Positions 1 through 31,179 of a stretch of DNA of 31,179 bases are shown here, piece by piece (the stretch's first letter is position 1; each line of letters begins with the position of its first letter). Origin of the DNA: Candidatus Thorarchaeota archaeon (GTDB taxonomy: Archaea; Asgardarchaeota; Thorarchaeia; Thorarchaeales; Thorarchaeaceae); the NCBI GenBank assembly GCA_020348985.1, contig CP070761.1, positions 2,680,830-2,712,008 of the forward strand, written 5' to 3'. Made by a program: the position numbers and the translations under genes. The notes beneath the pieces were generated by a model, which made no database searches, had not been told where the DNA came from, and saw only the letters and a list, made by a program, of their open reading frames with translations.

Positions 1-2
1 CT

Positions 3-542
3 CAAAGCATTGTGCTGGAGAGAAATGCATTCCGAGCTGACCAATTTGCACTGTCCGGTAATCCAAACGCTTGGTATCAAGATGCAGCAAAGGAGATTCT
101 AGAGCAGACTGATGGAGCATTTGATGCATTCTGTGACTTTGTAGGAAGTGGTGGGACATTCGCTGGATTATCCAAGGCATTCAAGGAGTGCAATCCGGGA
201 ATCAAATGCTACATAATCGAACCTGTCGTAGCCGCCGTTATTGGAGGTGGAGAAATCACAAACAGAGGAGACCACAGAATTCAGGGTGGTGGATATGCGG
301 ACTCGAATCTTCAGCATCTTGAAAATGTTACAATTGACGGTTGTCTCACTGTTACTGAAGAAGACGCTTATGAGACGTCTCGACTATTGGCAAGGGTAGA
401 GGGTATCTTCGTTGGCCCGTCGTCTGGTGCCAATGTACATGGTGCAATCCAGCTGCTGGAAGGACCAATGAGTGGAAAGACAGTACTCGTGGTTCTTTCG
501 GATTCCGGCTTGAAGTACCTGAGTACGAACCTGTGGGAGTAG
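3..542 (+). CDS. PLP-dependent cysteine synthase family protein (C-terminal part; truncated by the window edge)
   Basis: VGSGGTFAG PLP-phosphate loop, HRIQGGG, EGIFVGPSSGAN and DSGLKYLST motifs. The frame is open back to the window start and the N-terminal PLP lysine is not present. Confidence 0.85.
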   Translation, partial: QSIVLERNAFRADQFALSGNPNAWYQDAAKEILEQTDGAFDAFCDFVGSGGTFAGLSKAFKECNPGIKCYIIEPVVAAVIGGGEITNRGDHRIQGGGYADSNLQHLENVTIDGCLTVTEEDAYETSRLLARVEGIFVGPSSGANVHGAIQLLEGPMSGKTVLVVLSDSGLKYLSTNLWE

Positions 543-595
543 GTTGATGCTCCTCTCTTCGACTGGGAAATGATATATCTGGGCTTGAGTGCGAA

Positions 596-1066
596 ATGAA
601 TCGGACGGAGCAGATCTCAATGCCTGATGACCCAAAGAAACTTGCACGAGAGTACTTCGCCTCTGGATACAACTGCACACAAGCTGTCCTTAGGAGCGTT
701 CTCGAAGAACGAGGTTTGATGTTCAACCAAGTCCCTTTGGTTGCATCTGGTTTCGGCGGAGGAATCGGTCGACAGGGAGGCATATGCGGCGCCGCAACTG
801 GAGGCGTCATGGCAATTGGAATGTTGATTGGAGAGTTTGCGAAAGACAACACGGAACAGAAGAATCTAGCATACGAGAAAGTGACCGAATTCCTCAATCG
901 ATTTCGCAATGAGTACTCAACAGTTGAATGTCGTGATCTGATTGGGTATGATGTCAGTGACCACGATTCTAGGAAGAAAGCCTACGATGATGGAGTATTT
1001 GCCAGATTGTGTCCTGGCTTCGTAGAGAGTGCAGTAGAGTATGTCCTTGACATCTTTCCTATCTAG
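596..1066 (+). CDS. C_GCAxxG_C_C family putative redox-active protein
   Basis: GYNCTQAVL, GFGGGIG, ICGAATGG, ECRDL and LCPGFV match the family cysteine pattern. Confidence 0.85.
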   Translation: MNRTEQISMPDDPKKLAREYFASGYNCTQAVLRSVLEERGLMFNQVPLVASGFGGGIGRQGGICGAATGGVMAIGMLIGEFAKDNTEQKNLAYEKVTEFLNRFRNEYSTVECRDLIGYDVSDHDSRKKAYDDGVFARLCPGFVESAVEYVLDIFPI

Positions 1067-2732
1067 CCTTGAATCTGAATTGTTCATCAAACATCCTTTT
1101 GAGTTCTTCAAGCTTCATTACATCACTCGGACCTTTGTCGTCACGAATCCTCACGATGCGAGCAAACCTAAGAGCCATTCCTGACTTGTATGTTGGACTT
1201 GTCTGAATTTCACTTGCCAAGACCTCGACAACAACCGCCGGTTGCACCTGTACAATGTGTCTGTTTTCTCCTGTCTTCAGACTCAGAAATCGTCGAGTCA
1301 TTTCTTCGAGCTCCTTGTCAGTGAGACCCTTGAAGGTCTTCCCGACCATTGCATATTCGCCTGAATCCTCGTCCCACACAGCAAGATGGTAATCAGACAA
1401 CCACTTGCTCCTTCTGCCGTGACCCCATTCGACGGCAATAACCATCAGGTCCACCGTTTCAAGAGTGTGTTTGATCTTGAACCAGTTCTTACCTCTCACC
1501 CCTGGCAAGTAGGGGGAGTCAGTACGTTTTGCCACAAGTCCTTCATGTCCAAGTTCTCTGCTTCGCTCGAAGAATTCTGTAGCTTTCTCCAAACCCTTGG
1601 GCTCAAGCCTCTCTATGAGTAGGCCTGATGGCGTGATTCCTTCGAGTATCTTCCGTCTCCTCTCATTTGGCTCGTCAACCAATGACTTGCCATCCAGAAA
1701 CAAGACATCAAAGATATGGAGACTGAGTTGAACCTCTTCACTAGACACCTCAACATCTTGAACTCTGCCAAATCTCCTCATCACCACTTGGAATGGATAT
1801 GGACGACCTTCATCATCGATGGGGACAACTTCTCCATCAAGAACACATTGTTTACACGTGAATTCCTCTTGCACGAGTTCAACAATCTCTGGAAGGCTCT
1901 CCGTCACTTCCAACAGTCTTCTGGAGAATATTCGGACATCTCTCTCATCCTTGTGGATTTGCACTCTTGCCCCATCGAGCTTCAGCTCTAGCGCAAATTC
2001 GCCACTTCTAACTAGCTCTTCCAGAGCGTCTACTTCCTGTGGGGCCGCCAGCATTGGTTTGACAGGCCGCATGAGTCTTATGGAAATCTGAGAGAGTCCT
2101 GATTCTCCATCTACCATTGCTATTTGGGCAACTTCTCCAAGATCTCCAAGGAGTTGCCATGCACGTCTCACCAGTGTCGGATCCAAACCACTTGCCTTGG
2201 CAATTGCTTCTGCAACTATACCTTCGGATGCGCCTGTTCTAAGGTCACCAAGGATTATGGCGACCAAGTACCTAGCTTCTCGAGGAGATGCATCTGTGAT
2301 CAATCTGGCAATAATGGCCTCCTTCTCTTTTCGGGAGCCTTTCCCTGATGCTGAGGAAATCCTATCAATCCCCTGCCTCACAGAGAGCAAAGTCAGAGGC
2401 TCATCGAATAGAGAGATTTGTCGGGGTGCGTCCAGTGACTCCAGAAGAGACGCAACCATCTCACCTGTGTCGCCTTCATAGTGCTTCCCTAATTCGTCGT
2501 CCTTGAACTGAAGAATTTGATGCAATGCGTTCTTGATACCGGCCCAAGACACGTCAAGCGTTCTTTGGTCACTCTCGGAAAATACCTTCCCGGACAAGAA
2601 GTAAACAGCAGTTGAGACCTCTTCAGGGGACAGCTCCCGAATATACTGAGCCAGTAGATTGATCTTCTTGTTACGACCAGAGACAATGCTCACATCGTCC
2701 AAGACCTTTGCCAACTCGGCGAAGTGGGACAT
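1059..2732 (-). CDS. lig: ATP-dependent DNA ligase (archaeal type)
   Basis: Adenylation motif ELKLDGARVQIH, plus LDGEVV, FDVL, EGLVAK, WFKIK and ALRFARIVRIRDDK; N-terminal DNA-binding domain; 557 aa. Confidence 0.95.
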   Translation of the reverse strand: MSHFAELAKVLDDVSIVSGRNKKINLLAQYIRELSPEEVSTAVYFLSGKVFSESDQRTLDVSWAGIKNALHQILQFKDDELGKHYEGDTGEMVASLLESLDAPRQISLFDEPLTLLSVRQGIDRISSASGKGSRKEKEAIIARLITDASPREARYLVAIILGDLRTGASEGIVAEAIAKASGLDPTLVRRAWQLLGDLGEVAQIAMVDGESGLSQISIRLMRPVKPMLAAPQEVDALEELVRSGEFALELKLDGARVQIHKDERDVRIFSRRLLEVTESLPEIVELVQEEFTCKQCVLDGEVVPIDDEGRPYPFQVVMRRFGRVQDVEVSSEEVQLSLHIFDVLFLDGKSLVDEPNERRRKILEGITPSGLLIERLEPKGLEKATEFFERSRELGHEGLVAKRTDSPYLPGVRGKNWFKIKHTLETVDLMVIAVEWGHGRRSKWLSDYHLAVWDEDSGEYAMVGKTFKGLTDKELEEMTRRFLSLKTGENRHIVQVQPAVVVEVLASEIQTSPTYKSGMALRFARIVRIRDDKGPSDVMKLEELKRMFDEQFRFKAR

Positions 2733-2759
2733 ATTCTTCTTCTCGTTGAATTCTGTCTA

Positions 2760-2806
2760 GTGTATTTAAGCTCTGGATATAATTCTCCGAGTAAGACGTT
2801 TAAGAC
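2760..2806. promoter_or_regulatory. Candidate divergent TATA-like promoter elements between lig and the DUF3795-like gene
   Basis: TATTTAAG (2763-2770) and TTTAAG (2799-2804) in an 89-nt divergent intergenic gap, about 20-35 nt from each start codon. Confidence 0.3.
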
Positions 2807-2821
2807 ATTGGTGCACTGTGG

Positions 2822-3889
2822 ATGTGTGCTCAAAGTCGAGGAGAGGAGAACCACTTGATCGGGAAATGCGGCCATAACTGTAGTCTTTGCCCTTGGTCGC
2901 GGACAAGACACGAACGGCTGCAACCCGGAGAATGGGACTCGTTCTTTGAGGAGGTCAAGAAGTACGTTGGCTACTCCGTGACAAAGAATCCATGTCATGG
3001 TTGTCAGACGCCTGACAACAAGCTCTCTAGAGATGTTGGAGTGCACAACTTCGTGCGTGGCTGCCCAGCAAGGAAATGTGCCCAGCTCAATCAAGTGAGG
3101 AACTGTGCATATTGCTCAGAGTATCCATGTCATGAGATTGAGATCATGAATGAAGAGATCACAAGGGAGTCTGTTGCCGCCAGGATTGGCGAGGAGGTGC
3201 CGGATTGTGCATATCAAGCATACATCGAGATTTTCCAAGGAATGGCGCAGCTTGATCCAATTCGGGAGACCCTTGCACTTGAGGAAATCGTACAAGCGAG
3301 ATTTGTGGAAAGGAAGACCCCCAAGACAGTCGGTTTTCCCGGCGGGGTCAGTATTGGTAAAAACCGCATGGTTGCATTCAGAACTTTGCACAAGATGCTT
3401 ACTGGAATAGCAAGATCTTCATTCGGCTTGAAGGATATCGAAACCTACGCTGTAGGTGAGAGACTAAAGAAGCGAAGAAAGTCAGTTCAAAGATTCCTAT
3501 GGATAGTCGGTCGCTATGGGACAATCAGAGAAGAAGAAAGCGATCTGCTTCTTAACAGTCTGCTGTACTCGGAGCTGAAGAAGACCGCAAAGGAACTCCC
3601 CAGCTCAGAGTCAGGCATCATTGGTCTTCTTAAGATAGTCAAACGTCACGGTGTGAGAGGCGAAATCATTCCTCTTATAGACAACTGGAAGACGCCAACT
3701 GGCTACCTAAGAGACAGGGCGGGAAACAAGCCTGGCTGGCAGATTCGTGTCTGGTTGACTAAAGCGGCTGGAGATTTCGAGGGACTGAAAGCACTCAATG
3801 ATTACGCAAAACTGCTCACTGATGAATATGGACGGAGAGCTTTCGGGAGGTTCTGTGAAGCAAACATGTCTGTCATCGAAAGTGCCTAG
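2822..3889 (+). CDS. DUF3795-like Cys-rich (metal/Fe-S binding) domain protein with a long C-terminal extension
   Basis: CGHNCSLCP...CHGC...CPARKC...CAYCSEYPC pattern in the N-terminal ~105 aa. Confidence 0.7.
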   Translation: MCAQSRGEENHLIGKCGHNCSLCPWSRTRHERLQPGEWDSFFEEVKKYVGYSVTKNPCHGCQTPDNKLSRDVGVHNFVRGCPARKCAQLNQVRNCAYCSEYPCHEIEIMNEEITRESVAARIGEEVPDCAYQAYIEIFQGMAQLDPIRETLALEEIVQARFVERKTPKTVGFPGGVSIGKNRMVAFRTLHKMLTGIARSSFGLKDIETYAVGERLKKRRKSVQRFLWIVGRYGTIREEESDLLLNSLLYSELKKTAKELPSSESGIIGLLKIVKRHGVRGEIIPLIDNWKTPTGYLRDRAGNKPGWQIRVWLTKAAGDFEGLKALNDYAKLLTDEYGRRAFGRFCEANMSVIESA

Positions 3890-3915
3890 AGAATGACATT
3901 TTGAGGGAGTCTAGA

Positions 3916-4764
3916 ATGAGTCTTGAGGCGCCAGAAATACGAATTCTCGGAATCCAGTTGAGTCAGGAACTCCCTGGTAAGAAGATTGCTGGCTACGAGT
4001 TATCAAGATCGGAGAAAATGCAGAAGATTGGATTCATGAATCGCGACAGTTCGGACTATGAACGAATGATTGGCAGGATTGTTGGGAAGGTGGATTACCG
4101 AGGAATGGCCATTGTAATCGGGCTTGACAAACGGATGAATTTGGTTCTGGCTCCGGAATACGGGGGAGAGATACGTCTGCACAAAAGCGCTGAAGAGATG
4201 CCAAAGAAGTTTCACTTCAAGATAGAGTTCACCGATGGTGGGGTTCTATCCGTTCGCCTAAAGAGCATGGGGGGCATATTGGCACTTGACGATGAGGAAC
4301 TCCTGAAGTCATGGGCTTTTGCACGCGACATGGAAGGAGGGATATACCCTCTTGATGAGTCCGAGTTCACTTTCGAGAACTTCTCTCATGCAATCCGCGA
4401 CAACAACACGGGTATGAAGACCATACTTGTGGGAAAGGATGCTGTTGTTGTAGGATTTGGCAACGCTGCCTACCAAGAGATTATCTTCCAAGCAAAGATT
4501 CATCCAAAACGAAAGGGCGTCGAACTAAAGGAGAAGGAAATCCGTTCGTTGTTCAAGGCAATTGAAACGGTAATCAAGAGGCGCCTTGCAAAGAAGGGTA
4601 AAGATGAATTCGTGGACCTCTACGGAACTCCTGGAAAACACAAACTGATTATGGGATCAAACTTCCGTGACCAGCCGTGCCCACGCTGTGGCACCACGAT
4701 AACCCGTGCAGCAATGGGCGGCGGCCACGTACACTTCTGTTCATCTTGCCAAAAGCTGGGCTAA
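3916..4764 (+). CDS. Fpg/Nei (H2TH) DNA glycosylase-fold protein with non-canonical catalytic residues
   Basis: N-terminal (M)SLEAPE, H2TH VVGFGNAAYQEIIFQAKIHP, C-terminal CPRCG...CSSCQ zinc finger. ATG 3916 follows GGGAG; the ORF track start is 3901. Confidence 0.8.
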   Translation: MSLEAPEIRILGIQLSQELPGKKIAGYELSRSEKMQKIGFMNRDSSDYERMIGRIVGKVDYRGMAIVIGLDKRMNLVLAPEYGGEIRLHKSAEEMPKKFHFKIEFTDGGVLSVRLKSMGGILALDDEELLKSWAFARDMEGGIYPLDESEFTFENFSHAIRDNNTGMKTILVGKDAVVVGFGNAAYQEIIFQAKIHPKRKGVELKEKEIRSLFKAIETVIKRRLAKKGKDEFVDLYGTPGKHKLIMGSNFRDQPCPRCGTTITRAAMGGGHVHFCSSCQKLG

Positions 4765-4855
4765 CCCTTCACTCGACAGACCATCGATATCTCGGCCTGG
4801 TTGAGGAAAGGAAATATACCAAAGCTTCGGCTCACCATTCCGAAGATGTGAGAGA

Positions 4856-7800
4856 ATGGACATCCAGATCCGAGGTGCAAGAGAGCACAACCTCAAAGAT
4901 GTGGATGTCAGATTTGGTGGAGGTCTCACCGTAGTCACTGGAATATCTGGATCAGGGAAGACCTCGCTTGTTTTCGACACCCTTTATCATGAGGCAAGAC
5001 GGAGGTTTTTGGAGGTCTTTAACGCAGGTCGTTCTGTAGCCAGACTTGCGCCAGCGGACGTTGACTCCATTACTGGTATTGGTCCAACGGTCGCAGTCGA
5101 GCAGAATCTTCTCAATCGCAATCCTTTGTCCACATTGGCTTCTGCCTCAGGGCTTCACCCATTTCTTAGACTTCTCTTTGCGAGATTCGGGACAAGACAT
5201 TGCCCAACTTGTCACGAAGGACTTGCTGTCATGTCAGAAGATGAGGTCGTCAAAAGAATACAGAAGGATGCTAGAAAACATCCTGTCGTCGTGGAGGCTG
5301 TACTGGCTCGCGGAATTCGTGGAAGTCATCAAACACTGCTGAAGCTTCTAAGTCAGCAGTTCACCCCACAGGCGCTAGTCATTGACGGAAAGAAATGGAA
5401 TCGGAAAAAGCTACTTGGGGGCACTGAGCATGACATTGCTGTCGTTGTAGGTGACTTTTCAGGCAAAGCCAAAGTTGCAGAAGTCCGTGAAACAGTGGCT
5501 AAAGCTAGAGCACTAGGTGCATCTTCTATTACGGTCCGTGGAAATGATACGACAGCAAGACTGTCAATGGCTAATGTCTGCGGAGTCTGTGGAACTTGGT
5601 TCGGCGACCTGGAACCAAAGCATTTCAGGATCAAGTGCGGCGAATGTGAGGGTGACGGATGTGATGTATGTAACAATACAGGACTTCACCCGCTTGCCGC
5701 AGGAGCGCACTGGGCTGGGCGGACTTTCCCTGAACTGCTGGAGCTGTCAGTGACTGAGGCCTTGTCGGCATTCGAAGCTGAAGACCTTCCATCGACAGCG
5801 GCCAGACTTGAGAGAGAGATTGTGACCAGACTTCACGCACTTGAGACAGTTGGCCTTGGATACGTACAGCTGAATCGACCCTCTCCAAGTCTTTCCCGGG
5901 GGGAATCGCAGAGAGTAAGATTGGCTATCTCGCTCACAAGTCGATTGGAGGACATTGTGCACGTCTTGGACGAGCCCACTATAGGTCAACATCCAGTCGA
6001 TGTTGCACGACTTCTTCCTGCATTTCGCAAGCTACTCGGTCCAGTCATCTATGTTGAACACGATAGACTGGCTGCTGCGGAGGCCGACAGTGCTGTTGAT
6101 TTGGGACCGCGCGCGGGCGCTGCAGGCGGCGAGATTACATTCACTGGTACTCCCTCAGAGCTCTGGAAATCTTCTACGACAACTGGCACTCATTTTAGCC
6201 TTAAACATAGAGTGCACATTCCAGAGTTGCGCCCTGAGCCAACCTCATTCCTGACTGTTCTTGGAGCTCATCAGCACAACCTCAGAGACATTGACGTGCC
6301 AATTGCGCTTGGCCGCCTCAATGTCATAACTGGTCTCTCAGGATCTGGAAAGAGCACCCTGATCGAACATGTATTGGTACCCTCATTGGAGAAGAAGACG
6401 GGAGTTGGATGCAAAGGAGTCGAGGGCCCTGACGTGAAGGCGATTCTTGTGGACCAACGTCCTATCGGCAAGAATCCAAGGTCCAATCCGGCTACGTACA
6501 CAAAACTCTCCGAAATCGTAAGAGACCTTTTCTCTTCAGAAACCGGTCTATCGAGATCGCACTTCTCGTTCAACAGGCCGGAAGGTCATTGCAAATCCTG
6601 CAAAGGCATGGGGGCGACAGAGGTCAAGATGCGTTATCTTCCTTCGATATGGATTCAGTGTTCCGACTGTGAAGGGAAGAGATTCAGGGGCGAGGTTCTA
6701 GCGGCTCACGTCAGATTCGGTGACAAAAAGCTTTCAATCGATGAGTTTTATGACCTGTCAATCGAAGAAGTCAGAGACTTGCTCACAGTCGAGGAACGGC
6801 TTCCTGAAAGCAAGTGCAAGTCTGCCAATAGAATCTTGGACGCCTTGGTAACGATAGGACTTGGCTACATCAAACTGGGACAGCCATCACCAACTTTGAG
6901 CGGGGGCGAAGCTCAACGGGTCAAGCTTGCAAAATACCTTGGCAAGGCAGCCTTGTCAGGCAGCATGTTGATTCTAGATGAGCCATCAACGGGTCTACAC
7001 CCAGAAGATCTCACTGGGCTGCTGAAGGTATTCGATCGTCTCGTGAGGTCCGGGGCGACTATCGTTATAGTCGAACACAATACTGATGTCATTAGAGCAG
7101 CTGATTGGGTAATAGACCTGGGCCCTTCTGGTGGTCCCAACGGGGGGGAGTTGGTGTTCGCTGGAGACCTCGAAGGGCTCATCAAGTCAAAGAGATCCCA
7201 GACAGCCAAGGCCCTTCGACATGAGAGCAAGGTGAAACCTAGAGATCAAGATTCGAAGGAATCTGCATCAACTTCAGAGTTCATTTCTGTCAGAGGCGCT
7301 ACGGCCAACAATCTTCGTAACGTGGATGTTCGGATTCCCAAGGGCAAGCTCAGTGTCGTCACAGGGCCGTCAGGATCTGGAAAGAGCTCACTTGTGCGAG
7401 ACGTTCTTCAAGCTGAGGCTGATAGACGATACTACGAGACCCTCTCAGTCTACGAACGCCAAGGCACTCGTGAAGGTCCCGAGGCTCCTGTTGAGTCAGT
7501 CTCAGGACTCGGTGTGTCTCTTGTTATTAGTTCGAGACGACGGCGTGGGGCTGGGTATTGGGATGTCTATGCTCTTAGGTCAAAAGTCGGAACTGTAACA
7601 GAAATCTCCAATCATCTTTCAGCGCTTCTGGCTACAATCGGAGACCGCAGCTGTCCAAAGTGCGGCGAGATCATGAACAGAAAGGAGTACTGGGAATGTC
7701 CTGAATGTGGCACAAAGAGGACAATGTTCAAGCCGCGGGATTTCTCTTCTCGGACTTACTCTTCCGCTTGCGAAATATGCAGTGGCATTAGCCACACTCA

Positions 7801-9754
7801 GATTCCTGTTCCTGAGAAGCTTCTAGTAAATCCAGATAAGCCGATATGTGACGGGGCGATGTACTCTCCTGGTTACTTTCCCAAGGGCTACTTCTGTACT
7901 GAGACGAGCTGGGCATACGGTGCACTTCGAGCTTTGGGAGCCCGATACGGGTTTGACCCTGCAGTCACTCCGTGGAACGAAATGTCAGAGAAAGCACAAG
8001 AGACGTTTCTTTACGGAGACTCTAGCTCGGATCCACTGGAGATTACATATCTGGGAACGCGGAGAGGTAAGCGAGTCGAAGTCAAGTCAAAAGGTAAGTG
8101 GGCTGGATTCTACCGCTGGGTTTCGGATTGGGATATCGGCGGCACATACACACGAAGAGAGCCGTGTGAAGCTTGCAAAGGAACGGGACTCAGACCAGAG
8201 TTTCTCACTGTTAGGCTCGCAGGTCACAACATTCACGAAATGAAAGAGATGCCCCTTTCAGAACTTAAGGAAGTAATAGAAGGTCTTAGCACGGTAGGTG
8301 CGCCTGAATGCACGGCTTGGGACAGCACTAAACGTGTTCGGTCTCGTTTGGATTTCCTTGAGAAGGTCGGCCTTGGATATCTTCATCTGAATCGTGTGGC
8401 CTCAACGCTCTCTGCCGGAGAGGCGCAGCGTATCATCCTGGCCTCTCTTCTTGGGAGTGGCCTGACTTCGCTTACGATTCTTCTTGATGAGCCCACACGA
8501 GGAATGCATCCTTCTGAAGTTGATGCGCTGATTGACTCGCTCCATGATTTGAGAGACGAGGGCAACACAGTCATAGTGGTTGAACACGACTCGTCTGTAA
8601 TCAGAGCGGCAGACGAGATAATCGACATGGGACCATCATCTGGGAAGTCAGGTGGGTCTATAGTCGCACAGGGCACTCCAAGCAACATCCAGATGTCTGA
8701 CACACTTACGGCGGAATGGCTGAAAGGCGAGAGGCACATTGACCTGAAGGGACCTCGAAGAACTCCATTGTCTTGGATGACTGTAAAGGGTGCACGGGAG
8801 CACAATCTTCAGAACCTAACCGTAGAGATTCCGCTTGGAGTACTGACCGGAATCTGCGGCGTATCAGGATCAGGCAAGAGCACTTTGATGATTGACACTT
8901 TGGGGCGTGAGCTAGCCCCGAAGAAATTTTCGACAAGTGTCTCTTACGAGATTCTCGAACCTGGAGAACATGACAAAGTAGAAGGACGCCCACATCGCAC
9001 TGTTTTGCTTGATCAAGGACGCAAGGGCATCCGGAGCCCGGGTCAAGCGTTAGGTCTGTTCAAGCCACTACTGTCAATCTTCTCAGAGAGTGAAGATGCA
9101 TATGCATTGGGAGTTGATTTGAAGACGCTTGCCGAGCCATGCAGTGTCTGCGAAGGACGAGGAAGGATACGAACAGACATGGGATTCCTTCCAGACGTCT
9201 TCAGTTCCTGCGAGATATGCAATGGCACGGGTAGAAGTCCTGAGGCATGGGACATACGAGTGAAAGGCATCTCTCTCCCAGAGTTGAACTATCTCACGTT
9301 GGGCGAGATTAACGAGCTATTCGGATATGATGAGGAGATTTCGAAGAAGATTCAGGCCGCCATAGATGTTGGACTTGACTACCTTGTTCTCCATCAGCCT
9401 AGTGTTACACTCTCAGGTGGTGAGATTCAGCGACTCAAGATTGCTCAGGAGCTTTCAAAGACAAACAAGATTGGGACGTTGTTCATTCTGGATGAGCCAA
9501 CTGTCGGTCAACATATGGAAGATGTGGGCCGGCTGATAGGAGTGCTAGACCATCTGGTGTCGGAAGGCAACAGTGTGGTGGTAGTAGAACATCATCCTCA
9601 CATCTTGGCGGCGTGTGACTGGCTCATCGAATTGGGTCCAGTCGGCGGCCCCAATGGGGGAAGAGTAATCGCCACAGGAACCCCAGAAACAGTCTCAAAG
9701 ATGAACACCCCCACATCACCCTATCTAACCCAAGTTCTGGAGGGAGAAATGTGA
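4856..9754 (+). CDS. uvrA: Double-length UvrA-family ABC ATPase (two UvrA units fused, four nucleotide-binding domains)
   Basis: Four (G)AxxxNL + GxSGSGK(S/T) Walker A motifs, four LSxGExQR signatures, four LDEP Walker B motifs and multiple CxxC pairs; 1632 aa. Confidence 0.9.
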   Translation: MDIQIRGAREHNLKDVDVRFGGGLTVVTGISGSGKTSLVFDTLYHEARRRFLEVFNAGRSVARLAPADVDSITGIGPTVAVEQNLLNRNPLSTLASASGLHPFLRLLFARFGTRHCPTCHEGLAVMSEDEVVKRIQKDARKHPVVVEAVLARGIRGSHQTLLKLLSQQFTPQALVIDGKKWNRKKLLGGTEHDIAVVVGDFSGKAKVAEVRETVAKARALGASSITVRGNDTTARLSMANVCGVCGTWFGDLEPKHFRIKCGECEGDGCDVCNNTGLHPLAAGAHWAGRTFPELLELSVTEALSAFEAEDLPSTAARLEREIVTRLHALETVGLGYVQLNRPSPSLSRGESQRVRLAISLTSRLEDIVHVLDEPTIGQHPVDVARLLPAFRKLLGPVIYVEHDRLAAAEADSAVDLGPRAGAAGGEITFTGTPSELWKSSTTTGTHFSLKHRVHIPELRPEPTSFLTVLGAHQHNLRDIDVPIALGRLNVITGLSGSGKSTLIEHVLVPSLEKKTGVGCKGVEGPDVKAILVDQRPIGKNPRSNPATYTKLSEIVRDLFSSETGLSRSHFSFNRPEGHCKSCKGMGATEVKMRYLPSIWIQCSDCEGKRFRGEVLAAHVRFGDKKLSIDEFYDLSIEEVRDLLTVEERLPESKCKSANRILDALVTIGLGYIKLGQPSPTLSGGEAQRVKLAKYLGKAALSGSMLILDEPSTGLHPEDLTGLLKVFDRLVRSGATIVIVEHNTDVIRAADWVIDLGPSGGPNGGELVFAGDLEGLIKSKRSQTAKALRHESKVKPRDQDSKESASTSEFISVRGATANNLRNVDVRIPKGKLSVVTGPSGSGKSSLVRDVLQAEADRRYYETLSVYERQGTREGPEAPVESVSGLGVSLVISSRRRRGAGYWDVYALRSKVGTVTEISNHLSALLATIGDRSCPKCGEIMNRKEYWECPECGTKRTMFKPRDFSSRTYSSACEICSGISHTQIPVPEKLLVNPDKPICDGAMYSPGYFPKGYFCTETSWAYGALRALGARYGFDPAVTPWNEMSEKAQETFLYGDSSSDPLEITYLGTRRGKRVEVKSKGKWAGFYRWVSDWDIGGTYTRREPCEACKGTGLRPEFLTVRLAGHNIHEMKEMPLSELKEVIEGLSTVGAPECTAWDSTKRVRSRLDFLEKVGLGYLHLNRVASTLSAGEAQRIILASLLGSGLTSLTILLDEPTRGMHPSEVDALIDSLHDLRDEGNTVIVVEHDSSVIRAADEIIDMGPSSGKSGGSIVAQGTPSNIQMSDTLTAEWLKGERHIDLKGPRRTPLSWMTVKGAREHNLQNLTVEIPLGVLTGICGVSGSGKSTLMIDTLGRELAPKKFSTSVSYEILEPGEHDKVEGRPHRTVLLDQGRKGIRSPGQALGLFKPLLSIFSESEDAYALGVDLKTLAEPCSVCEGRGRIRTDMGFLPDVFSSCEICNGTGRSPEAWDIRVKGISLPELNYLTLGEINELFGYDEEISKKIQAAIDVGLDYLVLHQPSVTLSGGEIQRLKIAQELSKTNKIGTLFILDEPTVGQHMEDVGRLIGVLDHLVSEGNSVVVVEHHPHILAACDWLIELGPVGGPNGGRVIATGTPETVSKMNTPTSPYLTQVLEGEM

Positions 9755-10788
9755 CCTGGGTTGCTCTTCTGCTCGCTAACCGTTCCCAGGTTCTAAGGAG
9801 ACTTGTGCTTACTGAACTGCTAGGACGATCCGAGAACGACCCGGAGGTACGAGAGCTTGATTCTATTCTGGAAGACGACCCGCTACTTGGGCCTCTCCTT
9901 GGCAAACAGTCCCATGATGGCTCTTGGAAAGAGACCGATTACGGTGATTACAGTTCGAAGAACAAGATACGCGCTACATCATTTGTACTACAGAGACTTG
10001 CATATGCAGGGTTGAGCTCTGACCATCCAGCAATAAGGAAAGGAGTGGAATACATCTTCTCCAAACAGCACAGGGACGGGTCTTGGTCAGTGCCGCAATC
10101 CTACGATGGCGTGAGCTTGGACGGCGGAGCATATACGATGATTCCGCTTCAGACATCGATTCCGCTCCTTGGAATTTCTGCGTCCGGTCATTCCGAAGAC
10201 GAAAGGGCAGAGCTCGCCTACGATTGGCTCACTGAGAGAAGGTTGGATGATGGCTCTTGGCCAACAGGAATGATAGGCAATGTTTTCGGTTATCAGGCTG
10301 GATATAGGAGAATGCCCAATTCGCAATGGGGTTGTAGGACAAACACAACTCTGGCGCTTAGCTGTCTGGGCTATCATCCAAGGCGAAGCAAGAGCGAGGA
10401 GGCACGCAGAGCGCTTAACATGTTGCTAGTAAGAGAAACCAGAGACCGTCAAAATGTTGGGTTCAATGTCGCACGCACTGTTGGCTACGAGCCCCACAGA
10501 GGCCATTTCACATACCATGCTAGATTTGATCCTGCACTGATACTTGACCTCAGCTGGAGAATGGGTGCTGATACTTCCGATTCTCGAGTTGCAGACTTGG
10601 TTGATTGGTTTTCTGATATTCAAGGTTCATACGGAATTTGGGAGTATGTCCCTAGGCCTGAGGTCTCTCACTGGGTCACCTTCGACATTCTCCGGTCTTT
10701 ATCAAAAACGGATATGAATCAGGATTGGGTGACTGAGGAAGTCAGAACTCCTTTCAGGGCGTACCGTCGAAAGCGCAAGAGATTCTGA
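9751..10788 (+). CDS. Prenyltransferase/squalene-cyclase (QW) repeat alpha-toroid protein, function unknown
   Basis: Repeats QSHDGSW, QHRDGSW, RLDDGSW, QGSYGIW; GTGA overlap with the UvrA stop codon. Confidence 0.7.
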   Translation: MTWVALLLANRSQVLRRLVLTELLGRSENDPEVRELDSILEDDPLLGPLLGKQSHDGSWKETDYGDYSSKNKIRATSFVLQRLAYAGLSSDHPAIRKGVEYIFSKQHRDGSWSVPQSYDGVSLDGGAYTMIPLQTSIPLLGISASGHSEDERAELAYDWLTERRLDDGSWPTGMIGNVFGYQAGYRRMPNSQWGCRTNTTLALSCLGYHPRRSKSEEARRALNMLLVRETRDRQNVGFNVARTVGYEPHRGHFTYHARFDPALILDLSWRMGADTSDSRVADLVDWFSDIQGSYGIWEYVPRPEVSHWVTFDILRSLSKTDMNQDWVTEEVRTPFRAYRRKRKRF

Positions 10789-10801
10789 TATCTCGCAACT
10801 G

Positions 10802-12316
10802 TTACTCAAGTTCTGATCCTCTCGCCATCCAGCGAACTTCTGAGTCCCTAGGAGCTAGTTTGTCTTTCAGGAAATCCATCGCGTTGAGACCGAACTCAAC
10901 CTCACTACACAAGAAAATGTCAACGCCCGCGTATCCATGTTCAGGCCATGTGTGAATGGATGCATGACTTGATTCCAGAATCGCCACAACAGAGTAACCG
11001 TAAGGATCGTATCTGTGCTGAAAGACGTCGACAACGCCTAATTTAGCACTCTCGAGTGATTCGAGAAAGGCTTCCCGTATCAGATCATTGTCTAGGATTG
11101 TCTTTCGCTCGACTCCCGAGAGCTCACCCACGATGTGATATCCAACAGGTCGGTATTCACTTACTGCCTCTTTTGCCTGCCTGGTGTATAGAGGTCGTCC
11201 TCGATATTCAAAGGAGACCTCTCTTCCAGTTGCTGAGGCCGTGTGCAAATAGTAGAGATTACTGAATTGGCCAAGAATTCTTGCTCCCATGTAGTGGTTG
11301 AAATCTGGCACCATTTCTCTTATTGTGAATCCGTGTTCAAGAATCGAGATTTGACTTAGTTGGCTTTCTAGAGGAGGCTTGTTGCCGAAACTTAGAAGGC
11401 ATCTTTTGCCAACGGTCTCAATCTCTCCAGTACGTGTTGTAACATGGGTCCTCAGCACCTGCCTGGCCCTTTTCAAGAACAGACGCATTCCTGGGACAGT
11501 GTAAGGCGGATCTGTGACAACGACATCGAATGCCCCGATGGTTTCATCTGGGCACGGATCTCTCAAATCATGCTCGAACACTGCAAAGTTGTCTAGACCA
11601 AGTTCCTTCGAGGACTTCTGTAGGAACTCAATTACACGTGTATCAATGTCCACAACTGTCACTTTGGCAGACAAGCCCGTAAGTCCCACCGCCAAAGAGA
11701 TTGCGTCATCGTCTCCCAGAAAGATGATTCTTCTTCCTTCAAGATCTCCTTTTGCCAGAAGATAGAGAGTTCTCTTCACGACGGTCTCATAGGTCGCACG
11801 GGATTGGTCCAATGCAAAATCGGGTGAAGGTCGTTCTTCGAGAAGCTCCTTCACTTTCTCCAGTTTTGAAAGGCCTTCGGGGATATCTTCAACAGAGATG
11901 CTCCGTCCGAACGGAATGGGTTCAGATTCAAAGCTGAGGTTGAGATTATCCTTTGCCCACCGCCGCCCAGAAGAGCCTAGGCTCCGAGTGTCTTCAAGTA
12001 TTCCGGCCTTCTGCATCTCACCTCTGACGGCTGCTAGGGCAGGGACTGCAATGCCTGTTACTTGCGAGAGTCTCTTGTTGTTTATACCCTCATTCCGAAA
12101 CATTGCGACAAGCACTGACCGAGCCCCTTCTGAGCCCTCAGCAAGCTCTGCATTCTCAGCAACTTCTGCAAGGACAACTTCCCACTGTGGATCTGACGAA
12201 GAGCTAACCATCTTGCGCCATCGCCTCCATCGACTAATCTGCTCTGGTTCACACTGAGTCTGAAGCTCGCTCCTTAAGTCACTTGGCAAATCCTGCAAGC
12301 TCTTCAGATTTCGCAC
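10802..12316 (-). CDS. Fusion of BpsA/DUF43 branched-chain polyamine synthase with a C-terminal S-adenosylmethionine decarboxylase (SpeD/SpeH-like) domain
   Basis: BpsA motifs DQ..AT, LGDDD, DID, TDPPYT..G..LFL.R; C-terminal GYHIVGEL...AILESSHASIHTWPEHGYAGVDIFLC. Confidence 0.85.
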   Translation of the reverse strand: MRNLKSLQDLPSDLRSELQTQCEPEQISRWRRWRKMVSSSSDPQWEVVLAEVAENAELAEGSEGARSVLVAMFRNEGINNKRLSQVTGIAVPALAAVRGEMQKAGILEDTRSLGSSGRRWAKDNLNLSFESEPIPFGRSISVEDIPEGLSKLEKVKELLEERPSPDFALDQSRATYETVVKRTLYLLAKGDLEGRRIIFLGDDDAISLAVGLTGLSAKVTVVDIDTRVIEFLQKSSKELGLDNFAVFEHDLRDPCPDETIGAFDVVVTDPPYTVPGMRLFLKRARQVLRTHVTTRTGEIETVGKRCLLSFGNKPPLESQLSQISILEHGFTIREMVPDFNHYMGARILGQFSNLYYLHTASATGREVSFEYRGRPLYTRQAKEAVSEYRPVGYHIVGELSGVERKTILDNDLIREAFLESLESAKLGVVDVFQHRYDPYGYSVVAILESSHASIHTWPEHGYAGVDIFLCSEVEFGLNAMDFLKDKLAPRDSEVRWMARGSELE

Positions 12317-12358
12317 GAATTTCCGTCATCGACAACACCGAAATCGAATCCAGATTGG

Positions 12359-12520
12359 CTAGTACAAAACCCAGTGCTTCCCCGTCTCAGTCTCGACTAC
12401 ATCTTCTGACGAGTCGCTGTCTATAGGGTCGTCACTTGCATCATCATGTTTTAGATCTACAGCTTCGTGGTCTAGCTCTAGTTCGTCTTCAGTCTCATGT
12501 CTGTGTGTTTCCTTCTTCAT
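12359..12520 (-). CDS. Unannotated 53-aa acidic small protein (MKKETHRHETEDELELDHEAVDLKHDDASDDPIDSDSSEDVVETETGKHWVLY)
   Basis: ATG overlaps the RIO1 TGA (ATGA, 12517-12520) and the ORF fills the gap to the BpsA fusion; translated manually. Confidence 0.55.
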   Translation of the reverse strand: MKKETHRHETEDELELDHEAVDLKHDDASDDPIDSDSSEDVVETETGKHWVLY

Positions 12521-13347
12521 AATAGTTCAGCCCCCTCTTGTGACAGTTCTTTGTAATGCCTGAGATTCTCAGGTGTGTATTCATCTAGGAATACGTCCAG
12601 AATGCTTTCAGGTTCTCGGTAGATCTCATACTGCTCAAAGTACAAGAGAACGTTCTTGATGTCCCGTAGAAGCATTAGTTCGACCTTTTTCATATCCGCC
12701 CAGGCGCCAACCTTGTATGCTTGAGGCACATCAATGATCCATGGCCTATCCCGCCACCAAAGAATGTTGTATCCGCTCAGGTCGCCATGAACATAGTGAG
12801 CATCTCGATACATAGTCAGATAATCATCGAAGATCTGGTTAAGGACACGTTCAGGGTCCTCTACTGTCACCTCTCTTAGCTGACTAGCTGGTTCCAGTTC
12901 ATCACCTATGAACCGCATGGTCAATAGGTTCGCAACTCTGCCAATTGGTGTTGGAACGTGAACGCCTGCTCTGAAACAATGATTAAGAATGTCATGCTCC
13001 ATCATCGCTAGTTCTTCTATCATTGACAAGATGTTGTGTGATCTCTTGCCTCCCGTTGTAATATGACCTTTGGACTTGGACATGCGATGTGATGATTGCC
13101 AAAGCCTGTAGGCCTTTAGTATGATAGGGAATCCCCTCCATTCGGCTATGTAGATTGATGCCTCTTTGCCTGCACTCATCTGATACAGTACCTCTGTTGC
13201 AAGACCGAAGTTGATTGCGTCCTTCCTAACATCATCTAGTCTCAGTTCGCTGAATGCAACCTTACATCTGCGACCCTCTCTGAGTGAATCTGTCTTTCTC
13301 GTGATTGCACTTGATTTCAGCGGATTGTGTTTCTCTACGTGACTCAA
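12517..13347 (-). CDS. RIO1-family atypical protein kinase/ATPase
   Basis: SAGKEASIY P-loop, LKAYR, VHGDLSGYNIL catalytic loop, IIDVPQA and RDIKNV..YF. The true start is uncertain. Confidence 0.9.
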   Translation of the reverse strand: MSHVEKHNPLKSSAITRKTDSLREGRRCKVAFSELRLDDVRKDAINFGLATEVLYQMSAGKEASIYIAEWRGFPIILKAYRLWQSSHRMSKSKGHITTGGKRSHNILSMIEELAMMEHDILNHCFRAGVHVPTPIGRVANLLTMRFIGDELEPASQLREVTVEDPERVLNQIFDDYLTMYRDAHYVHGDLSGYNILWWRDRPWIIDVPQAYKVGAWADMKKVELMLLRDIKNVLLYFEQYEIYREPESILDVFLDEYTPENLRHYKELSQEGAELL

Positions 13348-13850
13348 TGGAATCCCTCCTTGATGATATGGTCCTCAATCTGAGCCCCGTGGACTTGTGG
13401 TTCAGGTTGCACTACGTCATCTACGATTAGCATCGAGAGGTAGACGTCAACTCGGTCGACTGGAGTGAGGATACTCATTCCTCCTTGGACGCAGGAGTGC
13501 ATAATGTCGAATTTCCCGGTCGATAGAGCTACCATCCTGCCCGGCGCGAAAAAACCTCTCTTCTTTCTAGCCTGAGCAGATACCCGTGACCGGTAAGCTT
13601 TGAGGATGACAGGATGGTCCTTCCAGTAGGCCAGATGTGCTGAGGCCTCCTTTGCGGCCTTGATCTGGAAGGCCACATCCGTAGCAAGGCTAAGCCTGAC
13701 GGCGTCTGCTCGGACCTCTTCAGGAGTGATCCCTCTGATCTCCACTGCTTTGCCGCGTCGGGTGTCTCTCTGTGCATCACGTGTTCTTGACAGAGCACTA
13801 CCCTTACCTTTGGGGTTTACTTTCTCAACTGACCCTGCCACCTGTGTCAC
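13344..13850 (-). pseudogene. Truncated RIO1 paralog (N-lobe only); pseudogene or pseudokinase fragment
   Basis: VRADAVRLSLATDVAFQIKAAKEASAHLAYWKDHPVILKAYR aligns with VRKDAINFGLATEVLYQMSAGKEASIYIAEWRGFPIILKAYR of the downstream gene; no HGDL or DxxQ motif. Confidence 0.7.
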
Positions 13851-14221
13851 ATCCAGTGCAGGTGGCTCAGATTGTTACGTTTCTTGTATGTCAACTTCTT
13901 GATACACTCTCACTTGCTGAGCCGTCACGTGCCCTATGTTCAAAGCCCTAGAATCAACTAGTTTGACGGACAACCTGTTACCAGATGTTGTGTACCTGGA
14001 GATCCCATCCACGACACGTGTGATAGACGGAAACGCACAGAAACCGCGGTGGTCTTTTAGAGCACCTCAACATCGGTGCGATTGTCCCATGCAATACAGA
14101 GTCCGCTTTCTTCCATAGACAAGATCACACCTCCGCTAATCATTCAGCCTGGCACCGAAACGTTCCCTTATAATATCTACGTACACATGGTGTTCGGAAA
14201 AGTGCCGCGCGTGTCACAAAC

Positions 14222-15424
14222 TCAGTTCTTGCGCTTGAAATACGCAATCCCGAAGGCTAAAGGAATGACGATGAACACTACTCCAGCTGCTAGTGTCGAG
14301 TAATCAGGGAATCCGGTAGTAGTTGCAGTGTTGGCACTACTCTGCAAGGATGGGATTATCCACTCCTGTAGAGCTATGTTGTTCCATCCAGAAGTGGCCT
14401 TGAAGACGACAACAAGGTCATACTCTGGTACAACGAAAATGAACTGCCCAGCGTAGCCGCGAGCAGAGTAGGATTCTCTGCTTGGTGTTATCCACCATTG
14501 ATATCCATATGTTGTTCCTCCCCCTACCAATGTGTGTGTTGACGTGGCCGCAGATACCCAATCTGCTGATATAACCTGCTCACCATTCCAATTCCCTTCT
14601 CTCAGAAACAAGTAGCCAAATCGTGCCATGTCCTTGGCTGACAACTGGATCGTGTTGCCGCCAATGCTTATGTCATGTGGGTCCTCACTCCATGTGAATC
14701 TCGAGATTCCCAAAGGTTCGTACAAGTACTCCTGCACAAAGTCCTCACACTTCATTCCCGTGGCGTTTTGGACTATCGCAGAGAGCAGATGTGAAGCTCC
14801 AGAATTGTAGTTGAAGATGGTTCCAGGAGTATTTGCCATTGGTCGATCTAGGACGAACTGAACCCAGTTGTCACTGACAATCATTTGGTTGTACTCGCTC
14901 ATTCCAGAACTTGAGCTGTCGTCCCAGTCAAATCCGGCCTGCATTGTTAACAGGTCCTCAATAGTGATTGACTCCTTCCATGAGTCAAGATTCTCGATAG
15001 TTCGATTAGGAAAGAAGTCCAGGACCTTCTGACTCACGTTGTCAAGAAAGCCATGCTCGATTGCAAGACCAACTGCTGTAGATGTTATGCTCTTCGTACA
15101 AGAGAAGATGTTCGAGGTAGTGTTTTCGTTGTAGAAGCTGTAGTATTGCTCCAGGACTATGAAGCCACGTCTGACGATTACTATTGCATTGATTGAGATT
15201 GGATTTGCATCGATGTAGTCGAGCATCTCCTGTAGTTTGCTACCGTTCATTCCTTGCTCTTCAGGTGTCGAGATCGCCCAATCTTCTCCAGGCCAAGTTA
15301 TCACAATTGGATCACTTAGACTCGAATATCCTTCTACGGTCCCGCACATCACAAAGGCCAACAGAAGCATGAGAAGGATTGAGCGAAACTTGGGTCCATT
15401 GAAGGGAGACGATCCTGGCCACAT
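14222..15424 (-). CDS. Secreted, membrane-anchored serine hydrolase (beta-lactamase/AmpC-like fold)
   Basis: FSCTKS (SxxK), FNYNSG, YGYQWW, ARGYAGQ; N-terminal hydrophobic signal, Thr-rich linker, C-terminal TM helix and KRKN tail. Confidence 0.88.
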   Translation of the reverse strand: MWPGSSPFNGPKFRSILLMLLLAFVMCGTVEGYSSLSDPIVITWPGEDWAISTPEEQGMNGSKLQEMLDYIDANPISINAIVIVRRGFIVLEQYYSFYNENTTSNIFSCTKSITSTAVGLAIEHGFLDNVSQKVLDFFPNRTIENLDSWKESITIEDLLTMQAGFDWDDSSSSGMSEYNQMIVSDNWVQFVLDRPMANTPGTIFNYNSGASHLLSAIVQNATGMKCEDFVQEYLYEPLGISRFTWSEDPHDISIGGNTIQLSAKDMARFGYLFLREGNWNGEQVISADWVSAATSTHTLVGGGTTYGYQWWITPSRESYSARGYAGQFIFVVPEYDLVVVFKATSGWNNIALQEWIIPSLQSSANTATTTGFPDYSTLAAGVVFIVIPLAFGIAYFKRKN

Positions 15425-15648
15425 TGTCCATTCCCGGACTCAATGCGCGACTACCTAGAATAAAAGAAGTGAGTTCGGAGCAGTCTGTGAAGTCCTGGAT
15501 AGAAGTTTCATTCTGAAATCAACTTGTTGAAAGGAGGTCAGATTAACCCCCAGGGAAGGATTTATCTCTGTATATCGCCGGAAACCCTCGTTTTCCGAAT
15601 AGCGACCTTTTGAATGGGTCTCATACTCAAAATCACGAGGAACCAAAA

Positions 15649-17355
15649 GTGGCAAACCCCGCCAATCCACTAATAGTACAGTCAGACAAGTCGGTCTTAT
15701 TGGAAGTCGACAATCCACGCTATGAGGACGCTAGGGACTCACTTGCTCGCTTTGCGGAGCTCGTCAAGAGCCCCGAGTACGTTCACACTTATAGAGTCAC
15801 ACCCCTAAGTCTTTGGAATGCCGCAGCCATGGGCATGAGCCCAAAGGAGGTCGTTGTTGCCCTTGAGGAGTTTGCCAAGTATCCAATCCCTAGCAACATT
15901 GAACGAGAGATAGTCGACTACATGAGTAGATACGGTCAGCTTTCACTCTTCAAGGAAGGCCCTGACTTGCTTCTTCTGTGCGAAAGCGAAGACCTAGCTG
16001 AAGAGGTCTGGCAGAGCACCAAGGTTCGTGAATTCTTGCTACAAAGAATCGACGAGACAACAATGCGAGTAGATCCCGCGTTTAGAGGTTCGATAAAGCA
16101 TGCGTTACTCGAACTTGGACATCCCGTTGAAGACCTCGCAGGTTATGTCGAAGGGGAAGCACTTGAGTTTGATTTACGCCAAATGACTCTTGAAGGAAAG
16201 GGGTGGGGTCTCAGGAAATACCAAGATGAAGCAGTCGCTACTTTCTATGCTGGCGGTGGAGTTCGAGGCGGGTCAGGAGTCGTTGTCCTACCGTGCGGGG
16301 CAGGCAAGACAATGGTAGGCATGGGTGTGATGGAGACCCTCCAGACATCAACACTCATTCTCTGCCCAAATGTCGTTGCTGTACGCCAATGGATTGCCGA
16401 GCTTCTCGACAAGACAACCCTAACTCCAGAACAGATTGGTGAGTACACCGGAGACATGAAGAGTGTTCGTCCTGTGACAGTTGCCACCTATCAGATTCTG
16501 ACATGGAGAAGGAAGAGAGATGCAGCCTTCGAACACTTCAAGATATTCGAAGCTAGAAACTGGGGCTTGATTATCTATGACGAAGTTCACCTTCTTCCAG
16601 CACCAGTTTTTCGAGTTACAGCTTCAATTCAGGCAACGAGGCGATTAGGTCTTACTGCTACGCTTGTGAGAGAGGACGAAAGAGAGGAGGAAGTCTTCAG
16701 TCTAATCGGCCCAAAGCGATTCGACATGCCGTGGAAATTGCTTGAAGATCAGGGATGGATAGCCACAGCGATATGTTATGAGATCAGAATCGAGCTTCCT
16801 GATTCACTTCGGAGGAAGTATGCGCTGGCTGAGGATCGTAGGAAGTATCGAATCGCGGCGGAGAATCCAGTCAAATTGGAACTTCTGAAGGAGATCGTAG
16901 AGTATCACCGGGACGACAATCTACTTGTCATTGGGATGTATCTTGATCAGCTTCACATCATCGCCGAAGAACTCGATGCTCCTTTGATTACTGGAAAGAC
17001 AAACAATGCGGAACGTGAACGGCTCTACAACCTGTTTCGAGAGGGCGTTATCAAGTGCCTTGTTGTGTCAAAGGTTGCTAATTTCGCCTTAGACTTGCCA
17101 GATGCAAACGTTGCGATACAGGTCTCAGGAACTTTTGGCTCAAGACAAGAGGAGGCACAGAGACTCGGCAGGATTCTGAGGCCCAAGACGGACGGTAGCT
17201 TCGCAAGATTCTACTCAATCGTCACAAAAGACACACGTGACATGGATTTCGCTGCAAAACGTCAACTTTTCCTGACTGAACAGGGCTATCAGTATGTCAT
17301 AGCTTCTGAGGATGAAAAGGTCTGGGAGATTCCTCCAGAATCCTATTTCAGCTAG
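15649..17355 (+). CDS. xpb: XPB/Rad25/Ssl2-family SF2 DNA helicase/translocase with XPB N-terminal domain
   Basis: PLIVQSD N-terminal domain, LPCGAGKT, DEVH, GLTATLVRED (RED motif) and QEEAQRLGRILR. GTG 15649 follows GAGG; the ORF track start is 15610. Confidence 0.92.
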   Translation: MANPANPLIVQSDKSVLLEVDNPRYEDARDSLARFAELVKSPEYVHTYRVTPLSLWNAAAMGMSPKEVVVALEEFAKYPIPSNIEREIVDYMSRYGQLSLFKEGPDLLLLCESEDLAEEVWQSTKVREFLLQRIDETTMRVDPAFRGSIKHALLELGHPVEDLAGYVEGEALEFDLRQMTLEGKGWGLRKYQDEAVATFYAGGGVRGGSGVVVLPCGAGKTMVGMGVMETLQTSTLILCPNVVAVRQWIAELLDKTTLTPEQIGEYTGDMKSVRPVTVATYQILTWRRKRDAAFEHFKIFEARNWGLIIYDEVHLLPAPVFRVTASIQATRRLGLTATLVREDEREEEVFSLIGPKRFDMPWKLLEDQGWIATAICYEIRIELPDSLRRKYALAEDRRKYRIAAENPVKLELLKEIVEYHRDDNLLVIGMYLDQLHIIAEELDAPLITGKTNNAERERLYNLFREGVIKCLVVSKVANFALDLPDANVAIQVSGTFGSRQEEAQRLGRILRPKTDGSFARFYSIVTKDTRDMDFAAKRQLFLTEQGYQYVIASEDEKVWEIPPESYFS

Positions 17356-18353
17356 GAGAGAAGCTTCTGGAGCCAAGCAAGCTTCCGGTCAAAGTATGTA
17401 GCCACTTCGTTCTTGCTAATGCCCTTCAATAGAATTGCTTCATGCCTACTGAGACCATAGTTACAGAGCCATTCAATGCTCCATGCCAGAACGGAGATTA
17501 GAGCAGCACACGCAAGCATATCCCAGTCATCTGTAGGAAGACGCGTGTCCGTCAGGCGGGTTTCGGGTGCTAGGTCCTGCGAGGAAGGGTGTTGTGTGTA
17601 TAAGTACACAATATCATATCTGTAATCCCCGTAAGCACAACTCTCCAAATCAAGAAGCTTGACATTCTCTCCGATGACAATGTTGGACTCTTGAAAATCT
17701 CCGTGCATCAACCCCGGCATCCAGGAGATCGAATCGGCGTATCTTTGAAGAAACCTGTCGACACTCTCTTTCAGCTGTTTCCATTGGGTTTTCGTTCTCT
17801 GTGAGGAGCTTGGCAGTTCAGCCACTAGAGTGCTGGATCTGACCAACATAGACTCCACAAACTCTGAAACATTCGAAAACTCTTCCACACCCGCGGGGTG
17901 AAGGTCAGAAAAGAGCGATAGTGTTGCCCCAACCTTCAACGCCTCGTCATCACTTAGTTCTCCAAGAGTCGTCACAACCTCTCCCTTGATGAACTCGAGG
18001 ACAATGAATGGGGTCGATTTGTCATCGCCAAGCCTTCCTTTGAAAATGGGCTTCGAACACAACCCATGCTTTGAAATCTGATGGTGCATGATCCAGGTGT
18101 ATTCATAGGGGTTCTCGTCATAACGAATGCTCAGTCCTGGCAACTTGAGAACATAGTCCTCATCTTCCGAAGCAATCTGCAAATTGATGTTGGACCACCC
18201 ACTATCGATCACTTGAAGCTGCATGCTATGATCAAAACCAGGCCAAGCATCGCCTATCAGCTTGGTGATCCTATCGAGATTATGCCCATGTATTGTGGGA
18301 ATACTCTTTGCCGACAACCGGATTCGAACCTCTGCACTAGTTCTGGCCCTCAT
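17352..18353 (-). CDS. Aminoglycoside phosphotransferase/choline kinase-like family protein
   Basis: SGWSNIN, YVLK, HGDFQESNI, LLDLE and GD.RYD motifs. Confidence 0.8.
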   Translation of the reverse strand: MRARTSAEVRIRLSAKSIPTIHGHNLDRITKLIGDAWPGFDHSMQLQVIDSGWSNINLQIASEDEDYVLKLPGLSIRYDENPYEYTWIMHHQISKHGLCSKPIFKGRLGDDKSTPFIVLEFIKGEVVTTLGELSDDEALKVGATLSLFSDLHPAGVEEFSNVSEFVESMLVRSSTLVAELPSSSQRTKTQWKQLKESVDRFLQRYADSISWMPGLMHGDFQESNIVIGENVKLLDLESCAYGDYRYDIVYLYTQHPSSQDLAPETRLTDTRLPTDDWDMLACAALISVLAWSIEWLCNYGLSRHEAILLKGISKNEVATYFDRKLAWLQKLLS

Positions 18354-19470
18354 TTCCGATATATGTCAATGAAGCCAATAATGCTGTCAAATGAATGAAG
18401 GGGTTTCTGGCCTGAGTCAATCTGTGGTCAATCTCTGCCAGCCTTTCAAGAGCGGTTCTGACAACTTCGGGTTCAAGTTGGCGCCTCACTAAATCGCGTT
18501 GAATCTCCAAAGAGACTTCACTGGCCAAATAACCCTCCAGAGCAAGAAGGTTTCTCAATGTCTTTCTTGCCTTGAGGAACTTGCCGGAGAACGCGTGGGA
18601 CACCATCTCGTGCACTTCTCTAGTAAGTGTGGTCTGATTGACCTCGTACACTGTTCTTTCTGTAACGCTGGAGGTTCCCGCAGCTGCTACTTGAAGCAGG
18701 TTGATTGCCCTTCGAAGGTCACCAAGGGACTCTTTGGCCACAGCAGCAACACCACCATCGTCAATAGTGATATTCTCGCTTGATGCTATCTTGGCAATAT
18801 GTTTCTCGATTTCCTCCAGACTTGGGGATTGGAACCTCAGAATCAACGACCGTGAGAGAATGGCGGGACTCCATCCTGAGAGTGTATGTGTTATCAAGAT
18901 GAATCGGGTTACGTCACTGTAGATTTCCATGGTCCTTCGTAGTGCCTGTTGCATGTTATTGTCGAGAGCGTCGGCTTCTTCAAGAACAAGAATCTTGACA
19001 GGTACCTCGCTGAAGGTGTAGGTAGACGCAAACATTCGAATTGCAGTCTGTAGCATCTGACTTCGGTTGGGTTCTTTACTCTGTCCACGAGTCTTTAATG
19101 CTGCTTTAGCTTCTCTGTAGACTAGCGACATGTACTCGTCGAGTTCGGTTCTTTCGGACTGGTCGAGTTTCGCCAAGTCTTGAAGACTTCTCTTGGCTTT
19201 TGAAACAGGCATTTCGCGAATGTCACGGACGTTTAGTAGCTTGTAGTTGGATGCATAGTCATCTCCAAGCGCTTCTCGTGCATATACTTCCACAGCGGCT
19301 GACTTGCCCGTCCCCGAAGGGCCGTAAAAGATCATGTTGGGGAAGCTCTGGTTCTGTGTGAGACTCTTTAGATGTGATAGTACTGTATCCTGACCCACGA
19401 ATTGATCCCATGATGTGGGTCGGTATTTCACACTCCAAAGAGAAGGCTCCAATGGTAGCACCAATCGCAT
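18337..19470 (-). CDS. Replication factor C small subunit-like AAA+ ATPase with an internal insertion
   Basis: WSVKYRP, FYGPSGTGKS, LVLEEADAL, QQALRRTME, ILSR and GDLRRAINLLQ; RFC C-terminal collar region. Confidence 0.85.
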   Translation of the reverse strand: MRLVLPLEPSLWSVKYRPTSWDQFVGQDTVLSHLKSLTQNQSFPNMIFYGPSGTGKSAAVEVYAREALGDDYASNYKLLNVRDIREMPVSKAKRSLQDLAKLDQSERTELDEYMSLVYREAKAALKTRGQSKEPNRSQMLQTAIRMFASTYTFSEVPVKILVLEEADALDNNMQQALRRTMEIYSDVTRFILITHTLSGWSPAILSRSLILRFQSPSLEEIEKHIAKIASSENITIDDGGVAAVAKESLGDLRRAINLLQVAAAGTSSVTERTVYEVNQTTLTREVHEMVSHAFSGKFLKARKTLRNLLALEGYLASEVSLEIQRDLVRRQLEPEVVRTALERLAEIDHRLTQARNPFIHLTALLASLTYIGNEGQN

Positions 19471-19656
19471 GTCATCTACTCAGCTAATAAGTGCACCCCA
19501 ACCATCGAACTGTTTTGGGCAGTGGAATAATGTTTCTTTTAGACTAGCTCTTGGAACACGTGTTCCAAGTCAATTCGTTCATCTCCTTAACCAAACCAAA
19601 AGCATTATGTGCAATCCTCATCACGGCGCTTGGTTGCGAAACTCATTACCCGGGAT

Positions 19657-21381
19657 ATGAACTCAAAGATGCCAAAAGAGAATCTTGAGGCAGAACTCAA
19701 GCATACGTTCAGAGAAGATCTGGTTGTTGCCTGTCAATACTGGGGTGTCGACATGAGCACCAGTCAATCAGGCGAGTCTCTCATCAAGATGCTTGCTGAG
19801 AAAATGCGAAATGATGAGTTTCGACTACGCATGTTCCAGACCTTCACGCCTCGGGAGATTGACCTCCTTGGAATGCTAGCACTCAGCGGAGGTGCAATGA
19901 GCTACGATCGACTGAAGCCATTCAGAAAGCTGTATAGCTATGGTCAATTGAATCAGACAGAGAAAGATCTTAGAAAGAAAGGCATTATCATTCGTCGAAT
20001 GATGTCAAGATTGACAGATACAGGTCGTGAGGTCGCTGAATTTAAGATACTCGAGTTCTTTCTCCCCCATTTGATTGAATACTTCACAGCCAAACCAACG
20101 CCCAGTCCAGATAAGCCTGAGAAGGCTAGGAACTTCGTTGACGAACGTGACACAATACTCGTGGACATGCTGCTCTTAGTATCCTATTTGGCGAAGAACG
20201 AAGTGAACATGACAAGTGCATGGGAGTTCCCAAAGAGAGAAGCAGAACACATTCAGGAAGCAATGTCGAAGTCTAGTGAGGAACGATTTGATATAGTTCA
20301 GAAACTGGCCCGCAAGTCCGGAGCGTATCGCATTGTGGAGGAGGACCGCGTTGTCCCCGGGCATGTTCAGGCACTTTTCATGGGTCGTCAGGATCTGGTT
20401 TCCCGTAGGCTTCTGCTTTCATCTCTAGGACGCACCCGTGCCATATGGGCAACTCCGGACCAGCCTACTGAGTATACCCTCAACCTAGCAATCTGTCGAC
20501 TTCGAAAGGCAACTCAAGAAGAGTGGATCAGCATAGAAGAGATGCGCGACTGGATTAGGAGTGAGCTATTCGTTGAGAATCAGCCCTTGAAGTGGATTCA
20601 GGTTGATGAAGAGCGAGTGAGAATGGCCATGGAGACCCCGATACTTTTGGGCCTACTCGAAGGTGCCTACAAGGGTCGAAGACTGCTCGCTGTTCGTCTT
20701 ACACAGGTTGGAGAGAGTGTCATTTCTTCGGAGGAATTGACCGAAGAGGATTCAGAGGAGACCTTCTTTGTACAACCTAACTTCGAGGTCACTGTCTTCA
20801 CTTCAGAAATGAATTACTACAAGCTGTATCTGCTGATGCTCTTCACGGAACCTGTCAAGACTGATGTTGTTAGTACATTCCGCATTACTGACAAATCCAT
20901 ATTTCAAGCAATAGAAGTTGGATACAGAGATCATGAACTCCTCGAGTTTCTGGAAACAGAGAGCTCGAAGCCAATTCCCAAGAACGTGAGCAGATCGATA
21001 GCAGACTGGACCTCTCAATCCACATTTGCTACAGTATCAACTGTGACACTCTTTGAGACAGAATCGGAGAGGGATTTTGAAGACTTGATGCTCATTGAAG
21101 ACTTCAAGGAGAATGTAGTACGTCAGATAGGCAAGAATGCCGCGGTCATGAAAGGTGACTCAGAGAAGCTCATTGAGGATCTGAAAAGACATAAAGTTCA
21201 CGTCCGACAATCTGGCAAAGAAGCATCAGAGAGTACACCGAGTGAAAGGGCCGGATTAGCAGAGCAGATGCTGTTGTATGGGGACCAATCTGGAGTTGAT
21301 GCTTCGGGTGACTGCATTGGTTGTCCAGCATTGCAATCATGCAACAAGGCAATCAGACGAAAGCCTCGGGCTGTGAGATGA
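19657..21381 (+). CDS. XPB/Ssl2 N-terminal (Helicase_C_3)-domain protein without ATPase motifs; TFIIH p52/Tfb2-like architecture
   Basis: FVQPNFEV...FRITDKSI..A...G....ELLEFLETESSKPIPKNV...IADW near the C-terminus; no Walker motifs. Start uncertain (19609, 19657 or 19669). Confidence 0.75.
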   Translation: MNSKMPKENLEAELKHTFREDLVVACQYWGVDMSTSQSGESLIKMLAEKMRNDEFRLRMFQTFTPREIDLLGMLALSGGAMSYDRLKPFRKLYSYGQLNQTEKDLRKKGIIIRRMMSRLTDTGREVAEFKILEFFLPHLIEYFTAKPTPSPDKPEKARNFVDERDTILVDMLLLVSYLAKNEVNMTSAWEFPKREAEHIQEAMSKSSEERFDIVQKLARKSGAYRIVEEDRVVPGHVQALFMGRQDLVSRRLLLSSLGRTRAIWATPDQPTEYTLNLAICRLRKATQEEWISIEEMRDWIRSELFVENQPLKWIQVDEERVRMAMETPILLGLLEGAYKGRRLLAVRLTQVGESVISSEELTEEDSEETFFVQPNFEVTVFTSEMNYYKLYLLMLFTEPVKTDVVSTFRITDKSIFQAIEVGYRDHELLEFLETESSKPIPKNVSRSIADWTSQSTFATVSTVTLFETESERDFEDLMLIEDFKENVVRQIGKNAAVMKGDSEKLIEDLKRHKVHVRQSGKEASESTPSERAGLAEQMLLYGDQSGVDASGDCIGCPALQSCNKAIRRKPRAVR

Positions 21382-21449
21382 ATAGCAACTGACCCTATTC
21401 TAAATGGATATCCTTAAGAGAAGGATGACACGGGCCGGCCTAGAAAGCT

Positions 21450-22286
21450 TTGGTGAGAGTCATGCCAGAAGCCAATAATGAGCCAGGCGCAATCATGAGT
21501 TTTATTCAGGACTATCGAATGAAGATGCTGATTCCTGAGCTACTTGTAGTCTTTGGAGTGTGGTATTTACTTCCAGAGTCTCTCACCAGTAACGTCTACT
21601 CTTTTCTTGGATGGCCATGGCTGCTCATTCTACAGCCTATATTCATGGTTCCAAGTGGAATACTTGCCCTAGTTACCGCATTCACTCTGCACGGCATCTA
21701 TCCATTGGACAACTACCATGAAGGGAAGATTCCTGAACTGCCCAAAGCTGCAGTTGCAATGATTGTTGTGTCACTTGTACTACTGCCACTTCTTGTCCTT
21801 TTCCAAATGATTGGTTACTACATGACAGAAGCAACAGAATATTTCTCCCGAAATCCACTATGGGAACGATTCGAGTCATTCGGGGATCTGTTCTTCTATG
21901 CTGGTGCGATGTTCTTTGTGGGGCTCCAGTGGTGGCTTTTTATTCCAGTATTCCTGCTTTCCCAGGGAATCGACGGGATTCACAAAGTTGCACATCACGA
22001 GACCTCAAGTGAGAGAATCACTATGGCATTCTACTTCCTTTGGGTAATCTCCATGCCCTTCTTCTTTGAGCCGGTTGAGATTATCGCGATGGCCGCTCTC
22101 TCAATTCCTGCTTTTGCATTCTATTCATACATCCGACCCTACTACACATACGTAACTGCAATTCACACTGTCAGCTTCGCGGTCTTGGTTCTCGTGACGT
22201 TTTTCATCGGCCCCTATCTGCCACTAGTAGGTCAATGGTTCCCGGGCTTCATTCCGCCGCACGAGCCACCCAGGATCTGGTGGTGA
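21450..22286 (+). CDS. Multi-pass membrane protein of unknown function
   Basis: About seven hydrophobic segments in 278 aa; no family recognised. Confidence 0.7.
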   Translation: MVRVMPEANNEPGAIMSFIQDYRMKMLIPELLVVFGVWYLLPESLTSNVYSFLGWPWLLILQPIFMVPSGILALVTAFTLHGIYPLDNYHEGKIPELPKAAVAMIVVSLVLLPLLVLFQMIGYYMTEATEYFSRNPLWERFESFGDLFFYAGAMFFVGLQWWLFIPVFLLSQGIDGIHKVAHHETSSERITMAFYFLWVISMPFFFEPVEIIAMAALSIPAFAFYSYIRPYYTYVTAIHTVSFAVLVLVTFFIGPYLPLVGQWFPGFIPPHEPPRIWW

Positions 22287-22315
22287 ACAACGGTCGACTG
22301 GCAGACTCCAAAGCA

Positions 22316-22675
22316 TCAATCGAAAGTCGGCTTTCGTGTGGCGAGTTCTTCGTCCTCTTCTCTGAGCTTGTGTTGGAAGGGTCTCCCTTGGCCATATATG
22401 GATGGGTCCATGCCTCTTGTGTTCCGCATTATCACAACGAACCCTCCTCCTTGGACAACGACAGAAGCAAAGCAAATCACCATCACATCAACAAAGTAGG
22501 AATGGACAGTAAACTCGGGTGGCTGAACAACCCATATGGCTGTATAGAGGATGGCCTGAAGTGCTATCCCTATCATCAAAAGTAGGACCCATTTGTTACT
22601 CCAATTATAGGAACTCATGTAATGCTTCACCCGAGATGAGGGTTGGTACATTCGACTTGCCGAGCTGTACACCAA
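22316..22675 (-). CDS. Small membrane protein (about two TM helices)
   Basis: Two hydrophobic stretches and a charged C-terminal tail; co-oriented with the two upstream membrane genes. Start uncertain. Confidence 0.6.
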   Translation of the reverse strand: MVYSSASRMYQPSSRVKHYMSSYNWSNKWVLLLMIGIALQAILYTAIWVVQPPEFTVHSYFVDVMVICFASVVVQGGGFVVIMRNTRGMDPSIYGQGRPFQHKLREEDEELATRKPTFD

Positions 22676-22718
22676 TTAAACATGCCTATGTCCAACTTGT
22701 CTATCGATTCAAATGCTA

Positions 22719-23792
22719 CTATTCGTCTATCATTTTCTCATCATCTAGGTCGGAGGACTCTTCCTGGGCTGGAGTTTCTCTTCGATGATTCATGTCCGAG
22801 GGTCTCGACATTCCTAGCTCTTCAAGAATCTCATCCAAGAACTCGTTGCTTCCCTTGGCTGCTATGTAGGTCTCGAGAGTTCGACGAACCAAAACCACAA
22901 GATCACTTGAAGCAACGTCCCCTGAAGTAGGACTTATCCTGATAATCAAGCTGTCCTCTGTTGGCTCCAAGCTTATGGTTGAGACTGCCTCTAGAATCCT
23001 GCCCGATTTGTCCGTGACTGCCTCGATTCTTGCAGGACTTTCAATTCCCTCAATCCTGGCAACCGCCGCGGGATTTCGTATAGTGTAGTAGTTTCCAGAC
23101 CTGCCAATATCCACACTCACTCCTGCCCACGCTACACCTGGTGTCTTCCACATCAACATCACGGCGTTCTGTAATCTCCTGGGCGAATGAAATGGGAACT
23201 GGCTAGTGACGCTATTTGGCAGCGCTCTTTGCAGGAATGATGCGAGGAAGACACCGAAGACAAGAATAATCGCGCCAAAGAGGTATGGATAGGCTGCTAC
23301 AGCTAAGGGCCAAGTCGCAAGAAGTAGGAACGGAATGCCAACAGCTGCAACCGCCGTTACGATACTCAATAGAAGCATACGGAAATCGTATCGCGAAACC
23401 AAGAACGAATATCTGTCGGCTATTTCGTTCATCATCTGCCTGAATTCAGAAAGATCGACTTCTTGTGTCTTCATCTCCCAGATTGGCTCACGCAGAATTG
23501 CTTGTTGTTTCACCTTCCAAGCCACTAAGAGGATTGGTGGAATTAGACTGGCAAGCACTCCGACGGATGATAGCAGCCATATACCGGGGTTGGAAATGAC
23601 TGCAACCAGCGTGGTCTGCGAGAACGTAAAGCCGAGGAACGCCCACAACAAAAGAACCACGAATAGCACAATCTGGTACCTGGTAATTGGTCTGATTTGT
23701 ACTACAGGTTCCTCCGGCAAAGCGAAACCCCTTTGCAAATCGGGCGCGGCCCTAAACTTAGGGATTGTGGTGTTTTCAGCCGGGTACTCCAA
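22719..23792 (-). CDS. Uncharacterised 4-TM membrane protein, paralog of 23776-24777
   Basis: Two TM hairpins followed by a soluble domain containing PGV...D....G.Y....NP....R.EGIE..A..E. Confidence 0.75.
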   Translation of the reverse strand: MEYPAENTTIPKFRAAPDLQRGFALPEEPVVQIRPITRYQIVLFVVLLLWAFLGFTFSQTTLVAVISNPGIWLLSSVGVLASLIPPILLVAWKVKQQAILREPIWEMKTQEVDLSEFRQMMNEIADRYSFLVSRYDFRMLLLSIVTAVAAVGIPFLLLATWPLAVAAYPYLFGAIILVFGVFLASFLQRALPNSVTSQFPFHSPRRLQNAVMLMWKTPGVAWAGVSVDIGRSGNYYTIRNPAAVARIEGIESPARIEAVTDKSGRILEAVSTISLEPTEDSLIIRISPTSGDVASSDLVVLVRRTLETYIAAKGSNEFLDEILEELGMSRPSDMNHRRETPAQEESSDLDDEKMIDE

Positions 23793-24777
23793 GGTTGCTT
23801 AGAATCCCCTTCAGCTTTCTATTCTCTCCATGAATCCTCTGCCATTCTAGCAAAATGATGGCCACGGCGTTCATTGTGACCAGCCTGACGTCCTTAACAC
23901 CAAGCTCTTGAACTGCTGACTGAATAGGATTCTTTACATAGTAACCCTCGTCATCGTTGCCGGCAAACTTCCGAAAGTATCGATCGACCGAGAGCCACCA
24001 CCATAAGATGTCGTCCTTGCTGTCTTCAGGAAACAGTCTACACATTAGTTGACGGAGTGCACCCTTTTCTTCGGACCATGATTCGACATACGCGGCCTTC
24101 TCAATACCGTCCAACCTCACAATCACTCGTGGATTCTTGTATACGGTGTAGTCGCCCTGCTCGGCTTTATCCAGAACCACACGTAGATATGTGACTCCAG
24201 GAACGTTCAACTGTTTTTTGGCAAGCCATACAGTCTCGCGCATCAATGGTAAGCTAAAATCCTCCGACGCTCCATTTGATGTGGCTAAGAATCCCAATAG
24301 GGTTGATGAAAGAAACAGGACAGGCAGAAAGATTGTCACTACAGGCACTACAAACGATACAGCCGTTGGAATCTCGATTGATGCGTAAGTGGGAAGTCCA
24401 ATTAAGAAAAGGATCAGAAGAACAGGAATGTAGAACAACATGAAGTGGCCATTCACGGTTAGCCGCGGATACTGACGAAGATGCCTCCAAGATAGGGACT
24501 TCGCTTCGTCTAGTTTGAGTTGAACGGGCTGGAAATCCCAATTCGGTTGGCAGTATTCAACACGAGTTTTTGCATGCTTTCCAATCGCAATTCCAAGAAA
24601 GAACACTCCCAACGAGATAGTTAGGTAGAATCCAACAACGAAGACAACGTTTGATAGATTCTCAGTCAACATCCAAGAAGAAAGCACATAGCCGCCAACT
24701 GACAGAATCGCAGATAGCAACCCTGCACCAATTGCGTGCGGCTTATCCGAATTGTAGTTGATGAAATCCCCAGACAA
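23776..24777 (-). CDS. Uncharacterised 4-TM membrane protein, paralog of 22719-23792
   Basis: Same topology and shared motif; TTG start preceded by GGAGG; overlaps the next gene by 17 nt. Confidence 0.75.
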   Translation of the reverse strand: MSGDFINYNSDKPHAIGAGLLSAILSVGGYVLSSWMLTENLSNVVFVVGFYLTISLGVFFLGIAIGKHAKTRVEYCQPNWDFQPVQLKLDEAKSLSWRHLRQYPRLTVNGHFMLFYIPVLLILFLIGLPTYASIEIPTAVSFVVPVVTIFLPVLFLSSTLLGFLATSNGASEDFSLPLMRETVWLAKKQLNVPGVTYLRVVLDKAEQGDYTVYKNPRVIVRLDGIEKAAYVESWSEEKGALRQLMCRLFPEDSKDDILWWWLSVDRYFRKFAGNDDEGYYVKNPIQSAVQELGVKDVRLVTMNAVAIILLEWQRIHGENRKLKGILSNLGVPG

Positions 24778-24907
24778 TTATGTGCCTCCGATTGCCCGCA
24801 TCAAATGAGCTGGTGTCTTTAAGGATTCCTGAATCGAATTGGCTGCCATGGCAGAACACTTATCTTCAATTTATCATTAACTATCGTTAAAGCAATGAGG
24901 GATTATC

Positions 24908-25390
24908 ATGCTGAAAATTGGAGACAAAGCCCCTGATATCATAACGAAAACTGAGAGTGGTACAACATTCAAGTTGAAGGATTATCGTGGAAAGAAAGTG
25001 GCACTGGTATTCTATGTGAAAGACAACACAGGTGGATGTCAGGCACAGCTCTGCGACATACGGGACAATTATGTTGCCTTTAAGAATTCTAACATCATGG
25101 TCCTCGGAATCTCGGGTGGAACTGAGAAGACACATCAGAGTTTCAAGGACAAGAACAATATCCAGTTTCCTTTGCTTATGGATGAGGATCTTTCCTTGGC
25201 CAAGTCCTATGGTGTTTACGAGAAGAAGAAGATGTATGGCAAAGAGTACATGGGGATTGTCCGCACTACTTTCCTAATCGATGAAAACGGAAAGATTGAA
25301 GCAATCTTCGGTGCGGGTCAAGGTCTACAGAAAGTCAAGACAAAAGAGCATGGAACACAGCTTGCTGAGTTCTATGGATTGAAGCTATAG
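24908..25390 (+). CDS. bcp: Peroxiredoxin, BCP/PrxQ family
   Basis: LKIGDKAPD, FYVKDNTGGCQAQLC, KMYGKEYMGIVRTTFLID; GAGG ribosome-binding site. Confidence 0.9.
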   Translation: MLKIGDKAPDIITKTESGTTFKLKDYRGKKVALVFYVKDNTGGCQAQLCDIRDNYVAFKNSNIMVLGISGGTEKTHQSFKDKNNIQFPLLMDEDLSLAKSYGVYEKKKMYGKEYMGIVRTTFLIDENGKIEAIFGAGQGLQKVKTKEHGTQLAEFYGLKL

Positions 25391-25402
25391 GGGATCATCC
25401 AT

Positions 25403-25879
25403 TTGCTTAAGAAGGGAGACAAGGCGCCTGACTTCACAACCGTGGACGAATCAGGGAATCCTTTCAAGTTGAGTGACTACCTGGGTCAGAAGGTCGTGCT
25501 TTACTTTTTTCCGCGTGACTTCACACCAGGATGTACTACACAGGCATGCTCTCTTCGAGACGGTTTCGAGAGCATCGATACAGCAGGGATGAAGGTCTTT
25601 GGAATCTCTGGTGGTGCCGCAGAACTGCATGTCAAATTCATAAAACGATACAATCTGCCTTTCCACATTCTGGTTGACAGTGATCTCAAGATAGCCGAGT
25701 TGTACGACTCAAGAAGCAAGCTGAGCACCCTTGGTTTCGGCACTAAACGCGTAACGTACTTGATTAATGAAGAAGGTGTCATTGAGGAGATCATTGGCGG
25801 CAATATGGGCGTTGAGAAGATTGACGTTGGAAATCATGCTGAACAGATAATGCGAGTATGGAACCTCAAGTTGAGCTAG
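25403..25879 (+). CDS. bcp: Peroxiredoxin, BCP/PrxQ family (second tandem copy)
   Basis: YFFPRDFTPGCTTQAC (PxxxTxxC plus resolving Cys) and RVTYLI. Confidence 0.9.
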   Translation: MLKKGDKAPDFTTVDESGNPFKLSDYLGQKVVLYFFPRDFTPGCTTQACSLRDGFESIDTAGMKVFGISGGAAELHVKFIKRYNLPFHILVDSDLKIAELYDSRSKLSTLGFGTKRVTYLINEEGVIEEIIGGNMGVEKIDVGNHAEQIMRVWNLKLS

Positions 25880-25885
25880 CAGGAG

Positions 25886-26257
25886 TCACTTGTCGGTCAG
25901 AAGAGTATCCTCTTCTTTCCATTCAGGAATGATTCCCGGGTTCATTTCGATTGCCATTTGAGCAATCTCTTTGACTCGCGTCATTACGTGACTATGATAT
26001 TCATGACCCAGGACTGCGGCGTGCAGAATCCTGCCTCTTCTCATCCAGTATAGCTTCAGTTCTCGTCCAACAATCGGGTCAATCATCGCCAAGTAGTCCA
26101 TGCAATCATTAACTGCAATGGACTCGGTCATTGTAATGTCATCTATAGCAGGCCACATCAGGACGTGTGCAACCATCTTTGCTGCTGCAACTAGCTTTCC
26201 ACTTCGGCCCAATGTGGGATCAAGGAATTCGTCAACAAGATCGGATATCTTTCCCAT
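25886..26257 (-). CDS. Hypothetical protein (123 aa)
   Basis: ATG-started ORF filling the gap, with natural-looking composition; no family recognised. Confidence 0.6.
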   Translation of the reverse strand: MGKISDLVDEFLDPTLGRSGKLVAAAKMVAHVLMWPAIDDITMTESIAVNDCMDYLAMIDPIVGRELKLYWMRRGRILHAAVLGHEYHSHVMTRVKEIAQMAIEMNPGIIPEWKEEDTLLTDK

Positions 26258-26498
26258 GGAGTTCTGTTTCTATCATACTATAAATGGTGCTAGAATTCCT
26301 GATACTTCGATTCCACAAATTAGGTCTCTGTCAAGCTTCTGAGTGAAAGCTATGCGTTCTGCACCTAATATAGTCCACTCAAGAGCCATCAAAAGGCGCA
26401 CTCGATAAGGAGGCTTTCACACAATATTCCGGTCTTTTCTCAAAAATAGCCTGTCTACGGATTCAGTAGCCATAGGAGTGTATGAATCATGAAAGACA

Positions 26499-26555
26499 AT
26501 GACAAAGAACAGACTTGACCCAGATGTCCCTGATCCGACTCCCTGGATCTTCTGA
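26499..26555 (+). CDS. Candidate 18-aa small ORF (MTKNRLDPDVPDPTPWIF)
   Basis: Stop codon runs directly into a hairpin and T-tract; AGGAG lies about 20 nt upstream. Confidence 0.3.
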   Translation: MTKNRLDPDVPDPTPWIF

Positions 26556-26596
26556 TGGGGCCACCACCCCATCCCTCTTCTTTTTTTTCTTATTTC
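26554..26596 (+). terminator. Hairpin plus oligo-T terminator-like element
   Basis: GATGGGG-ccacca-CCCCATC (7-bp stem) followed by a pyrimidine tract with T8 at 26581-26588. Confidence 0.55.
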
Positions 26597-26606
26597 GCAG
26601 TCAGAT

Positions 26607-28575
26607 TCACGCCTGAGACTGTTGAACACTGATTTGCGAAAGCATCCCCGATACATCTGAGTCCCATACGCCCCGTCCTTGCCAAATCCTTTGATACAAG
26701 TCCGATCTGAATGACCTAAATTCTCTCAGGTCTTCAACCCTGATGTTTATGCCAGCCTCAAGACAGTAGCTTGGAAGGGATTCGTATACCTGATTTGCCA
26801 TTTTATTGGAAAGTCTAATCCCGGATAGGAACGTCTTGCCAGAGTCCAATGACGCTACAAAACCACCAACAGATGACCTCACAATCTGATAGATGAGTGA
26901 TTGGACTCTTTCTCTCTTTCCACTTGCCAACAGGATCAATTCACTGACATTCTTCCAGTTCCGTTCATAGAAGAGACTTAAAACTCCAACATGTGTTAGC
27001 CGTTCGAGTGTTTCCTTGAATTGAGTCATTGTCAGTCTTTTGGCATTCAAATAGGCAGGTAATTCGAGATTCGCTAGATAGACTCTGGTTCCCAATATGT
27101 CTACAATCTGGACCTCACGCGAGTTTCTTCAACTCATATGGGCTTGGGTCCTTAATGTGGAATCTTCTCAGAAGTCTTTTCTCACTCACTCCAACTTCCA
27201 AGTTCTGTTTGATTCGGTCCATTTCCCTTTGAACCTGTTTCTGTGATTCCTGCAAAGCGCCGTGGTTTTCCCACCTGTGATACCAATCCCTTTGCATCAA
27301 GCCGCTTCTCATACGCAAAAGCTGCTCAGCCGCGTCTGGCGGCACAACGATTTCGTGAAGCAACAGTGGATTCTCATCATCTTCTCCTAATCTTGCTGAA
27401 AAGGATAGATGGCGGTGTGGCCAGCCATGGGCCTTTCCCAAGTAATACAAAGTCTTCAGGCCAATCGCCCTTCTATTGACGCGTCCAGATATGCCAATGC
27501 CTTGGTACAGAAGAACAAGCCTGTGTAGTCTTGCCTCTCTTGACTTGGCAGCCTCGGAACTGGATATTGGAAGCCTCAATGCAAATCCTTCTTGCTTGTT
27601 GAGCTTTGCGATGTATTGCCGTGCTACATCAGTGAAGGGGTTGTTGAAGACTAGTGCAGGACGTTCGAATTCAGAAAACGCATCGTACCATCTCATCGCA
27701 AGTAATTCACTCCGGGTCTTCTCATGGAAGATGCTTAGGTAGTCGGGAACTTCCAGGCCCCCGAGCAGTGCAATCTGATGGATAACCAAGAGCGTTCTCA
27801 ATGAAGGGGTAACCTTTAGCCGGTCGAAATATGTTACTGGGTCCTCAGTCAGTTCATCTTGGCCTGTCACGATCAGGGACAGGAACGCCATTACTTCTTC
27901 TCTGACACTCTGAGACCAGCGCTTTGGTACCAAGTAGTCCATGGCCTCTCTCATAGAATCCCCTGTTCTCAGTGGAGCTAGACTGATACCTCGCGTAAGA
28001 GAATAGAGTTGTTTCCAAGTTGGGGGTGCTTGATTGAGAAGGGGCTCCAGGATCTTTCTCCGACCCGCTGTAGAGTCATCAGGCATGAGATCGTATCGAG
28101 GCGGCGGGCTTGGAACAAGAGCTTCTGCCTCGAATGGTCGCACTCTATGAGATTCAAGAATCTCCGCACTGTTTGGGTCGATGACTGTAAGCCAAGATCC
28201 ATCCTCATCAACAATACTGTGAACAATGAATGCTGCCATCTCAATCCCGGATTCCATCCTCCCATACCATCCACCAGTGGACTTTGGGTAGATTCTTTCT
28301 GCTCTTCTGGTTTCTCCCCTGAGATAATGACGTATTCTGACAAGCTTGGGGCGAAGCTTGATTATGATGGGCTCAACAAATAGATTCTCAATCTGACCTC
28401 CGGAGTTGTGGACAATAACTTCCTTCTTGACGGTCGCAGTAGCGTCGCCATCGACTTTGTCCACGGGAACTGCCTCTCCGTCACCCAAGATGATTATGAG
28501 CTTGCCTCTTCTCCAAGCATATTCTAGTTCATGATCAGACGGTTCAGGTCTATGCGGCTTTGATTCAGCATGCAT
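26607..28575 (-). pseudogene. Hypothetical protein probably split by a frameshift (ORFs 27115-28575 and 26607-27095)
   Basis: The downstream frame is open back to 27128, overlapping the upstream stop, and reads on plausibly (...PYELK / SREVQIVDILGTRVYL...). Confidence 0.5.
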
Positions 28576-28878
28576 TATTCACTCAATTCCAGTCTACTAG
28601 CAGATCGCTCATTCTGATAGGGACAGACTCCGAGTTTCCATGATATAAGCTTGTGGAAGCTACATACGACATACTGCAATATCCAACAATTGGTTGTATG
28701 TAGAGGCGTAAAGGACGCCAATATGCTTCAAAAAGAGCGCATTGGGGGACCTTTAAGGCTCTAAGGGGCCCAAACTACCTTTTCTTGTCGATTCTCGTTA
28801 TATAACTCATAGATTGTTCAACCATAAGTCCAAGTAAATCTCCAGCAATCAATTGTTCGATGGTTTCTCCTTGACGGA

Positions 28879-29425
28879 GTGCCGATGGAGCTACAGAAGA
28901 TGTCGACGAGCAGCAATGTTGTTTCTCTTTCTCCTGCATTCGTAGTCACACTCATCGACAGCTTCAGTGTGAATCTGGTTCGTCGAGTCATTTCTCCACG
29001 GGAGGTTTACCTCGTGGGCGGCTTGGCAGTCTTGGGCCTGTCAAGTCGTGACCCAATCGTTATGGAGATTGACCCCAGTGATTCGATCAGAAGACGCCCG
29101 GAAGGTCGCAGACAGTCTTCCAGAGCCCCTCTACGACAGGTACGAGTTCGAGCTAAGACAGAAGTTAGCGTCTAATCCCCTGGACTATCACCTTTGGTTC
29201 ATGCTCGGCCTACACTTGGGGGCTTCTGAGAAGCTAGAGGAAGCTGAGTATGCCCTGCAGAACTCGTTGAAGATTAATCCAGAATACGGTCCAGCTTTGT
29301 GGGAACTTGCCTACATCTATGAGAGAGCAGGACGATCTGCAAGCGCGGATGTATTGTGGTCCAGAGTGAGAGAGCGGAGGCTAAGGAACCTAGAATGTGT
29401 GTGGTCACCAGACGGTTGGCTCTAA
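28879..29425 (+). pseudogene. TPR-containing protein with a possible nucleotidyltransferase-like N-terminus, split by a frameshift near 29073-29076
   Basis: TPR motifs (WFMLG...EEAEYALQNSLKINPEYGPALWELA) in 29048-29425; the upstream frame gives VYLVGGLAV...R....EID, which joins PVIRSEDARKV if one C is removed. Confidence 0.45.
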
Positions 29426-29453
29426 GACTAGAATAGGGCAGGGAGTTGAGTAG

Positions 29454-31001
29454 ATGTCAGTTATGAGGCGCTTGGTCAGAACTATGGCCAAGAGAAAAGC
29501 AAGAGAGATTCATCATGTTCTGGAGAACTCTGTGGAATTGACTGAATCCAAGCTCAAGTCAATAGTGGAGAAGAACCAAGACACAGTCTTTGGACGTAAA
29601 CACAGATTTGGCAGAATAAGAAGTCCTGAAGAATATGCAGAGTCAGTTCCCCTTTGTGATTCAGTAGACATGACGAAGTGGCTCAGCCTAGTGTACGAGA
29701 ATCCAACAGGGAGAATACTGACGGAGGAGTCTGTTGAATGGTATCTAATGTCGAGTGGGACAACAGGAAAGCCGAAGAAGATTCCTGTCACTAAGACTGG
29801 AATGACTGATACAAAGACCGGATCAATGTATGGCTGGCTTGCCTTTCTTAATGCCGAGCCCGGAAATGACTCCATTATCGATGGCACAATGGTAACTTTC
29901 GGAGCTCCATCAAGAATCTCAGAAGTAAAGGGAATACCAGTTGGCTACGCATCCGGTGTCTATGGTGAGAAACAGAACAAGGTGTTCCAGCGCCTGATCA
30001 AGCCGGGTCCGGATGTATTCAACATTACAGACAATGAGGCAAAAATGTGGGAGTATGCGAAGCTGATTGCGACAAGCAAGACAACGGTCATTCAGGGTAT
30101 AACTACTCTTTCGCTTGCTCTCATTAGACGGTTACAAAATGAGTATGGGCCAGAGTTGGTCCGTGAGTACAATGGTACAAAGCATGAGGATAGAATCCGC
30201 AATGCGATGAACGATGACCAAACACTGAACCTGCGACGGCTATGTCCAGATTTGAAGATGCTCGGGTCTTCTGGAATTGACGTAGGTCCGTATAGGACGT
30301 GGCTCCAGGAACAGGTTCCTGGTCTCAAGATTTGGGAATTCTATGGTCTTTCCGAGGCTGGAATAATTGGAACACAAAACTACATCGAACCGGGGATTCA
30401 ATTGCTTGGGAGTCTGAACTACTTAGAGTTCATCCGCCAGCGTGATAGTGAGAAAGAACACCCCGAAGCCATTCCACTTTCAGATGTCAAGAAGAACGAG
30501 AGATACGAGATCGTTGTCACATCGGAAAACGGGTGGTACAGGTACAGGCCTGGTGACTTGGTGACATTTGTGGAAGTAAGTCCCTTCAGTGTTAGGCAAA
30601 TCGCGAGAAAAGGCAGAGTTGTGAACATGGCTGGAGAGAAGATGGCAGAAGCTCATGTCGCGGCAGCTATCAAGGCAGCTTCAGCCAAAACGAATGCTCA
30701 GGTAATGGACTACACAGTGGTTGGTTCGATTGAGCATGGACTTCCATTCTATACGCTTGCTGCCATGTTTAGCGGCAATGATGTTGATCCCTTGGAGTTT
30801 GTCGCGGCCTTTGAGGACAACATCAAATACAGCAACATGGAATTCAAGATTGTCAGAGAGTCCGGAGCCCTTGGCCCAACGAGGCTTCTTAGAATGAGAA
30901 GATCCCTCGCTGAAGAGGTAGTAAGAGAGTCACACGCTCAAGCAAAGCCAGTCCCTCTTACCACGGACACATCTGTGTTGGCCTTGTGTGAAGAGGCCTA
31001 G
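29454..31001 (+). CDS. GH3 family (ANL superfamily) acyl-adenylating/amido synthetase
   Basis: NQDTVFGRKH, SSGTTGKPKKIPVT, YGLSEA, YLEFI, YEIVVT..NG.YRYRPGD and GEK motifs. Confidence 0.88.
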   Translation: MSVMRRLVRTMAKRKAREIHHVLENSVELTESKLKSIVEKNQDTVFGRKHRFGRIRSPEEYAESVPLCDSVDMTKWLSLVYENPTGRILTEESVEWYLMSSGTTGKPKKIPVTKTGMTDTKTGSMYGWLAFLNAEPGNDSIIDGTMVTFGAPSRISEVKGIPVGYASGVYGEKQNKVFQRLIKPGPDVFNITDNEAKMWEYAKLIATSKTTVIQGITTLSLALIRRLQNEYGPELVREYNGTKHEDRIRNAMNDDQTLNLRRLCPDLKMLGSSGIDVGPYRTWLQEQVPGLKIWEFYGLSEAGIIGTQNYIEPGIQLLGSLNYLEFIRQRDSEKEHPEAIPLSDVKKNERYEIVVTSENGWYRYRPGDLVTFVEVSPFSVRQIARKGRVVNMAGEKMAEAHVAAAIKAASAKTNAQVMDYTVVGSIEHGLPFYTLAAMFSGNDVDPLEFVAAFEDNIKYSNMEFKIVRESGALGPTRLLRMRRSLAEEVVRESHAQAKPVPLTTDTSVLALCEEA

Positions 31002-31054
31002 CGCAGAAGCTGCATTACTGGCACTCTTCGAGAATTCGTGATTCGTCACGTGCG

Positions 31055-31177
31055 TCAATGCACCATGTCCGGAACTGGAGAGTCGGCCTGAACGAAGACT
31101 GCATCTCTTCTTTTCCATGGATTGACGAGTCCTAGAGTCGCAGTAGTTGTCGCAATGGCAGTAAAGAGATTGTTGAG
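31055..31177 (-). CDS. Possible 3' end of a gene entering from beyond the window
   Basis: Open frame ...LNNLFTAIATTTATLGLVNPWKRRDAVFVQADSPVPDMVH* running from the window edge. Confidence 0.25.
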   Translation of the reverse strand, partial: LNNLFTAIATTTATLGLVNPWKRRDAVFVQADSPVPDMVH

Positions 31178-31179
31178 CA

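Follow-up and report, generated by a model that had tools for sequence, protein, structure and literature searches.

A p52/Tfb2-like protein linked to a long-form XPB in Thorarchaeota, one case of a widespread prokaryotic XPB-partner module

The window, a 31,179-nucleotide stretch of contig CP070761.1, comes from the 3.16-Mb single-contig genome of an Asgard archaeon whose closest matches are named Thorarchaeota, the kind of host on which the original prediction had made its wider reading depend. Two forward-strand genes are of interest here, an XPB gene and, at a distance of 2.3 kb, a gene for a second protein, the partner; both lie where that prediction had placed them, and all of the amino acid strings quoted in it occur in the translations, including TLFETESERDFEDL at residues 488-501 of the partner (P0002). 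Helicase_C_3 domains are found in these two genes only in the whole genome.

The XPB gene (15649-17355) begins with GTG and encodes a 568-residue, long-form ERCC3/Rad25-type SF2 translocase identical to the called protein P0276. It scores 860.8 bits on NCBIfam NF045503 (cut-off 610) and 345 bits on TIGR00603 (rad25), contains the motifs LPCGAGKT, YDEVH and VRED, and has the Pfam domains Helicase_C_3, ResIII and ERCC3_RAD25_C. ResIII (201-353) and ERCC3_RAD25_C (378-571, both in P0001 numbering) form the RecA1/RecA2 helicase core at 16210-17322 on the same strand. The N-terminal domain, encoded at 15670-16053 (+; P0001 residues 21-148), matches Helicase_C_3 (PF13625) with 117.7 bits; in TFIIH, it is through its N-terminal domain that XPB binds the p52 clutch. 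The protein aligns over its full length with human XPB (8ebt_A), residues 5-552 against 22-572, and in phmmer comparisons it reaches 276 bits with the human and 287 bits with the yeast protein versus 148 bits with the XPB of A. fulgidus (125-148 bits for classical archaeal XPBs).

The open reading frame of the partner extends from 19609 to 21381 on the forward strand. We place the true start at the ATG at 19669, giving 570 residues, because the orthologues have this length and M21 is nearly invariant; the earlier proposed start at 19657 is also an ATG. Residue numbers given below count from the start of the reading frame, so that M21 corresponds to 19669. In other genomes the protein is annotated as "helicase-associated domain-containing protein". 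As had been predicted, Pfam and NCBIfam reveal no ATPase domain in it. The resemblance between the XPB N-terminus and part of the partner, originally an alignment by eye, holds up in BLASTP (XPB 45-133 against partner 409-503, 32% identity, E=6e-9), and residues 407-470 match Helicase_C_3 with 46 bits, above the 34.2 cut-off. The Pfam Tfb2 family gives 16.6 bits, far under its cut-off of 34.5, although the same family is matched at E<=0.01 by 16 of 32 members of the partner family, two of which exceed the cut-off (38.9 and 38.4 bits). When a profile of thorarchaeal partners was compared with the sequences of the PDB, the matches were XPB chains only and none was p52.

The likeness to p52 outside the clutch comes from structure. 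An AF2 model of the partner (pLDDT 81.8, pTM 0.71) was searched against the PDB with Foldseek, and the best 19 matches were all p52 or Tfb2 chains, with E from 3.8e-11 to 5e-5 and approximately 330-530 aligned columns, mostly about 500. In VIA, residues 38-511 of the model are collinear with human p52 25-461 (9pd3_D; Z 14.3, 387 aligned), and 7nvv_2 is matched with Z 13.8 (261 of 289 aligned), which bears out the suggestion that the partner is p52-like beyond the clutch. Superposition of the whole model on p52 gives an rmsd of about 20 A, reflecting a different arrangement of the domains. The N-terminal part (19780-20700, +) is a winged-helix-like array comparable to the NTD and MD1 of p52. 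An H-H-H-E-E unit recurs in it (61-127, 162-230 and 267-344); the array is collinear with p52 from 25 to about 300, and its units resemble ArsR/SmtB/MarR winged helix-turn-helix domains (Z 10-11.6). The clutch, equivalent to p52 MD2 and paralogous to the XPB N-terminal domain, is encoded at 20749-21024 (+; residues 381-472), nearly coinciding with the approximately 20760-21015 first proposed. It is the most conserved region of the partner and superposes on residues 70-164 of human XPB with Z 16.1 and an rmsd of 1.4 A over 92 residues. Within it, Y407 and T427 are invariant and align with human XPB F99 and T119, respectively.

The clutch is followed by a small beta-alpha-beta-beta-alpha domain (21046-21189, +) that, modelled alone, has a pLDDT of 84. 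The proposal that this segment corresponds to the C-terminal p8-binding module of p52 is upheld at the level of the fold, with weak statistics: p8, Tfb5, Tfb2-CTD and p52 rank highest in Foldseek with E values of 0.28-2, and the best five of 48,161 chains in VIA-wide are the DRD region of XPB (Z 5.9), Tfb5 (5.1) and, all at 4.1, the Tfb2 CTD entries 3dgp_A and 5fmf_W and p8, so that none of these matches is individually significant (E>0.1, Z<6). A Cys tail with the pattern C569-x2-C572-P-A-x2-S-C578 (21313-21342, +) is specific to the order; 22 thorarchaeal orthologues all share C569, C572, P573, A574, S577 and C578. The tail, modelled with low confidence, may bind a metal, and relatives outside the Thorarchaeota have WYL or other modules in its place.

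Two genes of opposite orientation separate XPB and the partner, so the pair does not form one operon in Thorarchaeota. The gene at 17352-18353 (-) is an APH-family kinase-like gene (Pfam APH, 64.9 bits) that recurs at this position, flanked by XPB and the partner, in families f1 and f2 (loci L028, L029 and L030). It is a conserved intervening neighbor and at most a candidate member of the module. The gene at 18337-19470 (-) is a divergent RFC small-subunit paralogue (Pfam Rep_fac_C and AAA; 259.6 bits on the NCBIfam RFC small subunit family, under its cut-off of 303), kept at the same place in L028 and L030, and is a possible functional associate.

Every one of the 27 genomes sampled from the window's order has both the partner and long XPB (26/26 and 1/1), always on the same strand and 4-9 kb apart, with conserved synteny. 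Among 151 sampled Asgard genomes the pair is confined to this order, the partner and the Helicase_C_3 domain having been found in none of the 123 genomes of 25 other families. Those families mostly carry a short XPB next to Bax1, which is present in 73 of the 123 genomes versus 3 of the 26 of family f1; no DUF790 (Bax1) gene was found in the genome studied here. A few thorarchaeal genomes also have a separate short XPB-Bax1 pair, but the XPB-partner pair largely replaces it in the order. Outside the Asgard archaea we found more than 600 loci in many bacterial phyla (55-70% XPB identity) and scattered cases in Thermoplasmata and Methanophagales. Of 80 loci in bacteria and archaea, about half have XPB and partner in an operon. 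Downstream sequence of 3 kb or more was available at 59 loci, and 32 of these have a clutch-domain gene there on the same strand, a lower bound since the HMM is biased towards thorarchaeal sequences. The two genes overlap in a single operon in a Thermoplasmata genome (CP070726), a Chloroflexi contig (JACRMK010000070) has XPB with two partners, and a 1249-residue planctomycete protein is a fusion of XPB and partner. The claim that similar proteins neighbor actinobacterial XPBs is correct for one Microbacteriaceae locus, in which a 741-residue open reading frame lies directly upstream (L108), and finds weaker support in Phycicoccus (L110). The thorarchaeal pair is one case of a widespread, uncharacterized prokaryotic module.

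A complex of full-length XPB with partner residues 355-535 was predicted with a score of 0.58 versus 0.10 for the best control. At least 98% of contacts were shared between runs, and the pLDDT of the partner was at least 75. Of 80 solved complexes, 58 attained this mark, as did 2 of 110 mismatches; since at 0.60 or less only 7 of the 80 and both mismatches did so, the support for binding is weak. The result may also owe something to a similar complex that has been solved, that of TFIIH.

Given the observed homology, architecture, co-occurrence and linkage, the partner is probably a remote full-length homologue of p52/Tfb2, most likely forming a heterodimer with long XPB, as originally proposed. 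It could alternatively be an autonomous DNA-binding regulator of the winged helix-turn-helix type, related to XPB through an ancestral domain but not bound to it in Thorarchaeota. The regulator-like N-terminal units, the intervening opposite-strand genes and the existence of stand-alone relatives (for example P0132) and of others bearing ligand-sensing WYL domains agree with such a role, which we nonetheless consider unlikely in view of the strict co-occurrence with long XPB, the operons and fusion elsewhere, the concentration of conservation in the clutch, and a complex prediction that, though weak, exceeded all controls.

The history of the pair is a separate matter. Its presence in many bacteria, together with its not being found in other Asgard lineages, suggests a prokaryotic module of long standing. 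We lean slightly towards a horizontally exchanged repair or defense cassette that an ancestor of the Thorarchaeota acquired or donated, its bearing on eukaryotes being one of deep homology only. The patchy distribution, the mixing of phyla in the XPB tree, with Methanophagales inside bacteria, and the variety of partner architectures (WYL, SWIM, double clutch), a common trait of mobile or regulatory modules, would fit such exchange, although the pair is fixed and syntenic in its order and the window lacks any mobile-element signature, with a flat GC of 0.47-0.49. Several clades recur in the XPB and partner trees, a further sign that the two are linked. Thorarchaeal XPBs group in a clade of their own, separate from the bacterial sequences (97-98 SH-aLRT), and are never nested among these in trees that contain no eukaryotic sequences and have an unstable root, so no recent donor is visible and the suggested link between Asgard archaea and the origin of TFIIH is not refuted. 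Vertical inheritance of the pair as the archaeal precursor of eukaryotic XPB-p52(-p8) seems to us improbable all the same. The host, the XPB scores against eukaryotic proteins, the complete p52 architecture and the position outside bacteria speak for it, but apart from the restriction to one Asgard order, neither protein appears by sequence comparison to be more eukaryote-like than its bacterial counterparts: Chloroflexi XPB scores 296 and 270 bits with the yeast and human proteins, TIGR00603 gives 361 bits for Chloroflexi and 359 for Leptospira, and on Pfam Tfb2 the thorarchaeal partner falls below other prokaryotic partners. Nor did a TFIIH core module emerge, as the p8, p34 and p44 families had no match in the genome (a search with uninformative controls), p62 was not detected either, and no p8-like small protein was found for a dimer of the p52-CTD/p8 type.

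In eukaryotic TFIIH, p52 holds and activates XPB. If the partner is the p52 homologue that we favor, its clutch would, by analogy, dock onto the N-terminal domain of XPB by way of their beta-sheets, clutch and C-terminal domain would brace RecA2 and tune the ATPase or translocase activity of XPB, and the winged helices would anchor the motor on DNA or on other repair factors. Since the opening of archaeal promoters requires no ATP, a transcription function is not expected; from the same analogy we infer that the partner may regulate the XPB ATPase and act in DNA repair.

Among known systems, the XPB-p52-p8 (Ssl2-Tfb2-Tfb5) sub-module of TFIIH (PDB 6NMI, 7NVV, 6TRS, 8EBS; Greber 2019, PMC6422496; Kappenberger 2020, PMC7708078) has the same XPB N-terminal domain, the same order of partner domains (NTD/MD1 winged helices, MD2 clutch, small p8-fold CTD), the conserved clutch residues and a similar pairing, predicted with weak support in Thorarchaeota. 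It differs in its further subunits, in a p52 that is about 110 residues shorter and has no counterpart of the Cys-rich tail, in the low Tfb2 score of the thorarchaeal protein, and in the separate transcription of the two genes here. The bacterial and archaeal operons of XPB and a helicase-associated domain protein, whose type of XPB is that of Mycobacterium (Balasingham 2012, PMC3353954), are a second related system. Their XPBs belong to the same equivalog in all cases tested (NF045503, 853-888 bits; 55-66% identity), and their partners share the Helicase_C_3 family and a core of last winged helix, clutch and CTD. In contrast to XPB, with approximately 64% identity, the thorarchaeal partner is only about 20-33% identical to theirs; these have WYL or SWIM in place of the Cys tail, abut XPB without intervening kinase-like and RFC-like genes, and occur as two partners in some bacteria rather than one. 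Compared with the archaeal XPB-Bax1 helicase-nuclease complex (DuPrez 2020, PMC7672443), the thorarchaeal XPB has a long N-terminal domain instead of a bare DRD, and its partner has no nuclease domain, yet both systems consist of an XPB motor and a dedicated, genomically linked partner in an archaeon, presumably acting in DNA repair.

We identified in the window a complete XPB gene of the long form (P0001, 15649-17355, plus strand, 568 aa) and, on the same strand, a gene for a p52/Tfb2-like partner. The XPB comprises an N-terminal domain (NTD), RecA1 and RecA2 with intact GAGKT, DEVH and RED motifs, and it matches NCBIfam NF045503 over profile positions 1-547 of 548 with 860.8 bits (cut-off 610). 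The partner reading frame (P0002) spans 19609-21381; its start is taken to be ATG 19669, on the evidence of 570-aa orthologues and the near-invariant Met21, giving a protein of 570 aa (residue numbers here follow the longer frame). The host genome is a single contig of 3.16 Mb, and the best matches of both proteins are in named Thorarchaeota. The peptides quoted in the original prediction, which had proposed from inspection by eye that the two genes form a candidate prokaryotic TFIIH core module, were all found in the translations. The likeness seen by eye between the XPB NTD and the partner was recovered by BLASTP (XPB 45-133 against partner 409-503, 32% identity, E=6e-9). The homologous domain of the partner, the clutch, is recognized by Pfam Helicase_C_3 (PF13625) at P0002 407-470 (46 bits, cut-off 34.2), as it is in 32/32 aligned relatives, and Helicase_C_3 domains occur in this genome only in the XPB and partner genes. 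Pfam and NCBIfam profiles found no ATPase domain in the partner. In a profile alignment, the invariant partner residues T427 and Y407 are aligned with T119 and F99 of human XPB, both of which are disease residues, T119 being conserved also in the p52 clutch (Greber et al., PMC6422496).

The Pfam Tfb2 profile (PF03849) matches P0002 over profile positions 270-356 only, with 16.6 bits and E=0.0038, below the cut-off of 34.5 bits. Matches at E<=0.01 were obtained for 16/32 aligned family members, and two of these from outside the Thorarchaeota exceed the cut-off, with 38.9 and 38.4 bits. A profile of 22 Thorarchaeota partners searched against PDB sequences matched XPB NTDs (E 3e-3) and none of the p52 chains, so that the link to p52 rests on the fold and on the Tfb2 matches of the relatives. 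The sole match in a single-sequence phmmer search of PDB sequences, to a ferritin-like protein (E=0.36), was dismissed as chance. A profile search of 1.84 billion representative sequences returned 2197 partner relatives, 601 of them at E<=1e-10; for most of them the match takes in the last winged helix, clutch and C-terminal domain (CTD), and many bear WYL modules, SWIM modules or an extra clutch. Modular partners of this kind outside the Thorarchaeota, some with two clutch-like domains, WYL or SWIM, are exemplified by P0131, P0141, P0142 and locus L027 8476-12884. The two proteins have evolved at uneven rates, the Thorarchaeota XPB being ~64% identical to those of Chloroflexi and Thermoplasmata and the Thorarchaeota partner ~20-33% identical to any partner from elsewhere.

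A model of partner residues 21-590, built with AlphaFold2 from an alignment of 32 relatives without templates, had a mean pLDDT of 81.8 and a pTM of 0.71. When this model was compared with the PDB by Foldseek, the 19 best matches were all p52/Tfb2 chains of TFIIH (E 3.8e-11 to 5e-5), among them 9pd3_D (3.8e-11), 6nmi_D (2e-9), yeast 7zs9_2 (5e-9) and the Chaetomium p52/p8 crystal structure 6trs_B (1e-8). The p52 alignments cover ~330-530 columns, in most cases about 500 and so close to the full length of p52, whereas XPB chains align over ~150-180 columns only, with E around 1e-4 or weaker; this difference rules out a p52 match produced by the clutch alone. VIA-align gave a collinear match of model residues 38-511 to human p52 25-461 (Z 13-14, 387 aligned), aligned 261/289 residues with 7nvv_2, and superimposed the predicted clutch (P0002 381-472) on human XPB 70-164 with Z 16.1 and an rmsd of 1.4 A over 92 residues. 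The global rmsd between the model and p52 is high (~20 A) because the inter-domain angles differ, as they do among p52 structures themselves (PMC7708078). Four domains have been described in p52, namely NTD, MD1, MD2 (the clutch) and CTD (Kappenberger et al., PMC7708078; Greber et al., PMC6422496). Given the Foldseek matches and the collinearity, the modelled partner has the same order of domains, NTD - MD1 - MD2 (clutch) - CTD, and its predicted clutch shares the fold of the XPB NTD. The structural resemblance of the model to p52/Tfb2 thus extends well beyond the clutch.

The segment after the clutch (P0002 468-545), modelled alone with a pLDDT of 84, is predicted to have a beta-alpha-alpha-beta-beta-alpha topology. 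Nearly all of its first 25 Foldseek ranks are p8/TTDA, Tfb5, the Tfb2 CTD or p52, with E of only 0.28-2. When 48,161 chains were searched exhaustively with VIA, the best five were the DRD region of human XPB (Z 5.9), Tfb5 (5.1), two Tfb2-CTD entries (3dgp_A and 5fmf_W, residues 447-508, Z 4.1, rmsd 2.8 A) and p8 (4.1). The likeness of this segment to the p8-binding region of p52, which the original prediction had suggested, therefore holds at the level of fold, with weak statistics (E 0.28-2, Z 4-6). The partner CTD likewise resembles the XPB DRD, and the BLASTP alignment of XPB with the partner runs on into the CTD; together these suggest that the NTD-DRD/clutch-CTD unit was duplicated whole. 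Placed together in one tree, the NTDs of XPB and the clutches of the partners were reciprocally monophyletic (99), which dates the duplication before the sampled diversity and suggests that a single duplication of a two-domain unit gave rise to both [NTD-DRD] of XPB and [clutch-CTD] of p52. If so, p8 would be the last domain in free-standing copy. Comparison of P0002 468-545 with XPB 105-165 also gives a hint of a common origin for p8, the p52 CTD and the XPB DRD. The Thorarchaeota partners have a tail of their own (window 21190-21381, P0002 528-590) in which C569, C572 and C578 are invariant; most orthologues have a fourth cysteine in an 'HKC' motif, which is replaced by Val530 (HKVH) here and in the closest relative. 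The tail may be a zinc knuckle with a histidine ligand, in a region where model confidence is low.

Our survey included 151 sampled genomes of the phylum (Asgard). The partner and the Helicase_C_3 domain are present in all 26 genomes sampled from the window's family and in the one genome of the sister family, and in these 27 genomes of the order XPB always lies 4-9 kb upstream of the partner on the same strand. Synteny is conserved in both families: XPB (+) comes first, followed in some genomes by a KaiC-like gene, then by genes for an APH-like kinase (-) and an RFC-small-like protein (-), and finally by the partner (+) and a membrane protein of 278 aa. The genes between XPB and the partner (window 17352-19470, minus strand; 2801-5173 in locus L028 and 3098-5534 in locus L030) encode an APH-family kinase-like protein and a divergent RFC small-subunit paralogue, the latter below the NCBIfam RFC cut-offs, and both genes keep this place in the two sampled families. 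Repair genes abound in the neighbourhood. The kinase-like and RFC-like proteins may be functional members of the module, one conceivable role being that of a clamp-loader-like repair factor. A KaiC/RadA-like ATPase gene is inserted beside XPB in some Thorarchaeota genomes (L029 2636-3466, minus strand; L030 7901-8755, plus strand), and the L030 neighbourhood also contains an alpha/beta hydrolase gene and a 156-aa ORF. The multi-pass membrane protein of 278 aa that follows the partner in both families (window 21450-22286, plus strand; L028 7137-7973) has no Pfam family.

The linkage is tighter outside the order. On a Thermoplasmata chromosome XPB overlaps the gene for a 406-aa partner, and on a Chloroflexi contig XPB is followed by two partners; some of the operons outside the Thorarchaeota encode two different partners after XPB. 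A second ORF with a clutch domain occurs at 39/80 XPB loci from named genomes. For 59 of the loci the downstream flank extends to 3 kb or more, and 32 of these have such an ORF downstream on the same strand, which is a lower bound. A 1249-aa protein (P0504) on a 679-kb contig of a Planctomycetes MAG is a putative XPB-partner fusion (hhalign probability 99.2%), with a complete XPB at residues 16-563 and the last winged helix and clutch of the partner type at ~1077-1206. Several clades are common to the XPB and partner trees. The complex predicted for full-length XPB with P0002 355-535 scored 0.58 (three runs, 0.57-0.60), the best control reaching 0.10; at least 98% of contacts are common to the runs, and the partner pLDDT is at least 75. 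The score mark was reached by 58/80 solved complexes and 2/110 mismatches, and only 7 of the 80 solved complexes, together with both passing mismatches, reached it with a score of 0.60 or under, so this support is weak. Because TFIIH structures have been solved, the pass may mirror likeness rather than binding. Homology, architecture and linkage of the two proteins having been established, the XPB-p52-like heterodimer of the original prediction is favoured by co-occurrence, operons and the putative fusion, and from these and the weakly supportive complex score of 0.58 we infer that XPB and the partner bind each other.

In TFIIH, p52 binds the XPB NTD and stimulates the XPB ATPase. If the pair works in an analogous way (PMC6422496, PMC7708078), beta-sheets of the clutch and of the XPB NTD would join the two domains. 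The clutch and CTD could then brace RecA2, making both RecA domains competent for ATP hydrolysis and translocation, and the winged-helix array could bind DNA or recruit other factors. On the same analogy, the partner may regulate XPB and have a role in DNA repair.

The original prediction held that the pair might bear on the origin of TFIIH. Neither the Helicase_C_3 domain nor the partner was found in the 123 genomes that represent 25 other Asgard families. Long XPBs occur in >600 bacterial loci at 55-70% identity, in Chloroflexota, Planctomycetota, Bacillota, Acidobacteriota, Spirochaetota, Actinomycetota and others. Phmmer scores to yeast/human XPB are 287/276 bits for Thorarchaeota, 296/270 for Chloroflexi and 273/259 for Thermoplasmata; TIGR00603 scores are 345 bits in the window's family, 389 in its sister family, 361 in Chloroflexi, 359 in Leptospira and 360 in Brevibacillus. 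All of these XPBs score far higher to eukaryotic XPB than to that of A. fulgidus or Sulfurisphaera. By these sequence scores, the Thorarchaeota XPB does not resemble eukaryotic XPB more closely than its bacterial counterparts do. A search with the helicase core for longer proteins returned N-terminally extended prokaryotic XPBs only, and no eukaryotic ones; our XPB trees, rooted with short Asgard XPBs, cover prokaryotic sequences. Under LG+C20 PMSF, the two Thorarchaeota families group together (97) as the sister of the bacteria (98), with Methanophagales within the bacteria. The root falls inside the window's family under LG+G4 and at the Thermoplasmata group under C20-PMSF, and with so unreliable a root no donor or direction of transfer can be named. 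In these prokaryotic trees with their unstable root, the Thorarchaeota XPB never nests in a bacterial clade. The Thorarchaeota partner clade is well supported, its position and the backbone of the partner tree poorly so. We found no signs of mobile elements or recent transfer; GC content across the window is flat, and synteny is kept. The pair could have been inherited vertically from the archaeal ancestor of eukaryotes, and the XPB-p52-p8 sub-module of TFIIH could derive directly from it, with p8 later split from a copy of the partner CTD and the pair lost in the other sampled Asgard lineages; we consider this improbable. Inheritance of the module by eukaryotes from Asgard archaea is not supported by the data, given the absence of the pair from all 123 genomes and a Thorarchaeota XPB no more eukaryote-like than those of bacteria.

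The complete TFIIH core consists of XPB, XPD, p62, p52, p44, p34 and p8. It was not recovered in this genome (completeness 86%), where a search covering XPB, XPD, p52, p44, p34 and p8 found only XPB, the p52-like protein and two XPD/DinG-like (DEAD_2) helicases. The helicase genes are at 2748271-2748777 and 96192-96755 of the host contig (L033 and L034), one of them about 36 kb past the end of the window. The Tfb5 (p8) profile had no match in the genome, a weak negative given that its control matched nowhere, and the same holds for Tfb4 (PF03850, p34) and Ssl1 (PF04056, p44), whose controls matched nowhere or only below cut-off. Within TFIIH it is the vWA domain of p34 to which the N-terminal winged helix of p52 is anchored. 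A profile of the partner CTD found no free-standing copy of that domain, again a weak negative.

The partner is named in databases as a 'helicase-associated domain-containing protein'. Full-text literature searches turned up no paper that describes a p52 from prokaryotes or from Asgard archaea. Homologues of p52 were not found in bacteria by Balasingham et al. (PMC3353954). A full-length p52-like partner, linked with XPB both in one Asgard order and in many bacteria, would place the XPB-p52 regulatory pairing before the eukaryotes, and such pairs would offer simple, soluble two-protein systems for studying clutch control of the XPB motor.

According to a 2026 review (PMC13024598), archaea are without a TFIIH-like assembly, and their XPB works with Bax1; a 2026 Asgard review lists XPB-Bax1 only. 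Bax1 (DUF790, PF05626) had no match in the single-contig genome, the control matching in three archaea, and it is present in 73/123 genomes of other Asgard families versus 3/26 of those in the window's family. Four other Asgard genomes have a short XPB, which in three of them lies directly beside Bax1. The two arrangements can coexist, as one Thorarchaeota genome (G075) has both a long XPB with partner (C1:745798-747498, L115) and a short XPB followed by Bax1 (C4:8970-11319, L121). The XPB-partner pair largely replaces XPB-Bax1 in Thorarchaeota. Whereas the archaeal XPB-Bax1 system consists of a short XPB adjoining Bax1, the XPB described here is of the long form, in a genome with no DUF790 match.
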